Shown: one piece after another, positions 1-64,000 of the stretch
How positions within the stretch are numbered: position 1 is the stretch's first letter
Layout of the letters: every line of letters begins with the position of its first letter
Origin: Candidatus Wolfebacteria bacterium RIFOXYD12_FULL_48_21
GTDB taxonomy: Bacteria > Patescibacteriota > Minisyncoccia > UBA6257 > UBA9933
DNA: 64,000 nt
Direction: 5' to 3'
NCBI GenBank assembly: GCA_001793945.1
Contig: MGIW01000003.1
Location: forward strand, 129,630-193,629
Notes under the pieces: generated by a model
Told to the model about the DNA's origin: nothing
The model's input: the letters and a program-made list of their open reading frames with translations, nothing else
The model's database searches: none
Translations under genes and position numbers: made by a program

Positions 1-952
1 CCATCATTGCGTCATAGGAGTTTGCTGCAACCAGCTCAGGCATCTCATGATATTTTTCCTGATACATCGCAACAAACCTCTGCGCTTCCTTTTGACCCGA
101 CATCACATCGAACGGGTACGGATATACGATGCCGTCGGCAATGTCCGCGTAGTCCTTTTGCAGTGCGGCATTTTCCGCCCCCAATTGGCCAAGCCAGTTC
201 ACATTGATCCCTAATTCTTTTGCCTGCTTCATCGTTGCGCCCATTTTAGGGCCGGCCGCATGAATGTTCAAAATCGTATCGGGATTTTTTGCCTTTATCT
301 TTACCAGCTCCGTTCGCACATCATCTTGCGCCAACTCCACTCCCTCTACTGCAACAACGGTGCCACCCAACTTTTCAAATGCTTCCTTGAAATACTTGGC
401 ATGTTCTTCTCCGAACGGATTTTTTGCCTGTACGATGGCAACGGTGCGCGCATTGGTTTTTTCGTACGCATACCCCGCCAATGCATCCATCATATCCTTC
501 GTACTTGCGATCGTCCTGAAAAAATAATCATCCTGGCTCATTTGATTAAGCCCTGCAAAAGGAGATATCAGAATCACCTTGTTCTCGTTGATGATCGGAA
601 GCATCGGAATGACCGTTGAATTCCATGAATCACCCACAATGTATTTAACCTTATCGATCTCTATCAGTTTTTGAACTGCGCTTACCGCCTTCGCCGGGGA
701 TGCTTCGCTATCTTCAACGATAAGCTCCACTTTTTTACCGTTGATTCCACCGTTCTTATTGATCTCATCCCTCGCCAACTCGACGCCTCGCAACTCCTGC
801 TGTCCGAAGTATGCGGCATTACCGGTGAGTGTCCCAATCACGCCAATCTTGACCACATTCGCCTCTGCGCTTCCTTGATACATTACATATCCCCCTACCA
901 ACGCCACCACCGCAACAACGGCAGCGGTTATTATTTTTGTTGTTTTATTCAT
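1..952 (-). CDS. ABC transporter substrate-binding protein, branched-chain amino acid (LivJ/LivK-like) family. C-terminal part runs off the window start
   Basis: Manual reverse-complement translation from the ATG at 950-952 gives MNKTTKIITAAVVAVVALVGG (signal peptide), then KIGVIGTLTGNAAYFGQQELRGVELARDEINKNGGINGKKVELIVEDSEASPAKAV, typical of periplasmic Leu/Ile/Val-binding proteins. This ORF is not in the supplied track because it is partial. Confidence 0.55.
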   Translation of the reverse strand, partial: MNKTTKIITAAVVAVVALVGGYVMYQGSAEANVVKIGVIGTLTGNAAYFGQQELRGVELARDEINKNGGINGKKVELIVEDSEASPAKAVSAVQKLIEIDKVKYIVGDSWNSTVIPMLPIINENKVILISPFAGLNQMSQDDYFFRTIASTKDMMDALAGYAYEKTNARTVAIVQAKNPFGEEHAKYFKEAFEKLGGTVVAVEGVELAQDDVRTELVKIKAKNPDTILNIHAAGPKMGATMKQAKELGINVNWLGQLGAENAALQKDYADIADGIVYPYPFDVMSGQKEAQRFVAMYQEKYHEMPELVAANSYDAMM

Positions 953-1131
953 GTATATGTTATTTAAGATGTTGACCGATCGGGTCCATCATCCTTTTAT
1001 TTATTGATTATACTGCAATAGTACACTAAAATCTTATATCTGTCCATAATTTAAACATTTAATCCTCAATTATACCCGATAAATACTGCCGTATTTTGAT
1101 ATATTTAAAAACTGTTGTATTATTTAAACAT

Positions 1132-1866
1132 ATGGACCACACAAAGGAACTAATGGTTTTAACGCATTTTGGCCTTTCCCAGGCAGAAATCGATACTTAC
1201 CTTGCTTGCCTTAAACTTGGCGGATCTCCCGCAAGCACCATAGCCAAAACAACAGGAGCAAAACGAGCCTCTATTTATGCCGTTCTTAGATCGCTCGCAG
1301 AAAAAGGGTTCGTACTCCTTTATTTCAAAAAGGGGAAACGCGTGTACCACGCCGTCGATCCGCAAAAATTGCCCCGCATCTACGAAAAGAAACTGGACAT
1401 GCTCAGTAGTATGGTCCCCTACCTAAAATCAATCGAAAAAAGCCCGTTTAAGCCATTTGGTCTCCGTTTTATTGAAACCAGAGAAGAGCTGGAATTATTT
1501 TATAATGAAACATTGACCGGTCGTACGGGTGGCGAACATTATGTCATCGGCAATGTACTCGCCTGGGAGGGAATGGCCCATGATTTTTTTAAACGATACA
1601 GAGAACAGCGAGCAAAACAGAAGATCAAAACGCGACTACTGCTTTCTGCCGAGTCGGCTTCAAGTAACCCGATAGACCAATCACTCTTGCGAGAGGTTAA
1701 ATATCTTCCGGAAAAATACAAGTTTAAGAGTACTATCAACATATTCAGCGACAGTATTTTGATCATAAGCCCCGAACTCGAATCATTGGCGGTTGCTATT
1801 ACCGTACCGGCAATGATCGATGTCTTTAGGTCGATGTTCGATATTATTTGGGATTTCATCGATTGA
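1132..1866 (+). CDS. TrmB-family HTH transcriptional regulator
   Basis: LTHFGLSQAEIDTYLACLKLGGSPASTIAKTTGAKRASIYAVLRSLAEKGFV matches the TrmB N-terminal wHTH pattern. The start was chosen at the internal Met (MDHTKEL) of ORF 1096..1866. Confidence 0.5.
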   Translation: MDHTKELMVLTHFGLSQAEIDTYLACLKLGGSPASTIAKTTGAKRASIYAVLRSLAEKGFVLLYFKKGKRVYHAVDPQKLPRIYEKKLDMLSSMVPYLKSIEKSPFKPFGLRFIETREELELFYNETLTGRTGGEHYVIGNVLAWEGMAHDFFKRYREQRAKQKIKTRLLLSAESASSNPIDQSLLREVKYLPEKYKFKSTINIFSDSILIISPELESLAVAITVPAMIDVFRSMFDIIWDFID

Positions 1867-1901
1867 TCACCTTCATACTATTCCGTCATCGCAAGACGGA
1901 T

Positions 1902-1930
1902 AATGTAACGATGTCAGACATCGTTACATT
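1902..1930. repeat. 29-bp palindrome AATGTAACGATGTCAGACATCGTTACATT (REP-like). One of 5 copies in the window; this one lies between convergent genes.
   Basis: Perfect inverted repeat. The same sequence occurs at 28430-28458, 45186-45214, 45391-45419 (imperfect) and 45929-45956. Confidence 0.7.
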
Positions 1931-2762
1931 ATTTTTCTTTGTATTGTTTGATTGTTCCGTTTTCGATGATTAACTGGACCATGCCGTCGGTGTCGGTGCG
2001 GAACAGGCGGGCTTTGGCCTGTTTGATGCGGTCCAGCACTTCAGCGGTCGGGTGGCCGTAGGAGTTCTTGCCCACCTCTATTACGGCAATCGCGGGGCTA
2101 ACTACCCGCAAAAACTCCGCGGTCGTGGAAAATCGCGACCCGTGATGCGGGATCTTCAAGATATCCGCTTTGATGTTTTTACTCCCCACAAGCTGCAACT
2201 CCGTGTCTTTGCCTATGTCGCCCGTGAACAATGCCGAGATTCCTCCGCTTGTCAGCTTTGCCACCAGCGCACCTTCATTCTTGTTTTTCCCGTGCGCGGA
2301 CAAAATATCTATCTTGCTATCCATATATCTTATGCCATCCCCTTCGCTCAAGCTGACAACCGGAATATTCTTTTCTTTTACTAAACTTGCCAGCTCCTTA
2401 AAACTTTCCGAGTTACTTCCTGTGCCGTTATATATAAATGCGCCAACCTCATAGTGCTTCAATACATCAAGCAACCCGCCAAAATGGTCAAGTTCCGCGT
2501 GCGATAGCATAATAATATCAATATAGCGGTCATGCCAAGGCAATACAGCCCCCAATTGTTGCGCGGCCTTGCCGTTTGGCGGGCCGCCATCGATCAACAA
2601 TTTTACGCCGCCCGGCATAACCACCATTTCGCTATCGCCTTGCCCTACGGCAAAGAAATATAATTCGAGCCGCTTACCAAAGTCGTCGAATACAATGCTA
2701 CCCCACGCAAGCGCATCGAGGATGACTGTGCCGACGATGATTATTTTAAGATTGATTTTCAT
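1929..2762 (-). CDS. comEC: ComEC/Rec2 C-terminal metallo-beta-lactamase domain protein (second half of a split ComEC)
   Basis: MBL motifs SHAELDHFGG and HHGS. It lies immediately downstream, on the same strand, of the ComEC membrane-domain ORF. Confidence 0.55.
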   Translation of the reverse strand: MKINLKIIIVGTVILDALAWGSIVFDDFGKRLELYFFAVGQGDSEMVVMPGGVKLLIDGGPPNGKAAQQLGAVLPWHDRYIDIIMLSHAELDHFGGLLDVLKHYEVGAFIYNGTGSNSESFKELASLVKEKNIPVVSLSEGDGIRYMDSKIDILSAHGKNKNEGALVAKLTSGGISALFTGDIGKDTELQLVGSKNIKADILKIPHHGSRFSTTAEFLRVVSPAIAVIEVGKNSYGHPTAEVLDRIKQAKARLFRTDTDGMVQLIIENGTIKQYKEK

Positions 2763-3046
2763 AGGGAAGTTATGTCATTCCGTAACTGAGCTTGTCGAAG
2801 TGATACGGAATCTCGTTGATCAAATACGAGATCCTGAAACAAGTTCAGGATGACATTCAATACCGAAGCGTCCAACATGTACGCCTTGCGAAGGCGTACA
2901 TATGGTTCAAATTCTATTACATATTGCCTTCGGCAAGCGCCGGTAGTGGATTCCCGCCGGAGTTTACCCCGTACTGCGATACGGGGCCCGAAGTTCGGGA
3001 ATGACAAGAGAGGAGCCGGTATGACAATATACACGAGACGCGTCTT
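2763..3046. repeat. Cluster of palindromic hairpin (MITE/REP-like) elements separating the two ComEC ORFs
   Basis: Contains gtcattccgtaactgagcttgtcgaagtgatacggaatc and ggatgacattc/ggaatgacaag modules shared with dozens of other intergenic loci. Confidence 0.6.
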
Positions 3047-4486
3047 CTACGCATCGCCCAATATTTGCGTCTTGCGATGACGCAAATATAGTAGTATTCC
3101 TCCGACGACTGCGTAATAGAACAATAACAATACACCCGTCATTGGCATTGCAAATCCTTTATATGCGCCGAACAGCTCTATTACTCCTATCTCGTATTGC
3201 AACAGCACCGACACACCCCACGCGGGTATGGTCGCTAGCGGAACCGCAACAAACCCGATTGCCGCTATAAGAAATCCCAATCCCATTGTAACGGGAATAA
3301 ACGAGAGGATGACAATATTGGATGCGAGCGACACCAGCGAAAACGAACCGATTGATTGCATGAGTATGGGAAACACCATGAGCTGCGCCGACAGCGTACC
3401 CGACAAGTTTTCCCGCCAATTTAGCACGCCGCTTTTCTTTCGCTTAATGTATGCATCAAGATATGGCTTCACATAAATGATGCCTATTAGTGCGACAAAT
3501 GAAAGCTGAAACCCGAGGTCGTACCGAAGCACATTCGGGTTATACAACACCATAGCGCAGGCGCTTATGGCTATCGCGTTGCGCATGCTATGTGTGCGCC
3601 CAATGTGAGTTGCCAACAACACGATACTCCCCATGATCGCCGCGCGCACCACCGATGCTTCGGCGCCGGCCATGACCACGAAGCCTACTACAGCGCCGAG
3701 TGTTGCGTAAAACGCCGCTGTGCGGCGCAACAGCAACCCACAGGCCAACAGTATCGCTTCCGCAACCACACTAATGTTATACCCGGACAGCGCAACCAAG
3801 TGCGTCGTGCCGCTGTTTGCCATATTTTCCCTGAACTCCCAGTCGAACTCGGCGCGTTCGCCCAGTGTGATCCCCGCGAGCAGTGCCGCTTCGTCGGCAG
3901 GCAATGTCCGCTTGTATGTTTCAACGGCTGATCTTCTTATCGCAAATAGTCGCGTTACAATCGGATTGCCGTCGTTTCTTTTTACTCTATCCACTTCGGG
4001 AAATTGCATCGTTGCAAACAATGCGTCTTTCAATAAAAACCTCCAGCTATCTTCTTTTGGTCTTTGTATGTTTCCTGTCAGCACAAGCGCATCGCCATAT
4101 GCTACGGTCGGATATGCCCGAGCTACTACCGAAAGTCTTCCCGTATGCGGCTCGTCCAGCCGCACGATAAGCCTTTGGCTGTTTTCCATCTTGCGGACCT
4201 CTATTACATGCGCGCGTATTGCCGCCTGCGTGCCTATGAGCGGCGCTATTTGGTCCTGTTGATGCACATTATATCCGGTCCAATACAGCCCTCCCAATAT
4301 GCCCATGAGCGCAAGCGTAGCCAGCCACCCCAGTCGGACACTCCCTTTTTTGTATGCGATCCAACCGAGGCTTCCCGCAATGACCACAACGCTTGCGGAC
4401 ATGCCCGAGAGGTTCATTGCCGGGGCAAAAAATATGCCAAGCAGAAAAAACACGATCCCGAAAAATACGGATTCGTGGAGGTGCAT
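3047..4486 (-). CDS. comEC: ComEC/Rec2 competence-family integral membrane domain protein (first half of a split ComEC)
   Basis: 479-aa polytopic membrane protein with a ComEC-like competence domain, directly upstream and co-oriented with the MBL-domain ORF. Confidence 0.55.
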   Translation of the reverse strand: MHLHESVFFGIVFFLLGIFFAPAMNLSGMSASVVVIAGSLGWIAYKKGSVRLGWLATLALMGILGGLYWTGYNVHQQDQIAPLIGTQAAIRAHVIEVRKMENSQRLIVRLDEPHTGRLSVVARAYPTVAYGDALVLTGNIQRPKEDSWRFLLKDALFATMQFPEVDRVKRNDGNPIVTRLFAIRRSAVETYKRTLPADEAALLAGITLGERAEFDWEFRENMANSGTTHLVALSGYNISVVAEAILLACGLLLRRTAAFYATLGAVVGFVVMAGAEASVVRAAIMGSIVLLATHIGRTHSMRNAIAISACAMVLYNPNVLRYDLGFQLSFVALIGIIYVKPYLDAYIKRKKSGVLNWRENLSGTLSAQLMVFPILMQSIGSFSLVSLASNIVILSFIPVTMGLGFLIAAIGFVAVPLATIPAWGVSVLLQYEIGVIELFGAYKGFAMPMTGVLLLFYYAVVGGILLYLRHRKTQILGDA

Positions 4487-4747
4487 ATTAGATTTGTGAC
4501 ATGGTTAATGTTGCAAGGTGCATGGGAATGTTTATCATCCCCGGCGCTTTTATTTGTCATCCCGAACTTCGGGCCCCGTATCGCAGTGCGGGGTAAACTC
4601 CGGCGGGGATCCAGAGTTTTCTGCAGTGGCGGTGTTTGGATATTCAGACTCTGGATCCCGTGTCCCCGTATCGTGGTACGGGGCAGGCTGCGCACGGGAT
4701 GACAATACGAAGAGGAGTGACGATTTGCGCAGGGATGGAACAATTGC
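4487..4747. repeat. Hairpin repeat cluster (module ctggatcccgtgtccccgtatcgtggtacggggcaggctgcgcacgggatgacaat)
   Basis: This module recurs almost verbatim at 17570-17640 (reverse orientation), 35015-35075 and 47170-47230. Confidence 0.65.
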
Positions 4748-5275
4748 TTAAAAATCTACGCCTTTTTTTGCTTTTATCCCCTTTGAAAACGCGTGTTTTA
4801 TTTCGTTCATTTCCGTTACGGTGTCGGCCAATGCGATGAAACTTTTTGGCGCGTTGCGACCGGTCAGAATTACATCGATGCTTTCGGGGACTTTTTTTAA
4901 TAAGTCAGTTACGCTTTTTGCCGTAATCAATTTCAATTCCACTGCATTGTTTATTTCGTCAAGGATCACGAGGTCGTATTTTTTTGACGCGATTAATTTC
5001 TTTGCTTCTTGCAGTCCATCTTCGGCCGCCTTTTTATGTTCCTTGAATGGCAATGCATCTCCTGGAAGATTTACAAACCCTTTTCCTGTTTTGATTATTC
5101 TGAATTTGCCCGTAGGTATGTTGCATGCCTTTGCGAATAGGTCTTCCCCACTCTTCCATGGACCTTTTATGAACTGTATCATCACAACCTTTTTCCCGTA
5201 GCCCAATGCACGCAAGGCTACGCCAAGTGAGGCGGTTGTCTTTCCTTTTCCATTGCCAGTGTTTATGAGGATCAT
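4748..5275 (-). CDS. cobO: ATP:cob(I)alamin (corrinoid) adenosyltransferase, CobO/BtuR family
   Basis: MILINTGNGKGKTTASLGVALRALGYGKKVVMIQFIKG P-loop signature of CobA/CobO adenosyltransferases. Confidence 0.65.
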   Translation of the reverse strand: MILINTGNGKGKTTASLGVALRALGYGKKVVMIQFIKGPWKSGEDLFAKACNIPTGKFRIIKTGKGFVNLPGDALPFKEHKKAAEDGLQEAKKLIASKKYDLVILDEINNAVELKLITAKSVTDLLKKVPESIDVILTGRNAPKSFIALADTVTEMNEIKHAFSKGIKAKKGVDF

Positions 5276-5594
5276 ATTGCTTTCATTGTAGCAAAATAAA
5301 AAAGCGGCGTCAGCCGTTTTTTACTTCTTCGCCGTAATCATACACTTTGCATAACCCTTTATTAATATTGTCTTTTCTCAAATTTTCTATTACCATACTA
5401 TTAAGTAAAGGTTACTGATACTATAATTTCACTACTCCGATAGTACCTGTAAACCATTTCAAAAAATTAAGCGAGCCTGAAGGGCTTTTGTAAGAGAAGC
5501 TGGCTCGCCTTGCCGATGTGGCAAATAATACTATTGTTAAAACTAAACAGTAATTGACCCAATATTATCATAATTTAGATTTTAATTTTCAATC

Positions 5595-6524
5595 ATGACC
5601 ACCGACGAGGCCCAAGATAAAAAACCCATAGTTTCGGAAAGAGATTTTTACGATTTAGTCGACAATACGCCGATTTGCATCAAAGCCTTCGACAAGGACG
5701 GCAAGCTTATTTTTGTTAACAAGGGGGGCAGGGATGAGCATTCTATCAAAGATACCGACGACATCTCCAAATGGGACTGGCTGGGAACAGTCAAAGAACC
5801 ATACCGAGCCGCGGCTTGGGAAAAATTTGAAAAAGCGCTAAAGGGAGAGCCGAGCACCGTTGAATTTGAACATACACCGGAAGGATCAAAACATGCGTGG
5901 TGTTCCGGCACTCTTTCCCCTATCAAAGATGAAAACGGCAATGTTAAATCCGTCTTGTTTTATTCCATTGATGTTAGCTCCCTAAAGGTTGCCGAGCTGG
6001 CGGCACAAGAAAGGGAACAGATGTTTCAAACACTCCTTGATTCCGTTCCTCTTTGCATTAAATGGTTTAATGCAAAAGGTAATTTAATTTCAGTGAATAA
6101 AGGAGGTAGAAAGGAGCATTTTCTGGAAAATTTAACCGAAGAGGAAATTACAAATTGGGACTACATGGGATGCATTGACGAGGCATATCGCTCGCAAGTC
6201 AAAGAAAGCATGACTGCGGCACTGAAGGGAGTAGGGAGCAGCTTTCCCATAAAGCATCCCCCCGGAACCTCGGAAGGCACATGGTGCCAATCTACCATGC
6301 TGCCGGTAAAAGGTTACGACGGCAACATCAAATATGTCTTATTTTTGTCGCGAGACATAACCGACGAAAAATTAATAGGAGAAGAACGGCAAAAATCAGA
6401 AGCAGAAATGAAGCAAAAAAATGAAGAGCTGGAAATATTTAACAAAATGACCGTCAATAGAGAGCTGAAGATGATTGAATTAAAGGAGAAAATAAAAGAA
6501 TTGGAAGAAAAATCGCACCCGTAA
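5595..6524 (+). CDS. Tandem double PAS-domain protein with a C-terminal coiled coil. No output domain is visible.
   Basis: Two internally repeated ~120-aa units (CIKAFDKDGKLIFVNKGGRDEH... / CIKWFNAKGNLISVNKGGRKEH...) with a PAS-like pattern. The C-terminus is K/E-rich coiled coil. Confidence 0.45.
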   Translation: MTTDEAQDKKPIVSERDFYDLVDNTPICIKAFDKDGKLIFVNKGGRDEHSIKDTDDISKWDWLGTVKEPYRAAAWEKFEKALKGEPSTVEFEHTPEGSKHAWCSGTLSPIKDENGNVKSVLFYSIDVSSLKVAELAAQEREQMFQTLLDSVPLCIKWFNAKGNLISVNKGGRKEHFLENLTEEEITNWDYMGCIDEAYRSQVKESMTAALKGVGSSFPIKHPPGTSEGTWCQSTMLPVKGYDGNIKYVLFLSRDITDEKLIGEERQKSEAEMKQKNEELEIFNKMTVNRELKMIELKEKIKELEEKSHP

Positions 6525-6563
6525 TTTTACGGGTGCGATTTTAAATTCATCATTATTTCGACT

Positions 6564-6767
6564 TTAATTACGCCCTTGTGTCGCAATCATACGCTTCGCG
6601 CGAACCCACTCTTGAACGGAACCGGGGAAGCCGCTCCGGTGCTGCTCGCCACTACTCGCCGACCAGTAAAAAAGTCTTCTCTGCATTTCCGAATTTGCTC
6701 GCAAGTATGTTGCATTCCTTTGCGAACAGGTCTTCCCTCTCCCGTTGCCGGTGTTTATGAGAATCAT
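6564..6767 (-). pseudogene. Truncated duplicate of the cobO 5' end (MILINTGNGRGKT...) plus its upstream region
   Basis: 6690-6810 aligns to 5101-5320 (cobO start and promoter region) with an internal deletion. The reading frame decays after ~15 codons. Confidence 0.5.
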
Positions 6768-6820
6768 ATTGCTTTCAATGTAGCAAAATTAAAAAACGGC
6801 GTCAGCCGTTTTTTGCCATG

Positions 6821-6903
6821 TGCGCGGGAGAGGACTTGAACCTCCACGGGATTGCTCCCACAACCACCTCAAGGTTGCGCGCCTGCCATTTCGCCACCCG
6901 CGC
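6821..6903 (-). tRNA. tRNA-Leu(GAG), class II with a long variable arm
   Basis: The reverse complement reads GCGCGGGTGGCGAAATGGCAGGCGCGCAACCTTGAGGTGGTTG...GGTTCAAGTCCTCTCCCGCGCA. It has a 7-bp acceptor stem, anticodon stem CAACC/GGTTG and loop TTGAGGT (anticodon GAG). Confidence 0.7.
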
Positions 6904-6908
6904 GTACA

Positions 6909-7556
6909 TTACCCACCAATACTATCTAAAACCTTCCTAATTTTCAAGTGCTTGCGGGATAGACATCTTACATCATCCGCATAGTACATATATTTGATTA
7001 ATATATCTGATTCTTTCTTCGCGTACCTTAATTGATACACCGAGCTGCTTGGTTTTTCCGCACAATGCCCTTTTATTCCGCACGACTGATTTATCTCCGA
7101 GCGTAGCCAATCAATATGACCGCGACTTGCCGAAACGAAGCTCGTATAATACATGAGGCTTGATTTCCACCGCGGATCCCAGTATGAATAAAAGCACCCA
7201 TCCCCATCAAAATGCCCCCTCAAGAAATCTGCAAAATATTTTTTAGGAATATTTATTTCTTTTAAAATTTTTGTCTTATTCGGCATCAAACCTATTTCTA
7301 TCAAAAAATCATAGAATATTCTGTCTCCCAATTGGATCCGAAAATAATCTTTCTTCTCAGTATATCCGCTCGTATGGCCCTCGGTTTTATTGGAAATACC
7401 AAGACATTCCCTAAAATTATTGATCATCTCCAAATCCTTTGATACAAGAACGATATGTCTCCCATCTTTCGAAAGGCTTCCGTCCGTCACAATCAACCCA
7501 ATCGCATACGCGAACTCAGGAGACCATTCCAGCCTTACTTTGCCGAGCGGTTTCAT
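6909..7556 (-). CDS. Free-standing double-motif LAGLIDADG homing endonuclease
   Basis: Motif 1 is FAYAIGLIVTDGSL and motif 2 is ADFLRGHFDGDGCF. It starts 5 bp upstream of tRNA-Leu(GAG). Confidence 0.7.
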   Translation of the reverse strand: MKPLGKVRLEWSPEFAYAIGLIVTDGSLSKDGRHIVLVSKDLEMINNFRECLGISNKTEGHTSGYTEKKDYFRIQLGDRIFYDFLIEIGLMPNKTKILKEINIPKKYFADFLRGHFDGDGCFYSYWDPRWKSSLMYYTSFVSASRGHIDWLRSEINQSCGIKGHCAEKPSSSVYQLRYAKKESDILIKYMYYADDVRCLSRKHLKIRKVLDSIGG

Positions 7557-7604
7557 AATCTTAATTATATCACCTCAAGGTTGTAGCGTCTACCAATATA
7601 TTCA

Positions 7605-7643
7605 TCAAAAAATCCTCCGTCGGCTGACGGAGGCTCTTTTATT
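7605..7643. terminator. Bidirectional intrinsic terminator (hairpin cctccgtcggctgacggagg flanked by A-run and T-run) after rplS
   Basis: Perfect 8-bp stem with a 4-nt loop, A-rich on the 5' side and T-rich on the 3' side. Confidence 0.5.
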
Positions 7644-7965
7644 ATGCGGCAATGCCGATCTTTTCCCGGGTCTTCTTTTTCGAAAGACTTCGAACGAAGT
7701 AGAGTTTTGCGCGGCGCACTTTTTTCGGGGCGGTGAGCACTTCCACCTTCGAGATCAACGGAGTGTTGAACGGATACACCTTTTCAACGCCAATTTCGCT
7801 GATGATCGAACGGACGGTAAATGTCGAACCGATCTCCTTGCCATGCTTTGTCGCAATAACGATCCCCTGGAATTTGCTGACGCGTTCCTTTTCGCCATCT
7901 TTGATGCGCTCCCAAACGCGAACGCTTGCTCCCGGCTTTATTTTTGCCATGAGTTCTTTATCCAT
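7642..7965 (-). CDS. rplS: 50S ribosomal protein L19
   Basis: SVRVWERIKDGEKERVSKFQGIVIA...TFTVRSIISEIGVEKVYPFNTPLISKVEVL...KVRRAKLYFVR matches L19. Confidence 0.85.
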   Translation of the reverse strand: MDKELMAKIKPGASVRVWERIKDGEKERVSKFQGIVIATKHGKEIGSTFTVRSIISEIGVEKVYPFNTPLISKVEVLTAPKKVRRAKLYFVRSLSKKKTREKIGIAA

Positions 7966-8252
7966 AGTTCGCTTATATTAGTAGATTATGGGGCTGTTGT
8001 CAAACGCACTCTGTCATTCCGAGCGCGGGTCCCGTATCAAGTACGGGATAAACTCCGGCGGGAATCCAGTGTCTTTAATATAGGTCATCACTACTGCAGA
8101 AAACTCTGGATCCCGTGTCGGAGCACGGGATGACACTGCGGGGAGCGGTGGAAATGTGAGATTAGAGGTGTGAGATGTGAGGCGTGGGGATGATGATGCG
8201 AATAAAAACCCCTGCCGTTAAGCAGGGGGTGTATGCAAACAAACGAACAGAC

Positions 8253-9116
8253 TCACTCACAATAAAATCGAGAGCACTTCACTTCGTGCATCCTTGTCGG
8301 AGCAGGCGGGTAAAGTCTTTTGGCGATCTTTGCCAGTAGGTAGCTAACGGCAATGGTCGCCGCCAGAAAAGTCGCGAGTTCGATGTATTGAACCGAACCG
8401 GTGAGAACCATGCCGAGCGCGCCGGGAAAGGCGAGCAATAGGGTGGCACCTTCAGTGGTGGTGTATTTGCCGTAGCTGAGTATTAACGCGCCAATTATCA
8501 CAATAACCACGATAAAGACTGAGCTGAGAACGCCACTGAGTGATGGTATAGGGTGGTTGCCTGCGCCAATAGCGATGAGTGCTATGGCGAATCCGGACAT
8601 GACACAGAGCAAAAGCTGTCCATAAAACCAAAATAATTTTTTGTCGCTTTTGCCGCTTCTTTGGCTGCACAGACTTGATACTGCCACTCCGGCAACGATT
8701 GCCGCCAGAACAGCCGTCATGAGCCACATTGTTTCCTTTAGGGGTTTTGGTTCGGTAAGTTTCTCCTCCGACCATCTCCCATTTTTTAGATTGATCGCGG
8801 TTTTGGTGATCTGCGTCTCCCGCGCCATGGGCAGTCCGAATACCCAAGAACCTCTTTCATCCACCTTTTCCATCTCATACACTCCCTCCCCTTGCCGAAC
8901 AATGGCGAGGACCTTAGGGATGTCTTTCGCGGGAAAATCAATTGGCGGAAGGGCATATCGCTCCGTTTCGGTTACTACTTTCACGACCAATGCGCCTTGC
9001 TCGGTGGTTACCGTTTCCTCTGCCGTCGGCAGTGGCGGCATTTCTGCTTTGGCGATACCTGCAAACAGGGAACATACAAACATTGCCGCAAACAACCCAC
9101 TATTGAGTGTCTCCAC
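8253..9116 (-). CDS. Hypothetical membrane protein (signal peptide, extracytoplasmic domain, ~4 TM helices)
   Basis: Hydrophobic N-terminus and multiple hydrophobic segments. No recognisable motif. Confidence 0.35.
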   Translation of the reverse strand: METLNSGLFAAMFVCSLFAGIAKAEMPPLPTAEETVTTEQGALVVKVVTETERYALPPIDFPAKDIPKVLAIVRQGEGVYEMEKVDERGSWVFGLPMARETQITKTAINLKNGRWSEEKLTEPKPLKETMWLMTAVLAAIVAGVAVSSLCSQRSGKSDKKLFWFYGQLLLCVMSGFAIALIAIGAGNHPIPSLSGVLSSVFIVVIVIIGALILSYGKYTTTEGATLLLAFPGALGMVLTGSVQYIELATFLAATIAVSYLLAKIAKRLYPPAPTRMHEVKCSRFYCE

Positions 9117-9339
9117 TTTTTCTCCTCCTTAAAAATCTGTTTTATAATTGTGTAAAGGTTTCTGACTGAAGAATGCACTAAATGTTTGTTTTTGTCAAAT
9201 CCTGTATTCCGAGTGGAGTGGAGCGCGTGCCGCCATATCCGCCAGCTGACGGAGGTGGAGCAGGAATCTGCTGCCACTCACAACTGCAGATCCCTCGGCA
9301 GGCTCGGGATGACAACTCAAGAAAGTTGTTTACCGCGCC

Positions 9340-10098
9340 CTATGCTCTCACTTTCTTTAAAACCTTTTGCAGGTCGGCGGGTAATTCTGCTTCGATGTTC
9401 AGCTTGTGCCCCTCGGAAGCCAAAAACTCTACTGATTCGGCGTGCAAAAAATGGCGATCGAGCCCGAGCGGGTTCTTTTTTGCTCCGTACATGACATCGC
9501 CGACAATGGCGTGCCCAATGGACGCCAAATGCACCCGTATCTGGTGTGTGCGGCCCGTTTTCGGCTTGGCGCGAACAAGCGTAAACTCATACACCTTCCG
9601 CTTTTCCGATTCCGGATCGTCGAACTCGAACCGTTCCACTACTTCATATTCGGTCAATGCTTCCTTTGTCATTTTCCCTTCATGCACCGTGCGCTTCGTT
9701 GTGCCTCCTTTTAGGCTGATCGGCTTGTTTATGATGCCGCTTTTTTCCTGTATGTTTCCCCAAACAAGCGCAAGATATGTCTTTTGCATGCCATGCGTCT
9801 GAAACAAGTTTTTCAAATATTTAAAATATTCATGACTGCGCGGAACCAAAATGACGCCCGAGGTGTCTTTGTCGAGCCGATGCACGATGCCCGGACGCTG
9901 TTGGGGGTCATCGCCCACCTTTTTTACCTCGGGGTAGTGCTTCAGCAGCCAATCAGTCAGTGCTTCTGTCCCTTTTTCCTTTTTCCCTTTTCCTTTTTCC
10001 TCCTCTGGTTTATACGGGTGTACCAAAAGATGCGCCGGCTTGTTTATGGCCACCACATTTTTATCTTCATATATGACTGTAATGTCTTTGCGTTCCAT
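9340..10098 (-). CDS. RluA-family pseudouridine synthase
   Basis: HRLDKDTSGVILV catalytic Asp motif and the downstream RAKPKTGRTHQIRVHLASIGHAIVGD segment. Confidence 0.7.
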   Translation of the reverse strand: MERKDITVIYEDKNVVAINKPAHLLVHPYKPEEEKGKGKKEKGTEALTDWLLKHYPEVKKVGDDPQQRPGIVHRLDKDTSGVILVPRSHEYFKYLKNLFQTHGMQKTYLALVWGNIQEKSGIINKPISLKGGTTKRTVHEGKMTKEALTEYEVVERFEFDDPESEKRKVYEFTLVRAKPKTGRTHQIRVHLASIGHAIVGDVMYGAKKNPLGLDRHFLHAESVEFLASEGHKLNIEAELPADLQKVLKKVRA

Positions 10099-10140
10099 AG
10101 GTGTAGAGTAATGTAAAAAGAGATAAGGGACAAGGAATGG

Positions 10141-10410
10141 GCTATAACCTATAACTAATGACTAATGACCGATGACTAATAACGGGATGCGGGGGGTAAT
10201 GTACTTGAGTGTCATCCCCGCGGAGGGGGGGATCCAGAGTACACATGCGAAATACTGGATACCCGTTTTCACGGGAATGACAACGAGGTTGGCCTGTCAT
10301 CCCGAGTGTAACGCAGCGAAGCGGAGTGAAATCGAGGGATCTGCGGTAACAAGCAGATTCCTCGGCTCCTCCGTCGGCTGACGGATGCGCTCGGAATGAC
10401 AATACGGGGA
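10141..10410. repeat. Composite repeat: TAACYRATAAC low-complexity module + gggatgcgggg + hairpin module gtcatcccgagtgcaacgcagcgaagcggagtgaaatcgagggatctg...cgctcggaatgaca
   Basis: The same hairpin module is nearly identical at 25860-25970 and 34840-34935. Confidence 0.65.
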
Positions 10411-10514
10411 AGGGGGGTAGAGATGAGAGGTGGGAGATGAGAAAAAAAATAGGGGGCTGCCTCGCGCAAGGCAGCCCCCGTACTACAGAGGAAGGAGAGT
10501 GGTGGTGGGTGGTA

Positions 10515-10940
10515 CTACGCCAGGGCTGAGGCGAGCTCGTGGCCCAGGCGTATATGGTTGGCGGCGGCGCAGAGCTGCACTACGAACTCTTTGTAGTGCT
10601 TCTGCAGCGCCTGCCGCAGCATATCCTTTTTCTCGCGAAGCATGTCCGCGAGACTCAACAACAAGCTCCGCAGCCCGTCTTTCGTGAACACCTTAGACAG
10701 GCGCTCGGCGATTGTCGAATCGGCGAAGAATGCTTCGGGCATTTTTTCGAATACCGCCGAAAGGTCCTTTCGGGCCTCGCTTACTACATCGAACTCGATG
10801 GCACAGTGGCTGTGCAGCAAGTGTCTTTCACGAACCCTGTAGTTTGCACCATTGGCTATGGTCATGTGACAGCAGGAGCAAACGGGCGTCCCGCCGTTGT
10901 ACTGCTGGGCAAATGGGAACTTAAATTCTGCGATCTTCAT
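10515..10940 (-). CDS. Hypothetical protein with a Cys/His cluster (CSCCH...HSHC), possible zinc ribbon
   Basis: ORF only. No family recognised. Confidence 0.3.
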   Translation of the reverse strand: MKIAEFKFPFAQQYNGGTPVCSCCHMTIANGANYRVRERHLLHSHCAIEFDVVSEARKDLSAVFEKMPEAFFADSTIAERLSKVFTKDGLRSLLLSLADMLREKKDMLRQALQKHYKEFVVQLCAAANHIRLGHELASALA

Positions 10941-11081
10941 GTACTCTCCTTCTTGCGTGAAATGTTTTTCTCCTTCCTCAAATTAAGATGTTCTGAAATG
11001 AATAATATACCACACGGAGTGCTTTGTCAACCTTAACAAAAACCGCCAGTCTATCGTGTGATAGGCTGGCGGTTTTTAGTA

Positions 11082-12227
11082 TTAGGCTTCGGCTTCTTCA
11101 GCCTCCTTCTTTTTTGCGGTCTTTTTATGGCCTTTGAGCTTCAAAAGGATGCGCTTTTCCTCGGGTTTTATGGCCTCGATGGTAAATGCGTGCTTTTTGC
11201 CCGGTTCCATGTTCTTTTTCAGTTCCTCAGGGGATCCGAATTCGGATACATGGATCAAGCCGTACAGGTCCTGACCAAGATCGATATATGCGCCAAACGG
11301 GTTGACCTTATACACCTTTCCTTCGATTTCCTGCCCTTCTTTGAACTTATCATTCACCGTTTCCCACGGATTCGGCTTCAATGCCTTGAGGGAAAGGAAA
11401 ACCTTGTCGTCTTTGATCTCGATGATCTTTACCTTGATCTCTTCGTCGATCTTTACCACCTCTTTCGGGGTGTCGATCAAACGATAATCAAGCTCGGAAA
11501 TGTGGATCAAGCCTTCGATGGCCGGATTGTCGATAAAACGGACAAATGCGCCGAAATCTGCAATACCCGATACCACGCCGCCGATTATGTCGCCAACGGT
11601 GTATTTGGCAAGCAATTCACGCACATTTTCCTCTACCGCCTCCTTTTCGGAGATGATGAGCTTGTTGTTGCGCGGGTTCAGGTCGATGATCTTGACCTTC
11701 AGCTCTTCGCCTACAAATTTCTTCAATTCTTCAAGTATTCGAGATTGGTCACCCTTCTCGATGCGCGGATAATGCTCGCTGGACAGCTGGGAAACCGGCA
11801 AAAACGCCTTGGTTCCGTGGATATCCGCCACAAGGCCGCCACTGTTGGCACCCTTTATCTTGACGGGAAACGGCTCGTCGGTGTCTTTTAACTCCTTCAA
11901 ACCCTGCCAATTCTTCTGTTCCTGCGCGTTTATAAGGGATAATTCGACATAACCCTCGTTATTTTCGAGCGAAGTTATCTTTGCGCTCACGGTGTCGCCC
12001 GGGTTCATTCCTTTCACAATGTCGCGAGAATTGATCAGTTCGATGCCGTATACGAGACCGGTACCGTACTTTCCAAGGTCAAAGTGTACGCCGCGCTTTG
12101 TCTTCGCGAGCAACTTTGCCTCGATCAAGTCTCCTTCCTTGAGGAACGAGATGATGTTCGCATCCGCCTTCGTCAGCTGATTCATGGCGGATGAGTTTTT
12201 TATTTCTACATTAATATTAGTGACCAT
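11082..12227 (-). CDS. rpsA: 30S ribosomal protein S1 (four S1 domains)
   Basis: Repeated S1-domain pattern (GDLIEAKLL..., GDTVSAKITSLE..., GDIIGGVVSGIADFGAFV..., GQEIEGKVYKVNPFGAYI...). Confidence 0.8.
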   Translation of the reverse strand: MVTNINVEIKNSSAMNQLTKADANIISFLKEGDLIEAKLLAKTKRGVHFDLGKYGTGLVYGIELINSRDIVKGMNPGDTVSAKITSLENNEGYVELSLINAQEQKNWQGLKELKDTDEPFPVKIKGANSGGLVADIHGTKAFLPVSQLSSEHYPRIEKGDQSRILEELKKFVGEELKVKIIDLNPRNNKLIISEKEAVEENVRELLAKYTVGDIIGGVVSGIADFGAFVRFIDNPAIEGLIHISELDYRLIDTPKEVVKIDEEIKVKIIEIKDDKVFLSLKALKPNPWETVNDKFKEGQEIEGKVYKVNPFGAYIDLGQDLYGLIHVSEFGSPEELKKNMEPGKKHAFTIEAIKPEEKRILLKLKGHKKTAKKKEAEEAEA

Positions 12228-12316
12228 AGACCAACAGCATACGCAAAAACTATTTGAAAATCAAGGGGAAATGGGGTATTATAGGAACTAAGCCACAAGA
12301 AGTGAAGTGCGCGTAT

Positions 12317-12383
12317 TGTCATTCCCGCGAAGGCGGGAATCCACTTCTATTTAAATAGATTCCCGCCTTCGCGGGAATGACAG
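12317..12383. repeat. Perfect 25-bp inverted repeat hairpin tgtcattcccgcgaaggcgggaatc / gattcccgccttcgcgggaatgaca (17-nt loop) in the rpsA-MBL divergent intergenic region
   Basis: Read directly from the sequence. It is a member of the gtcattccc...gggaatgaca family. Confidence 0.6.
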
Positions 12384-12393
12384 CGATACTTTT

Positions 12394-13017
12394 ATGATTA
12401 TCACTTACTACGGAGAAAACAGCTTCAAAATACAAAGCGGCGAATTCACCATTTTGACCGATCCGGTCGACGCCTCAAGCGGCTTGACCCCGCCCCGCTT
12501 CAAATACGATATCTTGCTCAAGACACTTACCGCCTTCCCACCGCATGAAAGTATGCCGGAGCAGGGAATATCCATCTACGGTCCCGGCGAGTACAATGTG
12601 GAAGGTGCGACCATATTCGGCTATTTATCTGAAAATGAGGTCACTGATAAGATACTCAAGACCGTTTATGTGGTCACGCTTGAAGACATCAAGCTCTGTT
12701 TCCTTGGACATCTTGCCGATATCCCCTCCCCCGCCATCATGGAACGGCTTGAAGACATCGATATACTCTTCGTCCCCGGTGGTGGCACCCCTTATATCGA
12801 CCAAAAGAAGGTCGCCAAACTCGTAAAGCAAGTCCAGCCAAAAATAGTCATCCCGACCGCGTTCAAAGTTCCGGGACTTAAGCGGCAAGCGGAAGATCTT
12901 AAGACATTATTGGAAGAGCTTGACCAAAAGGACGCAGAATCGCAAGAAAAGCTCACGATCAAGAAAAAGGACCTTTCAATCATCAAGCCGACACAAGTTA
13001 CGATTCTTAACCCATAA
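12394..13017 (+). CDS. MBL-fold metal-dependent hydrolase (UPF0173-like)
   Basis: The pattern YYGENSFKIQSG..TILTDP ... DILFVPGGG is typical of small MBL-fold hydrolases. Confidence 0.5.
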   Translation: MIITYYGENSFKIQSGEFTILTDPVDASSGLTPPRFKYDILLKTLTAFPPHESMPEQGISIYGPGEYNVEGATIFGYLSENEVTDKILKTVYVVTLEDIKLCFLGHLADIPSPAIMERLEDIDILFVPGGGTPYIDQKKVAKLVKQVQPKIVIPTAFKVPGLKRQAEDLKTLLEELDQKDAESQEKLTIKKKDLSIIKPTQVTILNP

Positions 13018-13597
13018 ATTAGTCTAATTTCACTATTCCCCGCGGTTGTCATCCCGAGCTTGTCGAGGGATCTGCAGTTTTGTAAAGCAGATTCCTCGAC
13101 TCCTCCGTGGGCTGACGGATTCGCTCGGAATGACAATTGCCATGCGCCATTATCTCCAACGGATTCGCCGATCCGACCAAAAAACAAAGCAGAAATGGCT
13201 GATCGGGTTGACTGGCGCTTCCGCTCTGATTATCATCTTTGCGTGGGTGCTTTATATGCAGGCGTTCGTATTTACCCGCTCGGATGACACCGTGAAAGAA
13301 GACATGCGCATAGCATTTTGGCCGGTGCTCAAAAACGGACTATCCATTACCGGCTCATCCGTTAGGCATGCATTCGACGATATTCTTTCCGAAATGCCGG
13401 AGGTTGGAAGAAGGACCACAACGATAGAGAATCCAGAATGATAGTACAAACTCAACCCATGTCATCCTGAGCTTGTCGAAGGATCTGCAGTTTTGTAAAG
13501 CAGATTCCTCGGCTACGCGGAATACCGCGGAGTTTACCCTGAGCTTGTCGAACGGGCTCAGAATGACACCCATGCCCAAACAATAACCTTAATTACC
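13018..13597. repeat. Hairpin repeat modules (gtcatcccgagcttgtcgagggatctgcagttttgtaaagcagattcctcg...ctcggaatgaca) flanking and overlapping a short ORF
   Basis: Two near-identical copies at 13050-13140 and 13455-13580. Confidence 0.6.
13141..13441 (+). CDS. Small hypothetical membrane protein (single TM helix)
   Basis: ORF only. The start was chosen at the Met that follows the repeat module. Confidence 0.2.
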
Positions 13598-16051
13598 ATG
13601 GACGAACAGACAGATAAAGTTGAAAAAAGGGGGATCGAACGCGAGCTCCAAGAATGTTACCTCGACTACGCAATGTCGGTTATTATTTCGCGCGCATTGC
13701 CCGATGTCCGCGACGGCATGAAACCGGTTCAACGGCGTATTTTGTGGGCCATGTGGGAAACAGGCCTTAAGGCAGGCGTAAAATACCGCAAGTCCGCTGC
13801 CGTTGTCGGCGAAGTACTCAAGAGCTATCACCCGCACGGTGACTCCGCCGTGTACGATGCCATGGCACGCATGGCACAAGACTTTTCACTCCGATACCCG
13901 CTAATCGATGGTCAAGGAAACTGGGGATCCATCGACGGCGATAACCAAGCGGCAATGCGTTACACCGAGTGCCGTCTTTCCAAAATATCCGAGGAACTTC
14001 TGTTCGATATCGAAAAAGATACCGTTGCATGGGGCGCAAACTATGACGGCACCTCCCAAGAACCGCTCGTACTGCCGGCGCGACTGCCGGCCCTGCTTTT
14101 GAACGGCGTAGCCGGTATCGCCGTCGGCATGGCCACCAATATCCCGCCGCACAACCTGCGCGAGATAGTCGACGCCATTTTGCATCTTTCTGAAAATCCG
14201 CACGCAAGCACCGATGACCTGATCCAGTTCATCAAAGGGCCCGATTTCCCGACCGGCGGTATTATTTACGATAAGCATGCGATCGCCGAAGCATACAAGA
14301 CCGGTCGCGGTGGCGTGACCATGCGCGCCGTTTCCGATATTCATGAACGCAAAAGCGGTCTATTTAATATCGTCATCACCGAGATCCCCTATCAGGTCAA
14401 CAAATCGGAATTGCTCGCAAAAATCGCCGGGCTTGTTACCGAAAAGAAGATCGAGGGTATCAAGGACCTGCGCGACGAATCGGACCGCGATGGATTGCGT
14501 GTAGTCGTCGAACTGAAGAACGATGCCGCACCGCAAAAGGTTTTGAACCAGCTGTACAAGCACACCGACTTGCAGAAGAACTTTAACTTCAATATGACGG
14601 CACTCGTTCCGTCTCCGGCCGGACTACAGCCACAGCTGCTTTCATTAAAGGACATTCTCGGGTTTTACCTTGAACACCGTAAAGAAGTGGTCCGTAAGCG
14701 CGCCGAATATGAATTGCGCAAGGCACAGGAACGCGCCCACATATTGGAAGGGCTCGCTAAGGCACTCGAGTTCATCGATGCCGTCATCGCGACCATCAAA
14801 AAATCAAAAGACAAAGAGGAGGCGCATGAGAATCTTATAAAGAAGTTCAAGCTTACTCCTATCCAAACGACGGCTATCCTTGAAATGCGCCTGCAAACGC
14901 TTGCCGCACTCGAAAGCAAAAAGATCGAAGACGAGCTGAAAGAAAAGATGCGAATCATCAAGGAGCTCCAAACGCTTTTGGCGAGCGTTGCAAAGATATT
15001 GGGCGTCATCACGAATGAATTGCGCGATCTGCGCGACAAGTTCGGCGATGATCGCCGCACCAAGGTCGTACCGGGCGCCATCGGCGAGTTCAAGGAGATA
15101 GACCTCATTCCCGAAGAGGATGTCATTATCACTCTTTCCCAAAGCGGCTATATCAAGCGCGTTACGGCCGACACCTACAAGGCACAGAAGCGCGGTGGCA
15201 AAGGGCTGATAGGCTCCGAAGTAAATGAAGAAGATACACTCGTAAACTTCATTTCCGGAAACACGCACGATAACATTTTGTTCTTTACCCACACGGGGCG
15301 CGTATTCCAAACCAAGGTCTACGATGTGCCGCAGGGCAGCCGCACTGCAAAGGGCAAGCTGATGCAAAACTTCCTCGATCTTCCGCCCGAAGAAAAGATC
15401 AATGCGGTCATTGCCTATCCTGATGGAGGCGTCGAAGGGCGTTATCTCGTCATGCTTACCGCAGACGGAACGATCAAAAAGACATCACTATCCGAATTTG
15501 CCAACATCCGCAGGACGGGCATCATCGCCATTAACCTTGCAAAGGGCGACTCGCTCATCGGCGTAAAACTTTCTTCCGGCAAAGATGAGATCATCATCAC
15601 CACAAACGCCGGGCAAGCCATTCGCTTCAAGGAAACCGACGCCAAACCGCTCGGTCGTGCAGCGGCAGGCGTGCGGGGCATCAAATTGAAGAAGGAAGAT
15701 CGCGTCGCCGGTTTCGACATTGTCCAATACGACGAGAAGACCGAGCATAAAAAACAGACCTTGCTCGTAGTATCCGAAAACGGTTTTGCGAAGCAAACGC
15801 CTATCAGCGAATACAAAACGCAGACCCGTGGCGGCATGGGCATCAAGACCTCCAATGTGACCCCGAAGATCGGCAACATCATCAGCGGTCAGATCATTCG
15901 CGATGAAGAAGAGCTGCTTGCCGTTTCCAATAAGGGCCAGATTATCCGCATCCCGCTTAAAGATGTCCGCACCGCAGGACGCGCGACCAGCGGCGTGAAG
16001 ATCATGAGCCTCAAGGAAAAAGATAAGCTGGCAGGAGTGGTGGCACTCTAA
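13598..16051 (+). CDS. gyrA: DNA gyrase subunit A
   Basis: The N-terminus [31 protein letters not shown] and the C-terminal beta-pinwheel repeats match GyrA. Confidence 0.9.
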
Positions 16052-16194
16052 TGCGAGACCAGAGATACGAGGCACGAGGTTAGAAAAAATGGAATGCGAA
16101 AGCATTCCATTTTTTCTTATCTCTTGTCTCTGGTCTCTCACCTCTAACCTCCAATCTCTTACCTCTTACCTCCCTCTTCTGCTATACTATACAT

Positions 16195-17478
16195 ATGCAA
16201 CTCACACGCAATCAGATTATGATTCTTGGCGGAGCGGCGCTCACCATCGTCCTATTTATCGGCATCTTTGTTTATCTTATCCCCGCATTGCAGCAACAAA
16301 GCTCCGATGAGCCCGCCACAAAAATAACGCTTACTATTTGGGGTATAGAGGACCCGGGTAATTTTTCCGCGCTCACGAGCGCATACACCGCTGCGCACCC
16401 GAATGTGCAGCTGCGCTACACGCAGGTTCCCGAAGACCGCTACGAACAGACCCTGCTTAACGCGCTTGCCACCGACATGGGGCCGGATATTCTTATGGTG
16501 CACCGCAGTTGGGTGCAACGATACAGCGACAAGATCATGGCAGCCGACCATCCGGAGATCCAGCCGGCGGAACTTCGCAGCCTTTTTCCGAATGTTGTTG
16601 CCAATGACTTTACCTACCTGAATTATGTATTCGCCCTTCCGCTATACATCGACTCGCCTGCGCTCTTCTATAATAAAGCTCTGTTCGACAACAAAGGCGT
16701 TGCCGTTGCGCCTAAAACATGGAACGACATAAAGACGCTTGTTCCGTATTTTACGGAGTTCACCGTCAATAGACAGTTGCAAAAATCAGCCATAGCACTC
16801 GGTGGCACGACCAAATCCATTACGAACGCGCCCGATATTCTTTCCTTGCTCATGTTCCAGTTCGGAGCAAAAAATCTCGAGACCATTGGGCAGCGCACAT
16901 CGTTTGAAGCCTCGGCAAAAAATGCGCTCGACTTCTATACACAATTTTCTACGCCGAACAATCCGAACTACACATGGAACGATTCATTTGCACGCGCAGA
17001 TAATGCGTTCGGTGCGGGCGACACTGCCATGACCATCGGCTACGCACGCGATATGAAAGGACTTGTGCAAAAAAACCCCTATCTCGACTTTGGCGTTTAC
17101 CCAATGCCGCAAAACGATACGACCAATCTGGTCAACTATGCCGATTACTGGGGGCTCGGCGTTTCCGCAAAAAGTCTGAACATCAAATTTGCATGGCGCT
17201 TCGTCATTAACGCGACCACTGACCCTGCGCTGGCCTCGCTTTACATGACGCGCTCCGGGAATCCCCCTGCGCTTCGCACGCTCATCAACGATACGCTTCG
17301 CGACCCCAAACTTGGCGTGTTTTCCCGTCAGGCACTCACCGCCCGAGCTCCATTCCAATATGAAGTTACCGGTTATCGCATCGCACTTTCCCGCGCCATC
17401 GAATCGGTGTTGACCGGAAAATTCAATTCACAATCCGCCCTTGAAAAGGCTTCTGCCGAGATCAATGATCTGTTTTGA
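16195..17478 (+). CDS. ABC transporter extracellular solute-binding protein (family 1, sugar-type)
   Basis: N-terminal TM/signal sequence, ~420 aa, with the conserved SBP_bac_1-like layout. Confidence 0.5.
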   Translation: MQLTRNQIMILGGAALTIVLFIGIFVYLIPALQQQSSDEPATKITLTIWGIEDPGNFSALTSAYTAAHPNVQLRYTQVPEDRYEQTLLNALATDMGPDILMVHRSWVQRYSDKIMAADHPEIQPAELRSLFPNVVANDFTYLNYVFALPLYIDSPALFYNKALFDNKGVAVAPKTWNDIKTLVPYFTEFTVNRQLQKSAIALGGTTKSITNAPDILSLLMFQFGAKNLETIGQRTSFEASAKNALDFYTQFSTPNNPNYTWNDSFARADNAFGAGDTAMTIGYARDMKGLVQKNPYLDFGVYPMPQNDTTNLVNYADYWGLGVSAKSLNIKFAWRFVINATTDPALASLYMTRSGNPPALRTLINDTLRDPKLGVFSRQALTARAPFQYEVTGYRIALSRAIESVLTGKFNSQSALEKASAEINDLF

Positions 17479-17817
17479 TTATTGCATTATTCCCGCGCCC
17501 ACCTGCAACGCTATAGCAACTGCGCACAGGAAGGCTGAGAGGTAGTGCGAGAAGGTTGTCATCCCGTGCGCAGCCTGCCCCGTACCACGATACGGGGACA
17601 CGGGATCCAGAGTTTTCTGCAGTAGTAACGCCCTGCGCTTAAGACACTGGGTTCCAGATCGAGTCCGGAATGACGATACAAAGAAAATGACAATGCGGTT
17701 AATGTGTCATTCCGAGTGGAGCAGTACTCTGCGAAATCGAGGAATCTGCTTTCTGCTTGCGGGCTGCAGATCCCTCGACAAGCTCGGGATGACAGTCTAT
17801 GCTAATAGCATATCCAT
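17479..17817. repeat. Hairpin repeat cluster (reverse-orientation copy of the ccccgtaccacgatacggggacacgggatccag module, plus gtcattccgagtggagcag...gctcgggatgaca)
   Basis: Shared modules with 4650-4715 and 9210-9300. Confidence 0.6.
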
Positions 17818-18216
17818 ATGAAAAAAATAATCCTCTCTTTCACTTTATCCTTGGCGCTCATCTCTTTACTCGCTGCTCCTGTCGTTTTTGGCGCCGGGCT
17901 CGTGCAATGCGACGAACAGAACCCTGCAAGCTGCACCTTGTGCGCACTCTTTGCCACCGTCAAGGCGATCTATGATTTCATTACCCAGCTCACTATCGTA
18001 CTCGCCGTCGGCTATATCATGTTTGGCGGATATGAGATGCTCATAGCCGGAGCAAATCCGGGGCTTTACGCAAAGGGCAAAAATCACATCTTCCAAGCAT
18101 TCATTGGCCTCGCCATCGTTCTTGCCGCATGGTTCATTGTTGATATTCTTATGCGCGCCCTTACCGGTTCGGGCGATATCTACGGCGCACCGTGGAGAAC
18201 ACTGAATTGCCAGTAA
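17818..18216 (+). CDS. Small secreted protein with two hydrophobic helices, TrbC/VirB2-pilin-like (paralogue 1 of 3)
   Basis: Signal peptide followed by two hydrophobic helices separated by a short loop, ~130 aa. It is one of three tandem paralogues. Confidence 0.35.
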   Translation: MKKIILSFTLSLALISLLAAPVVFGAGLVQCDEQNPASCTLCALFATVKAIYDFITQLTIVLAVGYIMFGGYEMLIAGANPGLYAKGKNHIFQAFIGLAIVLAAWFIVDILMRALTGSGDIYGAPWRTLNCQ

Positions 18217-18253
18217 TGCTTCGGGGATTTTTATACTTCACACCCCGTAATGT

Positions 18254-18658
18254 ATGAGGTATACTATAATCATGTACTCAATTATTGTAGCTATTCTTTC
18301 TTTTTCATTATTCGCTTCGTGTGCGCTTGCGGCAACAACAGGGCCTGGGCCCACCGTCCAAACCGCCCCCAACGAGCCGATCGGATCCTCTATCACTTTC
18401 GATAGCGCCTTCGGCAATGCGACTATTACCGATGTGCTCAACAGGCTCATCGATTATGGCATCGCCATTGCCGCCTCCTTGGCCGCAATCATGATCCTTT
18501 GGGGAGCGTTTCAGATTATGACATCGGCCGGAGTCGAAAAAAAATATGCCGCCGGCAAACAGACGATCCTGTATGCCCTCGGCGGGTTGGTCATCATCAT
18601 TCTTGCGCGCGGATTGGTCGCTATATTCAGAGGATTGATCATAGGCCTCGGCGCTTGA
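18254..18658 (+). CDS. Small secreted two-helix protein, TrbC/VirB2-pilin-like (paralogue 2 of 3)
   Basis: Same architecture as paralogue 1. Hydrophobic segments ...AIAASLAAIMILWGAFQIMTSAG... and GKQTILYALGGLVIIILARGLVAIF. Confidence 0.35.
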   Translation: MRYTIIMYSIIVAILSFSLFASCALAATTGPGPTVQTAPNEPIGSSITFDSAFGNATITDVLNRLIDYGIAIAASLAAIMILWGAFQIMTSAGVEKKYAAGKQTILYALGGLVIIILARGLVAIFRGLIIGLGA

Positions 18659-18690
18659 TAAAAGGTCGGTTTATTTGATAAAATAACTAT

Positions 18691-19041
18691 ATGAAAAAAA
18701 TAACACTCGCATCAGTAGCAGCAACGGCACTTGCCATGCCGGTACTCGGTTTTGCAGTAGCAGAGCTTCCGCCAGCGCGGGATACCGGAGGCACAGGAGT
18801 CGAGCCGATCATCCGCATCCTTAATACGGTCGGCAACTGGATGTTCGGCATCTTGATCGCAGCAGCGGCGATTTATATCTTACTTGCCGCGTTCAAGTTC
18901 CTTACGGCGTCAGGAGATTCAAAGAAGATCGACGAAGCAAAACACATGCTCACCTACGCGCTTGTCGCCATCGTCGTTGGAGCCCTTACCAAGGGAATCA
19001 TCGCGATTGCACAGGCAATTGCAGCAGGCTCAGGAATATAA
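18691..19041 (+). CDS. Small secreted two-helix protein, TrbC/VirB2-pilin-like (paralogue 3 of 3)
   Basis: Same architecture: signal peptide MKKITLASVAATALAMPVLGFAVA, then two hydrophobic helices. Confidence 0.35.
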   Translation: MKKITLASVAATALAMPVLGFAVAELPPARDTGGTGVEPIIRILNTVGNWMFGILIAAAAIYILLAAFKFLTASGDSKKIDEAKHMLTYALVAIVVGALTKGIIAIAQAIAAGSGI

Positions 19042-19054
19042 GTTTTTAACACAA

Positions 19055-19086
19055 AAAAGAAGCCCCGATTGCTCGGGGCTTTTTGT
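19055..19086. terminator. Bidirectional intrinsic terminator aaaaagaagccccgattgctcggggcttttt
   Basis: GC-rich 6-bp stem with an A-run upstream and a T-run downstream. The identical hairpin recurs at 20030-20062 and 45971-46004. Confidence 0.55.
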
Positions 19087-19099
19087 CGCCTTATTTCGT

Positions 19100-19789
19100 T
19101 CAATGATGCACGAATGAGGCGGTCATCGTACATCCTTCGGGAACCTTAATGGCAACCGCCATCGGCTCCTTTCCTGACTTCTTCCCGAAGTCGGTCTGTT
19201 CCCCAAAGGGAGTTGGCCCGGTTCCGTCGAGCCGGTCGAGCTCTCCTGCCTTTGCCGTAGCAGAAGAGAATGTTACCCGATAGTTAGCGGGGAGCGCCAC
19301 CAGTACCGGCTTATCTCCGGCAGGCACGACAAACTCTTTCGAATCTACCGGGCCGGTTACCTTGGAGAAGTCGTAGGCGGCGGCGTATTGCCTTCCGGAA
19401 TCTACGCGTGTTGGCATCTCCTTGACTATATTCTCCGGTACGATCATCTTGATGCCGATGATCACCAACAGCCCGATGAGTCCCCATTTGATCAGAATCT
19501 TTCCTACCTTCCCTCCTCCGCCGACCACCCTTTCCCTATCCGTTGTCCACGCCCCAGAAGATTCCGATGGGTCATTTCCTGTTCTGCTTCTTATATCACT
19601 TGCTGTTTCTATCGCCTTTCTCAATATCTGAGCTTTCTCTGGATTAGAAAATAATGAAACGCGCGTACTGCCAGGATGTTCGAGCTCCCTATTAACAGTG
19701 TGCTCGAACATCGCTTTCTCTTCCATCTTCTCAAGCTCTTCCCTTCGAGCAATACATTCTTCACTATCGAAAAACATGGCAACCTCCAC
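19100..19789 (-). CDS. Hypothetical single-pass membrane protein (TM helix KWGLIGLLVIIG), paralogue of 20078..20518
   Basis: Shares the TM motif KWGLIGL and a downstream beta-rich domain with the neighbouring ORF. Confidence 0.3.
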   Translation of the reverse strand: MEVAMFFDSEECIARREELEKMEEKAMFEHTVNRELEHPGSTRVSLFSNPEKAQILRKAIETASDIRSRTGNDPSESSGAWTTDRERVVGGGGKVGKILIKWGLIGLLVIIGIKMIVPENIVKEMPTRVDSGRQYAAAYDFSKVTGPVDSKEFVVPAGDKPVLVALPANYRVTFSSATAKAGELDRLDGTGPTPFGEQTDFGKKSGKEPMAVAIKVPEGCTMTASFVHH

Positions 19790-20029
19790 TAATAGGGTTA
19801 AGGATGTTTAGGATATGCACTTGAAATTAGCTATTTATGTATTTAAAGGTTCTTATGCGCTACTTACATAATGTACCATTCTTTAATATTTGTCAATCTA
19901 TATGATGGCGCGGTTATTTGCAGAGATATTGTGCGTTCACCTATATACTTATTGCTGCAGCTATTAAATCACTTACCGAGGGGTTTTATCGAAATCACGG
20001 GAGCAATCATAGCAGGCGAACTATAATAT

Positions 20030-20062
20030 AAAAAGAAGCCCCGATTGCTCGGGGCTTTTTGT
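20030..20062. terminator. Intrinsic terminator, identical hairpin gccccgattgctcggggc
   Basis: See 19055..19086. Confidence 0.5.
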
Positions 20063-20077
20063 TGTGCACTTCAGTCG

Positions 20078-20518
20078 CTATCCGGGGAGGAATTGGCGGT
20101 TCAATGTCAACTCCATCTTTCCAGCCTTCTTAGCACGCACCTTAATGACAGGCGGCCACTGTTCAACTGCAAACAGTTCACCGGGCCCATCTTTGCGATA
20201 AGCCTTCCCGTCGAGGAAATCGTACTCCACCTCGATGTGCGGTGATGCGGTGATTTGATACCACATCGTACCATCTTTCGTTCGGTAGCACGGAAAGGTT
20301 ATGGCCACCCATTCCCCTTTAGGAAGGATCTTTTCTTCCTGAACGACCTCCTCCTTCCGTTGGGAGAGGTCCCAAACCGTGTTACTTTGCGGTTCTATTC
20401 GGCCAGCAACGATCCATATCATGAGCATCACTACCAAGCCAATGAGCCCCCATTTAACCAGGAGCTTTCCCACCCTTTTCACCCGCTCAAGGAGCGGTTG
20501 TTTTTTTGCTTCCGCCAT
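20078..20518 (-). CDS. Hypothetical single-pass membrane protein downstream of the SPFH gene (possible NfeD-like partner)
   Basis: TM helix LLVKWGLIGLVVMLMIWIV. It overlaps the stop of the SPFH ORF. The start was chosen at the internal Met MAEAKK. Confidence 0.3.
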   Translation of the reverse strand: MAEAKKQPLLERVKRVGKLLVKWGLIGLVVMLMIWIVAGRIEPQSNTVWDLSQRKEEVVQEEKILPKGEWVAITFPCYRTKDGTMWYQITASPHIEVEYDFLDGKAYRKDGPGELFAVEQWPPVIKVRAKKAGKMELTLNRQFLPG

Positions 20519-21446
20519 TTCTTCCTCCCGCACTTCCGTGCGCTCTGGCAGCGGCAATTACGCCGCCGATTAATTTCCCGAGACCGTCTCCACTCCCCTC
20601 GTCCACGATTCGAACGATTTCTTCGTTGATCCTGTGTTGGATCGTTCCCTCCTGGATTTGGACGGCCATAGTAGCATCCTTGAACGACACATCATCATGG
20701 CCCTTTTTAAGAATCTCCATGCGTTTTTTGAACGCCACCATTTCTTCCGCTTTCTGGGCGTTCTTGATCTTCATCGCCTTTCGCTCTGCCGCCGCGGCAA
20801 CAACATTTTTCGGTTCTACCAGCTGAGCCATATTCAGCCCAACCAATTTCACTCCGAATTGTTCAACGCAATACTCACCGTCATTCTCTGACAGCTTGAT
20901 CACGAGATCATCAAGGAAATCATCCCTCTTAGGGGCATTCGCCGCCGTTTCGAGATAGTTTTCCTTTACGAGCGCATCGACAATCCGGAGAATAAACTCC
21001 TGATACATCTTTTTTGCCTGATCGGCTGTATGAGGCTCCTCGCTTCTATCCTGAGCAAACCTTTCAACGGCCGTGCGCGCGATGCGCATGGTTTTCTTCG
21101 CAACGCCCTCCTGCTTGCCGTTCTTGATGAATTTTTCCCCGCCTCCTTCTGCTACTTCAAACAGCATTGTTAGCGAAGTCGTCAATTCGTCCTTGTTCGG
21201 CAATACGATCTCGAACTCCTCCACCGTTACATCGAACCGGCGCGGTACTTCAATGAAATCGGATATGACTCCCTTGAACCACAGAAACATGGCTCTCGGT
21301 CTCATGACCTTGTCTGTCGCCACCCCTCTTCGGGTGATAATCCGAACTTTCTCCGGATCTCCGAGGGGAACATATGCATAGCATCCCCACAAAATCGCCC
21401 CGCCAGCCACTATCATCAGCACTAAAATCGTTATGATCGTTCCCAT
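20487..21446 (-). CDS. SPFH/band-7 (stomatin/prohibitin/flotillin-like) domain membrane protein
   Basis: N-terminal TM helix followed by a ~250-aa domain with an SPFH-like pattern and a C-terminal coiled coil. Confidence 0.5.
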   Translation of the reverse strand: MGTIITILVLMIVAGGAILWGCYAYVPLGDPEKVRIITRRGVATDKVMRPRAMFLWFKGVISDFIEVPRRFDVTVEEFEIVLPNKDELTTSLTMLFEVAEGGGEKFIKNGKQEGVAKKTMRIARTAVERFAQDRSEEPHTADQAKKMYQEFILRIVDALVKENYLETAANAPKRDDFLDDLVIKLSENDGEYCVEQFGVKLVGLNMAQLVEPKNVVAAAAERKAMKIKNAQKAEEMVAFKKRMEILKKGHDDVSFKDATMAVQIQEGTIQHRINEEIVRIVDEGSGDGLGKLIGGVIAAARAHGSAGGRNGGSKKTTAP

Positions 21447-21761
21447 CTTCCCTCTCCTTCCGCGTTAGCGATGTAGATTCCTTTTATATATTCAGTTCTT
21501 AAAGGTCAGTCTTATTTAATATATATATACCATATTTGTATTCGTTTGTCAATATGTACAGAAAGCCCGGTTCTGGCTATACTTTTTTTACTAATTGCTT
21601 TGTATTTGTCATTCCGAGCCCATTCGACAAGCTCAGGGTGAACTCCGTGAAACGGAGCCGAGGAATCTGCCTTTACTACAGATACCTCGTCCGCCGACTG
21701 GCGGATCTGTATGACAACTTATCCGTTATTGGTCGTAGGTTGTTAGTTATAAGTTATTTTA

Positions 21762-21807
21762 GCCGGGGTGGCGAAATTGGCAGACGCACTCTCGTAAAAC
21801 TTCACAT
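21762..21807 (+). pseudogene. tRNA 5'-half fragment (acceptor GCCGGGG + D-arm TGGCGAAATTGGCAGACGC) immediately 5' of tRNA-Leu(TAG)
   Basis: The D-arm is almost identical to that of the adjacent intact tRNA-Leu. No anticodon or T arm follows. Confidence 0.3.
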
Positions 21808-21889
21808 GCCCCCATGGCGAAATTGGTAGACGCGCCAGTTTTAGGAACTGGTTCCGCAAGGATTAGAGGTTCGAGTCCTCTTGGGGGCA
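21808..21889 (+). tRNA. tRNA-Leu(TAG), class II
   Basis: Sequence GCCCCCATGGCGAAATTGGTAGACGCGCCAGTTTTAGGAACTGGTTCCGCAAGGATTAGAGGTTCGAGTCCTCTTGGGGGCA. It has a 7-bp acceptor stem, anticodon loop TTTAGGA (anticodon TAG) and T-loop TTCGAGT. Confidence 0.75.
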
Positions 21890-21895
21890 CATTCG

Positions 21896-22090
21896 TTTTT
21901 CTCGGCCTTAGGCCGGCCTCACTTTTGAACAGATGTTCGGCCGGCACTCCTTGAGTCGAAGCCGCACCGCAAGGTATGCAGGCTCAAGTCCTGTCCCCGG
22001 CACATATTTCAATTATTTTTTCGTCTTAGGCCGGCTCGCCTGAATAGATGCTCACCGGCACTCTGATGCATCGCCCTCACGATCTATCCG
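21896..22090 (+). repeat. Two imperfect ~50-nt tandem units (cttaggccggcYYcRc...gaaYagatgYtc..ccggcactc) with GC-rich hairpins, downstream of tRNA-Leu(TAG). The first is followed by a tRNA-3'-end-like CCCCGGCACA.
   Basis: Units at 21896-21950 and 22017-22064 were aligned by eye. The palindromic GGCCGG stems are read directly. Confidence 0.4.
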
Positions 22091-22101
22091 TATACATCTT
22101 T

Positions 22102-22151
22102 TTTTATTTGCTGTCCAAATGTACGACCGTACATTTGGACAGCAAATAAAA
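22102..22151. repeat. 40-bp perfect palindrome tttgctgtccaaatgtacg-ac-cgtacatttggacagcaaa (extends to 50 bp with the flanks). Copy 1, downstream of the PaaX-like gene.
   Basis: The 42-bp core atttgctgtccaaatgtacgaccgtacatttggacagcaaat is identical to 22847-22888. Confidence 0.8.
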
Positions 22152-22193
22152 CATCCGGCGTATATGTCTCATTTTCCGTGCGCTATTCACCGC

Positions 22194-22802
22194 TTATATT
22201 ACATGCTTTAAATTCCCAGTGCTTCCCACTTCGAATATCTCCACAAAGCCTTCAAGTTTCATTTTCATAATATCGGCGATCAATTCCTTTGGTATTTTTG
22301 TCTTCCCGATCCACACGCTTTTCTGTGCCATTTTAAAATCCAAATTCCCCAACACCATCCTTAGCCATGTACGCTTTTTCGTATATTCTTCCGGGATATC
22401 AAACATGACAATAATAACCTTATTCCCTTTTTCCTTTGGATAATACACATCGGGATATCCTTCTTTGCTTTTTAAAAATTCCAACTTCTGTTTTCCGCGT
22501 TCTGTTATTTTATATTTCTTTTTTTCCACTCCTATCTCTTCATTTATTAGCCCGTCTCTTTTTAATTTGTAGATCAGGCTATAATATCTGTTTGTCATCT
22601 TTCGCTCTTCTTCTTCGGTTCGCTTTCGCACATCGCGCCCGGTCCGTATTTTGTTTAAATTATAGTTAATGTCTATCGGCGATGCGCCGCGCCCACCTTC
22701 AACGACAGCCTCCAGCAGATCAAGCTGTGCGTCAATTCCCTCGCTTATCGCCTCCAATATTCTAAGTGATGATTTGTATCTCATGTTCTGCCTATCTTTC
22801 AT
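22194..22802 (-). CDS. PaaX-like regulator: N-terminal winged-helix HTH plus C-terminal Cas2-like (ferredoxin-fold) domain
   Basis: RYYSLIYKLKRDGLINEEIGVEKKKYKITERGKQ is wHTH-like. KVIIVMFDIPEEYTKKRTWLRMVLGNLDFKMAQKSVWIG fits the Cas2 / PaaX-middle-domain pattern (hhhhhYDh...RR.L...L..G.RVQ.SVF). Confidence 0.4.
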   Translation of the reverse strand: MKDRQNMRYKSSLRILEAISEGIDAQLDLLEAVVEGGRGASPIDINYNLNKIRTGRDVRKRTEEEERKMTNRYYSLIYKLKRDGLINEEIGVEKKKYKITERGKQKLEFLKSKEGYPDVYYPKEKGNKVIIVMFDIPEEYTKKRTWLRMVLGNLDFKMAQKSVWIGKTKIPKELIADIMKMKLEGFVEIFEVGSTGNLKHVI

Positions 22803-22846
22803 GCTTTAATTACGATGTGCTTTTCATATAAGTATACCATTCCCAT

Positions 22847-22888
22847 ATTTGCTGTCCAAATGTACGACCGTACATTTGGACAGCAAAT
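22847..22888. promoter_or_regulatory. Second copy of the 40-bp perfect palindrome, ~45 bp upstream of the PaaX-like gene start. Candidate operator.
   Basis: Identical to 22106-22147. A -10-like tatactta lies between the palindrome and the start codon on the minus strand. Confidence 0.45.
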
Positions 22889-23001
22889 CCATGGTGGTCA
22901 TTTTTATCCCGATTCCAATTTATTTGCGCTAAATCAACTACCCTCGTCAGAGCAGAGGGGGATTCGGAATATCAAGCGTCGCCGCAAAGATAGGCAACAA
23001 T

Positions 23002-23038
23002 AAAAAGCCGCAACGCGTTGACGCGTTGCGGTTGTTTT
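23002..23038. terminator. Intrinsic terminator aaaagccgcaacgcgttgacgcgttgcggttgtttt
   Basis: 10-bp GC-rich stem flanked by an A-run and a T-run. Confidence 0.5.
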
Positions 23039-23223
23039 GATCTCTCTTCCTATATATCTCTGTAGTAGAAAAGCAGATCCCTCCGCTCCTCCGTCACCTG
23101 CCTGCCGGTAGGCAGGGCTGACGGATCCGGTCGGGATGACAGGATACTGGATTCCCGTTTTCACGGGAATAACAGAACGGGAGGCGGGAATGACACCGTA
23201 CCGGACCCCTATTTTCACAGAAA

Positions 23224-24354
23224 TTACATGGGAGAAAATACCCCGGCCCATTTTTTGCCTTTTCTGTTTGGCTTGTGCTCTTTGACTTCAATCTGCTCGA
23301 CTTCTTTCCCTTGTAGGGCAAAGTGCCGAGTGACATATTTTATAATGTCCGGGTCTTTCGGCGTCGGGTTAAAATCAACCAATCCCTCCTTCGTTTCATC
23401 CTCCCCTTTAAACTTCACGCGGATGAGATAACTGCCTTGCGCGGTGCGCGCCTTGCACTCGTTCTTTACCAGCTTCCCGACGAACTTGTTGCCGTCGCCG
23501 AGGTCGACTTGCACCTTTGCGGTCTTTCCGGCGAGCAGTTCTTTGAACTTGTCCATCGCTTCCGCGATCCACAACTCCCCCGCTGCAAGTGGGCGGGGCG
23601 GCTTGCATAAACTTACACCATCGCACCACACACTTCCGTCGTCCCAGTACACATACCGATAACAACGGGGCTTATCTGCGTCATCTCTGTTCGATTCGCC
23701 CAGCTTTTTTTGTCTCGCAAAAAATCGCGTACCCATGCAGGTCTTTATCGACGGAGTACCGTCGAAATCGAACACCACGAATTTTTTCCCGAAACGATAT
23801 ACCGGGTCATCTTGCATTCCGTGTGGGAATGCAAAGTCGCCTACCGATTGTTCATTGCCTATGGCGTAGAACCACGGTGTGAGCTTTCCGCACAGTACCC
23901 AGCGTTTAAACCCGGGATGCGCTTCGTGCTTTTCTGCGGTGCCATAACCCACTTTCGTAAATGCGCTCAAGGCGGCTTCCAGCGTTTCCCATTCGATAAA
24001 CACCACTCCTTCCTGTTCCGTATATCGGTGCGTCACAATTCCGCACCGGCCTTCCGGTGGATCTTTAATTTCGAGTACTTCCAAATATCCTCCACCATTT
24101 CCATAATTGCCGATGCCGTGATATCGATGCTGCACGATATCGTACCGTGAGTAGTTCCCGTAAACACCGTGCGCAAGCAGCACTCGCCTGGTTGTAGCCT
24201 CTTCGATCGTACGAACATGCGTCCGCAAAAATTCCACAACCTGCGCACTTTCGCCGATAGGGCAAGTGAATTTTACCGGCTGGCCTGTGCCCGTATGTCC
24301 TTCTCCATGCTGATATGAGCTAAATCTGTCGCTGTCATTCTGCGCCATGTGCAC
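23224..24354 (-). CDS. Hypothetical protein (possible metallophosphoesterase-like N-terminus). Function unknown.
   Basis: 376-aa ORF with good coding appearance. Only weak motif resemblance. Confidence 0.3.
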   Translation of the reverse strand: MHMAQNDSDRFSSYQHGEGHTGTGQPVKFTCPIGESAQVVEFLRTHVRTIEEATTRRVLLAHGVYGNYSRYDIVQHRYHGIGNYGNGGGYLEVLEIKDPPEGRCGIVTHRYTEQEGVVFIEWETLEAALSAFTKVGYGTAEKHEAHPGFKRWVLCGKLTPWFYAIGNEQSVGDFAFPHGMQDDPVYRFGKKFVVFDFDGTPSIKTCMGTRFFARQKKLGESNRDDADKPRCYRYVYWDDGSVWCDGVSLCKPPRPLAAGELWIAEAMDKFKELLAGKTAKVQVDLGDGNKFVGKLVKNECKARTAQGSYLIRVKFKGEDETKEGLVDFNPTPKDPDIIKYVTRHFALQGKEVEQIEVKEHKPNRKGKKWAGVFSPM

Positions 24355-24892
24355 TCCTCCCCTTTCTTTGATTATGCAGTTTTAAAGGTTAGCTTCTTTC
24401 GAAAACCTACCATTATTTTTTAGTGAAGTCCAGCGGCCGGGGGCAACTTATAACTAATAACTGATAACCGATAACGGGAGCGGGGATGCTAACCGATGAC
24501 CGATAACTAATGACTAATGACGGGATGCTGGATTCCCGCCTGCGCGGGAATGACAATGCAAAATACTGGATCCCGGCTTTCGCCGGGATGACAATGCGGG
24601 GAGGGGGAAATGACCGATGACTGATGACCGATGACGGGATGCGAGGAGGAGGGTATAAAGTATAAGGTATACGGTATGGGGAGGATTTCTAATTACGGAT
24701 TTTTAATTTCTAATGAGGGATGCGAGGAGAGTGTCATCCTGAACCTGATTCAGGATCTTGTGAGAAAGAAACGAGATTCCGAAACAAGTTCGGAATGACA
24801 GATAGTCGAGGCGGGGGATATAGAGTGCGAATGCGAAATACTGGATTCCCGTTTTCACGGGAATGATAGAAGGAGGAAAAAATAAAAGCGAT
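24355..24892. repeat. Dense composite repeat block: TAACYRATAAC low-complexity, ggattcccgcctgcgcgggaatgacaatgc, ctggatcccggctttcgccgggatgacaatgcgggg, and gggtataaagtataaggtatacggtatgggg purine tract
   Basis: Each module recurs at many other loci (e.g. 26025-26055, 26930-26960, 47037-47085, 50940-50990). Confidence 0.65.
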
Positions 24893-25810
24893 TTACTCGC
24901 TTTTATTTTTCCTCCTCCGCCCGTGAAATGTTTGGTGTATTTCCTTGAGTTCCTTGTTGGTTATGTGCGTGTATATCTGCGTGGTCGCGATGTTTGCGTG
25001 GCCGAGCATTTCCTGTACCGACCGTATGTCCGCTCCGTTGATCAACAGGTCAGTCGCGAAACTATGCCGCAACATGTGCGGATGCACATGCTTTGCTATG
25101 CCCGCCTTGCGCGAATAAAAATCAACCAGCCGTTGCACCGTCCGCGGAACGATTCTCCCGATTACCTTCGGACTCTTTGCCTTGGTGTAACTCACGAACA
25201 TCGCCTCCTCCGCGTCTCCCCTTTTCTCTAAATAATTTTTTATTTCCTTTACGGACCGTTCATCCAAAAACACCACCCGCAGTTTATTCCCCTTTCCGCG
25301 CACCGTCACTTCTCCCCGATCGAAATCCATGTAACGGTTCAAACTACACAACTCCGATATGCGCAACCCGGTCGAGAACAATACTTCGAGTATCGCACGA
25401 TCCCGCAATGCTTTTGTATCGCCTCCGCTTACGGCGCTCAAGAGCCGTTCAAGCTCATCATATTCCATAACCTCTATTTGTCGTGCCGGCACTTTGGGCA
25501 GCTCTATCTTGTCGGGCGATAATACCTTGTGGTCGTTTTTTATAAGGTACTTCAAAAAGTTTCGAAGCGCTATTATATAGTAGCTCTGTGTGGACTTACT
25601 ATACTGCTCCCCTCTTCCATTTGACGAGCGCGCCAAGTGCAACCGAAAATCCCGTACCCGCTCCACGGTTATGTCTGCTTCGCTCTTGATCCCCTCAACC
25701 TCGAAAAACTTTTTCAGATACCGCCCGTAGTTCTCCCCGGTCTTTTGCGATCGATTTTTTTCTATCTCGAGGTAGTCAAGATATTCTTTTAGCAGAATGT
25801 TTACATCCAT
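24893..25810 (-). CDS. Tyrosine site-specific recombinase, XerC/XerD family
   Basis: N-terminal core-binding SAM-like domain (LKEYLDYLEIEKNRSQKTGENY). C-terminal catalytic residues R..HxxR..Y are present (LRHSFATDLL, ...GHANIATTQIYTHI). Confidence 0.7.
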   Translation of the reverse strand: MDVNILLKEYLDYLEIEKNRSQKTGENYGRYLKKFFEVEGIKSEADITVERVRDFRLHLARSSNGRGEQYSKSTQSYYIIALRNFLKYLIKNDHKVLSPDKIELPKVPARQIEVMEYDELERLLSAVSGGDTKALRDRAILEVLFSTGLRISELCSLNRYMDFDRGEVTVRGKGNKLRVVFLDERSVKEIKNYLEKRGDAEEAMFVSYTKAKSPKVIGRIVPRTVQRLVDFYSRKAGIAKHVHPHMLRHSFATDLLINGADIRSVQEMLGHANIATTQIYTHITNKELKEIHQTFHGRRRKNKSE

Positions 25811-25864
25811 TACCCTCAGTATAGCAAATTGTTTTGCGACAGAATACCGAGCGTGATTTGTCAT

Positions 25865-26330
25865 CCCGAGTGCAACGCAGCGAAGCGGAGTGAAATCGAG
25901 GGATCTGATAGTAGCAAGCAGATTTCTCGACTCCTCCGTCGGCTGACGGATGCGCTCGGAATGACAGGGTGAGGTGGGATCCAGTTTTTTCTGCGGTAGC
26001 GGTGCCTTGGGTAATGGATACTGGATTCCCGCCTGCGCGGGAATGACAATGCAGGCGGAGAGGTGAGAGATTGGAGGGGGGGTGTCATCCCGAGTGCAAC
26101 GCAGCGGAGCGGAGTGGAATCGAGGGATCTGACTTTATACTACAGATTCCTCGGCACTTGAAGCGCAGAACCTTATGCACCTCGAGTACCCCCGGCACGC
26201 TACACACTCGTTTCACTCGTTAGCAACGCCGAGGGTCGGGCTCGAGATGACAATGCGGGGGAAAAATAACTGATGACAGGATGCGGGGGCAATACGAGGG
26301 TTTATTTTGCCGAATTTTTGTAGAACAGGT
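25865..26330. repeat. Hairpin repeat block (gtcatcccgagtgcaacgcagcgaagcggagtgaaatcgagggatctg... twice, ctggattcccgcctgcgcgggaatgacaatgc)
   Basis: Near-identical to 10290-10400 and 34840-34935. Confidence 0.65.
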
Positions 26331-26390
26331 GTGATCCGCCAGCCGGCGGATTGTTTCACATTCGGCAAAACCAAAAAATGTGAGATAAAA

Positions 26391-26675
26391 TGTTTCACGT
26401 GAAACAATTTACCTCGTTTTTCGCCCCAAGTGTGAAACAATTATGTTTCACACCGTGCACAGTGTTTCACGTGAAACACTTTATCTCGTTTTTCGCCCCT
26501 CCTCCTCTTTTTAGCGATTTGTGAAATCTGTCATTTTGAACAAATTGTTTCACGTGAAACAATTTGTCTCATATTTAGCCTATAGGTGTGAAACAACGAT
26601 GTTTCACACTGTGCACAGTGTTTCACGTGAAACACTTTATCTCGTTTTCCTTGAATAATTGTTTCACGTGAAACA
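26391..26675. promoter_or_regulatory. Cluster of five perfect consensus parS sites TGTTTCACGTGAAACA (26391-26406, 26463-26478, 26546-26561, 26619-26634, 26660-26675), plus two variant inverted repeats GTGTGAAACA-N4-TGTTTCACAC (26430-26453, 26586-26609)
   Basis: Each 16-mer is an exact palindrome. It equals the ParB-binding parS consensus tGTTtCAcGTGAAAca known from Bacillus and many other bacteria. Confidence 0.7.
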
Positions 26676-26699
26676 CTTTTGCTCACTTTTTGGCTTTTT

Positions 26700-27044
26700 G
26701 CCTATTTATTGGTTCGGCAGTTACCCCTGAGTTATCCACAACCAATTGGGGATAACTCGGCAATACCCCCCCCCGGGGGGGGGATGACTTATGACCGATA
26801 ACCAATAACTGATGACGGGATGCTTTATTCCCGCCTGCGCGGGAATGACACGCTCCCCGTATTGTCATCCCGTGCCACGACACGGGATCCAGTATTTTCT
26901 GCGGTAGTAACATATATAGATATTCAGACTCTGGATCCCGGCTTTCGCCGGGATGACAATACCGAGATGCGGGATGCTAACTGATGACCGATGACCGATA
27001 ACTAATAACGGGGGAGGGGCAGGATGGCGTAGCTCGGGTTCGGG
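26700..27044. repeat. Hairpin and low-complexity repeat block (ggattcccgcctgcgcgggaatgaca, ctggatcccggctttcgccgggatgacaat, TAACYRATAAC)
   Basis: Shared modules. Confidence 0.6.
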
Positions 27045-27482
27045 TTGTATACTGTTGGTATGAACGATCACCTACAAACCGGATCGCTTGGGGAGGATTT
27101 AGCCAGCCACATCCTTTCCGACTCTGGGCATACCGTACTTGAGCGCAATGCCCGCATGAAGTTCGGGGAGATCGATATTGTTTCCCGAAGCCCCAAAGGG
27201 GTCCTTATTTTTACGGAGGTTAAAACGCTTAAACGACCGTACGCGCTTTTCCCGGAAGATAACTTGACCCGGGCGAAGTTCATGAAACTTTCCCGCACTT
27301 GTTCCGCTTATGCCAACGCTCACCCCGAGCTTGTGAGCAACTCGCTCGGCTGGCGCATAGACCTTATCGCCATCATCGTCGATCCTACACTTCCCCTACC
27401 ATCCGAGTACCGCATGACCTCTTTCGGCAAAAATAATTTTGCCATATCGCACTACGAGAATATTTCTTCGCGTTTTAGTTAG
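27045..27482 (+). CDS. YraN-family (UPF0102) predicted endonuclease
   Basis: LGEDLASHILSDSGHTVLERNARMKFGEIDIVSRSPKGVLIFTEVKT matches the UPF0102 signature (GE.D.h pattern). Confidence 0.55.
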   Translation: MYTVGMNDHLQTGSLGEDLASHILSDSGHTVLERNARMKFGEIDIVSRSPKGVLIFTEVKTLKRPYALFPEDNLTRAKFMKLSRTCSAYANAHPELVSNSLGWRIDLIAIIVDPTLPLPSEYRMTSFGKNNFAISHYENISSRFS

Positions 27483-28459
27483 GGCATGGGGGGGGTAAAG
27501 TATGAGGTATGAGGTATGAGGTATACGGTATACGGTATGGGAGGGGGAGAGAGATTAGAAATTAGATGTTAGAGATGAGAGATTGGAGGGGGGGGAGGGG
27601 GGAGATGAGAGGCGAGAGGTGAGAGATAAGAGATGAGAGAAAGAGGGGAGACGCGATAATTCGGCAACATTATTGTTATCCACACTTGCGCTGTTTGCCG
27701 AATGTTTTGTATACTGTAGTCAGATATACATGGGTAGCACAATTCAATATCTAACACGGCTTTGATTCCCTCTTGCGTCGGAAAAAATAAGTCACACACA
27801 CTTTAGATTACGCAACTCTTTTGTCTTGGCGTAAGCCTGACTATTCTTATTCCGAGCCGTCATCTGACGGACGACGAATTAGGACCTCGCGGTAAAGCGA
27901 TGGGATTCCGGATCAAGTCCGGAATGACAGAGAGAGGAGGCTCGGGATGACATGCCGAGTTTCGTAATTTAAAAACTCACTTGAACCGCACATGACACTC
28001 TTGCGTTTGTCATCTCGCATATGTTCGCCTCTTTTGTCTTTTTCCAAAAAGACTTTTTGTCGTTTTAGTCTGCCGCCGACAAAGTCGCATATAATGGATT
28101 CCCGCCTTCGCGGGAATGACACAGAGAAGAATCGGAATGACAAGGGGCTAAGCTGTCATCCTGAACTTGTTTCAGGATCTCATGAGAAAGAAACGAGATT
28201 CCGAAACAAGTTCGGAATGACAGATAGTCGAGGACAGGCCCTCCTCCGCCGGTATGACAGAGAGAAAGATAGGAATGGCAGAGGGAAACAAATTTCATTT
28301 TTAAAAACAAACTTCACTAAAAAAATCTCCACCCCGCACATGCAATCAATTACCAAACTTAACCAAATGAAAAAGAACTGGATACCGGCCTCCGCCGGTA
28401 TGACACAGGGGGGGGGTCGCAAGAAGAAAAATGTAACGATGTCAGACATCGTTACATTG
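27483..28459. repeat. Long repeat-laden leader: purine-rich low-complexity tracts (27483-27660), hairpin modules (27900-28440) and a REP-like 29-bp palindrome (28430-28458) upstream of the giant surface protein gene
   Basis: gagataagagatgagag-type tracts plus ggattcccgccttcgcgggaatgaca and ctggataccggcctccgccggtatgaca modules. Confidence 0.55.
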
Positions 28460-31400
28460 ATGAAGCGCGGTTTCGTATTTTCGATGGTACTGATGATGGT
28501 ATTGTCGAATGTGTTTATGGCGAACGCCGCTACCTATACCTTTACCCAGACCAACTGGAGTGGGGGAGTTACCGCAAACAATGCCGTGCATGACACGGGC
28601 AACAATCAGGCACAGCAGAGCTGGCAGCAGTTTTCCACATCAACCGCATCGCTCGCGGTAGTAAACAGCGGAGCTGATGTGCAGATCGGCACTGCGGCAT
28701 CGTCGACCACACAGAGCGACGAGGGGAGTACCGTAACTGGATTCGCACTGGCGGGTGCTTCGAACTCGCAAACGAGCGTCAGTGGATCGGGAACCGGGGC
28801 AAACGTTCAACTTGCGACCGTCCCGGGGCAGTTCGGTTCCGGCGTCGACGGGGCAGTTACGATTTCAACATCGAAAAATATCAACACCGACACGATCGCC
28901 AGCGGCCGCACCTGCGCAGATGGAATTTCATATAACATTGTCGCGCTTACCGCTAATACTGCAACCCTTTCGGGTACCCCTCCGGCGGGATGTTTTGCGG
29001 CAGGCGACAAGGTGATGATTTTGAACGAGCAGGGCTACGGCACGAATGTGACCAATGTGGGTAATTATGAATTTTTGGATGTGCAATCCATTTCGGGCAA
29101 TGTTATTACCTTTACAGAAAGCAAGACTAAATATTATGGAAATGCGGAAGGCAATGATTTTGACTATACCGATTGGCAGCAAGTTTCGGCGGGAAACAGC
29201 CATACCTCGGCGGTAAAGACCGATGGGACGCTGTGGGCGTGGGGGAATAATAGCTACGGTCAGCTTGGACTTGGCAATACCACCAGTCAGACATCGCCAG
29301 TACAGGTGGGGACCGGCACGAACTGGCAGCAAGTTTCCGCGGGCACTTACCATACCATGGCGGTCACAACCGACGGAACGCTATGGGCGTGGGGATATAA
29401 TAGCAATGGACAGCTTGGTTTGGGAGACACGACCCAGCGCACTTCACCGACACAAGTTGGCACCGGCACCAACTGGGCGTCCGTGTCTGCGGGTGGGTTC
29501 CACGCCTTGGCGGTAAAGACCGATGGGACGCTGTGGGCGTGGGGGAATAATGGCTACGGGCGATTAGGAGATGGGACCACGACCCAGCGCACTTCACCGG
29601 TGCAGATCGGAACCGATACAACCTGGCAATCCGTTTCGACGGGAGATATTCACACCTTAGCGGTAAAGACCGATGGGACGCTGTGGGCGTGGGGGCATAA
29701 TGGCTTCGGCCAGCTTGGATTGGGAGACACGACCCAGCGCACTTCACCGGTGCAGATCGGAACCGATACAACCTGGCAATCCGTTTCGGCGGGTTCATCA
29801 CACACCATGGCGGTCAAGACCGGCGGCACCCTGTGGGCGTGGGGGTATAATGGTTTAGGGCAACTCGGCCTTGGCGATACCACCCAGCGGACATCGCCGG
29901 TGCAGGTGGGGACTGATACCGACTGGCAACAGGTATCGAGTGGAGGGGGTCATAACATGGCAGTTAAAGCGGGCGTGGTGCTGGGGACGGGAAGAAATGA
30001 TGCATTTCAGCTTGGGATAACCTATAACCTAAATAGACTGGTGTTTACGCAGTCTGCGCATCAAAAAATCGTATTGCAGCGCATACCCCAGTATACCAGC
30101 GTGGATATCACGGCGACCGGCACTATAACTGCCAGCCCATGGAATGGGGAAAGAGGTGGGGTGCTTGCGTTTTATGCGAGCGGAAATGTGAATGTGCAAC
30201 TTGGAGGAAGTATCAATGTCGTAGGAAAGGGGTATCGATCTGGCAATGGAAGCAACTATGATATATATGAGGGCCTATATGATTATGGGTATGCAGGAGA
30301 GTCATATAATGACACCTTTGGTGAAGGCTATGGGGGTGGCGATGGGTATTGCTCTGAAGTTGGGGGGTGTGCAGATGGGCCCGGTGGAGGAGTCCATACG
30401 GGTGTTTATGGAGGCGCTGCACTTTCCAAGATATTTATGGGTGCTGGCGGAGGAGAGGGTGGCGGATCGCTCGGAGCTGGAGGTGGCATAGTATATATTT
30501 CATCCGATAGCTTGAGTTTAAGTGGTTCGATTTCAGTTAATGGCGGAGGTGGAGATGCGAACGGAGGTGGAGCTGGCGGATCTGCGTATCTTATCGGCGG
30601 GTCGCTTACTGTTGGTACAAATGTTCTTACTTCTACGGGAGGTACTTCTACTTCACCAAATGCAAATGGTGGGATTGGAAGAATTAAGCTTAGCTCAAGC
30701 AGCATTTCAGGAACGACTAACCCAGCTGCGGAGACTTCCGCTCTTCCAACAATATACTATACCTCCGGGGCATATATCTCGGGCGCGATGGACCTTGGTA
30801 ATGTAGGTGGATATACGACGCTTAACTACAGCGCTTCGACAACCGCTCAGACTGTGGTGACTATTGATGTGCGCGCAGGCAACACGGCCACGCCGGATGG
30901 CACTTGGACCGCGTGGACGACCGGCGTTTCGAGTGGCGGAGATATTTCTGCGCTCGGGGCAAACCGTTATTTCCAATATCGGGCGAATTTAGCGACGAGC
31001 GATAATACGCAAACGCCTGCCTTGCACGATGTTTCGGTAGGCTACAGCATTTACGCGACAGACCAGACGCTCACTTCATCGAAGTACGACACAAGCAGCG
31101 CAGACAATGCGATGGGATCCATTGCATGGGATGAGGATGCTTCATTGCCGGCCGGGACGACCGTGACGGTTTCCTTGCGCACCGCGGCAACGGAAGTGGC
31201 TCTTACCGATGCAACATGGTACGCATTCACAAACGCATCCGACGATTGTGCGAAGGTAGATACGACTGTCACCTGTCCGTCAGCCGCGCTTGCCTCTGCT
31301 TCGGCATCGCTCGCCGACAATATTGATGACCAATGGTATCAATATAAGGTGTCGGTGACTTCGACCGGCGTAAACACGCCGACCATCCCGGAGGTGCGCG

Positions 31401-34400
31401 TGCAATATGTGGTAAATGCACCGCCAGAGCTCTCGGCGGTGACCGCAACGCAAATAGCGACATCGAGCGATGCCAACTGGGGCAAGATACAGATAAACTA
31501 TTCAGTGCGCGATATCGACAGTGAAACCGGATCTATTACCCCGGGATATGTAACGCCGTTGTTCGAGTACAATATCGGCGGTGGCTGGGTCGCCATCGAC
31601 GAGGCCAACCTTTCCGCAAATGCGCTCGACAACAAAATAGTTACACAGATAGGCTACACCGCATACAGTGCCACATGGGATGTGCAAACCGCCATTCCGG
31701 CGCAATATTTCGCATCCGCGCAGGTGCGCGTAACCGTCGACGACAACGAACCTGCAAACAATACCGCTCAGGCGACTGCGGCAGAATTCGTGCTCGACAC
31801 AACAGCACCAACCGTTTCGGGAACCATCAATGGCACTTCAAATGAATTGACCTACTCTGTTTCCGACGACCAAAATGTTTCCTATCGTCTTTCAAACAAT
31901 AGCGACGGTTCCTATGATAGCGTAAACGCCGCTTCCGGTTCGTGGGTCGCCGCCGGGGCACCGTCGGCAAGCGCGACCACCACATGGGAACTTGCAGGGG
32001 CACCGAGCAATCAGATCGCATATCTTGAGGGCCGCGATGTGTACGGCAACACGGCATCGACTACTATCATCGGCCCTTCAGCGCCTACCTACTTCGATCT
32101 GAAGGATGCTTCGAATGTGCTTATCGATAACTACCAGATATTCCTTTCATGGAAAGTATACACGGCGACCACATCTGCGTCATTCAACCGATATGAGTTG
32201 TACCGTTCGACCGACGGATATACCTACGGGTTGCGGAGCACCATCACCGATTCAGCGACCAATTACTATACGAACACCGGACTCGCCTCTTCGACCACCT
32301 ACTACTATAAGCTGTTGGCCGTCGACAGTGACGGGGATGTTTCGCCCTATTCCACCGTCCTTAGTCATCAACCAAGCGGACAGGGAGGAACCGACTCTAC
32401 TTCGCCGACCATCTCACTTGTAACGGCTACCGATACGCAATCGACCTATGCGAAGATAACATTCACCACAAATGAACTCGCCTTTGGTACGGTTGAATAT
32501 CATGCGGAAGGAGGCTCGCCGTATGCGCTATCCGAAACCAAGGATACCATTGCAACCGCCCACACGATTGTACTTACCGATCTGACGCCGAATACTACCT
32601 ATACATATCGTGTGCAGGCGACCGATATTGCCGGAAATGAAACAACTGACGAAAGCCTTGGCGCAGGATATACATTTACAACCCGCGGGGGCCCGATCAT
32701 TACCGATGTCACCGCCATTCTTGCCGATGACCGCAATGCGACCGTCGCGTGGAATACAAATGTTGATTCCAATTCGACCTTGGTTTATGCCGAAAATGCA
32801 GTAACACTGACTAACGGCGTAGGCACTACCGCCGTGCAAGACACTTCGTTTGCCGGAGGCGCAGGGCCGCTGTATCAGCACCGTATCACACTGACCAGTC
32901 TTACGCCGCGCACGACATACTATTACTATGTACAGTCGACCGACATTGATGGCAATACGGGTGTAGATAAGAACGGCCTGAATTATTACACCTTTACCAC
33001 ATCGTACGATACCAAGGCACCGACTGTTTCCAATATTACCACCCCGGTGATCACCGAAACCGCCGTGGTTGTACTGTGGAAAACGGATGAACTTTCTGAC
33101 TCACAGGTATCTTATGGCACCGAATCGGGTACCTATACCGAGACCACAACACTCGACACCAATATGTCGATCGTTCATGCGGTAACCTTAACCGGTCTTA
33201 CCGCCGGGACCGACTACTACTATGTAGTCAAATCGAACGACCCTGCAGGCAATGCAACGACTTCGCCTGAACAGAGCGTGACTTCCGCTGATGCGCAAGA
33301 AATATTGATCGTTACCATCGGAGGGGGAGGCGCCGGCAAGACCGATAATCCGCCACCAGATGTGAAGGACACGGCCCCGGCCGCCATCAGCAACATCAAG
33401 ATCGTGAATACGACCGCATTTGGCGCGACGCTTTCCTTTGAAACGAATGAGCCTACTGTGATCGGACTGCGTTATGGCCAAACCACCGCGTATGACCGCG
33501 CGGAGGCAAGTATCGATTGGAAACTGTCCCATGAGATCAAGCTCAGCGGCTTGCGCTTGGGGACCGATTATCACTTCCAGATCAAGGCGATCGACAAGGG
33601 CGGTAACGAAGCATTTTCCGATGACACAACCTTCACGACGAAGTTCATAGCGGAAGCAAGCGAAAGTGCGCGGACGATCGAAAATATCCAGCAGTATGAG
33701 CAGGAGATCGAAGATTCGCTCGCATCCATTTTGCCGAGCATCCTTCCTCCGTTCGTTGAAGATGCACGCGTAACCGACATAACAGAAAGCGCAGCTACCA
33801 TCAATTGGAGAACAAACATCAATTCGTATGCGACCGTTTCGTATGCGACCGAAGAAGAGTATTTGGCTGCAACCACCACCAGGACCGTATACACGGGAGA
33901 GGTTTCCGATATATCCGCAAAGACCCGCGAGCACTCGCTGATATTGATCGGGCTTAAACCGAACACGACCTATCACTTTAAGGCAAAGTCGTTCTCTGTG
34001 CCGCAAGTAGTTGGCGAAGGTCGCGATATGACCTTTATCACAAAGGCACCGGCCGTACAGGCGAGTGTGATCGATGTGAAGACCTCATCGTTCCGCGCCG
34101 CGTGGACAACCGATGTGGCCGCAAGCTCTATCGTGGAATACAAGAACTTGACCACGGGAGTCATCGAGCGCATCATCAACGAACCGTTGGTTACCTACCA
34201 CGATATTCTCGTTGATAATCTTCGCCCGGGAACCCGGTATGAAGTGAAGGTACTCGGGTACAGCGCATCGGGTAACCTGCTTTCCTCGGGAACAGCCATG
34301 AATGTGCTGACTTCTACCGATATTGCGGCACCGAAGATTGGCAACTTCAAGGTTGACGGCGCATTAGTACCGGGTCGCACAGACCGCATCCAGACCATCG

Positions 34401-34711
34401 TGTCATGGACGACCGATGAGCCGGGAACCGGCATCGTAGAATATCAGGAGGGTGCGGGCAGCGTTGCCGATGGGTTTGCCAATAAGGTAACCATCACCGA
34501 CAGCTATGTCACCAACCATGTGGTCATCCTTGCCAACCTGAAACCGGGAACCATTTACCAGTTCAAGATCACATCGGCAGACCAAGCAGGCAACACCGCC
34601 AGCTTCGGCCCGCGCACGATCATCACCCCGCAAAAGGGTGAGTCGATCTTCGATGTCATCTTTAAGAACTTTGAAGATACCTTTAAGTTCTTAAGAGGGG
34701 CGGGGCAGTAA
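28460..34711 (+). CDS. Giant secreted/surface protein (~2080 aa): signal peptide, ~7 RCC1 repeats, a Gly-rich region, then many FN3/Ig-like (purple-acid-phosphatase-N-like) repeats
   Basis: Repeated DGTLWAWGNNxYGQLGLGDTTQRTSPVQ units, a GGGxGG-rich stretch at ~30280-30700, and repeated ~90-aa beta-sandwich units with Y..Y..V.A.D..GN motifs. The start was chosen at MKRGFVFSMVLMMVLSNVFMANA rather than the repeat-derived upstream extension of ORF 27992..34711. Confidence 0.55.
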   Translation: MKRGFVFSMVLMMVLSNVFMANAATYTFTQTNWSGGVTANNAVHDTGNNQAQQSWQQFSTSTASLAVVNSGADVQIGTAASSTTQSDEGSTVTGFALAGASNSQTSVSGSGTGANVQLATVPGQFGSGVDGAVTISTSKNINTDTIASGRTCADGISYNIVALTANTATLSGTPPAGCFAAGDKVMILNEQGYGTNVTNVGNYEFLDVQSISGNVITFTESKTKYYGNAEGNDFDYTDWQQVSAGNSHTSAVKTDGTLWAWGNNSYGQLGLGNTTSQTSPVQVGTGTNWQQVSAGTYHTMAVTTDGTLWAWGYNSNGQLGLGDTTQRTSPTQVGTGTNWASVSAGGFHALAVKTDGTLWAWGNNGYGRLGDGTTTQRTSPVQIGTDTTWQSVSTGDIHTLAVKTDGTLWAWGHNGFGQLGLGDTTQRTSPVQIGTDTTWQSVSAGSSHTMAVKTGGTLWAWGYNGLGQLGLGDTTQRTSPVQVGTDTDWQQVSSGGGHNMAVKAGVVLGTGRNDAFQLGITYNLNRLVFTQSAHQKIVLQRIPQYTSVDITATGTITASPWNGERGGVLAFYASGNVNVQLGGSINVVGKGYRSGNGSNYDIYEGLYDYGYAGESYNDTFGEGYGGGDGYCSEVGGCADGPGGGVHTGVYGGAALSKIFMGAGGGEGGGSLGAGGGIVYISSDSLSLSGSISVNGGGGDANGGGAGGSAYLIGGSLTVGTNVLTSTGGTSTSPNANGGIGRIKLSSSSISGTTNPAAETSALPTIYYTSGAYISGAMDLGNVGGYTTLNYSASTTAQTVVTIDVRAGNTATPDGTWTAWTTGVSSGGDISALGANRYFQYRANLATSDNTQTPALHDVSVGYSIYATDQTLTSSKYDTSSADNAMGSIAWDEDASLPAGTTVTVSLRTAATEVALTDATWYAFTNASDDCAKVDTTVTCPSAALASASASLADNIDDQWYQYKVSVTSTGVNTPTIPEVRVQYVVNAPPELSAVTATQIATSSDANWGKIQINYSVRDIDSETGSITPGYVTPLFEYNIGGGWVAIDEANLSANALDNKIVTQIGYTAYSATWDVQTAIPAQYFASAQVRVTVDDNEPANNTAQATAAEFVLDTTAPTVSGTINGTSNELTYSVSDDQNVSYRLSNNSDGSYDSVNAASGSWVAAGAPSASATTTWELAGAPSNQIAYLEGRDVYGNTASTTIIGPSAPTYFDLKDASNVLIDNYQIFLSWKVYTATTSASFNRYELYRSTDGYTYGLRSTITDSATNYYTNTGLASSTTYYYKLLAVDSDGDVSPYSTVLSHQPSGQGGTDSTSPTISLVTATDTQSTYAKITFTTNELAFGTVEYHAEGGSPYALSETKDTIATAHTIVLTDLTPNTTYTYRVQATDIAGNETTDESLGAGYTFTTRGGPIITDVTAILADDRNATVAWNTNVDSNSTLVYAENAVTLTNGVGTTAVQDTSFAGGAGPLYQHRITLTSLTPRTTYYYYVQSTDIDGNTGVDKNGLNYYTFTTSYDTKAPTVSNITTPVITETAVVVLWKTDELSDSQVSYGTESGTYTETTTLDTNMSIVHAVTLTGLTAGTDYYYVVKSNDPAGNATTSPEQSVTSADAQEILIVTIGGGGAGKTDNPPPDVKDTAPAAISNIKIVNTTAFGATLSFETNEPTVIGLRYGQTTAYDRAEASIDWKLSHEIKLSGLRLGTDYHFQIKAIDKGGNEAFSDDTTFTTKFIAEASESARTIENIQQYEQEIEDSLASILPSILPPFVEDARVTDITESAATINWRTNINSYATVSYATEEEYLAATTTRTVYTGEVSDISAKTREHSLILIGLKPNTTYHFKAKSFSVPQVVGEGRDMTFITKAPAVQASVIDVKTSSFRAAWTTDVAASSIVEYKNLTTGVIERIINEPLVTYHDILVDNLRPGTRYEVKVLGYSASGNLLSSGTAMNVLTSTDIAAPKIGNFKVDGALVPGRTDRIQTIVSWTTDEPGTGIVEYQEGAGSVADGFANKVTITDSYVTNHVVILANLKPGTIYQFKITSADQAGNTASFGPRTIITPQKGESIFDVIFKNFEDTFKFLRGAGQ

Positions 34712-35090
34712 GATGAGAGGGTAGAGATGGGAGATTAGAGGTTAGAAAAAGGAGCGCCGTCAGGCGCTCCTTTTTGTATCCTACATGCTATTTGCTACAT
34801 GTTACACCCTTGGCGATTCCTTTTTTGTTGGGGGTATTGTCATCCCGAGTGCAACGCAGCGAAGCAGCGTGAAATCGAGGGATCCGCAGTAAAAACAGAT
34901 TCCTCGTCCGCCGGCTGGCGGATCGGAATGACAATGCGGGGGGGGGAGGTGTGTCACCCCGGCGGATACCGGGGTCCAGGTTTTTGCAGTGGTGCCGCAT
35001 TGTGCTGAAAACTCTGGATCCCGTGTCCCCGTATCGTGGTACGGGGCAGGCTGCGCACGGGATGACAATGCGGGGGGAAGGGCAATGCGT
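34712..35090. repeat. Hairpin repeat block (purine tract, gtcatcccgagtgcaacgcagcgaagcagcgtgaaatcgagggatccg..., ctggatcccgtgtccccgtatcgtggtacggggcaggctgcgcacgggatgacaatgcgggg)
   Basis: Shared modules with 4650-4715 and 10290-10400. Confidence 0.65.
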
Positions 35091-35606
35091 CTATTTCACT
35101 TCAATGGTGCGTTCGTTGATGGTGTCTCCATACGACAGGGTAACCGTTATTTTTTCTCGGGGGAGCGCCTTTGTTATGCGCTCGGGCCATTCTACTAAAA
35201 TGATATTCTGTGGGTCGCTTAGCAACTTCTTGAACCCGAGCTCTTTCATTTCACTTGCATCGCCGATGCGATAACAATCGAAGTGGTGCGCTTTTTGAAA
35301 TGCGGGCTCACTGGATACCGGCCTCCGCCGGTATGACAATGCGCGCGGGGATGACAGAGGGAGATGCGGGAATGCCACTGCGGGCAACGCGTAAGAACGC
35401 AGTAAGGTAAATGTTGGGCTCACGATTTTTTTCTTTACGCCAAGCTCGCGCAATAGGCCTTGAATAAATGTTGTCTTTCCGGCGCCTAGATCGCCTTTAA
35501 AAACAACGACAAAAGCGTGCTTCCCCGATTTTGTCCGTGCGACTTCTTCAGCAAACAGCTTTGCTATCTTTTTTGTTTCAGTAGATGAGGTTGTTTTATA
35601 CTGCAT
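35091..35606 (-). CDS. tsaE: tRNA threonylcarbamoyladenosine biosynthesis ATPase TsaE (YjeE), carrying an in-frame repeat-element insertion
   Basis: P-loop GDLGAGKTTFIQGL, then SPTFTL ... HHFDCYRI. The normal ~11-aa linker between these motifs is expanded to ~38 aa, encoded by the hairpin repeat at 35305-35395. Confidence 0.6.
   Translation of the reverse strand: MQYKTTSSTETKKIAKLFAEEVARTKSGKHAFVVVFKGDLGAGKTTFIQGLLRELGVKKKIVSPTFTLLRSYALPAVAFPHLPLSSPRALSYRRRPVSSEPAFQKAHHFDCYRIGDASEMKELGFKKLLSDPQNIILVEWPERITKALPREKITVTLSYGDTINERTIEVK
35305..35395. mobile_element. MITE/REP-like hairpin element (ctggataccggcctccgccggtatgacaatgcgcgcggggatgacag...) inserted in-frame inside tsaE
   Basis: The same module occurs intergenically at 28384-28410, 36045-36075, 51075-51110 and 60650-60680. 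Here it is translated without a stop (…LRSYALPAVAFPHLPLSSPRALSYRRRPVSSEPAFQKA…). Confidence 0.55.
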
Positions 35607-35752
35607 TGATTTTATGATGCAAAAAAGCATAGGAAAATGCAACTGGATACCAGCCGGATCCGCCGGCTGGCGGACTCGTGCCACGATACGGGACCCGCGT
35701 TCGGAATGACAATGCATTTACTGTGTCACCCCGGCGGAGGCCGGGGTCCATA

Positions 35753-36034
35753 CTATAAGTCATCATACAAATCCTTCCATTCAGGATTTTCTTTTTCTAT
35801 TAATTTCAACTTCCAATTCCTGTGCCACTCTTTTAGGCATTTCTCTCTTGCAATCGCGCTACGCACATCAGGCGTCGCCTCAAAATACACCAATCTGTCT
35901 ATGCTATATATTTTTGTAAATCCTTCTATCAGCTTTTCTTTATGTTCGTATACTCTTCTTTTTAGATCATTTGTTACTCCGATATATAATGTTCCATTTC
36001 GTTTATTGGCGAGAATATATATGTAATACTGCAT
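35753..36034 (-). CDS. GIY-YIG nuclease-superfamily small protein (UPF0213-like)
   Basis: YYIYILANKRNGTLYIGVTNDLKRRVYEHK is a canonical GIY-YIG motif. The start was chosen at MQYYIYIL, after the repeat-derived N-terminal extension. Confidence 0.55.
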   Translation of the reverse strand: MQYYIYILANKRNGTLYIGVTNDLKRRVYEHKEKLIEGFTKIYSIDRLVYFEATPDVRSAIAREKCLKEWHRNWKLKLIEKENPEWKDLYDDL

Positions 36035-36174
36035 TTCTTTATTATACTGGATACCGGCCTGCGCCGGTATGACAGTACGGGGAGGTGTGACACCCCGGCG
36101 CGTTCGGAATGACAATGCGGGGCCTCGCACAAACAAAAACAACCCCGGAGGGTTGTTTTTGTTTGAAGGATATT

Positions 36175-36792
36175 TTATCGCTTCTTCCATTGCGGGGCGC
36201 GTCGTGCCTTTTTGAGGCCCGGCTTCTTTCGTTCCACTGCCCGCGGATCGCGGGTCAACAGATCGAGTCTGCGCAAACGCTTCTGGAATACCGGATTGAA
36301 CTTGATCAATGCCCGGGCAATTCCGAGACGCGCCGCTTGCGACTGTGCCATCGGTCCGCCTCCCTTTACTTTAATGATCGCTCCAAGCTTGTCGGAGATT
36401 TTCATCTTTTCGAGCGCGCTCTCGACATCCTTTTCATATCGCTCGACGCCGAAGTATTCTTTCAATGTCTTGTTGTTGATCTTGATGCCCTCCATTTTAG
36501 TGAAGAGGCGAACACGCGCAACTGCCGTCTTGCGGCGACCGACGGCTTCGAAGTACTTGTCCTTCTTTCCGCTGGTTCGCTTCGGTTTTTCCCCGACAGC
36601 CACCTCTTCTATTACCAGAGCTTCGTCTGCCTCCTCCTCTTTGGTTAAGGCTTCGTCGATTCCCTTAACGACCTCGTCTTCAAAAGCTGCCTTCTCCTTC
36701 GCCACAACTTCGGCGGATGAGTCAACAACTTTCTTATCCTTCGACTTGCTCAGGACTTCGTCCTTTTTTGTTTTTTTCGTTGTTTCCGTCAT
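36175..36792 (-). CDS. rpsI: 30S ribosomal protein S9 (with a charged N-terminal extension)
   Basis: The C-terminus GGGPMAQSQAARLGIARALIKFNPVFQKRLRRLDLLTRDPRAVERKKPGLKKARRAPQWKKR matches S9. Confidence 0.8.
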   Translation of the reverse strand: MTETTKKTKKDEVLSKSKDKKVVDSSAEVVAKEKAAFEDEVVKGIDEALTKEEEADEALVIEEVAVGEKPKRTSGKKDKYFEAVGRRKTAVARVRLFTKMEGIKINNKTLKEYFGVERYEKDVESALEKMKISDKLGAIIKVKGGGPMAQSQAARLGIARALIKFNPVFQKRLRRLDLLTRDPRAVERKKPGLKKARRAPQWKKR

Positions 36793-36893
36793 ATAAATAA
36801 CCGATAACCAATAACTGATAACTGATAACGGGATGCGGATTGCATCTGATTCCGTTTCATTGTTATGGGTTTTTGGTTTTTGGTTTTTGGTTA
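36793..36893 (-). promoter_or_regulatory. Conserved ~100-nt intra-operon element between rplM and rpsI. A near-identical copy lies between rpsG and fusA (39596-39693).
   Basis: The core ataacgggatgcggattgcatctRattccgtttcattgttatgggtttttggttt is ~55 nt and near-identical at both loci. It is preceded by TAACYRATAAC low-complexity. Confidence 0.45.
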
Positions 36894-37235
36894 TTACTCA
36901 ATGATCAACCGCTTCATGCGGGGGACTTGCAATCGGTTCTTTGGCAACATGCGCATGACCGCACGCTTCAACACCTCCTGCTTTCCCTTTTTTGCTACGA
37001 CCTCCGCATAGGTTTCTTCTTTGATCCCACCCATGTATCCGGAGTGGTGATAGTAGACCTTGTCGGATTCCTTCTTTCCGCTGATCGTCATGCCGTCGAC
37101 ATTCTTTACGATCACCCGATCTTCACCCGCGAGCCTTGGCTCGTAGTTCGGGCTTTTCTTGCCTTGTAAGATGGTCGAGATCTCAGTCGCCAGCCGGCCC
37201 ATATTCTGATTTTTTGCGTCTATTGTGTAGTCCAT
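36894..37235 (-). CDS. rplM: 50S ribosomal protein L13
   Basis: GRLATEISTILQGKKSPNYEPRLAGEDRVIVKNVDGMTISGKKESDKVYYHHSGYMGGIKE matches L13. Confidence 0.8.
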   Translation of the reverse strand: MDYTIDAKNQNMGRLATEISTILQGKKSPNYEPRLAGEDRVIVKNVDGMTISGKKESDKVYYHHSGYMGGIKEETYAEVVAKKGKQEVLKRAVMRMLPKNRLQVPRMKRLIIE

Positions 37236-37450
37236 ATCTGTGAGCCTTTATTTCGGCTATTGTTTATTTTTACCGAAATAATTGCTTTAAGTCAAATGAA
37301 TCCTTTGGTTGTCTAAATAAGACCATATTTACAGCACTTGTCATTCCGAGCCGCCAACCGGCGGACGAGGGATCTGCAGATTCCTCGATTCCGCGGAGTA
37401 CCGCTTCACTCGGAATGACATCGCATATAATTTCCAAATAAATCCAATTA

Positions 37451-39595
<2,145 letters not shown>

Positions 39596-39693
39596 ATAAA
39601 TAACCTATAACCTATAACCGATAACCGATAACGGGATGCGGATTGCATCTAATTCCGTTTCATTGTTATGGGTTTTTGGTTTTCGGTTGTTGG
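39596..39693 (-). promoter_or_regulatory. Second copy of the conserved intra-operon element (between rpsG and fusA)
   Basis: See 36793-36893. Confidence 0.45.
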
Positions 39694-40161
39694 TTATCTT
39701 GCAAAGTGTGCGAAGGCGCGGTTTGCTTCGGCCATCTTGTGCACATTTTGCTTCTTTTTGATCGCGGTTCCTTCGCCCTTATAGGAAGCGATGAGTTCTT
39801 CAGCGAGACGCTCCGACATTGCTTTGCCTTTTTTGGCCCGTGCCGCGTCAATCATCCACTTGCAACCCAAGAAAAACTTTCGTTCTGCGCGTACTTCGCG
39901 GGGAACCTGATAGTTCGCACCGCCAACGCGCTTACTGACAACCTCAAGCAAGGGAGAAGCATTTTCCAACGCTTTCTCGAACACCTCAAGCGGGCTCATC
40001 TGTAATTCCTTTTCTATGATGTTAAATGCACCATATACAACCCGCTCGGCAACCGTCTTTTCGCCGTCAAACATCATGTAATTGATGAATCGGGACAACG
40101 CGATGGAGCCATGCTTCACATCCGGCGTGTGATATTTTTTAAATTTTCTGTTTCTTCGCAT
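39694..40161 (-). CDS. rpsG: 30S ribosomal protein S7
   Basis: MRRNRKFKKYHTPDVKHGSIALSRFINYMMFDGEKTVAERVVYGAFNII matches S7. Confidence 0.9.
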   Translation of the reverse strand: MRRNRKFKKYHTPDVKHGSIALSRFINYMMFDGEKTVAERVVYGAFNIIEKELQMSPLEVFEKALENASPLLEVVSKRVGGANYQVPREVRAERKFFLGCKWMIDAARAKKGKAMSERLAEELIASYKGEGTAIKKKQNVHKMAEANRAFAHFAR

Positions 40162-40241
40162 AAATTTATGATTTAGGATTTATGATTTAAGATTTAAGAA
40201 CCAATTCCCTTGCATCTTAAATCTTGCATCTTAAATCTTTT

Positions 40242-40661
40242 TTACTTAGCTGTCTTGGCTTTTTTCGCGCCATACTTACTGCGACCCTGATTCATCTTTA
40301 CACAACCTGCCGTATCGAGTACGCCACGCACAATGTGGTACCGTACGCCCGGTAAATCCTTTACGCGTCCGCCGCGGATCATAACAACCGAGTGCTCCTG
40401 GAGGTTATGTCCCATTCCCGGAATGTACGCGGATACTTCCATGCCGTTGGTCAAACGAACACGGGCGACCTTGCGAAGCGCCGAGTTTGGCTTCTTCGGA
40501 GTGGTGGTAAACACCTTCAAACATACGCCTCGTTTGAACGGAGACGTAGAGTTCACCGGGCGGTTCAAGATCGTATTGAAATACAACCCCATCGCCGGCG
40601 ACTTGGACTTCAGATTTTTGCTCTGGCGTCCTTTCTTAATTAGTTGTCTAATAGTAGGCAT
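40242..40661 (-). CDS. rpsL: 30S ribosomal protein S12
   Basis: [13 protein letters not shown]...[59 protein letters not shown] matches S12. Confidence 0.9.
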
Positions 40662-40989
40662 CTCTCTTTCCCGGTCTACATGGGGTTGGCGAACTGCTGC
40701 GTTGCCTTCCTCGCGCCCTTCCTCGAAGGAGGGTCACTCCATCTCGGTCGTTCGCTCGTTGGCGCCTTGCACTTCATCCAACCGCATGTAGCCGGTTTTT
40801 TAATATAAACAATACTATCCCTTCGACGGATTTTCATGCATAGCAGATGAATCAAGGGAGTGACTCTTTTGCCATGAATACGAAATATCCAAAAGGGTTC
40901 CGAACATCTTTAACAGTACCTGCGTCATCGCTTCTTTTTACTCGCGATGCCGTATGTTTCCCATTAAAGTTTGCCGCTCCGGTATTTTA

Positions 40990-41115
40990 AATCACAAAGT
41001 TTATTTGTCATCCCGAGCCCATTCGACAAGCTCAGGGTAAACGGAGCCGAGGGGTCTGCTTTTTACTACAGATTCCTCGATTTCGCGGGGGTACCGCTCC
41101 ACTCGGAATGACACA
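40990..41115. repeat. Hairpin module gtcatcccgagcccattcgacaagctcagggtaaacggagccgagg...ctcggaatgaca (a near-copy of 21605-21720)
   Basis: The two copies align along most of their length. Confidence 0.6.
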
Positions 41116-41208
41116 CTTTGTAATTTTATTTATCGGTGGCTATTCCAAATTAAGGGTTGTCTTGTAAAATCCGCCATGGGCGAACTGCGCGACAAGCCTC
41201 AAAAAGGG

Positions 41209-41282
41209 TGGGTGATGAGGGATTCGAACCCCCGACCCTCTCGGTGTAAACGAGATGCTCTAACCAACTGAGCTAATCACCC
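41209..41282 (-). tRNA. tRNA-Val(TAC)
   Basis: The reverse complement reads GGGTGATTAGCTCAGTTGGTTAGAGCATCTCGTTTACACCGAGAGGGTCGGGGGTTCGAATCCCTCATCACCCA. Anticodon loop TTTACAC, T-loop TTCGAATC. Confidence 0.75.
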
Positions 41283-41379
41283 GAATTGACTAATAACTAC
41301 TAACTAATAACTTATAACAAAATACGATTTGACTCCTCTAAAAAGTGTTTCCATAATACCTTTACTTATTGCATTAGTC

Positions 41380-41621
41380 AATGTTTCTACGGATAAAATA
41401 GGCGCATTATCATCCCGTGCTCAAGCCTGTCCGCCAGCCGGCGGAACACGGGATCCAGAGTTTTTACATTGGCGATACTTAGGCATTCAGACCCTGGATT
41501 CCCGTTTTCCCTCCCAAGGTGGGCAGGCACGGGAATGACAATGCGGGGAGATAACCGATGACCAATAACTAATGACCGATAACGGGATGCAATGGAATGA
41601 AAATGCGGGGATGCGGGGGGG
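41380..41621. repeat. Hairpin repeat block (…gtcatcccgtgctcaagcctgtccgccagccggcggaacacgggatccag…, ctggattcccgttttccc…cacgggaatgacaatgcgggg, TAACYRATAAC)
   Basis: Shared modules. Confidence 0.6.
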
Positions 41622-42230
41622 TTATCTGTCTCCGTTTGGGAGCTGGGCGTCTTCCTTTATGGAGCGGCTGATCAGGCTTTCCACATAGATCATTCCTAAA
41701 AAGAACAGGGCTGTGAATATCGCCACTGTTTTTATGTCTTTTTTCCACAATTCGGCCCGTTCGGCGAACACATACCCTACCGAAACAAATGTTGTCGTCC
41801 AAATAAATGCAGCGGGGATGCTGTATTTAAGCAGTTTTTTGAATGGGGTTCTGAAATATCCGCTCGACATAAGCATAAATCGGTTCATTCCCCATGCGAA
41901 TTTTGACATAAAAATATACAATCCCTCGCGTTTTTTGAGCTTTTTGAACATATTTTCCAGCTTTTCCACATCAAAAATCCAAAATTTCTTTCTTTCCCCC
42001 GCGCCTACCTTCATTCCTATGGCCCAATACCCAATATCGTGCAAAATAACCGCGCAAAATGCCACTAAAATGGTATCCATGAAGTCGATAACCTGCCCGC
42101 GTACCAAAATGCCCGCCAAAATAAGGAACATCTCCCCCTCGATGAACATGCCCAAAAACACGATCATATAGGTCGCAATAAGGCCTATTTGGGTAAATTG
42201 CAGCAACAATGCCTCCATATTTTGTATCAT
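41622..42230 (-). CDS. DedA/VTT-family membrane protein
   Basis: LLLQFTQIGLIATYMIVFLGMFIEGEMFLILAGIL… matches the DedA N-terminal pattern. The start was chosen at MIQNMEAL. Confidence 0.55.
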   Translation of the reverse strand: MIQNMEALLLQFTQIGLIATYMIVFLGMFIEGEMFLILAGILVRGQVIDFMDTILVAFCAVILHDIGYWAIGMKVGAGERKKFWIFDVEKLENMFKKLKKREGLYIFMSKFAWGMNRFMLMSSGYFRTPFKKLLKYSIPAAFIWTTTFVSVGYVFAERAELWKKDIKTVAIFTALFFLGMIYVESLISRSIKEDAQLPNGDR

Positions 42231-42301
42231 ATCATTGCTTTGGGGGATAAAAAAGCCCGCCCATATCGCTATAGGCGGGTTATTCTCCTTAGGGAAGGCC
42301 A

Positions 42302-42727
42302 CTAGTCGAACATCCAGTCCTTGAGGACCCACTGTTCCACCTGCTGTTGGCCGTTGCCATTGAACCGGAATACCTTTTCGGTCGTCCCGATCACCCTGTT
42401 GCCGTACCGGCTATAGGCGACCACAAGCATGTGCACCACTTCTTCTCCGTGCACATGGTTCTTGATCTTGATGTCCACCGACTGCTTGGGTAGGTAAAAC
42501 ATCGGGAGTTCCGTTCCGTTTTGCACGAGCCGTATCTTGTATTGGCTCGCGTTTACGACCATGAGGTAGGAACTGTAGTAAAATGAGTTCTTACCCCCAT
42601 GCGTATACTCCTGCCGGTAATCCTGCTTATGCTCTACAGGAACTGCGGTGTAAATAGTAACCCCTTTTACTCCGCACCCACACAATAGGCACAGGGCCGC
42701 TAATGCGGCAATCGCCGTTTTCTTCAT
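42302..42727 (-). CDS. Lipoprotein (lipobox LLCGCG), unknown function
   Basis: MKKTAIAALAALCLLCGCG signal/lipobox. The start was chosen at this Met. Confidence 0.4.
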   Translation of the reverse strand: MKKTAIAALAALCLLCGCGVKGVTIYTAVPVEHKQDYRQEYTHGGKNSFYYSSYLMVVNASQYKIRLVQNGTELPMFYLPKQSVDIKIKNHVHGEEVVHMLVVAYSRYGNRVIGTTEKVFRFNGNGQQQVEQWVLKDWMFD

Positions 42728-42966
42728 TTCCGGCCTCCTTTTTTCCGGTTGCCCCTTTGCTGTTCCAGCGTATAGGATGCTGCCATGAACAAGCACCCGA
42801 TCAATACCCACAGAGCCCCGAGCACAATAGACGAGACTCCCACCGGTCTTCCCATTGCCGCCGTGCTTTTCAGCGCCGCAAACCCGTCACTTGTGACCTT
42901 GGCGCCAATTACGATAATGCCAAACGCCGAGAGCCTCTGTATGTACTTCCCGAGCTTTTCTCTCAT
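42724..42966 (-). CDS. Small hypothetical membrane protein
   Basis: ORF with two hydrophobic segments. The start was chosen at MREKLGKY. Confidence 0.2.
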   Translation of the reverse strand: MREKLGKYIQRLSAFGIIVIGAKVTSDGFAALKSTAAMGRPVGVSSIVLGALWVLIGCLFMAASYTLEQQRGNRKKGGRK

Positions 42967-43113
42967 GTTCCTGCCTCCCCATAGTAGTGGTTTTTGACTA
43001 AGTTCTAATATAATTTTACAACTTTTGTTTACTTTAGTCAATCCCCATATAACTAACACACACTTCGGACAAAAAGAGGCGTGGTACTTGATGGTTATGA
43101 ATGAGTTTGTCAT

Positions 43114-43275
43114 TCCGAGCGCAGCGGAGCGGAGTCGAGGAATCTGTTGCTACCAACAACTTTAGATTTCTCAACAGGATAGGGGACGGGGATCCAGGTT
43201 TTCTATAGCGGTGTCCGCTTTGCGCAAAAGACTCTGGATTCCGGCCTCCGCCGGAATGACAATACGGTATGGAAG
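43114..43275. repeat. Hairpin repeat block (gtcattccgagcgcagcggagcggagtcgaggaatctg…, ctggattccggcctccgccggaatgacaat)
   Basis: Shared modules. Confidence 0.6.
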
Positions 43276-43283
43276 GTGGACTA

Positions 43284-43324
43284 TAAAAATATCCGTCCGC
43301 CAGCTGGCGGACGGATATTTTTAT
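43284..43324. terminator. Bidirectional intrinsic terminator aaaaatatccgtccgccagctggcggacggatattttt downstream of thrS
   Basis: Perfect 11-bp stem with a 4-nt loop, an A-run 5' and a T-run 3'. Confidence 0.6.
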
Positions 43325-43325
43325 G

Positions 43326-45131
43326 TTATTTCGTCAATTCACTCTCTATTTCCTTAAGGAACACGCTTGTTTTCTTTATGCCCAGGTCGCCCTCGCCTCG
43401 CTTGCGAATGGCCACGCTTTTGGCGGCGACTTCCTTATCGCCGATAACCAATAGGTAGGGGATGCGTTTCATTTCCGCTTCGCGGATCTTTTTGCCAACG
43501 CTCCCGTCATAATCAGCCACTTCTACGCGCGCGCCCAATGCTTCAAGCTGGGCTGCGACTTCTTTTGCGTATGGAAGATGAGCTTCGCCCACATTGATGA
43601 CCTTGCACTGCACGGGGGATAGCCATGTCGGCAGGTCGCCCGCGGTCGTTTCGAGTAAGAATGAAAAGAACCGTTCGAATGACCCGAGGATGGCCCGGTG
43701 TATGACGACCACCGGCTGCTCCGTTCCATCTTTGTCTATGTAATTCAAGTTGAACTTTGCCGCGGAGTAGTAGTCTACCTGAATGGTCGCGATAGTATCT
43801 TCCTTTCCGTAAATGTTCTTGATCTGAATGTCTATCTTCGGCCCGTAGAACGATGCCTCGCCAAGCCCTTCGACGAATTCAAGTTTGAGCTTTTTAAGCA
43901 CGCTTCTCAGCACGCTTGCGCCGTCTTCCCACATTTTTTTGTTTTTTACATCGCCGTATTTCTCCTTGTTCTTGAAGTCGGGGAGGGAAAGGCGGAACCA
44001 GTAGCCACCGATGTTAAAATCATCGTAGACTTCCTTGAACAATTCGAGAATGCCGATTATTTCCGCTTCCAATTGTTCCTGCGTGGCGTAGATGTGCGAA
44101 TCGTTTTGGGTAAACCCGCGCGTGCGGATCATGCCGCTTAATGTTCCCGATCGTTCAAAGCGGAACACATTGCCGAACTCGGCCATGCGAAACGGCAGGT
44201 CGCGGTAGCTCATCAATTTATGGTTGTAAATCGAGTGATGATGTGGGCAGTTCATAGGGCGCAAATAGTAGCGCTCTCCCTCTATCTCGATCGGTGCGTA
44301 CATGTCTTCCTTATAATGGGCGAGGTGTCCGGAGGTTTTATACAACCCCTCTTTGGCCAAAATAGGCGTCAAAACATGCTTGTATCCAGCCTTTTGCTCC
44401 TTGTCGTACATGTAGGTTTCAATCAAGTGTCGCACCAAATATCCGTTCGGAAGCCACAAGGGGAGCCCTTTGCCGATCTTTTCATCTACCATAAACATGT
44501 CGAGTTTTTCGGCAAGCACGCGATGGTCGCGGCGCTCCGCCTCTGCCAACATATGCAAATGCGCTTCGAGATCTTCTTTTGTTTCAAAGGCAAGGCCGTA
44601 GATACGCGTAAGCATCGGGTTCTTTTCCGAACCTTTCCAATATGCCCCGGCGATCTTTTGCAGTTTAAATGCTTCCGGATTTATTTCTTTGGTCGATGCC
44701 ACATGCGGGCCCGCGCATAAATCGGCAAAAATCACTTCTTTACCGCTTTTTGTCGCGTACATCGTCGGCTCTTTGCCGTCTTTTTTTAGATCCTTGATCA
44801 GCTCCAATTTATATGGCTGATTTTTGAAAAACTTTTTTGCTTCGTCGTAGGTGGTCTTTTCTTTTTTAAACACCAACTCTTTTTTCATCAATCCGCGCAT
44901 GCGGTTTTCAAGCGCCTGCAAGTCTTTATCGGTCACTTTTGCGTTTCCAAAATCGAAATCATAATAAAATCCGTTTTCTATCACCGGCCCGATGCCGAGC
45001 TTGGTTCCCGAAAACTGCTTCAAAACCGCCTCTGCCAATAAGTGGGAAAGGGAGTGCCTGACCTTTTCCAAATTGTTGCCCATAGCTTTTTTACTAACAG
45101 CTTTTTTGATCGTTTTTTTCGTCGTTTTCAT
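43326..45131 (-). CDS. thrS: Threonyl-tRNA synthetase
   Basis: Class II aaRS motifs and a ThrRS-like pattern (…RDHRVLAEKLDMF…, …PMNCPHHHSIY…, the C-terminal anticodon-binding domain). Confidence 0.85.
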   Translation of the reverse strand: MKTTKKTIKKAVSKKAMGNNLEKVRHSLSHLLAEAVLKQFSGTKLGIGPVIENGFYYDFDFGNAKVTDKDLQALENRMRGLMKKELVFKKEKTTYDEAKKFFKNQPYKLELIKDLKKDGKEPTMYATKSGKEVIFADLCAGPHVASTKEINPEAFKLQKIAGAYWKGSEKNPMLTRIYGLAFETKEDLEAHLHMLAEAERRDHRVLAEKLDMFMVDEKIGKGLPLWLPNGYLVRHLIETYMYDKEQKAGYKHVLTPILAKEGLYKTSGHLAHYKEDMYAPIEIEGERYYLRPMNCPHHHSIYNHKLMSYRDLPFRMAEFGNVFRFERSGTLSGMIRTRGFTQNDSHIYATQEQLEAEIIGILELFKEVYDDFNIGGYWFRLSLPDFKNKEKYGDVKNKKMWEDGASVLRSVLKKLKLEFVEGLGEASFYGPKIDIQIKNIYGKEDTIATIQVDYYSAAKFNLNYIDKDGTEQPVVVIHRAILGSFERFFSFLLETTAGDLPTWLSPVQCKVINVGEAHLPYAKEVAAQLEALGARVEVADYDGSVGKKIREAEMKRIPYLLVIGDKEVAAKSVAIRKRGEGDLGIKKTSVFLKEIESELTK

Positions 45132-45185
45132 AGTGATGATATTACCCTTATTAAACGCCAAACCAACCAAAATTGCAAAACGCCA

Positions 45186-45214
45186 AATGTAACGATGTCT
45201 GACATCGTTACATT
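45186..45214. repeat. 29-bp REP-like palindrome AATGTAACGATGTCTGACATCGTTACATT immediately upstream of the RAYT gene
   Basis: Inverted repeat read directly from the sequence. Confidence 0.7.
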
Positions 45215-45233
45215 TGCGTGCTATTATATAAAC

Positions 45234-45914
45234 ATGTCTGAACTATACCATGCTCTTAACCGAGGAGTTGATAAGAAGAAAATATTTCTGGACAAACAGG
45301 ACCACTTGCGATTTATTCATGACCTTTATGAATTCAATGACGAAGCTCCGGCGAGCAATAATTGCCACGGCTTTCGCCGGATGCCGGTTAAATGTAACGA
45401 TGTCGGACGTCGTTATATTAAACGATCCCGATTGGTTACCATCCATGCATTCTGTCTCATGCCAAACCATTATCATCTGCTTTTAAGCCCGCGCGTCGAG
45501 AATGGTATCCCTTTATTTATGAAGAAGTTGAATGGCGGATATGCAAAGTATTTCAACGAACGATACGATCGAAAAGGGACATTATTTGAGGGAAGGTATA
45601 AGTCGGTGCCGGTAACGGCGCAATCACACTTTATTCACTTGCCCTATTATATTCACTTGAACCCGTTGGATATGTTTGATCACGGATGGCGGGATCGGGT
45701 AGTTCATAGCCATGCCGATACCATAAAATATTTGGAAAATTATCGATGGTCGAGCCATTTGGACTATTTGGGGAAAAAGAATTTCCCCTCGGTTACACAA
45801 CGAGAGTTCCTGCTCGAATTTTTTGGAGGACAGGAGGGATACGCGCAAGCGTTAGCCCAATGGGTCAAAGATATTAGTATCAACGAGATACATGACATCA
45901 TCTTAGAAAAGTGA
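45234..45914 (+). CDS. IS200/IS605-family Y1 (HuH) transposase of the REP-associated tyrosine transposase (RAYT) type, interrupted in-frame by a copy of its own palindrome (45391-45419)
   Basis: HuH motif CLMPNHYHLLL and Tyr motif GTLFEGRYKS. The palindrome is translated as …VKCNDVGRRYI… without a stop. Confidence 0.5.
   Translation: MSELYHALNRGVDKKKIFLDKQDHLRFIHDLYEFNDEAPASNNCHGFRRMPVKCNDVGRRYIKRSRLVTIHAFCLMPNHYHLLLSPRVENGIPLFMKKLNGGYAKYFNERYDRKGTLFEGRYKSVPVTAQSHFIHLPYYIHLNPLDMFDHGWRDRVVHSHADTIKYLENYRWSSHLDYLGKKNFPSVTQREFLLEFFGGQEGYAQALAQWVKDISINEIHDIILEK
45391..45419. repeat. Imperfect copy of the 29-bp palindrome inside the RAYT coding sequence
   Basis: aatgtaacgatgtcggacgtcgttatatt. Confidence 0.6.
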
Positions 45915-45928
45915 CTGCAGTAAACGCA

Positions 45929-45956
45929 AATGTAACGATGTCAGACGTCGTTACAT
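45929..45956. repeat. REP-like palindrome copy immediately downstream of the RAYT gene
   Basis: aatgtaacgatgtcagacgtcgttacat. Confidence 0.65.
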
Positions 45957-45970
45957 CGCAAGGTGTGCAT

Positions 45971-46004
45971 AAAAAGAAAGGCCCCGATTGCTCGGGGCTT
46001 TTTG
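45971..46004. terminator. Bidirectional intrinsic terminator (identical gccccgattgctcggggc hairpin)
   Basis: Third copy of the hairpin seen at 19062 and 20038. Confidence 0.5.
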
Positions 46005-46025
46005 TCGCTTCCTTAATCGCCGTTT

Positions 46026-46457
46026 TTATTCGTGGCGTTTGAGGCTGATACACTTTCGCTCGTTCGTTCGGGTATTGAGGGAGTAGGTGACGGTCATTTT
46101 CGTTCCGGGCTTTACCGCATCAAAGATCTGCGGGCTTACCCATTCGGCGAATGAATAGCCGTCATTGCAGTTGATCTGCAGCATCAGCTCACATTCTCCC
46201 GTTTTTCGGACATACTTCAATTCACCGTAGGGAACCTGTATCACGGGGGCGCCACTGTTAACGCGCGGGTAGCAGACATACTTCATCGCCACCCCTCCCT
46301 CCACCTCGTGGACCGAACTGGTCGGGTTTTTCTGCTCTTTTTTGGCTCCCCTTCGGTCTCTCACAAGGTTTAAAATAATCACCGCGAGACCGCCAATCGT
46401 TACAAAAATTGCCCCCATGACCAGCCCGAGACCCAGTTGGGCCAATAGCTTATCCAT
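46026..46457 (-). CDS. Hypothetical membrane-anchored protein. A ~46-aa hydrophobic micro-ORF overlaps its start at 46448-46588.
   Basis: N-terminal TM helix LGLGLVMGAIFVTIGGLAVIIL. Confidence 0.3.
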   Translation of the reverse strand: MDKLLAQLGLGLVMGAIFVTIGGLAVIILNLVRDRRGAKKEQKNPTSSVHEVEGGVAMKYVCYPRVNSGAPVIQVPYGELKYVRKTGECELMLQINCNDGYSFAEWVSPQIFDAVKPGTKMTVTYSLNTRTNERKCISLKRHE

Positions 46458-46684
46458 TTTTGTCGCCCTCCTTTTTGCGCTCTTTTAAAACCAGAGCGAT
46501 AAATGCCAACCATGAAAAAGCTACCAAAACGAGCGTAGCTATCCCTAAAAACTCCGGGTTTTCAGAAAACAACATCCTTATGTATTCCATACCTTTTCTC
46601 CCGTCCAAAAGTAATATTGAAAATCTACTGGGTTTATAGTGTCATTTATTTACCTGTTTGTCAACTTTTGCCAATAAAAAAGGC

Positions 46685-47030
46685 CCAGCGACATGTGTCG
46701 CCGGGCCTTGGAAGGCTTGCTGCTGAAGAAGTGAGGTAGTCTTTGTGGTGCTGAACCCACCTGACACGGCTTATTCCCCCAAGGTGATGGGGTACACGAC
46801 CTATTTGCCCCTGATGTTTTAATTGAGGTGCCCCCCCATAAAGCAAAGTGCCCTTCGCCCATCAGAAACTACTAATTCGCTTTGCCGATACCGTGTCCGA
46901 TCCAGCGCCCCGATGACGGAGCGGTATCCCCTTGTCCCCCACCTCTCCGGAGTTCTCCAGCAGCAAACTGCTAATCTCAATGATACTGGGGGAATCTTAG
47001 CCAATTGAGTAGTCCGTGTCAATGGCGCGG
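46685..47030 (-). ncRNA. Candidate structured non-coding RNA (~340 nt, GC-rich, no convincing ORF) ending in an intrinsic terminator on the minus strand
   Basis: The hairpin GGCCCGGCGACA-CATG-TGTCGCTGGGCC + UUUUUU forms a G-U wobble only in the minus-strand RNA (a C-A mismatch on the plus strand), implying minus-strand transcription. Six-frame ORFs are short and low-complexity. Confidence 0.2.
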
Positions 47031-47036
47031 GATAGG

Positions 47037-47470
47037 AGGGTGGGTATAAAGTATAAGGTATACAGTATAGGGTATGGGTGGGGTAATTTATAATTTTTAA
47101 TTTCTAATTTCTAATGAGGGAGGCGGGGATCCAGTATTCTCTGCGGTAGTGACACAGGGATATCTATACTCTGGATCCCGTGTCCCCGTATCGTGGTACG
47201 GGGCAGGCTGCGCACGGGATGACAATGCGGGGAGGAGAGGAGGGTATAAAGTATAAGGTATACAGTATAGGGTATGGGTGGGGTACGGGGGAGGGAGAAA
47301 AGAGATAAGAGGTGAGAGATGAGAGGGAAGGGGGAAATAACTTATGCCTGATAACGGATAATTAATAACGGGATGCGGGATACTAACTACTAACTAATGA
47401 CCGATGACGGGGGCCGGGGTGGAGACAGGAGGTTAGGGGTAAGGGAAAAGAGAGGGGAAGGAGAGTAATG
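47037..47470. repeat. Low-complexity and hairpin repeat block. The 46-bp direct repeat gggtataaagtataaggtatacagtatagggtatgggtggggta occurs at 47037 and 47245. There are also purine tracts, TAACYRATAAC and a ctggatcccgtgtccccgtatcgtggtacggggcaggctgcgcacgggatgacaatgcgggg module.
   Basis: Read directly from the sequence. Confidence 0.65.
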
Positions 47471-47472
47471 TG

Positions 47473-47502
47473 CAAAAAGTCGGCGCATGCGCCGACTTTT
47501 TA
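47473..47502. terminator. Intrinsic terminator aaaaagtcggcgcatgcgccgactttttatt downstream of dnaE
   Basis: Perfect 8-bp stem gtcggcgc/gcgccgac flanked by an A-run and a T-run. Confidence 0.55.
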
Positions 47503-47563
47503 TTCTGTTATTGGCTATGAGTTATAGGTTATTGGTTATTGGTTATAGGTTATAGGTTCTTAG

Positions 47564-50500
47564 TCAGATAAGCTCCACCGCGCCTTCGCAGATGAACTTC
47601 ATTTCTGTATCTTTTGCGGAGAGTTTGCCCTCTGCGACGATCAGTTTGTTTTCCACCCAGAGGTTCGGGTTGCGCGCGAGCGTTTCCGTGAACACGATTG
47701 CTTCGATGCTTTCGTTCGCGTCTTCAATGCGGGCAAATGCCATCGGCTTTCCTGCTTTAGTGGTTATCTTTTTTACTCCCGTTACCACGCCGGCGATGCG
47801 ATGCTTTTGTTGGTCTTTCTGCTCCAGCTGCAGTAGGTCACGAATAGATTTTACCTTGTATTGCACCAACTGTGCCTTGTGTTCGGAAAGGGGATGGTCG
47901 GAAATGTACAACCCGAGCAGTTCTTTTTCCCAGTTCAGCTTGTCCTTTTTAGAAATAGGCTCGGCATCCCTTAGATTCAAAACGCTTTTCGAATAGACCG
48001 TACCAAAGAGATTGTTTTGATTGGATACCTCATTCTTTTTCATCGTCTGCGAATACCGCAATATCTCGTCCATGTTCGCGAGTACCTTTCCCCGCTCAAG
48101 CTTGAACGAATCAAATACGCCGGCCTTGGTCAAACTTTCTATTGATTTTTTATTGATGTCCTTGTGCTTTACGCGCGTCAGGAAATCCTCGAGATCCACA
48201 TACGGTCCGCCGGCCTGTCGTTCGGCAATGATCGCTTCGACCACCGCGGCCCCTACATTTTTTATCGCCTGCAATCCGAATCGGATGCTCGTTCCTTGCG
48301 GAGCAAAGCTTACCGCACTTTCGTTTATGTCAGGCGGTAGCACCAACACGCCGTGCTTTTTTGCCTCATCTATTAGAAACGCGATGCGTTCCACATCGTC
48401 GCTTTCCGAGTTGAAAAGCGCCGTCATAAACTCAATAGGGTAGTGTGCCTTCAAGTACGCCGTCTGGTAACCTATCAATCCATAGCAGACGCTGTGCGAT
48501 CGGTTGAAACCGTATTTCGCGAACGGCGGGAACAATTCCCATATCTTCCGGGCTATCTTTTCGTTGATACCATTGGCGATCATACCGTTGATTAGCTTTC
48601 CCTCCTGCTCGTCGAGCAGTGCTTTGATCTTTTTGCCGATCGCCTTGCGCAATGTGTCCGCCTCGGCAAGCGTGTATCCGGCAAGGTCGCGCGCGATGCG
48701 CATCATCTGCTCCTGATAAATGCCGATGCCGTAGGTTTTTCCAAGGATCGGCGCGAGCATGGGGTGCAGAAGTTTTACTTCTTCACGGCCATACTTTCGG
48801 TTGATATAATCCGGGATCAGTTCCATTGGGCCCGGGCGATAGAGTGCCACCATGGCGACGACATCTTCGAATTCGGTTGGCTTTAGTTCCTTTAGATAGC
48901 GGCGCATGCCTGCGGATTCAAACTGGAACACTCCCACCGTATCGCCATTTTGCAGCACCTCAAATGTTTGCGCGTCATCCAGCGGAATGTCTGAAATATT
49001 TACAAGCTCTCCCGTGCTTTCCTGTACCAATCGCAATGCCTCTTCGATGATCGTCAGGTTTCGCAGTCCGAGAAAGTCCATTTTGAGCAACCCAAGTTTT
49101 TCAACGATTCCTTGTTCAAATTGCGTAATGACCGAATTTTCATTTTGCGGCGATCGCTGCAACGCCACCACATCGGTTAGCGGTTCCGCGGAAATGATAA
49201 TGCCGCACGCGTGCACCGACGCATGCCGGGCAACTCCTTCGAGTTTCTTTGCGGCGTCTATCAGCTTTTTTGCATCCGGATTTGTGGCATACATCGTGCG
49301 CATTTCTTCCACCGCGTCGAGCGCCTGTCCAAGATTTTTTACCGGAGTCGGGGGAGCGGGAACCAGCTTTGCCACCTGATCACAAAATGCATAGGGCAAG
49401 CCAAGCGCGCGACCTGCGTCGCGAATTGCCGCCCGTGCCGCCATTGTTCCGAATGTAATGATCTGCGCAACCCGGTCTTCTCCATATTTCTGCCGCACAT
49501 AATTTACTACTTCGTCGCGCCGCTTGTCGGCGAAATCAATATCAATATCGGGCATTTGGATGCGATCGGGATTCAGAAACCGCTCAAACAAAAGATCATA
49601 TTTGATCGGGTCCACATCGGTAATGTTCAGCACATAGGCTACGAGGCTTCCCGCCGCCGATCCTCGGCCCGGCCCCACCACCACCCCGTGATCGCGCGCC
49701 CATTTAATAAAATCTTGCACGATCAAAAAGTAATCGGCATACCCTGTGTTTCGTATAACGCCAATTTCGTATTCCATTCGATCGCTCACTTCCTGTGTAA
49801 TTTCTTTGTAGCGCGACGAGAGCCCTTCCCGTATTATTTTTTCGAGATAGTCCATGCTATCCATCCCTCCGGGTGTGGCAAACTTCGGCAAACGCACCAC
49901 ATCCAGCTCAAGCTCCACATTGCATCGCTCCGCTATCTTTGCCGTGTTTTCTATCGCTTCGGGAATATCGGCAAACCACTCTGCCATTTCTTCGGGCGAG
50001 TTCATTGCATAATTTTCATCCATCATAGACATGCGCCCTATGTCGTTCACCGTATTGCCGGTCTGGACCGCAAGTAAAATGTCTTGATATTGCGCATCTT
50101 CCGGGCGCGCATAATGAATATCTTTTGTTGCCACTACGGGGATGCCGAGTTTTTTCGCGATAGTTTTTAATCCTTTTACCGCGATATCCGCATCCGGAAT
50201 GTTCGGCAAATGCCATATTTCAATAAAAAAATTATCTTTGCCAAACAGATCCCTATACTCTTTTGCCACAGCCTCCGCTTCTTCCATTCGGCCGTGCACG
50301 CATAGTTGGGCTATTTCTCCGCCAAGACAACCGGACAGCGCAATAATCCCTTCGTGCCACTGCGCCAAGATCTCCCTATCTACTCGCGGCTTATAATAAA
50401 ACCCCTCCAAGTGCGAGCTTGAAGACAATTTAAGCAGGTTTTTCCAACCTTTTTCGCTCTCGCAGAGTAATGTGAGGTGGTTATAATTTTCCTTTGTTTT

Positions 50501-50767
50501 TTTGCCGGTTCCTTCGCTTTCGGATGGTGTCAGCTTCCGATCGAGCCGGCTGCCTTTTGCCACATAGGCTTCCATGCCGAGCAATGGCTTGATGCCGGAC
50601 TTTTTTGCCTTCGAGTAAAACTCAACCGCTCCATAGAGGTTGCCGTGATCGGTTAATGCCAATGATTCCATGCCGAGTTCTTTTGCGCGCGCAACAAGAT
50701 CGTCTATCTTTGCCAAACCATCGAGCAGGGAGTAGTGGGAGTGGGTGTGGAGGTGGGTGAATTTCAT
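47564..50767 (-). CDS. dnaE: DNA polymerase III alpha subunit
   Basis: N-terminal PHP domain (MKFTHLHTHSHYSLLDG), polymerase core motifs and a C-terminal OB fold, ~1067 aa. Confidence 0.9.
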   Translation of the reverse strand: MKFTHLHTHSHYSLLDGLAKIDDLVARAKELGMESLALTDHGNLYGAVEFYSKAKKSGIKPLLGMEAYVAKGSRLDRKLTPSESEGTGKKTKENYNHLTLLCESEKGWKNLLKLSSSSHLEGFYYKPRVDREILAQWHEGIIALSGCLGGEIAQLCVHGRMEEAEAVAKEYRDLFGKDNFFIEIWHLPNIPDADIAVKGLKTIAKKLGIPVVATKDIHYARPEDAQYQDILLAVQTGNTVNDIGRMSMMDENYAMNSPEEMAEWFADIPEAIENTAKIAERCNVELELDVVRLPKFATPGGMDSMDYLEKIIREGLSSRYKEITQEVSDRMEYEIGVIRNTGYADYFLIVQDFIKWARDHGVVVGPGRGSAAGSLVAYVLNITDVDPIKYDLLFERFLNPDRIQMPDIDIDFADKRRDEVVNYVRQKYGEDRVAQIITFGTMAARAAIRDAGRALGLPYAFCDQVAKLVPAPPTPVKNLGQALDAVEEMRTMYATNPDAKKLIDAAKKLEGVARHASVHACGIIISAEPLTDVVALQRSPQNENSVITQFEQGIVEKLGLLKMDFLGLRNLTIIEEALRLVQESTGELVNISDIPLDDAQTFEVLQNGDTVGVFQFESAGMRRYLKELKPTEFEDVVAMVALYRPGPMELIPDYINRKYGREEVKLLHPMLAPILGKTYGIGIYQEQMMRIARDLAGYTLAEADTLRKAIGKKIKALLDEQEGKLINGMIANGINEKIARKIWELFPPFAKYGFNRSHSVCYGLIGYQTAYLKAHYPIEFMTALFNSESDDVERIAFLIDEAKKHGVLVLPPDINESAVSFAPQGTSIRFGLQAIKNVGAAVVEAIIAERQAGGPYVDLEDFLTRVKHKDINKKSIESLTKAGVFDSFKLERGKVLANMDEILRYSQTMKKNEVSNQNNLFGTVYSKSVLNLRDAEPISKKDKLNWEKELLGLYISDHPLSEHKAQLVQYKVKSIRDLLQLEQKDQQKHRIAGVVTGVKKITTKAGKPMAFARIEDANESIEAIVFTETLARNPNLWVENKLIVAEGKLSAKDTEMKFICEGAVELI

Positions 50768-50830
50768 AGAGGGGTCGCGAATAATGCGAATTAGGCGCAA
50801 ATAATGCGAATACAAATAGACGCATATCAC

Positions 50831-51130
50831 AAATCTACACCTCTTCTTTGTCCCATTATACCTAATATGCTCTTTGGGGCAACTTTGCGTATGAGATGTG
50901 AGGTAGGGGGTGTGAGGTATGAGGTGGGAGGGGGGGGAGGGGGTATAAAGTATAAGGTATACGGTATACGGTATGGGGGGGGAGGGGAAGAAAAAAAGAG
51001 ATGAGAGGTGAGAGATAAGAGGGGGAGGAGAGATAAGGGGGAATTTCTAATTACTAATTTTTAATTTCTAAATAAAATACTGGATCCCGGCCTCCGCCGG
51101 GATGACAATGCAAAATATTGGATTCCTATT
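50831..51130. repeat. Purine-rich low-complexity and hairpin repeat block
   Basis: ggtataaagtataaggtatacggtatacggtatgggg, gagataagag tracts, and ctggatcccggcctccgccgggatgacaatgc. Confidence 0.6.
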
Positions 51131-51287
51131 TTTTTGCTTTCGCATAAAGCTACAGCAGGGCAATGCGCGGGAATGACGGTGCCAAATGGGGTGTATTTTT
51201 ATTCCTATTGACACGGTTTTTAAATCCATTACTATATATCACAAATAAAGGTCATATTGTATTATTTTTACATACCAGACATTTTAA

Positions 51288-51527
51288 ATGGCACAAGAAA
51301 GTGTTGCGACTCCTACGCAGAATTATTTGGAGAACGAAGACCTTGTCTTCGAAATAGGTGACGAGGAAATTGAGACGAAGAAAAAGCGTGGCGATGACGA
51401 TCATGTCGGATACGGTCAGGAAGCCGAACCGGCCGATGATGATATCGTCTCGGGCGACGAGGAAGATGTAGAGCTTGAAGAGTTTTCCGGCTTCGATTGG
51501 GCCGACGAAGAAGACATCGTTGAATAA
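51288..51527 (+). CDS. Small highly acidic hypothetical protein
   Basis: 79 aa, D/E-rich, followed by an intrinsic terminator (51533-51563). Confidence 0.3.
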   Translation: MAQESVATPTQNYLENEDLVFEIGDEEIETKKKRGDDDHVGYGQEAEPADDDIVSGDEEDVELEEFSGFDWADEEDIVE

Positions 51528-51589
51528 GCCTTAAAAAAAGACGCTTTACTGCGTCTTTTTTTGTGCCTTTCTTTTAATTTTAGTACACT

Positions 51590-51900
51590 AATAAGGGGTA
51601 ATTTTAAATTTATAATTTATAATTTTTAATGAGGATGCGGGGGGGATAATTTTAAATTTATAATTTTTAATGAGGATGCGGGATTCCCGCCTTCGCGGGA
51701 ATGATATACTCCCCGTATTGTCATCCCGTGCCACGACACGGGATCCAGTGTTTTCCGCGGTAGTAACATATGGATGTTCAGACTCTGGATACCGACCGGA
51801 GTTTATCCCGTACTTGATACGGGACCCACATTCGGTATGACAAGGCGGGGGAAAATAACCTATAACCGATAACCTATAACGGGATGCGGGAGGATACTAA
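51590..51900. repeat. Hairpin repeat block (ggattcccgccttcgcgggaatgata, tgtcatcccgtgccacgacacgggatccag, TAACYRATAAC)
   Basis: Shared modules. 51700-51760 is near-identical to 26855-26905. Confidence 0.6.
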
Positions 51901-51959
51901 TAACAAAAATTGATAAAAATAATTGACTTTTAAAGCTCTTTGCTGTGTAATTCCATTCT

Positions 51960-54047
51960 ATGCCAAAAACAACTCACGCTAAAAAGGCAGTCGATCATGT
52001 GCGCCGGAATCTTATTATTAAGATTTCCGCCATTGCCGTTATTCTTTTTGCATCACTTGGAACCTTCGGGGTCATCCACATTGCCCGTATCGCAAAACAA
52101 CTTCCCGATCCTGAAAAGTCCGGCGGGTGGCAAATGCAGGAATCGACAAAACTCTACGACCGCACCGGCGAGATTCTTTTATACGAGATCAACGCAGAGG
52201 GAAAGCGCACTGTCATCCCTTATGATCAAATACCCAATCGTGTGAAGCAGGCGACTGTCGCCATAGAAGACAGTGGTTTTTATACGCATTCCGCCATCGA
52301 TATCAGTGGCATTTTTCGTGCGTTTTTTATAAATACCCTCAGTGGCGAAATAAGCCAGGGCGCTTCGACCATCACCCAACAGTTGGCAAAAAATGCCTTT
52401 CTTTCGCCGGAACGAACCTACACCCGTAAGATCAACGAGATCATTCTTGCTTTTTGGATTGAACGCTATTATACAAAAGACGAAATTCTTAATCTTTATT
52501 TAAACCAGATCGCATATGGCGCGGGAGCGAACGGTATAGAAGCCGCCGCACAGACTTATTTCGGAAAGTCCGCGAAGGATCTTTCCCTTCTTGAATCGGC
52601 CACGCTTGCCGCCATCGTTCAACGCCCCAGCTATTATTCCCCATGGGGTTCCCATAAGGGCGATTTGCTTAAGCGAAAAGATCGCGTCTTGGAAGAAATG
52701 TATGCCGCCGGCCATATTACCCAAAAGGAACGCGATGCCAATCTTAAAGTATCGCCCCGTTTTCTTGAACAAAATATCGGATCCATAAAGGCTGCTCATT
52801 TTTCCATGGCGGTGCGTGACTATTTGTTGAATAAATATGGAGAAGATATTATCAACAAAAGGGGATTAAAGGTCATTACCACACTCGATTATGACCTGCA
52901 GCAAATTGCCGAACGCGCAGTAAAGGATGGTGCGGCACGCAATACCGAACTCTATCAAGGACACAATGCTTCCCTGGTTGCAGAAGATCCAAAAACGGGC
53001 CAAGTACTTGCGCTTGTTGGTTCTGCCGATTACTTCGACGAAACCATCGATGGCAATTTCAATGTCGCCACTCAGGGACTTCGCCAACCGGGTTCGTCTA
53101 TTAAGCCGTTTGCCTATATGACAGCTTTCCAAAAAGGATACACTCCCGAAACCCTTTTGTTTGATGTGTCTACCGAGTTTGATACAAGCGGCACGGTAAG
53201 TTACCGCCCGGAAAACTACGATCATTCCTACCGCGGGCCTATCAATATGCGCAACTCGCTTGCGCAATCCATCAATGTTACCGCAGTAAAGACCCTTTAT
53301 CTTGCGGGTATTAACGACACGATCAAAAATGCATTTGATTTCGGTCTTACCACATTGACCGACCCAAACCGCTACGGCCTTTCGTTTGTTCTTGGCGGTG
53401 GGGAAATCCGTCTTATCGACATGGTCGGTGCCTATTCCGTGCTTTCTCAAGACGGCATAAAACACCAACAGGCTTTTGTTTTGAGTGTTACCGACGAACA
53501 GGGGAGTGTTTTGGAAAAATATCTCGACAGATCAACACAGATCATCGACTCCCGCTATCCGCGTATGGTCAACGATATTCTTTCCGACCCCGTTGCGCGG
53601 AGACCTCTTTTTGAAAGTAGTTTTGATTTGACCGTATTTCCTGATCGCGATGTAGCCCTAAAAACCGGAACCACCAACGACTACCGCGATGCGTGGGTAT
53701 TTGGCTATACGCCTTCATTGGTCGTTGGCGTGTGGGCGGGAAACAATAATAATGCCCCAATGCAACAAAGTGGCGGCAGTATTCTTGCGGCGGTTCCTAT
53801 TTGGAATACATTTATGACCGAGGCACTTCCTAAATTTCCTACAGAAACCTTTACCCGACCGGAAGCTGTTTCCGTGTCAAAACCCATGTTTGACGGAAAT
53901 TACCGTTCAAACGGAGAAGTGCATTCCATTCTTCATTATGTTGATCGGGAAGATCCTACCGGTTCCATGCCCAGCAACCCTGCACAGGATCCCCAATACA
54001 ACCTCTGGGAAGCGCCTGTACGCGCTTGGGCTAATATAAACCTATAA
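51960..54047 (+). CDS. Class A penicillin-binding protein (bifunctional glycosyltransferase/transpeptidase, PBP1A-type)
   Basis: GT51 motifs (AIEDSGFYTHSAIDISG, GASTITQQLAKN) and transpeptidase motifs SSIKPF and KTGTTND. Confidence 0.8.
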   Translation: MPKTTHAKKAVDHVRRNLIIKISAIAVILFASLGTFGVIHIARIAKQLPDPEKSGGWQMQESTKLYDRTGEILLYEINAEGKRTVIPYDQIPNRVKQATVAIEDSGFYTHSAIDISGIFRAFFINTLSGEISQGASTITQQLAKNAFLSPERTYTRKINEIILAFWIERYYTKDEILNLYLNQIAYGAGANGIEAAAQTYFGKSAKDLSLLESATLAAIVQRPSYYSPWGSHKGDLLKRKDRVLEEMYAAGHITQKERDANLKVSPRFLEQNIGSIKAAHFSMAVRDYLLNKYGEDIINKRGLKVITTLDYDLQQIAERAVKDGAARNTELYQGHNASLVAEDPKTGQVLALVGSADYFDETIDGNFNVATQGLRQPGSSIKPFAYMTAFQKGYTPETLLFDVSTEFDTSGTVSYRPENYDHSYRGPINMRNSLAQSINVTAVKTLYLAGINDTIKNAFDFGLTTLTDPNRYGLSFVLGGGEIRLIDMVGAYSVLSQDGIKHQQAFVLSVTDEQGSVLEKYLDRSTQIIDSRYPRMVNDILSDPVARRPLFESSFDLTVFPDRDVALKTGTTNDYRDAWVFGYTPSLVVGVWAGNNNNAPMQQSGGSILAAVPIWNTFMTEALPKFPTETFTRPEAVSVSKPMFDGNYRSNGEVHSILHYVDREDPTGSMPSNPAQDPQYNLWEAPVRAWANINL

Positions 54048-54062
54048 CGACTTCGTTCGTAA

Positions 54063-54092
54063 TAAAAAATCTCCTTAGCGGGAGATTTTTTA
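54063..54092. terminator. Bidirectional intrinsic terminator aaaaaatctccttagcgggagatttttt between the PBP gene and dnaN
   Basis: Perfect 6-bp stem flanked by an A-run and a T-run. Confidence 0.55.
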
Positions 54093-54202
54093 CAGTCCTG
54101 TTCAGATGGTATGTAGTATGAGGTAGGTAGTATACAGTATGGATGTATAAGAGTTAAATAATTAGTATATACCAAATTATATACTTAATACCTTCTACTT
54201 CT

Positions 54203-55321
54203 TCATGTATTATTTATCGGCATGATGATATAGAAATAATCTTGCACATTCATCGGCCGTATGATCGCGGGTTTATTATCCCCATTTAGTCCGATCGTTA
54301 TATTTTCCGTTTCGATATTTTTTATACCATCAAATAGAAACTTCCAGTTAAATACGATTTCCATTGAATCACCTTTTATTTTTGCCGGTATCAGATACTG
54401 ATTTTCTCCCAATATTGGGTTTGCCGAGAATAATTCTATGTTTTTTACCCCTTCTTTTATGATAACCCTGATCTCATTCATCTTATCAGAGAAAGATCCT
54501 GTCAATTTCAACGCATTTACTAATTGATCCCTATTTACCGTAATTTCTATCGCTATTTCTTTTGGGATAATTGGCTGATAATCGGGAAAATCTCCATTTA
54601 TAACCCGGGAAACCAGTTCAAATTTATCAGTTCGGAATAATATTTGATTTAAATCGAAGTAAATAGATATTTTCTCTTCGTCTTTCTCCGACATAATCCT
54701 TACCAGTTCCTGTATGGTCTTTAGCGGAACGATCATCTTCAGCTTCTGTTCTATATTTGCCTTATAACTATTTTCATCGATTGTTCTTTCTGCAAGCCTA
54801 AAACTATCCGTAGCGGCAAACTTTATGATGTTTACCTGATAATCAAACAACACGCCACCCAGCTCCGGACGAATAGCGGAACCTTGACTCGCCATAACAA
54901 TAGACAGAAAGGTATCTTTCAATAATCCGCTTTCCATCTGTAAATATTCCCTTTCGTTCTCTATTTTCGGAATAATAGGGAACTCTTCTTTTTTTGTTCC
55001 CTGTATTTTCGCCTGATAATTCTCTGTTTTTATGACCAAATTGTTATTTTTAGTCTCCAAACTAACCCGCTCGCTCTCAAGATTATTAATGATCGACGAA
55101 AGAATACTCAATGGAACCGTTATACTCCCATCTTTGATGACTTTTGCCGGAATAACACTCGATATCGCCATTTCAAGATTCGTTACCGAAAACTTTATTT
55201 TATTTTCATGTGTTTCTATAAGGCAGTTTTTCAGAATAGGGAGTGATGCATTTTCCGATCCGATTTTTCCGAGTGCAGTGATACCTTCTTTAAGGTTTGT
55301 TTTCAGTACGATGAGTTCCAT
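54203..55321 (-). CDS. dnaN: DNA polymerase III beta sliding clamp
   Basis: 372 aa with a three-domain beta-clamp pattern, directly downstream of dnaA. Confidence 0.85.
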   Translation of the reverse strand: MELIVLKTNLKEGITALGKIGSENASLPILKNCLIETHENKIKFSVTNLEMAISSVIPAKVIKDGSITVPLSILSSIINNLESERVSLETKNNNLVIKTENYQAKIQGTKKEEFPIIPKIENEREYLQMESGLLKDTFLSIVMASQGSAIRPELGGVLFDYQVNIIKFAATDSFRLAERTIDENSYKANIEQKLKMIVPLKTIQELVRIMSEKDEEKISIYFDLNQILFRTDKFELVSRVINGDFPDYQPIIPKEIAIEITVNRDQLVNALKLTGSFSDKMNEIRVIIKEGVKNIELFSANPILGENQYLIPAKIKGDSMEIVFNWKFLFDGIKNIETENITIGLNGDNKPAIIRPMNVQDYFYIIMPINNT

Positions 55322-55399
55322 AAAATAAAATTTGTTTGTAATGCATTCTTACTACTTCTGTTACTATAATATATTAAAAATAGTAGAAGCAGTAGTAGG

Positions 55400-55475
55400 G
55401 GTGTGGACAGTGTGGATAAGTGGATAATGGATAACAATAGAAACGGATTTATTTAATTCTGCAGTGTGGATAAAA
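55400..55475. promoter_or_regulatory. DnaA-box cluster in the dnaA-dnaN intergenic region (tgtggacag, tgtggataa, tggataatg, tgtggataa)
   Basis: Multiple matches to TGTGGATAA (complement TTATCCACA) within 75 bp. Confidence 0.6.
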
Positions 55476-55487
55476 AGCGGGAAAAAA

Positions 55488-56855
55488 TTATTTGCTGTTG
55501 ATAACTTCTTTAATGGAAGTTATCTTATTTCCCAGTTTTTGGTCCGAAGTCAATAATTTCGAGATTTTATCGCATGCGTGCATAACTGTTGAATGGTCTC
55601 TTTTCCCCATTTTATACCCGATATCCGAGTAGGACATCCCCAAGAGATCCTTCATAAGAAACATGGTGATCTGACGCGGTTCGACAACCTCCTTTCTTCT
55701 TCCCTGGTCGGTCAGTTCCTTTTCAGTCAGTTCAAAAAAGTTTGCAACTACCTGCATAACCTGATTTGGGGTTACATTTTTAAAGGAATGTTTGGTCGTT
55801 TTGTCGATAATTTCTTCAACAATGGATTTTGTAACCTCAATACCCTTCACATCCTGATAAAACATGATTTTTTTCAGGACGCCCTCTATTTCCCGAATGT
55901 TTCGTTGCATTTTTTCCGCAATGAACTCAGCCACTTGATCGGAAACGGTCATGCCCTCCTGTTCCAACTTCTTTTTAATGATAGCGAGGCGCATTTCATA
56001 GTCGGGATAGGATATATCCACGATCATGCCACTGCTAAAGCGGGAGCGAAGCCGTTCTTCAAGAATGGAGGTTTCGTGAGGTGGGCGATCGGAAGAAAGA
56101 ATAATCTGCTTATCGTTATCATACAGCGCATTGAATGTGTGAAAAAATTCCTCTTCACTTGCCGCCTTTCCTGCTATGAACTGAATATCGTCGATAATAA
56201 GTACATCTACCGAGCGGTATATGCGCTTCATATCTTCCATCCGCCTGTTTTTTATGGAAAAGACAATGTCATTTACGAACTTTTCCGACGGAATATATTT
56301 GACCTTAAGATTATTGCCATGGGTCTGGCGAATCTGATTTCCTATGGATTGCATCAAATGGGTCTTTCCAAGGCCGGAACCACCATAGATGAATAACGGG
56401 TTATATTTTTTACCCATATCCTTTATGACCGCAAGGGAAGCGGCATAGGCGAGTTCGTTTGAAGAGCCTACTATATATGACTTAAAGGTATATTTCGGGT
56501 GGAGGTTTGTTTCCGGGTCTATCTTAAATTCGTCAAAGGTGGCTTGTTGCGGAGCAGAGGAACGCTCCTTTTTGCTCTCTCCATGGGCTTTTTGAGACTC
56601 TGCGGGCAAGGAGGCTACCGTGTAGCGCACTTTTCTTACTGAGTCGTCAAGGGAAACAAGAATCTCGAAGATCGATTTGTGATATTTATTCTCTACCCAT
56701 TCCTTTGCGAAGTTATTGGAAAGCGCTATTACCAGCTCTCCGTCCGCCGATCGGTCGAGCAGCCTGCTGTTTTTGAACCAGGTCAAAAAGTTGGGCTGGG
56801 TCATTTGTATTTCGAGCTCCGCCAAGGCGGATTTCCAGAGTTGATCGAGTTCCAT
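55488..56855 (-). CDS. dnaA: Chromosomal replication initiator protein DnaA
   Basis: AAA+ motifs (PLFIYGGSGLGKTHL, Walker B VDVLIIDDIQF) and the C-terminal DNA-binding domain (…GRRKEVVEPRQITMFLMKDL…). Confidence 0.9.
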   Translation of the reverse strand: MELDQLWKSALAELEIQMTQPNFLTWFKNSRLLDRSADGELVIALSNNFAKEWVENKYHKSIFEILVSLDDSVRKVRYTVASLPAESQKAHGESKKERSSAPQQATFDEFKIDPETNLHPKYTFKSYIVGSSNELAYAASLAVIKDMGKKYNPLFIYGGSGLGKTHLMQSIGNQIRQTHGNNLKVKYIPSEKFVNDIVFSIKNRRMEDMKRIYRSVDVLIIDDIQFIAGKAASEEEFFHTFNALYDNDKQIILSSDRPPHETSILEERLRSRFSSGMIVDISYPDYEMRLAIIKKKLEQEGMTVSDQVAEFIAEKMQRNIREIEGVLKKIMFYQDVKGIEVTKSIVEEIIDKTTKHSFKNVTPNQVMQVVANFFELTEKELTDQGRRKEVVEPRQITMFLMKDLLGMSYSDIGYKMGKRDHSTVMHACDKISKLLTSDQKLGNKITSIKEVINSK

Positions 56856-57252
56856 AATAAATAACGGTTAACTAATAACTCATGACCCATAACGGAATGC
56901 AAAAATCCAAAATTTCAAAAGAAATATACGGATAAGGGTCGTTTCTTTAACTAATAAAATCATTATACAGATTTATAAAATTATAGCGAATAGTGTGGAA
57001 AAGTAAAAAAATGGGGAATAGGTGTGGATAACTCGTATACCCCGCATAAACACTGGGTAAAATCACTCTACCCATTGACACAATATGCGGGAAAAGTTTG
57101 TGATTAGACCATAAAAATAGTTGTCCAAGTAGTTATCCACATACCTACAAAATAGATAATTTTAAAATTTTAAATTTGAAGAAGAATGCGTCTGGGCTTC
57201 TGTGCTGGGGAGGGCTTGCATTTTCTAACCAATTCCGATATAGTAGACCATT
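56856..57252. promoter_or_regulatory. Candidate oriC: DnaA boxes (56994 tgtggaaaa, 57023 tgtggataa, 57133 ttatccaca) and an AT-rich unwinding region (57150-57185) between divergent dnaA and rpmH
   Basis: Canonical rnpA-rpmH / dnaA-dnaN arrangement with perfect DnaA boxes on both strands. Confidence 0.6.
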
Positions 57253-57399
57253 ATGTCAGTTACATACCAGCCAAACAAGCGAAAAAGAGCGCGAACCCAC
57301 GGGTTTTTGGAGCGCACCGCAACACCGGGTGGCCGCCGTGTTTTGGTAGCCCGCCGAAGGAAGGGGCGGAAGCAGTTGACCGTTAAAAAGGCCTCGTAA
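57253..57399 (+). CDS. rpmH: 50S ribosomal protein L34
   Basis: [44 protein letters not shown]. This ORF is not in the supplied track because it is shorter than the cutoff. Confidence 0.8.
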
Positions 57400-57522
57400 A
57401 TAACGAAGGCCTTTTTTAAACCAATAAAATCGCAAATGGCATCAGGAGGAGGGCTCTTTTTATCCTCCTTCAGCCATTTGCGATTTTATTGTATACTATA
57501 CATTATAGACAGAACTCTTAGC

Positions 57523-57846
57523 ATGCTTGCAAAACGGTACAAGTTAAATATCGCGGAGTTTATCAAAAAAAGGCCTTCGTTTGTAAAAAAAGGCCCCTTT
57601 TTTGCGGTGAAAATAGCCGCAAACGGGCTTTCCTATAGCCGATTTGGGGTTGTGGTGGGAAAAAAGGTAGATAAGCGGGCTACGGAACGAAATAAGATCA
57701 AGCGTATGTTTTATGAAGCAATTCGCGTACGAAATCTGCAAAATATAGAAGGAAGAGATATTTTGATCATCGTTTATCCGGAAATTAACCAATTCGCACG
57801 GGAAGAAGTTATAAAACTGGTAAAAGAGTATGAGTTTGTGAAATAA
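57523..57846 (+). CDS. rnpA: RNase P protein component
   Basis: Immediately downstream of rpmH. Basic, with an RnpA-like pattern (…FGVVVGKKVDKRATERNKIKRMFYEAIR…). The start was chosen at MLAKRYKL. Confidence 0.65.
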   Translation: MLAKRYKLNIAEFIKKRPSFVKKGPFFAVKIAANGLSYSRFGVVVGKKVDKRATERNKIKRMFYEAIRVRNLQNIEGRDILIIVYPEINQFAREEVIKLVKEYEFVK

Positions 57847-58172
57847 AACACACGCCTTGCAAATCATCATCCGTTTCTCTGTCATTCCCGCCCGTTCGAT
57901 GGGCTTAGGGTAAAACTCCGGCGGGAATCCACCTCATTTTTAAATAAATATTTTTCCTACTTTTTTAGTAAAAGTAGGGCAAAAATCGCGAGCGAATAAA
58001 AATGACGGAATGGTCTCGTAAATTTCTTACGAAAACGAGAACTCGCCGTTGCTACGGCTCAAACAACTCGTTTTCTGTGGAAATTTATTCTCGCCCATTT
58101 GATCCGACATTTTCACAGGCTCGCATAAGGCAAACATACAGAAAGAAGCGCTTTCACGCTCCTTTCCAATAT

Positions 58173-58436
58173 CTAATCCCCGCAACCTTCATTGTAACGC
58201 GTTTTCGTGGCAATCGGATTTTTAATATCATTTCCGCCCTCCGTGGGTTCATACCCAAGGTCTCTAAGAATAGGATAAATATAGTGTCTTTCAGCGCCCA
58301 CGCTCGCCGATAGATCGCAATAGAGTTCTTTATCAGCAAAATAATCTTTTGTGAAAAATAAGATAATGATTAATGGAATAGAAAAAGCTATTCCGCACAG
58401 CAAAGATACAAATATTTTATTTAAAGTGGAATTCAT
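58173..58436 (-). CDS. Small hypothetical membrane protein
   Basis: ORF with N-terminal TM helix SLLCGIAFSIPLIIILFF. Confidence 0.2.
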   Translation of the reverse strand: MNSTLNKIFVSLLCGIAFSIPLIIILFFTKDYFADKELYCDLSASVGAERHYIYPILRDLGYEPTEGGNDIKNPIATKTRYNEGCGD

Positions 58437-58440
58437 AAAA

Positions 58441-58668
58441 TCATTTTGATTTAGGAGTTAATTGGAAAAAGAAACCAATAATTAATAGTATAATACCAAG
58501 CTTAAATTGAAAAGGGTTTTTAAAATATACAATTCCATATTGCGTGCCGCCATCAAGTCTTTCAAATGTTCCACCATCAGGAAAATCTCCTAAGGCATAA
58601 GTAATTAAGAGCGTTCCTGCGATGTTTAAAAATAAGCCTATATTATTAAGGGATAAATATTTGCGCAT
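58441..58668 (-). CDS. Small hypothetical membrane protein (two TM helices)
   Basis: ORF only. Confidence 0.2.
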   Translation of the reverse strand: MRKYLSLNNIGLFLNIAGTLLITYALGDFPDGGTFERLDGGTQYGIVYFKNPFQFKLGIILLIIGFFFQLTPKSK

Positions 58669-58709
58669 AATTCGGGTAGGCTTTATTTTTAAACATTTCC
58701 CTTTTAAAT

Positions 58710-60476
58710 TTACACCATCTGATAATGTATTTCGCGGACGCCTTTGAGGCTCTTTATTTTTAGCACCAGTTTTTCTGCTTTTCCGCTGTTGTCTATATCG
58801 CAGAGGATTTTGATGATGGGGAGCGATCCGCGTTGGGAGGGGTGAATGTGCGTGAGGTTGATGATGTTGATTCGCGCGCGGGATATGACGCTTGAAATAT
58901 CTTTCAGCATACCCACCCGATCATCCACGGTTATTTTTAGTTCGAGTTGCGGGCCTTTGCGCAATATAGATGTTTCCTGCCTGATCATTCTTCGAATGCG
59001 TTGTTTTGCCGATGATGTCTTTGCGAACTTCAGCCACGATTCCGATGGCTTTTTATTTTTTTGCACCAAAATATCCACCAGGTCTCCCGATTGTATTTGA
59101 TAATCAAGCGGAACTATTTTGTTGTTTATCTTTGCGCCTACGCAGCGGTCGCCTATTTCGCTGTGGATCTGATACGCAAAGTCTATGGGCGTCGAACCCG
59201 CGGGCAGATCGATGACTTCCCCTTTTGGCGTTATGGCAAAGACCCGATGCTTAAAGAAATCTATTTTCAGTGAGTTTACAAATTCCTCCGGATCCGTAAA
59301 ATCTTTTTGCCATTCGCGCAATTGATTGACCCAATTCAATTCGTCCTGCTTTGCTGAAATGTTTTTATTTCCTTCGATAAACTTTTTTGTCGTCTTAGCC
59401 TGGCTATATGCCCAGTGCGCGGCGATGCCGTGCTCCGCCGCATCGTGCATTTGTAATGTGCGGATCTGTATTTCCGTTATCTTTTTATCTTCACAAAATA
59501 CGGTCGTGTGCAGACTTTTGTATCCGTTCGGTTTCGGAAGTGCGATATAATCTTTAATCTTTCCGGGTAGTGGCGGCCACAGTTGGTGTACGATGCCGAG
59601 TGCGGCATAACATTCTTCCACCGTGGAAACAATCACACGCAACGCGACCAAATCGTAGATCTGGTCGAGGTTCATGTCGGAGCGTAGCAGTTTTTTATAC
59701 AGACTTGAAATGCGTTTTGCGCGGTAGTTGATCGCAATCGGTTTTATGTGCGCGTTTGCGAGTGCCGCCCGCAACACGGGTTCCACGCGCTCAAGATATG
59801 CGACGCGTTCGCTATATTTCTCTTCGACATTTTTTGTCATCCACTCGTGTTCTTCCGGATGCAGATACAAAAAAGTCAGGTCCTCGAGTTCGCCGGAAAG
59901 GTTTTGCATGCCGAGGCGATAGGCGAGCGGGGCATATATTTCGAGCGTTTCGAGCGCGATGCGTTTTTGTTTTAGCGGTGGCATGGCACCAAGTGTGCGC
60001 ATATTATGCAGTCGATCGGCAAGTTTGATAAAAACGACGCGCAGGTCTTCGCTGATCGCAAGAATCATTTTGCGCAAGTTTTCCGCTTGCTGGTTTACGC
60101 GATCCTTTTCCGTTTTTACCGATGTGCGGTATTTTAAATGGCCGAGTTTGGTGACGCCGTTTACTAAAAAAGAAACTTCTTCCCCAAACTCTTTTTTAAG
60201 TGTTTCGAGTTTGTAGGGCGTGTCTTCTACCGTGTCGTGTAAAAGCCCCGCCGCTATAGTGGTGGTGTCCATGTCCCATTCGGCAAGCGTGAGCGCGGTT
60301 TGGAATACATGGTTAAAATAGGGTTCCCCGGAGTTGCGCTTTTGCGGGGCGTGTTCCTTTTGTGCCGTTTGGAATGCCCTGCGTAAAAAATCCGTTTCTT
60401 CCGCGGATAACGCCCTGTGTTGTGTAATCGCTTGAGTCAAGGCTTCAAACGAGGATGTAGGTGGTTTAAGTGGCAT
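58710..60476 (-). CDS. rel: RelA/SpoT-homologue (p)ppGpp synthetase/hydrolase (HD, synthetase, TGS and ACT domains)
   Basis: HD motif GLLHDTVEDT, synthetase-domain pattern, and the C-terminal ACT domain. Confidence 0.8.
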   Translation of the reverse strand: MPLKPPTSSFEALTQAITQHRALSAEETDFLRRAFQTAQKEHAPQKRNSGEPYFNHVFQTALTLAEWDMDTTTIAAGLLHDTVEDTPYKLETLKKEFGEEVSFLVNGVTKLGHLKYRTSVKTEKDRVNQQAENLRKMILAISEDLRVVFIKLADRLHNMRTLGAMPPLKQKRIALETLEIYAPLAYRLGMQNLSGELEDLTFLYLHPEEHEWMTKNVEEKYSERVAYLERVEPVLRAALANAHIKPIAINYRAKRISSLYKKLLRSDMNLDQIYDLVALRVIVSTVEECYAALGIVHQLWPPLPGKIKDYIALPKPNGYKSLHTTVFCEDKKITEIQIRTLQMHDAAEHGIAAHWAYSQAKTTKKFIEGNKNISAKQDELNWVNQLREWQKDFTDPEEFVNSLKIDFFKHRVFAITPKGEVIDLPAGSTPIDFAYQIHSEIGDRCVGAKINNKIVPLDYQIQSGDLVDILVQKNKKPSESWLKFAKTSSAKQRIRRMIRQETSILRKGPQLELKITVDDRVGMLKDISSVISRARINIINLTHIHPSQRGSLPIIKILCDIDNSGKAEKLVLKIKSLKGVREIHYQMV

Positions 60477-60479
60477 GCT

Positions 60480-60690
60480 GTGATTGTATTACACCATATA
60501 GGGCAAGAAAAGGGAAGAAGGATAAGGGGGGGTATGGGGGAGGTATAAGGTATACGGTATGGAGTATACGGTATGGGCGGGGGGGTAAGGGGTGAGGTGT
60601 GAGGTGTGAGGTGGGAGATGAGGAAAAAGAGGGGGGTAGAGATATTTATACTCTGGATCCCGGCCTCCGCCGGGATGACAACCTCCCCTA
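60480..60690. repeat. Purine-rich low-complexity tract plus a ctggatcccggcctccgccgggatgaca hairpin module
   Basis: ggtataaggtatacggtatgg… and ggtgtgaggtgtgaggtgggagatgagg tracts. Confidence 0.55.
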
Positions 60691-60832
60691 CTACTGTCTG
60701 TTTATTACTCACAAAATTTACTTTTTGTCCGAAATGCGCGTTAGTGGAGCAAAAGTTGACATACCGTTCTTTATATGCCATAAAAAGAATAGACCTTATA
60801 CAGATTAATACTATGGAAATTGGAGGAATGCT

Positions 60833-61483
60833 ATGCAAACAATGTCACCGAGGGAGTTTTGCGTATTTTTGGGAGTGGTGGCGGCACTTATCGCAGGGTT
60901 TTGTTTTATGGGGGTGTATATACCCATCCCAAAATCACCTTTTGAGGCTGCGTTTTTCTTTGCCATTGTTGGGTCGCTTCTGTGGCTTTTTGCACGGGAG
61001 GTCGTGTGCGTTCCGCTGAAACGGTCATTTCTGGTGGACAAGGACGGCAAGGTGCTCGGCTACCACGATGTAAACAGATTTATGAGAACGCGCGTTTTGA
61101 AAGAGGTGGGTGCTAAGGTAGTGCCGCATGTGTTCTCGCGGGTCAAGGCGGCGCGCGCGATAGAGATCCCGATCGGTGCTCGGCTCCTAAAAGTAAGTCT
61201 GAGTGTGGAGGCCCTTGTGGATAGGGGGCGGCTGCAAGACTACTTTAATGCCTTTTTGATCGACTCATGGTCTGATCAGCCAGCTTTTCGGCTCGACAGA
61301 ATACTCAGGGGGTTTTTGTCGGAGCATGAAGGATGGATGCGCGGCACGGCCAGTTTGTGTTCGAAAGAGGAGGTCATTGAGGGGAAGCTTTTCGATTGGT
61401 TAAAAGAAAAACTTCCGCCCGTTGGGCTTGTGTGCGTATCGGCGGAGTGTTCCGTCGAAGAAGCACCGTATGTCATTTCCTGA
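60833..61483 (+). CDS. Membrane protein with 2 N-terminal TM helices and a bacterial-PH-like (bPH_2/DUF304-like) domain, paralogue 1 of 3
   Basis: Two TM helices, then FLVDKDGKVLGYHDVNRFMRTRVLKEVGAKVV…IEIPIGARLLKVSLSV. It has its own terminator at 61503-61532. Confidence 0.35.
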   Translation: MQTMSPREFCVFLGVVAALIAGFCFMGVYIPIPKSPFEAAFFFAIVGSLLWLFAREVVCVPLKRSFLVDKDGKVLGYHDVNRFMRTRVLKEVGAKVVPHVFSRVKAARAIEIPIGARLLKVSLSVEALVDRGRLQDYFNAFLIDSWSDQPAFRLDRILRGFLSEHEGWMRGTASLCSKEEVIEGKLFDWLKEKLPPVGLVCVSAECSVEEAPYVIS

Positions 61484-61627
61484 TTCACTATAGTGTGTGA
61501 GCCAAAGCCCGGGTATATCCCGGGCTTTTTTACGGCATAGTGTTTTGACATTTTACGCAGTACGCATTATAACATAATCAGACCGAAGTCTTTTATAAAC
61601 AAATAGTGAAAAGAAAGGGGGGGATAC

Positions 61628-62272
61628 ATGAAGATGTATACCGGTAAACAGCGTGCGACTCGATTTTTGGCAGTGGTTATATTCGCCTTCGTTTATAGCG
61701 GGGCCGGCTATTTTTATGTGTTGTACTGCAAAGATTCTCCTATGCCATTTATGATGTTGGCGGTCATCCTTTTTGTTCCGCTGTGGAAATGGGCGACCGG
61801 GTTCACGGCGCTCAAGGATGCGTTTCTGGTGAATAAAAATAACAGGGTGCTTTCCTATCACGAGGACAATCTTTTTATTCGCACGAGTATGTTGAAAAAG
61901 ACCGGCATGCGTGTCGTGCGCAGTGATCTGCAAGATGTCGTCATTGATGGAACCTTTAGGGTGTTGGTGGGTGGCGAAGGGAAATTCGTACAGATCGAAA
62001 CGGCCGTATGGGCCAGTGTCGATATGTTCCGACTGCAGCAGTACCTCGACACCTTTTTCCCGCGTAATTACCAATCGTATTCTCCGGAGGCTCGATTAAA
62101 GGAATTGGTTGAAAAGTTTTTTGAAGAGCAAAATCGACAGCCGTACGAAGAGGGCGATGCCGTTTCGGTTGCGAATGTCGTCGGCAAAAAACTTGCCGAG
62201 CATCTTAAGGAGCAGCTGCCGCTAATAGGTCTCCGCGCGCATCTGATTTCTGGCATGATAATGGAGGAATGA
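61628..62272 (+). CDS. Membrane protein with 2 TM helices and a bPH-like domain, paralogue 2 of 3
   Basis: AFLVNKNNRVLSYHEDNLFIRTSMLKKTGMRVVRSDLQDVVIDGTFRVLVGGEGKFVQIET. It has its own terminator at 62294-62321. Confidence 0.35.
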   Translation: MKMYTGKQRATRFLAVVIFAFVYSGAGYFYVLYCKDSPMPFMMLAVILFVPLWKWATGFTALKDAFLVNKNNRVLSYHEDNLFIRTSMLKKTGMRVVRSDLQDVVIDGTFRVLVGGEGKFVQIETAVWASVDMFRLQQYLDTFFPRNYQSYSPEARLKELVEKFFEEQNRQPYEEGDAVSVANVVGKKLAEHLKEQLPLIGLRAHLISGMIMEE

Positions 62273-62416
62273 GCAACGAAATCTATCGCGGTGCAAAACC
62301 CCGCTTCGGCGGGGTTTTTTACGACATAATTATTTTGACATTTCTGCCCGGGTGGGATATAAGAAAAGTAGAACTTAGTTAACGGTTTTATAACCTTTAT
62401 AGGGAGGAGCAGTGAC

Positions 62417-63067
62417 ATGCGGACATATACGAAGAAAAATGTCTCACGGCGCATCAAAGTATGGGTGATAATTTTTTCCATCGGATTGGTGATTGGCATG
62501 GAGCGGCTTTTTATCACGGCTAACAACCACATTGTTTTGGGGCAGACCTCTTTTCCCCCTTTTTTTAGGGTGATAGCTTTGGTCGTGGTGTTTTCTGCTT
62601 GGGCTTACTGCACCCTACGGTATGCCGGCAGTTTCAAAAGCCTCAAGCGGGTGTGCTTTCTATCCGAGAAGAACATTGTTGATTTTTATATGACCGACGA
62701 TTTGTATGCGCTTGATGCAGATCTGCGCAAGGTGAGCCATATGTTCATCAACCCCGAGAAGCACAGAATTGAACGCTCAATAATGTTTCCATCTCGGGGG
62801 GAAATTGTTCGGTGCGTTATTACGCTCGAGGTTTTGCCCGATGTCGCCAGTCTGCAGAAATATGTCGATGCGCATTATGGCGGTACGGAATCCGTCAATC
62901 GCACCGCTGTTCGAGACATCCTTACGAGGGCGCTTAAGGATGTTGCGCTCGACCCTGCAATATTGGTTTCTATCAAGAGAAGGATACGACTAGACCTCGC
63001 CAATTATGGGCTCGTGGCAACCCGGTGCGATTGCGTAAGCAGTAATCACCGCTGGTTCCTTGGGTAG
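62417..63067 (+). CDS. Membrane protein with 2 TM helices and a bPH-like domain, paralogue 3 of 3 (most divergent)
   Basis: Same length and architecture; the family motif has decayed (…FLSEKNIVDFYMTDDLYALDADLRKV…SLQKYVDAHY). Terminator at 63088-63117. Confidence 0.3.
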   Translation: MRTYTKKNVSRRIKVWVIIFSIGLVIGMERLFITANNHIVLGQTSFPPFFRVIALVVVFSAWAYCTLRYAGSFKSLKRVCFLSEKNIVDFYMTDDLYALDADLRKVSHMFINPEKHRIERSIMFPSRGEIVRCVITLEVLPDVASLQKYVDAHYGGTESVNRTAVRDILTRALKDVALDPAILVSIKRRIRLDLANYGLVATRCDCVSSNHRWFLG

Positions 63068-63113
63068 AAAAATCGGTAAAGGATATACAAAGCCCCGCTT
63101 CGGCGGGGCTTTT

Positions 63114-64000
<887 letters not shown>

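What the first reader, a model, noticed from the sequence alone, without database searches (positions are those of the whole stretch)
35280..35400. Hairpin repeat element inserted in-frame inside the essential gene tsaE (RPE-like behaviour)
TsaE motifs SPTFTL and HHFDCYRI are normally ~11 aa apart. Here they are separated by ~38 aa, encoded by a copy of the ctggataccggcctccgccggtatgacaatgcgcgcggggatgaca module. The module is translated without stop codons. In-frame, stop-free insertion of palindromic elements into conserved proteins is the hallmark of Rickettsia palindromic elements. It is not expected for ordinary REPs.
Basis: partly seen in the sequence, partly recalled or inferred. Interest (0 to 1): 0.75.

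Follow-up and report, generated by a model that had tools for sequence, protein, structure and literature searches.

The report
Mobile hairpin repeat translated inside tsaE
A short hairpin repeat that litters the spaces between genes of this Wolfebacteria-like (CPR) genome has also landed in frame inside a surface loop of the conserved tRNA-modification gene tsaE, which stays intact and under selection, so "junk" repeats are being written into a core protein much as happens in Rickettsia.

Summary
tsaE (35091-35606, minus strand, 171 aa) has 24 more residues than its 147-aa orthologues. They lie between SPTFTL and HHFDCYR. Part of the DNA encoding them (35311-35338) matches an intergenic repeat at 28378 at 28 of 28 bases. 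It matches the hairpin upstream of the neighbouring GIY-YIG gene at 27 of 28.

- **Not an artefact or pseudogene.** The exact protein is on 20 public contigs. Two diverged alleles keep the insert. Core dN/dS is 0.10.
- **Structure.** AlphaFold2 places the insert as a disordered loop at the tip of a beta-hairpin on an otherwise normal TsaE fold.
- **Relatives.** Related Wolfebacteria carry different hairpin modules at the same codon, in the same orientation and frame. Most orthologues have none. The site therefore undergoes recurrent insertion or turnover.
- **The repeat family.** It has conserved flanks (CTGGAT...ATGACAATGCG) and a stem that covaries. It occurs in many phyla. It also sits in frame in Tgt, TruB, IleRS and a DNA methylase elsewhere.
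- **Possible mobiliser.** Inverted copies flank small UPF0213-type GIY-YIG nuclease genes, about 25-fold above background. I infer, without proof, that this nuclease moves the repeat.

It behaves like a Rickettsia palindromic element (RPE) but is not an RPE. I rate it a new variant of a known kind.

The parts
35091..35606 (-). tsaE coding sequence, 171 aa. The true start is MQYKTTS. The public 208-aa annotation starts further upstream, inside a repeat.
   Evidence: Pfam TsaE 4e-32 and TIGR00150 102.6 bits against a cutoff of 60.1, both in two stretches. The orthologue alignment fixes the start. The AF2 model has pLDDT 86.6 and TM 0.74-0.80 to 1HTW. dN/dS is 0.05-0.10 against relatives.
35307..35384 (-). 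Inserted segment, residues 75-100 (PAVAFPHLPLSSPRALSYRRRPVSSE). 24 residues are net extra relative to insert-free orthologues.
   Evidence: Alignment A2. The HI0065 alignment is broken between query residues 74 and 105. pLDDT is below 50 for residues 80-94 and there is no secondary structure between strands 69-73 and 105-110.
35311..35338 (+). Core hairpin module CTGGAT-ACCGGC-CTCC-GCCGGT-ATGACA, with an 8-bp stem and a 4-nt loop. On the tsaE strand it reads TGTCAT...ATCCAG and encodes LSYRRRPVSS.
   Evidence: It is identical at 28/28 bases to 28378-28405 and at 27/28 to 36047-36074. The stem appears in both the minimum-energy and centroid folds. Stem covariation across copies is shown.
35339..35385 (+). 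Tail of the insert: the canonical ATGACAATGCG tail followed by two degenerate GGATGACA-like units (GGGGATGACAGAGGGAGATGCG and GGAATGCCACTGCGGGC).
   Evidence: Direct reading. Direct-repeat family D3 aligns 47 nt at 83% with 36046-36092. The motif family occurs 28 times against 2.2 expected.
35301..35307 (+). First copy of the 7-nt direct repeat TGCGGGC that brackets the insert. The second copy is at 35379-35385, giving a 78-nt period of 26 codons.
   Evidence: 13 copies of this 7-mer in 64 kb. Whether it is a target-site duplication is unresolved.
35379..35385 (+). Second copy of the 7-nt direct repeat TGCGGGC.
28378..28405 (+). Identical intergenic sibling of the tsaE hairpin, upstream of the giant RCC1-repeat gene.
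   Evidence: 0 mismatches.
35753..36034 (-). Neighbouring small GIY-YIG nuclease gene (93 aa, UPF0213/YhbQ-like). It is the candidate cognate nuclease of the hairpin family.
   Evidence: Pfam GIY-YIG 1.8e-16. Full-length match to UPF0213 BH0048, PDB 1ZG2. Among 80 homologue loci, strict hairpins lie within 150 nt upstream in 33 of 74 and downstream in 37 of 75, against 0.019 per 150 nt in the background.
36047..36074 (+). Hairpin 13 nt upstream of the GIY-YIG start codon. It differs from the tsaE hairpin at 1 of 28 bases.
   Evidence: D3.
35724..35750 (+). Inverted hairpin (TGTCACCCCGGCGGAGGCCGGGGTCCA) 3 nt downstream of the GIY-YIG stop codon. Together with 36047-36074 it forms terminal inverted hairpins around the gene.
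   Evidence: Inverted repeat I1. The same downstream hairpin sits next to the orthologous GIY-YIG gene in L007.

Best explanation
A member of a mobile, structure-defined hairpin repeat family inserted into tsaE at the tip of the beta-hairpin that follows the SPTFT motif. The insert is one complete 28-nt hairpin module plus degenerate tail units, about 72-78 nt in all.

The family has conserved flanks, CTGGAT on one side and ATGACAATGCGGGG on the other, around a GC-rich stem that covaries. It is abundant between the genes of this Wolfebacteria-like CPR genome.

The length is a multiple of three and the module has no stop codon in that frame. The insert is therefore read through and adds 24 residues. 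These form a disordered, Arg/Pro/Ser-rich surface loop that leaves the P-loop, SPTFT, HxDxYR and EW motifs and the fold intact. TsaE stays functional and the insert is carried as a tolerated passenger.

The same loop holds different modules of the family in related lineages. The site is therefore repeatedly hit, or its content is repeatedly replaced.

The likeliest source of mobility is the small UPF0213-type GIY-YIG nuclease. Its gene, 150 nt from tsaE, is flanked by inverted copies of the hairpin. The arrangement is analogous to a REP-associated tyrosine transposase (RAYT) flanked by REPs, with head-to-head hairpin doublets and single hairpins as non-autonomous derivatives.

- **Shown:** identity to the repeat, in-frame status, intact fold, purifying selection, independent assemblies, different modules in relatives, and the GIY-YIG/hairpin association.
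- **Inferred:** that the insert is translated, that it is neutral, that it lies away from the TsaD/TsaB interface, and that the GIY-YIG protein is the mobilising enzyme.
For: - **Repeat identity.** 28/28 and 27/28 matches to intergenic copies against 0 expected. A 47-nt alignment to the hairpin beside the GIY-YIG gene.
- **Family reality and structure.** 17 modules found by flanks alone against 1.1 expected. 15 of 17 have perfect 7-bp stems. Three Watson-Crick pair types occur at stem position 2 and two at position 5.
- **Insertion, not a native loop.** 23 of the 31 closest orthologues lack it.
- **Gene alive.** dN/dS is 0.10 at dS 0.54 against P0001, which shares the insert. TIGR00150 scores above its cutoff. 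The core is modelled with high confidence and matches 1HTW, 5NP9 and 6N9A_E, while the insert is disordered.
- **Not an artefact.** The exact protein is on 20 contigs. P0001 and P0124 are diverged alleles with the same insert.
- **Recurrence.** P0002, P0004, P0007 and P0008 carry different modules. Each matches a different intergenic subfamily of this window. P0012, which has an insert, nests within an insert-free clade with bootstrap support of 84.
- **Same behaviour elsewhere.** In-frame copies occur in Tgt, an N6_N4 methylase, TruB and IleRS in other phyla.
- **Nuclease link.** One search gives the 25-fold enrichment and the fixed inverted orientation. add supporting loci. Head-to-head doublets with a conserved spacer, in the position the gene occupies, are shown.
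Against: - **Translation of the insert is not demonstrated.**
- **Neutrality is questionable.** The insert differs at 1 of 78 nt between the window and P0001, against 56 of 438 in the rest of the gene. It is invariant in P0124. That could mean constraint or homogenisation. However, divergence along this locus is patchy and the neighbouring intergenic repeats are equally conserved.
- **Independence of the insertions is not proven.** All identifiable tsaE inserts share position, orientation and frame. Random independent hits would not be expected to give this. Deep nodes of the tree are weakly supported.
- **The GIY-YIG link is only a statistical association.** The gene could instead home into pre-existing hairpins. 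Only about 45-50% of homologue loci showed a strict hairpin on a given side, and most hairpin loci in other genomes have no GIY-YIG gene within 8 kb.
- **The 100-nt RNA fold is not unusually stable.** Its z-score against shuffles is -0.7.
Confidence: 0.8

Rival explanations
1. Exaptation. The inserted segment is kept because it does something. It might act as an Arg-rich loop that touches tRNA, TsaB or TsaD, or as a nucleic-acid hairpin that regulates tsaE mRNA or serves as a protein-binding site in the DNA.
For: The insert is far more conserved than synonymous sites in the flanking sequence: 1 of 78 nt differ, against pS 0.39. It is identical in a third allele. All lineages use the same hydrophilic frame (L-S-[FY]..RRR..S), although 5 of the 6 frames are open.
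Against: Most orthologues, including close ones (P0005 and P0006 at 78-81% identity), do without any insert. Insert sequence and length differ freely between lineages, from 9 to 30 extra residues. The loop is predicted to be disordered. The nearby intergenic repeats are just as conserved, so the conservation is not specific to the coding copy.
Confidence: 0.12
2. One ancient insertion with later turnover, rather than recurrent independent insertions. A single event occurred in an ancestor. The hairpin part was then overwritten by gene conversion or nested insertions from other genomic copies, and the insert was lost precisely in many lineages.
For: All inserts share the same codon position, orientation and frame. 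Similar L-P-A junction codons and GCC(C)GCA near-repeats bracket the inserts of the window, P0007 and P0012. The window insert looks like three nested or truncated module starts. P0002 and P0003 share a decayed TGTCATCCCGA start.
Against: Insert-free proteins keep exactly the spacing and residue pattern of distant outgroups. This model therefore requires many precise losses. P0012 nests inside an insert-free clade with bootstrap 84. The shared L-P-A codons are also what the module's own conserved end (CTCCCCGCA) encodes, so they do not prove common descent.
Confidence: 0.3
3. The insert is not translated. It would be skipped by ribosomal bypassing, as for T4 gene 60 or the mitochondrial 'byp' GC-hairpin elements, using the matching CCC-GCA codons at both ends. 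Alternatively it would be removed at the RNA level.
For: Identical CCC GCA codons sit at both borders, 78 nt apart, with a stable GC hairpin between them. The known byp elements are GC-rich mobile hairpins inside genes (my own recollection of Lang et al. 2014, not checked here).
Against: All eight insert-bearing relatives have insert lengths that are multiples of three and no stop codons (27-90 nt). No split tsaE genes appeared among 120 listed homologues. A bypassed element would not need to stay in frame. There is no stop codon after the putative take-off codon.
Confidence: 0.03
4. The copy is a pseudogene or an assembly chimera: repeat-induced misassembly, or a dead gene.
For: Short GC-rich repeats do cause assembly errors. 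The public annotation of this gene has a wrong start, 208 aa long and beginning inside a repeat.
Against: The exact 171-aa protein is on 20 contigs from JGI and ENA and in two NCBI records. The same insert is found on an independent groundwater contig whose tsaE has dS 0.54 and dN/dS 0.10 relative to the window. All catalytic motifs are intact.
Confidence: 0.02

Closest known systems
Rickettsia palindromic elements (RPE-1 to RPE-10; Ogata et al. 2000, as summarised in PMC2229807 and PMC10969869)
   Same: A palindromic repeat that is mostly intergenic is also found fused in frame, without stop codons, inside conserved housekeeping genes. It sits at a position compatible with the fold, and the host gene stays functional. 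For RPE this was shown experimentally for gmk.
   Different: RPEs are 105-150 bp long stem-loops and are specific to Rickettsia. Nearly half of the copies of some RPE families lie in ORFs. Here the unit is a 22-28 nt hairpin with conserved flanks and the insert is 72-78 nt. The family occurs in many phyla. It is the only copy of the family found inside a gene in this window. No RPE model matched. The recurrent use of one loop with different modules is not a described RPE feature, as far as I could find.
REP / REPIN elements with their RAYT transposase (PMC3116915, PMC3337134, PMC3733652)
   Same: Short GC-rich imperfect palindromes at high copy number. There are head-to-head doublets with a spacer, like REPINs. 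A single small nuclease gene is flanked by inverted copies of the hairpin.
   Different: The flanked gene is a GIY-YIG (UPF0213) nuclease, not an HUH/Y1 transposase. There is no GTAG or CGTC tag. REPs are by definition extragenic. The window also has a true RAYT-like gene (45234-45914), but it is flanked by a different hairpin family.
Bacterial MITEs with intragenic in-frame copies (ERIC/IRU, the Correia 107-bp form, YPAL, Coxiella QMITE; PMC2229807, PMC5896051)
   Same: Non-autonomous repeats with open reading frames that occasionally fuse in frame to host genes.
   Different: Those elements are 100-200 bp or longer, with terminal inverted repeats and usually a TA or other target duplication. 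They are lineage-restricted, and most of their fusions are at gene ends or in hypothetical genes. Here a single hairpin sits in the middle of an essential enzyme. A target duplication is only suggested, by the 7-nt TGCGGGC repeat.
Wolbachia palindromic element (WPE, TIGR02697)
   Same: A translated window repeat (..NWIPASAGMTQGG..) gave a weak match to the C-terminal half of the WPE domain model: E 0.0065, 16.5 bits.
   Different: The match is below the curated cutoff of 27.55. Eight other translated copies and the TsaE insert gave no hit. Kinship is unproven.

Membership tests
TsaE (t6A ATPase subunit, TIGR00150 / PF02367) | The family model scores above its curated cutoff. The P-loop GxxGxGKT, SPT(F/Y)T, HxDxYR and EW motifs are present. 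| tested here: met
   TIGR00150 scores 102.6 bits against a cutoff of 60.1, and Pfam gives 4e-32. GDLGAGKT, SPTFT, HHFDCYR and VEWPE are seen in the alignment.
TsaE (t6A ATPase subunit, TIGR00150 / PF02367) | TsaE fold. | tested here: met
   The AF2 model has pLDDT 86.6. Foldseek top hits are 1HTW, 5NP9, 6N9A_E and 6S84_E, with E 2e-12 to 7e-10 and TM 0.63-0.80.
TsaE (t6A ATPase subunit, TIGR00150 / PF02367) | ATPase activity, TsaBD binding and support of t6A synthesis with the insert present. | not testable with these tools
   Only indirect evidence is available: dN/dS of 0.10 in alleles that carry the insert.
Rickettsia palindromic elements (RPE) | Sequence homology to an RPE family, or to its encoded peptide. 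| tested here: not met
   No RPE model hit at E up to 10 for the TsaE insert, for translated window repeats, or for the IleRS insert of a Rickettsia endosymbiont. Caveat: I did not verify which RPE models the NCBIfam copy holds. It does hold the sister WPE model.
Rickettsia palindromic elements (RPE) | A 105-150 bp element forming one long stem-loop with terminal inverted repeats (PMC2229807). | tested here: not met
   The insert is 72-78 nt. The only strong pairing is an 8-bp stem with a 4-nt loop.
Rickettsia palindromic elements (RPE) | In-frame, stop-free insertion in conserved protein genes at a structurally permissive site. | tested here: met
   The same holds for Tgt, TruB, IleRS and a methylase in other genomes.
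REP/REPIN-RAYT system | Short palindromic repeat at high copy number, with doublets in inverted orientation. | tested here: met
   17 simple modules, and 29 strict modules when compound ones are included, in 64 kb. At least 8 head-to-head doublets have a conserved spacer of about 42 nt.
REP/REPIN-RAYT system | The cognate gene flanked by the repeats is a RAYT (Y1/HUH transposase). The repeat carries a GTAG or CGTC tag. | tested here: not met
   The flanked gene is GIY-YIG. The window's RAYT-like gene is flanked by TAACGATGTCnGACrTCGTTA hairpins instead. The flanks here are CTGGAT and ATGACAATGCG.
MITE | Terminal inverted repeats plus a target-site duplication. | tested here: inconclusive
   The doublets have inverted hairpin ends. 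The tsaE copy is a single hairpin bracketed by the 7-nt direct repeat TGCGGGC. That 7-mer overlaps the module's own tail motif AATGCGGG, so it may not be a duplication.
Wolbachia palindromic element (WPE, TIGR02697) | The domain model scores above its cutoff. | tested here: not met
   The best score is 16.5 bits against a cutoff of 27.55, for one translated intergenic copy. There was no hit for the others.
UPF0213 / YhbQ-like GIY-YIG nucleases (the neighbouring gene) | A GIY-YIG domain about 90 aa long, standing alone. | tested here: met
   Pfam GIY-YIG 1.8e-16. Full-length match to UPF0213 BH0048, PDB 1ZG2, at E 6.6e-4, and a weaker match to EF2693, PDB 1YWL.
UPF0213 / YhbQ-like GIY-YIG nucleases (the neighbouring gene) | Nuclease activity on the hairpin or its flanks, that is, the gene is the mobilising enzyme. 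| not testable with these tools
   Only the association is shown: 33 of 74 and 37 of 75 loci, against a background of 0.019 per 150 nt, with a fixed inverted orientation.

The most novel reading that the evidence does not exclude
The CTGGAT-hairpin-ATGACAATGCG modules and the small UPF0213 GIY-YIG nuclease form a mobile system that spans many phyla. It would be analogous to REPIN/RAYT but built on a different nuclease fold. The gene flanked by inverted hairpins would be the autonomous form. Head-to-head doublets and single hairpins would be the non-autonomous forms.

This system can write itself in frame into core genes across bacteria: TsaE, Tgt, TruB and IleRS. The TsaE beta-hairpin tip would then be a sequence-specific target that is hit repeatedly in the same orientation, not merely a permissive loop.
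Probability: 0.3. Interest if true: 0.8.

Novelty: new variant of a known kind. Interest (0 to 1): 0.62.

Why it matters
**Generality.** In-frame colonisation of essential genes by selfish palindromes is mostly cited as a Rickettsia curiosity. Here it occurs in a CPR/Patescibacteria genome with a much smaller repeat unit. The same hairpin is also embedded in tRNA-modification and aminoacylation enzymes of unrelated phyla. That points to a general, under-appreciated way for proteins to gain loops.

**Annotation.** These repeats are open in 5 of 6 frames. They create false N-terminal extensions, as in the public 208-aa TsaE, and false ORFs.

**A test system.** The one-loop hot spot, with different modules in sister lineages, offers a natural series of filled, empty and replaced sites. 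It can be used to study how such elements insert, turn over and decay.

**A possible function for an uncharacterised family.** If the GIY-YIG association reflects mobilisation, it would give a function to the widespread, uncharacterised UPF0213/YhbQ family. It would also define a second REPIN-like system.

Tried and rejected
- **Rfam.** A scan of the whole window at gathering thresholds found only three tRNAs. No described RNA family covers the repeats.
- **RPE and WPE models.** I scanned the insert, eight translated intergenic copies and the Rickettsia-endosymbiont IleRS insert. The only result was one sub-threshold WPE hit.
- **Literature.** Searches for the translated repeat peptides (IPAKAGIQ and similar) found 0 papers. 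Searches for GIY-YIG with RAYT, REPIN or REP, for GIY-YIG with YhbQ, COG2827 or UPF0213, and for GIY-YIG with MITE or hairpin found nothing relevant in the held library.
- **RNA stability.** The fold of 100 nt around the insert is not more stable than shuffles, with z = -0.7. I do not claim an unusual mRNA structure beyond the 8-bp stem.
- **More distant Patescibacteria TsaE.** I tested whether their longer loops come from dispersed repeats. The P0109 insert is a local tandem duplication with no other copy in 17 kb. The P0105 insert contains a hairpin but has no other copy in its 7.4-kb contig. This remains unresolved.
- **Other gene-internal copies in the window.** Repeat k-mer islands overlaid on the ORF map show that the other strong islands lie between ORFs or at ORF ends. 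The exceptions are tsaE, the hairpin inside the RAYT-like gene, and a short low-complexity match in the giant ORF at 30017-30070.
- **The RAYT-like transposase as mobiliser.** I rejected this because the gene is flanked by a different hairpin family.
- **The internal hairpin of the RAYT-like gene as a second insertion.** I rejected this because homologues have the same length and a variable loop at that position.
Full report
**1. What is at the coordinates**

The minus-strand ORF 35091-35606 encodes a 171-aa TsaE. Pfam TsaE gives E = 4e-32. The NCBIfam equivalog TIGR00150 scores 102.6 bits against a cutoff of 60.1. Both hits are split into two stretches.

The best named relatives are Candidatus Wolfebacteria (CPR/Patescibacteria). 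The locus shows the same gene order as in those genomes: EF-G, L13, S9, a variable gene, tsaE and a giant RCC1-repeat protein.

In an alignment of the 26 closest proteins, most are 147 aa and read SPTFTLLRSY-x-[IV]-[KR]-x-x-x-F-x-x-[VI]-HHFDCYR. The window protein has 24 additional residues there.

Across 120 homologues the modal spacing is the short one. Of the 31 closest homologues, 23 are insert-free.

H. influenzae HI0065 aligns to query residues 13-74 and 105-163, with only three of its own residues in between.

**2. The extra DNA is a copy of the intergenic repeat**

The 28-mer CTGGATACCGGCCTCCGCCGGTATGACA at 35311-35338 recurs exactly at 28378. It recurs with one mismatch at 36047 and with two at 43234, 51080 and 60653. 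No matches are expected in shuffles.

A 47-nt stretch aligns at 83% with 36046-36092. The tail motif GGATGACAATGCG occurs 28 times against 2.2 expected.

Read on the plus strand, the insert consists of:
- one complete module, CTGGAT-hairpin-ATGACAATGCG;
- two degenerate GGATGACA-like tail units.

This matches the way modules pile up between genes.

Searching by flanks alone (TGGA-N18-TGAYA) finds 17 simple modules against 1.1 expected. Fifteen have perfect 7-bp stems. The stem varies by compensatory changes: C-G, T-A and A-T at one position, and G-C or C-G at another. The family is therefore defined by conserved flanks plus a maintained hairpin, not by stem sequence.

Including compound stems, I counted 29 strict modules in 64 kb. 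At least eight form head-to-head doublets with a conserved spacer of about 42 nt. Rfam has no family for them.

**3. It is real and the gene is alive**

The exact 171-aa protein is recorded on 20 contigs from JGI and ENA, the longest 893 kb. The 208-aa mis-started version is in two NCBI records.

An independent groundwater contig (L011, protein P0001) and another allele (P0124) carry the same insert while differing elsewhere.

Excluding the insert, window against P0001 gives dN 0.056 and dS 0.54, so dN/dS is 0.10. Comparisons with other relatives give 0.05-0.09.

AlphaFold2, run with the 27-sequence alignment, gives mean pLDDT 86.6 and pTM 0.82. Residues 69-73 and 105-110 form the two strands of a hairpin. 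Everything between them is coil, with pLDDT below 50 for residues 80-94. The model matches solved TsaE structures: 1HTW at TM 0.74/0.80 and rmsd 2.1 Å, and also 5NP9, 6N9A_E and 6S84_E.

In the T. maritima TsaBDE structure, TsaE contacts its partners in three ways (PMC6009658):
- through helix alpha3;
- through the beta5-beta6 connection;
- through the loops at the C-terminal end of the parallel sheet, including SPT(F/Y)T, which dips into the TsaD active site.

The insert lies at the far end of the strand that leaves SPTFT. By topology it points away from that face. This is inference. I could not superpose coordinates.

**4. The loop is a recurrent landing site**

Eight of the 32 closest proteins have extra residues in this loop, and the DNA differs between them.

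| Protein | Module in the loop |
|---|---|
| Window and P0001 | ACCGGC-stem module |
| P0004, P0008 | TTCCCGC-stem module (..LSFPRRRESS..) |
| P0007 | Compound module that matches window 2945-2997 |
| P0002 | TGTCATCCCGAG...CGAGGGATC type, which matches window 34834-34854 and others |
| P0012 | Short hairpin with a different stem |
| P0003 | Decayed remnant |

A neighbour-joining tree of the insert-masked proteins gives the following:
- window, P0001 and P0002 group together with bootstrap 93, and P0003 joins them with 62;
- P0012 falls inside an insert-free clade with bootstrap 84;
- P0004, and the pair P0007 and P0008, fall elsewhere, with weak support.

Insert-free proteins keep the spacing and residue pattern of the outgroups. 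The ancestral state was therefore insert-free. There were either several gains, or one gain followed by replacement of the hairpin and several precise losses.

All identifiable inserts begin after the same SY-x codon. They have the same orientation (TGTCAT...ATCCAG on the coding strand) and use the same frame. Five of the six frames of the simple module are open, so chance does not explain this. The possible explanations are shared descent with turnover, site-specific targeting, or selection for the hydrophilic Arg-rich frame.

A 7-nt direct repeat, TGCGGGC, brackets the window insert at 35301-35307 and 35379-35385, 78 nt apart. Near-repeats bracket the inserts of P0007 and P0012. Because the 7-mer overlaps the module's own tail motif, I leave open whether it is a target duplication.

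All eight inserts are multiples of three and stop-free, and no split tsaE genes were seen. This argues that the insert is translated rather than bypassed.

**5. An unexplained conservation**

Between the window and P0001 the insert differs at 1 of 78 nt. The rest of the gene differs at 56 of 438. Divergence along the locus is patchy, however. The intergenic repeat cluster 34813-35090 is also 97-100% identical. I therefore do not read this as selection on the coding copy specifically. Homogenisation, nucleotide-level constraint on the repeats in general, or a recombination tract are all possible.

**6. The repeat family outside this genome**

The listed hits include the following:
- Bacteroidota, Planctomycetota and Nitrospirota;
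- Chloroflexota (Dehalococcoidia);
- alpha-, beta-, gamma- and deltaproteobacteria, including a Rickettsia endosymbiont with six copies in 8 kb;
- Patescibacteria;
- a Nanoarchaeota MAG.

Among 147 modules in those loci, I confirmed in-frame doublets inside real genes:

| Gene | Locus and organism | Evidence |
|---|---|---|
| tRNA-guanine transglycosylase (Tgt) | L025, Parcubacteria | Pfam TGT split in two |
| N6_N4 DNA methylase | L032 | Pfam N6_N4_Mtase |
| TruB | L033 | Pfam TruB_N |
| Isoleucyl-tRNA synthetase (IleRS) | L062, Rickettsia endosymbiont | Pfam tRNA-synt_1 and Anticodon_1 |

These use other frames: VIPAKAGIQ, CHSREGGNP and LDSRLRGND.

None of these, nor the TsaE insert, matched RPE models. 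One translated window copy gave a sub-threshold WPE hit.

**7. A candidate mobilising gene**

The 93-aa GIY-YIG gene lies at 35753-36034, 150 nt from tsaE. It hits Pfam GIY-YIG at 1.8e-16 and resembles UPF0213 proteins BH0048 (1ZG2) and EF2693 (1YWL).

It is flanked by inverted hairpins, one 13 nt before its start codon and one 3 nt after its stop codon. The upstream one is the second-closest relative of the tsaE hairpin.

I then examined 80 metagenome loci chosen only by homology to this protein:
- A strict hairpin lies within 150 nt upstream in 33 of 74 loci and downstream in 37 of 75.
- The background more than 300 nt away is 0.019 per 150 nt.
- The orientation is nearly fixed: TGTCAT...ATCCAG, then the gene, then CTGGAT...ATGACA.

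In the hairpin-selected genome loci, every close GIY-YIG homologue found lies 7-90 nt from a hairpin.

The gene occupies the position of the spacer in the head-to-head doublets. It is variably present between S9 and tsaE in relatives, where an NYN-domain gene or nothing takes its place.

I infer a REPIN/RAYT-like relationship with a GIY-YIG nuclease. The alternative, that the gene homes into pre-existing hairpins, is not excluded. I found no paper describing this association in the held library.

The window also encodes a RAYT-like Y1 transposase, but it is flanked by a different hairpin.

**8. Comparison with the known, and verdict**

Functionally this is what Ogata and colleagues described for RPEs: a selfish palindrome fused in frame into a conserved protein at a permissive surface site (PMC2229807, PMC10969869).

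It is not an RPE by size, architecture, distribution or model match. It is not a classical REP either, because this copy is intragenic, there is no GTAG or CGTC tag, and the associated gene is not a RAYT.

Within this window, gene-internal copies are rare. Frequent CDS insertion is therefore not shown here.

I rate it a new variant of a known kind, of moderate to high interest. The new elements are:
- the CPR host;
- the very small unit;
- the hot-spot loop with different modules in sister lineages;
- the distribution across phyla;
- the GIY-YIG association.

Noticed in passing
window 35724-36074; loci L132-L211, L050, L024, L078, L083, L007: A small UPF0213-type GIY-YIG nuclease gene is flanked by inverted copies of the hairpin module, in the order TGTCAT..ATCCAG, gene, CTGGAT..ATGACA. 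In 80 loci picked by protein homology alone, hairpins within 150 nt are about 25-fold enriched over distal flanks. The arrangement looks like a REPIN/RAYT analogue built on a GIY-YIG nuclease.
   Followed up: partly
window 45234-45914 (+), with hairpins at 45184-45216, 45926-45958 and about 45390-45420, and another copy at about 28430-28460: A RAYT-like Y1/IS200 transposase (Pfam Y1_Tnp 2.7e-10; best NCBIfam match REP_Tyr_transpos, below cutoff) is flanked by a second, unrelated hairpin family, AAATGTAACGATGTCnGACrTCGTTACAT. A near-copy of that hairpin lies inside its own coding sequence (residues 53-62, KCNDVGRRYI). Homologues have equal length and a variable loop there, so it is not a simple insertion.
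   Followed up: partly
window 4590-4670, 8050-8125, 25975-26040, 26875-26950, 34962-35032, 41440-41512, 43175-43252, 51730-51803: Head-to-head doublets of hairpin modules are separated by a conserved spacer of about 42 nt (..GGGATCCAG-TGTTTTCTGCAGTGGT...TTCAGACT-CTGGATCC..). They are REPIN- or MITE-like non-autonomous units.
   Followed up: partly
L025 (Parcubacteria Tgt), L032 (N6_N4 methylase, Nanoarchaeota MAG), L033 (TruB), L062 (IleRS, Rickettsia endosymbiont of Polydrusus): The same hairpin family is embedded in frame, as doublets, in conserved genes of unrelated phyla.
   Followed up: partly
window 35607-35717, and 27992 to about 28440: Because the modules are open in 5 of 6 frames, ORFs run upstream through them. 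The public TsaE record is 208 aa and starts MHCHSERGS inside a repeat. The giant RCC1-repeat ORF (27992-34711) appears to gain about 150 spurious N-terminal residues (..MDSRLRGND.., ..WIPASAGMT..) before a signal-peptide-like MKRGFVFSMVLMMVL.
   Followed up: no
window 34813-35458 compared with L011: The repeat-rich stretches, both the tsaE insert and the downstream intergenic cluster, are 97-100% identical between two genomes whose tsaE synonymous sites differ at pS 0.39. The 5' third of tsaE is much more diverged (18%) than the rest.
   Followed up: partly
TsaE homologues P0032-P0120; L212, L213: The same TsaE loop varies widely in length across Patescibacteria, with spacing from 13 to 46 residues. 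Some inserts look like translated repeats (for example HLRQSFGGQAS and FQIPRNKLQTNSKFQIP). One (P0109) is a local tandem duplication. No dispersed copies were found in the two contigs examined.
   Followed up: partly
interval between rpsI (S9) and tsaE: window 35607-36174; L001-L010: The spacer between S9 and tsaE holds different cargo in related genomes. It carries the GIY-YIG gene in the window, L005 and L007, an NYN-domain gene in L003, L006 and L010, and nothing or a small ORF in L001, L002 and L008.
   Followed up: no

What the first reader, a model, noticed from the sequence alone, without database searches (positions are those of the whole stretch)
45186..45956. RAYT-type Y1 transposase flanked by, and interrupted by, its cognate 29-bp palindrome; 5 copies in the window
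The ORF 45234-45914 has the HuH (NHYHLL) and catalytic Tyr (GTLFEGRYKS) motifs of IS200/REP-associated tyrosine transposases. The perfect palindrome AATGTAACGATGTCNGACATCGTTACATT occurs immediately 5' (45186) and 3' (45929) of the gene. A third copy is inserted in-frame within it (45391). More copies lie at 1902 (between convergent genes) and 28430 (in the giant-protein leader). This looks like a REP/RAYT (REPIN-like) system separate from the major hairpin family. The self-interrupted transposase suggests ongoing activity or decay.
Basis: partly seen in the sequence, partly recalled or inferred. Interest (0 to 1): 0.65.

Follow-up and report, generated by a model that had tools for sequence, protein, structure and literature searches.

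The report
Hairpin-wrapped Y1 transposase-like gene, CPR bacteria
A tyrosine-transposase-like gene of an ultra-small (CPR/Patescibacteria) bacterium carries the same 29-base hairpin sequence in its promoter, just after its stop codon and in frame inside its own coding sequence, and this three-hairpin layout recurs in most relatives examined, each with its own hairpin sequence, so it is a built-in feature rather than damage.

Summary
The palindrome AATGTAACGATGTCNGACATCGTTACATT occurs five times, with none expected by chance. The copies lie 5' of the gene, in frame inside it, 3' of it, and at two distant intergenic sites. The 226-aa ORF is a Y1 HUH enzyme (Pfam Y1_Tnp above threshold, TnpA-like predicted fold).

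The reading "self-interrupted, active or decaying" is not supported. Among 75 homologous genes, almost all from Patescibacteria MAGs, 45 carry one lineage-specific palindrome on both flanks. Also 45 carry a matching in-frame copy inside the gene, mostly in the same loop before the HuH strand. Internal copies differ from their own flanking copies by 0.8 of 20 bases, against 9.0 between genomes. The loop has the same length with or without the palindrome. The encoded peptide falls in a low-confidence stretch of the predicted structure. All catalytic residues are intact.

It is best described as a REP/RAYT-like module with symmetric, tag-less hairpins. The 5' copy sits in the -35 zone of an apparently leaderless promoter.

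In-frame REPs inside RAYT genes were reported only for a different subclass (2.4). This family fits subclass 2.1 by motifs, which was reported to lack REPs. I call it a new variant of a known kind.

The parts
45186..45214 (.). 5' copy of the cognate palindrome. It is perfect and extends to 16-bp arms at 45184-45216. It lies in the thrS/RAYT divergent intergenic region and overlaps the predicted -35.
   Evidence: I9. ssDNA fold -17.3 kcal/mol, z = -8.5.
45199..45227 (+). Promoter-like site: CTGACA, 17 nt, TG-n-TATTAT. The -10 element ends 6 nt before the ATG, and no Shine-Dalgarno motif is present. This implies a leaderless transcript whose -35 lies inside the palindrome.
   Evidence: 10 of 12 matches. 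Family-wide, a -10-like hexamer lies 6-8 nt before the ATG in 28 of 78 genes, and an SD-like motif occurs in 1 of 78. Among neighbouring genes the SD-like motif occurs in 16 of 48. This is a consensus match only.
45234..45914 (+). 226-aa Y1 HUH enzyme gene (RAYT-like). Residues 1-145 form the Y1_Tnp core and residues 150-226 form a helical tail containing the conserved YRWSSHLDY motif.
45391..45419 (+). In-frame internal copy of the palindrome, with 2 T.G pairs. It encodes K53-I62 in the low-confidence loop between helix 27-33 and strand 68-75.
   Evidence: One search gives pLDDT below 50 for residues 43-61. One search shows the family consensus NDVxRRYI at this position. One search shows the same codon frame in 24 of 28 genes.
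45468..45476 (+). HuH motif codons (H79-Y80-H81).
   Evidence: Invariant in alignment A1. Aligned to the ISDra2 TnpA HuH motif.
45648..45665 (+). Y motif Y139-I-H-L-N143-P144, carrying the predicted catalytic tyrosine and the metal-site Asn.
   Evidence: Y139, N143 and other residues of the motif are invariant and P144 nearly so (at least 90%). The Pfam profile end aligns to residue 141. The motif matches the class-2 'Y---NP' signature (PMC6006769).
45929..45957 (.). 3' copy of the palindrome (2 mismatches), 15 nt after the stop codon.
45981..46004 (.). GC-rich hairpin GGCCCCGATTGCTCGGGGC with T-runs on both strands. It is a likely bidirectional terminator shared with the convergent gene 46026-46457(-).
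   Evidence: One search scored it on the - strand. The TTTTT on the + strand is visible.
1902..1930 (.). Dispersed solo copy (perfect) between convergent ORFs 1096-1866(+) and 1929-2762(-).
   Evidence: The same site is occupied in related contigs L088 and L095.
28430..28458 (.). Dispersed solo copy (perfect), 1 nt upstream of the ATG at 28460 of the giant RCC1-repeat protein.

Best explanation
This is a REPtron-like module: a Y1 HUH single-strand DNA endonuclease/transferase gene together with its cognate hairpin.

What I infer about how it works, by analogy to IS608 TnpA and E. coli TnpAREP:
- The enzyme carries HuH H79/H81, catalytic Y139 and N143.
- It would recognise the 29-31 nt palindrome when it folds as a hairpin on single-stranded DNA, then cut and rejoin DNA at it.
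- That activity would seed solo copies elsewhere in the genome and keep the copies alike.

What is shown:
- The gene is tightly bracketed by the hairpin. One copy lies in the -35/spacer zone of its own promoter. The transcript looks leaderless, but this rests on consensus matches only. Another copy lies at the stop codon.
- A third copy lies in frame in a low-confidence loop before the HuH strand.
- This three-copy layout is ancestral to a large Patescibacteria family. The three copies evolve in concert within each lineage but differ between lineages.
- The internal copy is therefore a maintained part of the module, not damage.

What I infer about the roles of the copies:
- The promoter copy, and possibly the internal copy, give the enzyme a handle on its own expression (negative feedback).
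- The internal copy persists because the loop tolerates any peptide, and because hairpin-directed conversion or template switching keeps re-perfecting it.
For: Enzyme:
- Pfam Y1_Tnp E = 2.7e-10, above the gathering score.
- H79, H81, Y138, Y139 and N143 are invariant in 27 homologues; P144 is nearly invariant.
- The AF2 model's best PDB matches are ISDra2 and IS608 TnpA and TnpAREP 4ER8.

The repeat is real and cognate:
- Five copies against 0 expected.
- In 75 homologous genes, 45 have the same palindrome on both flanks and 45 have an internal copy matching a flank. Among control ORFs at most 7 of 152 show this.
- Paralogues in one MAG or one locus each have a different palindrome (L044/L054/L073, L066, L070).

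Concerted evolution:
- Internal copies differ from their own flanking copies by 0.8 mismatches per 20 nt (n = 50). Between genomes the figure is 9.0 (n = 1350).
- A stepwise series is seen in syntenic relatives at 91%, 79% and 75% identity.

The internal copy is not an insertion:
- Loop length is a median of 40 aa with and without it.
- The centre falls in the same codon frame in 24 of 28 genes.
- pLDDT is below 50 for residues 43-61.
- The hairpins share a core GAnnTC-N-GAnnTC, with compensatory variation at stem positions 3, 4 and 7-9.
- A subfamily has two in-frame copies read in different frames. This shows that the DNA element, not the peptide, is what is kept.

Dispersal:
- At least 8 distinct solo sites: two in the window (one of them also occupied in related contigs) and six more in related metagenome contigs.
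- About 2.5 solo copies per 100 kb across 44 loci.

Promoter overlap.
Against: - No biochemical evidence exists for binding or cleavage.
- Copy number is low, roughly 25 per Mb by extrapolation, far below classical REP families.
- The hairpins lack the 5' GT[AG]G guide that defines canonical REPs, and the NCBIfam RAYT model scores below its cutoff.
- No filled-versus-empty site pair was recovered, so mobility of solo copies is inferred, not shown.
- A test for strand-specific (G.T versus A.C) tolerance was inconclusive, 14 against 10. A single-stranded or RNA form is therefore not demonstrated.
- 30 of 75 genes lack a clear internal copy, so it is dispensable.
- Hairpin divergence tracks protein divergence only weakly (rho 0.18; 121 of 2000 permutations reached the observed value).
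Confidence: 0.78

Rival explanations
1. The hairpin-gene-hairpin unit is an autonomous IS200-like insertion sequence. The flanking palindromes are its left and right subterminal hairpins, and the whole cassette transposes. Solo palindromes are footprints or abortive products.
For: - The gene is bracketed exactly, with one hairpin in the promoter and one at or overlapping the stop codon.
- Synteny with thrS and dnaE is kept only among close relatives, in 2-3 of 80 species-level loci.
- In L086 the cassette sits on the other side of two small genes, and a solo hairpin lies next to thrS, the position the cassette occupies in the window.
Against: - There is one copy in 64 kb and one triple per related contig.
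- Paralogues within a MAG are 43-49% identical to the query and carry different hairpins; they are not near-identical IS copies.
- The Y motif is the class-2 'Y---NP', not the IS200 'Y---Q'. The protein is 226 aa with a tail domain, against about 150 aa for IS200 TnpA (PMC6006769, Table 1).
- The left and right hairpins are identical symmetric palindromes with no fixed relative orientation. IS200/IS605 ends are distinct and co-oriented.
Confidence: 0.12
2. The palindromes are double-stranded operator sites for a dimeric DNA-binding protein. That protein could be this one, through its helical tail, or another regulator. The system would then be transcriptional control and insulation only, with no DNA cutting or copying.
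For: - The palindromes have perfect two-fold symmetry.
- The 5' copy overlaps the -35 of the gene's own promoter.
- Subclass 2.1 tails resemble HTH domains (PMC6006769).
- One solo copy lies immediately upstream of a start codon and another at a gene's 3' end.
Against: - Palindromy runs uninterrupted to a 1-nt centre, or closes a 3-7 nt asymmetric loop (ATCGCAA). Stem pairing is preserved by compensatory changes, which is the signature of a folded hairpin rather than two half-sites.
- The catalytic HuH and Tyr residues are invariant across thousands of homologues, which pure repressors would not need.
- A copy inside the coding region and copies at stop codons are hard to explain as operators.
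Confidence: 0.07
3. This is the first reader's view: a REP copy recently jumped into the transposase gene, marking ongoing activity or the start of pseudogenisation.
For: - The internal copy is the most degenerate of the five (2 mismatches; DNA fold -8.2 kcal/mol).
- In-frame REP insertions into RAYT genes are known in subclass 2.4 (PMC6006769).
Against: - The ORF is intact and all catalytic residues are present.
- The same in-frame element is at the same codon position in relatives from 91% down to about 45% identity.
- The loop is no longer than in homologues lacking the copy.
Confidence: 0.03

Closest known systems
REPtron: TnpAREP/RAYT gene flanked by its cognate REPs (E. coli YafM; structure 4ER8; Nunvar 2010; Ton-Hoang 2012; Bertels & Rainey 2011)
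   Same: - A low-copy Y1 HUH gene with the class-2 Y---NP motif.
- The gene is flanked on both sides by a genome-specific palindrome that also occurs as dispersed extragenic copies.
- Several gene/repeat pairs can coexist in one genome, each with its own repeat.
   Different: - There is no GT[AG]G foot. The hairpins are fully symmetric, with long 11-19 bp stems and usually a 1-nt centre.
- Copies are mostly single, not REPIN doublets or BIMEs.
- Copy number is low.
- The protein fails the NCBIfam REP_Tyr_transpos cutoff.
- The host is Patescibacteria.
TnpAY1 subclass 2.4 (Bertels group 4; cyanobacteria, Bacteroidetes): REPs inserted in frame within tnpAREP (Quentin et al. 2018, PMC6006769)
   Same: The gene's own cognate REP lies inside its coding sequence without breaking the frame, in a peripheral region of the protein.
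   Different: [quoted passage not shown]
- Here the main site is N-terminal to HuH (the alphaA-beta2 loop) and a second site lies after the Y motif. Position and frame are conserved, and loop length is unchanged.
- The protein motifs differ: NHYH/FE/YIHLNP here against NH[IFV]H/WQ/YIxNNP.
TnpAY1 subclass 2.1 / TIRYT (Bertels group 1; Di Nocera 2013, PMC3733652; Quentin 2018)
   Same: The motif signature NH[YF]H, F[QE] and Y[IV]HLNP, a length of about 230-238 aa, and a tail with a conserved SS motif (YRWSS) all match the second signature given for subclass 2.1.
   Different: Subclass 2.1 was reported to have no REP-like sequences, or long terminal inverted repeats with a GGGG[AT][CG]A[CG] motif. 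Here both flanks carry a complete short palindrome that is also dispersed and also intragenic. Assignment is by motif inspection only.
IS200/IS605 TnpA (IS608, ISDra2)
   Same: The predicted fold and HuH/Tyr chemistry match. Subterminal hairpins bracket the gene, and the promoter lies within the left hairpin region.
   Different: - Y---Q motif in IS200 against Y---NP here.
- About 150 aa core only, against 226 aa here.
- Multi-copy with near-identical copies.
- Left and right hairpins are different, imperfect and co-oriented.
Rickettsia palindromic elements (RPE) and intragenic REPs (cited in PMC3733652)
   Same: Palindromic repeats are tolerated in frame inside functional protein genes, presumably in surface loops.
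   Different: Those are insertions into unrelated host genes and add length. Here the host gene is the repeat's own enzyme, and the element is conserved in place.

Membership tests
Y1 HUH transposase superfamily (Pfam PF01797 Y1_Tnp) | Profile HMM match above the curated gathering score | tested here: met
   40.9 bits against a cutoff of 23, E = 2.7e-10, residues 62-141.
Y1 HUH transposase superfamily (Pfam PF01797 Y1_Tnp) | HuH metal-binding motif and a single catalytic Tyr in a Y-x-x-x-(Q/N) helix | tested here: met
   H79-Y-H81, Y139 and N143 are invariant in 27 homologues. The HuH strand aligns to ISDra2 TnpA.
Y1 HUH transposase superfamily (Pfam PF01797 Y1_Tnp) | TnpA-like alpha/beta fold | tested here: met
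   Foldseek best hits are 2XM3, 2VJV, 4ER8 and 2F4F, E about 1e-4, TM to target 0.44-0.62. The model is of only moderate quality (pLDDT 69).
Y1 HUH transposase superfamily (Pfam PF01797 Y1_Tnp) | Sequence-specific cleavage and joining of hairpin-containing ssDNA | not testable with these tools
   Needs biochemistry.
RAYT / TnpAREP (REP-associated tyrosine transposase) | NCBIfam NF047646 equivalog score at or above cutoff | tested here: not met
   35.8 bits against a cutoff of 80.
RAYT / TnpAREP (REP-associated tyrosine transposase) | Class-2 Y motif Y---NP | tested here: met
   Y139-IHL-N143-P144 (PMC6006769).
RAYT / TnpAREP (REP-associated tyrosine transposase) | Gene flanked on both sides by its cognate palindromic repeat | tested here: met
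   Window copies at 45186 and 45929. 45 of 75 homologous genes show this, against at most 7 of 152 control ORFs.
RAYT / TnpAREP (REP-associated tyrosine transposase) | The same repeat dispersed at many extragenic sites of the genome | tested here: inconclusive
   Two solo copies in 64 kb, at least 8 distinct solo sites when related metagenome contigs are included, and about 2.5 per 100 kb in 44 loci. No complete genome could be counted.
RAYT / TnpAREP (REP-associated tyrosine transposase) | REP with an unpaired 5' GT[AG]G guide at the hairpin foot, commonly as inverted doublets (REPIN/BIME) | tested here: not met
   The palindromes are symmetric with no conserved unpaired tag, and the window copies are singlets. 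A doublet is seen only in some relatives, for example the L085 5' flank.
RAYT / TnpAREP (REP-associated tyrosine transposase) | Low copy number per genome, with paralogues divergent and each paired to its own repeat | tested here: met
   One gene in the window. L044, L054 and L073 come from one MAG and each has a different hairpin, as do the paralogues in L066 and L070.
IS200/IS605 insertion sequence (TnpAY1 subclass 1.1) | Y[IV]ENQ-type Y motif, a core-only protein of about 150 aa, and multiple near-identical copies | tested here: not met
   The Y motif is YIHLNP, the protein is 226 aa with a tail, and it is single copy in the sequence held.
TnpAY1 subclass 2.1 (Quentin 2018) / TIRYT | Motifs NH[YF]H, FQ and Y[IV]HLNP, about 238 aa, and a proximal tail with an SS motif | tested here: met
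   NHYH, LFEG (FQ in several homologues), YIHLNP, YRWSS and 226 aa. This rests on inspection against Table 1 of PMC6006769, not on their HMMs.
TnpAY1 subclass 2.1 (Quentin 2018) / TIRYT | No REP-like repeats, or long TIRs with GGGG[AT][CG]A[CG] | tested here: not met
   Short complete palindromes lie on both flanks and no GGGGWSAS motif is present.
TnpAY1 subclass 2.4 (in-frame REPs within tnpAREP) | [quoted passage not shown] | tested here: not met
   The motifs differ. The internal copy lies before HuH (residues 53-62), and the second site in L055 and L066 lies after the Y motif.

The most novel reading that the evidence does not exclude
The in-frame hairpin is a functional cis-element of a self-referential system. 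The enzyme acts on hairpins within and around its own gene. This would both throttle its own expression and let enzyme-catalysed hairpin exchange or conversion keep gene-borne and genome-borne copies identical. The gene would then physically carry a 'master copy' of its substrate, so that enzyme and substrate specificity are inherited and diversify together. Patescibacteria would supply thousands of natural enzyme-hairpin pairs, with covarying stem positions 3, 4 and 7-9, from which a recognition code for Y1 HUH enzymes could be read.
Probability: 0.3. Interest if true: 0.75.

Novelty: new variant of a known kind. Interest (0 to 1): 0.55.

Why it matters
RAYT/REP systems have been studied almost entirely in Proteobacteria and cyanobacteria. 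How a Y1 enzyme and its hairpin co-evolve, and what these single-copy "domesticated" transposases do, remain open questions.

This finding adds three things:
- A very large, well-conserved family in streamlined Patescibacteria genomes: 4840 database hits, typically about 60% identical, and at least 575 GTDB species.
- Each member pairs the enzyme with a short, easily read symmetric hairpin.
- The hairpin is embedded in the gene's own promoter, coding sequence and 3' end.

It extends in-frame self-REPs beyond the one subclass (2.4) where they were considered unique. It also shows repeat association for a subclass-2.1-like lineage that was reported to lack REPs.

The natural covariation set could be used to derive hairpin-recognition rules. 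Such rules are useful for HUH-tag and ssDNA-tool engineering. The set could also be used to test autoregulation and concerted-evolution models.

Tried and rejected
- Strand-specific wobble test (G.T against A.C mispairs in gene-associated copies), meant to separate a one-strand or RNA hairpin from duplex DNA. The counts were 14 against 10, which is inconclusive.
- Correlation of hairpin distance with protein distance. It was weak: rho 0.18, with 121 of 2000 permutations reaching the observed value.
- Search for an orthologue of the giant protein's N-terminus, to recover an empty site for the 28430 copy. The search was swamped by RCC1-repeat proteins, with no close orthologue. No filled/empty pair was obtained.
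- Rfam scan of 44900-46200. Only sub-threshold, terminator-like matches were found.
- PDB sequence searches with the protein and with the family profile reached only ISDra2 TnpA around the HuH strand. They did not help place the Tyr.
- CGTC-tagged REPs (Di Nocera 2013) were considered because several relatives' hairpins contain CGTC. I rejected this: in those REPs CGTC is an unpaired terminal tag on 8-9 bp stems with a CCA tail, whereas here it is inside the stem.
- Selection on the peptide rather than the DNA. I rejected this because 4 of 28 first-site copies are in other frames, the second internal site is read in another frame, and the peptide changes with the hairpin.
- Literature searches for RAYT or REPtron in CPR/Patescibacteria found nothing relevant.
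Full report
**1. Observation**

The 29-nt pattern AATGTAACGATGTCNGACATCGTTACATT occurs at 1902, 28430 and 45186 (perfect) and at 45391 and 45929 (2 mismatches each). None was found in 100 shuffles.

The ORF 45234-45914 (+) is intact and 226 aa long. The start at 45234 agrees with the N-termini of homologues. The longer mechanical ORF from 45042 would overlap the divergent thrS gene.

- The 5' copy ends 20 nt before the ATG.
- The internal copy is in frame (K53-I62, KCNDVGRRYI).
- The 3' copy begins 15 nt after the stop codon and is followed by a GC hairpin with T-runs at 45981-46004.
- All five copies fold as 12-15 bp ssDNA hairpins.

**2. The protein**

Pfam Y1_Tnp matches above its gathering score (40.9 against 23 bits). 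NCBIfam REP_Tyr_transpos matches below its cutoff (35.8 against 80).

A database search gave 4840 homologues. They are about 225 aa long and typically about 60% identical. Where a source names them, the names are Wolfebacteria, Jorgensenbacteria, Parcubacteria and Patescibacteria.

In alignment A1, H79, H81, Y138, Y139 and N143 are invariant and P144 is nearly invariant.

The signature NHYH / F[EQ] / YIHLNP / YRWSS at about 230 aa matches the second signature listed for TnpAY1 subclass 2.1 in Quentin et al. 2018 (PMC6006769, Table 1). The class-2 Y motif Y---NP places the catalytic Tyr at Y139.

An AF2 model (pLDDT 69) finds ISDra2 and IS608 TnpA and E. coli TnpAREP (4ER8) as its best PDB matches. 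Residues 43-61, which include most of the palindrome-encoded peptide, have pLDDT below 50. They lie between helix 27-33 and strand 68-75, N-terminal to the HuH strand.

**3. The internal copy is a conserved feature, not an interruption**

In A1 the family consensus at this position is NDVxRRYI. I fetched 80 loci from GTDB species representatives, nearly all Patescibacteria MAGs, and analysed 75 genes.

- 48 genes have a clear palindrome at the homologous in-frame position. In most of these the same lineage-specific palindrome recurs 8-40 nt upstream of the start codon and 0-23 nt after the stop codon.
- Starting instead from the flanks, 45 of 75 genes carry one palindrome on both flanks, and 45 of 75 have an internal copy matching a flank. 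Among control ORFs from the same loci, at most 7 of 152 show this. Some of those may be unrecognised family members.
- Internal copies differ from their own flanking copies by a mean of 0.8 of 20 positions (n = 50). Against other genomes' copies the mean is 9.0 (n = 1350).

Syntenic close relatives (thrS-gene-...-dnaE) show the change step by step:

| Locus | Identity to window protein | Hairpin |
|---|---|---|
| window | - | ...ACGATGTC-N-GACATCGT... |
| L082 | 91% | ...ACGACGTC-G-GACGTCGT... in all three copies |
| L083 | 79% | AATATAACGAC-ATCGCAA-GTCGTTATATT |
| L084 | 75% | AAAGTAACGTC-ATCGCAA-GACGTTAC |

- The encoded peptide changes along with the hairpin: CNDVGRRYI, then RNDIASRYI, then SNVIARRYI.
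- L085 and L086 keep the flanking copies but have lost the internal one.
- The loop between the EFND and MPNHYH motifs has a median of 40 aa both with the copy (n = 33) and without it (n = 19), p = 0.28. The copy is therefore not added length.
- 24 of 28 internal hairpins with a 1-nt loop are in the same codon frame. They share a core GAnnTC-N-GAnnTC, with several Watson-Crick pair types at stem positions 3, 4 and 7-9.
- A subfamily (L055, L066) has two in-frame copies. The second lies after the Y motif and is read in another frame as YGGSTSI.
- In L022 and L007 the internal palindrome is 39 nt, longer than the core shared with the flanks.

Together these results show that the DNA element, not the peptide, is being maintained, and that it is maintained in place.

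**4. Dispersal and mobility**

An exact-pattern scan of metagenome contigs found the triple in related populations. With the window's own solo copies, this makes at least 8 distinct solo sites, one of which is shared with the window.

Across 44 loci, cognate palindromes occur away from the gene at about 2.5 per 100 kb. This makes it a low-copy family.

Synteny with thrS and dnaE is seen in only 2-3 of 80 species-level loci. In L086 the cassette lies on the other side of two small genes, with a solo hairpin next to thrS, the position the cassette occupies in the window. The cassette therefore relocates over longer times.

I could not obtain a filled/empty pair.

**5. Expression context**

A promoter-like site (CTGACA-17-TATTAT, 10 of 12 matches) puts the -35 inside the 5' palindrome. 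The -10 ends 6 nt before the ATG.

Family-wide, a -10-like hexamer ends 6-8 nt before the ATG in 28 of 78 genes. An SD-like motif is present in 1 of 78, against 16 of 48 neighbouring genes. This suggests a leaderless mRNA whose core promoter overlaps the 5' hairpin. These are consensus matches, not measurements.

**6. Interpretation**

*Shown:* a catalytically intact Y1 HUH gene with a cognate, concertedly evolving hairpin at its promoter, in frame in a low-confidence loop, and at its stop codon, plus dispersed solo copies. The layout is ancestral to a large Patescibacteria family.

*Inferred from IS608 TnpA and TnpAREP biochemistry (established knowledge; 4ER8, PMC3479197):* the enzyme binds the folded hairpin on ssDNA and cuts and rejoins there, dispersing and homogenising copies.

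*Inferred from position:* the promoter copy, and possibly the internal copy, provide negative feedback. Persistence of the internal copy needs either selection or continual conversion or template switching. Neutral decay would erase a palindrome at these divergences.

*Rivals:* an IS200-like autonomous cassette (some support from relocation; contradicted by copy number, the Y motif and the identical symmetric ends), a duplex operator only, and a recent disruptive insertion (contradicted).

**7. Relation to what is known**

In-frame REPs inside tnpAREP were described only for subclass 2.4. [quoted passage not shown] Subclass 2.1 was reported to have no REPs (PMC6006769). CPR genomes were not in that study. 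Searches of the paper library found nothing on RAYT or REPtron in CPR.

The hairpins lack the GT[AG]G foot of canonical REPs. They are also not the CGTC-tagged REPs of Di Nocera 2013.

**Verdict:** a new variant of a known kind (a REP/RAYT-type module), of moderate interest.

Noticed in passing
window 22102-22151, 22194-22802(-), 22847-22888: A 202-aa wHTH + PaaX_M/Cas2-like protein (Pfam PF20803, E = 1.6e-10) is bracketed by two identical long perfect palindromes (core TTGCTGTCCAAATGTACG-ac-CGTACATTTGGACAGCAA, arms up to 24 nt). This is a second gene wrapped by its own palindrome. The palindrome is unrelated in sequence to the Y1 hairpin.
   Followed up: partly
window 3015, 24582, 26947, 28248, 28394, 35327, 36063, 43250, 51096, 60669: The motif GCCGG[TGA]ATGACA occurs 10 times, all on the + strand, against 0.29 expected. 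In the copies read around 28380-28405 it is the 3' arm and tail of a small hairpin (ATACCGGC-ctcc-GCCGGTAT-GACA). One copy lies 25 nt upstream of the 28430 palindrome, and the same motif abuts the palindrome in metagenome locus L093.
   Followed up: partly
window 1881-1897 and 3069-3081(-): A small hairpin CCGTC-ATCGCAA-GACGG directly abuts the solo palindrome at 1902. Its 7-nt loop ATCGCAA is the loop of the cognate hairpins of relatives L083, L084, L085, L013 and L021. It may be a relic of an older hairpin type in this lineage.
   Followed up: no
L086 3453, 4167, 4908 compared with window 45186-45957: In the 67%-identical relative the order is thrS-hairpin-[141 aa, 40 aa]-hairpin-gene-hairpin-dnaE. 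In the window it is thrS-hairpin-gene-hairpin-[143 aa, 46 aa]-dnaE. This is a local segment swap with hairpins at the junctions.
   Followed up: partly
L055 5531 and 5811; L066 1910 and 2205: A subfamily with the hairpin GGAGGTT-N-AACCTC carries two in-frame internal copies. One is in the loop before HuH (read as MEVEPRY). The other is just after the Y motif (read as YGGSTSI). That makes four copies per gene of about 700 bp.
   Followed up: partly
window 43283-43324: A perfect 42-nt palindrome (ATAAAAATATCCGTCCGCCAG/CTGGCGGACGGATATTTTTAT) lies immediately downstream of the thrS stop codon (43326). It is terminator-like and is not a member of the Y1 hairpin family.
   Followed up: no
window 27992/28460-34711 (+): The giant ORF (2239 aa as listed mechanically) has a signal peptide starting at 28460 and an RCC1-repeat N-terminal region. 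Its best database hits are RCC1-family proteins, at most 64% identical over about half of the query.
   Followed up: partly
window 54203-56855(-); L083 and L086: ORFs at the positions corresponding to dnaN and dnaA lie 8-11 kb from the Y1 gene in the window. The called, Pfam-annotated dnaN and dnaA genes lie at that distance in syntenic relatives L083 and L086. In this lineage the module therefore sits near the presumed replication origin.
   Followed up: no
L038 10843 and 17005: Two solo copies of that locus's hairpin share identical flanks of at least 22 nt on both sides. The hairpin there is part of a larger duplicated unit.
   Followed up: no
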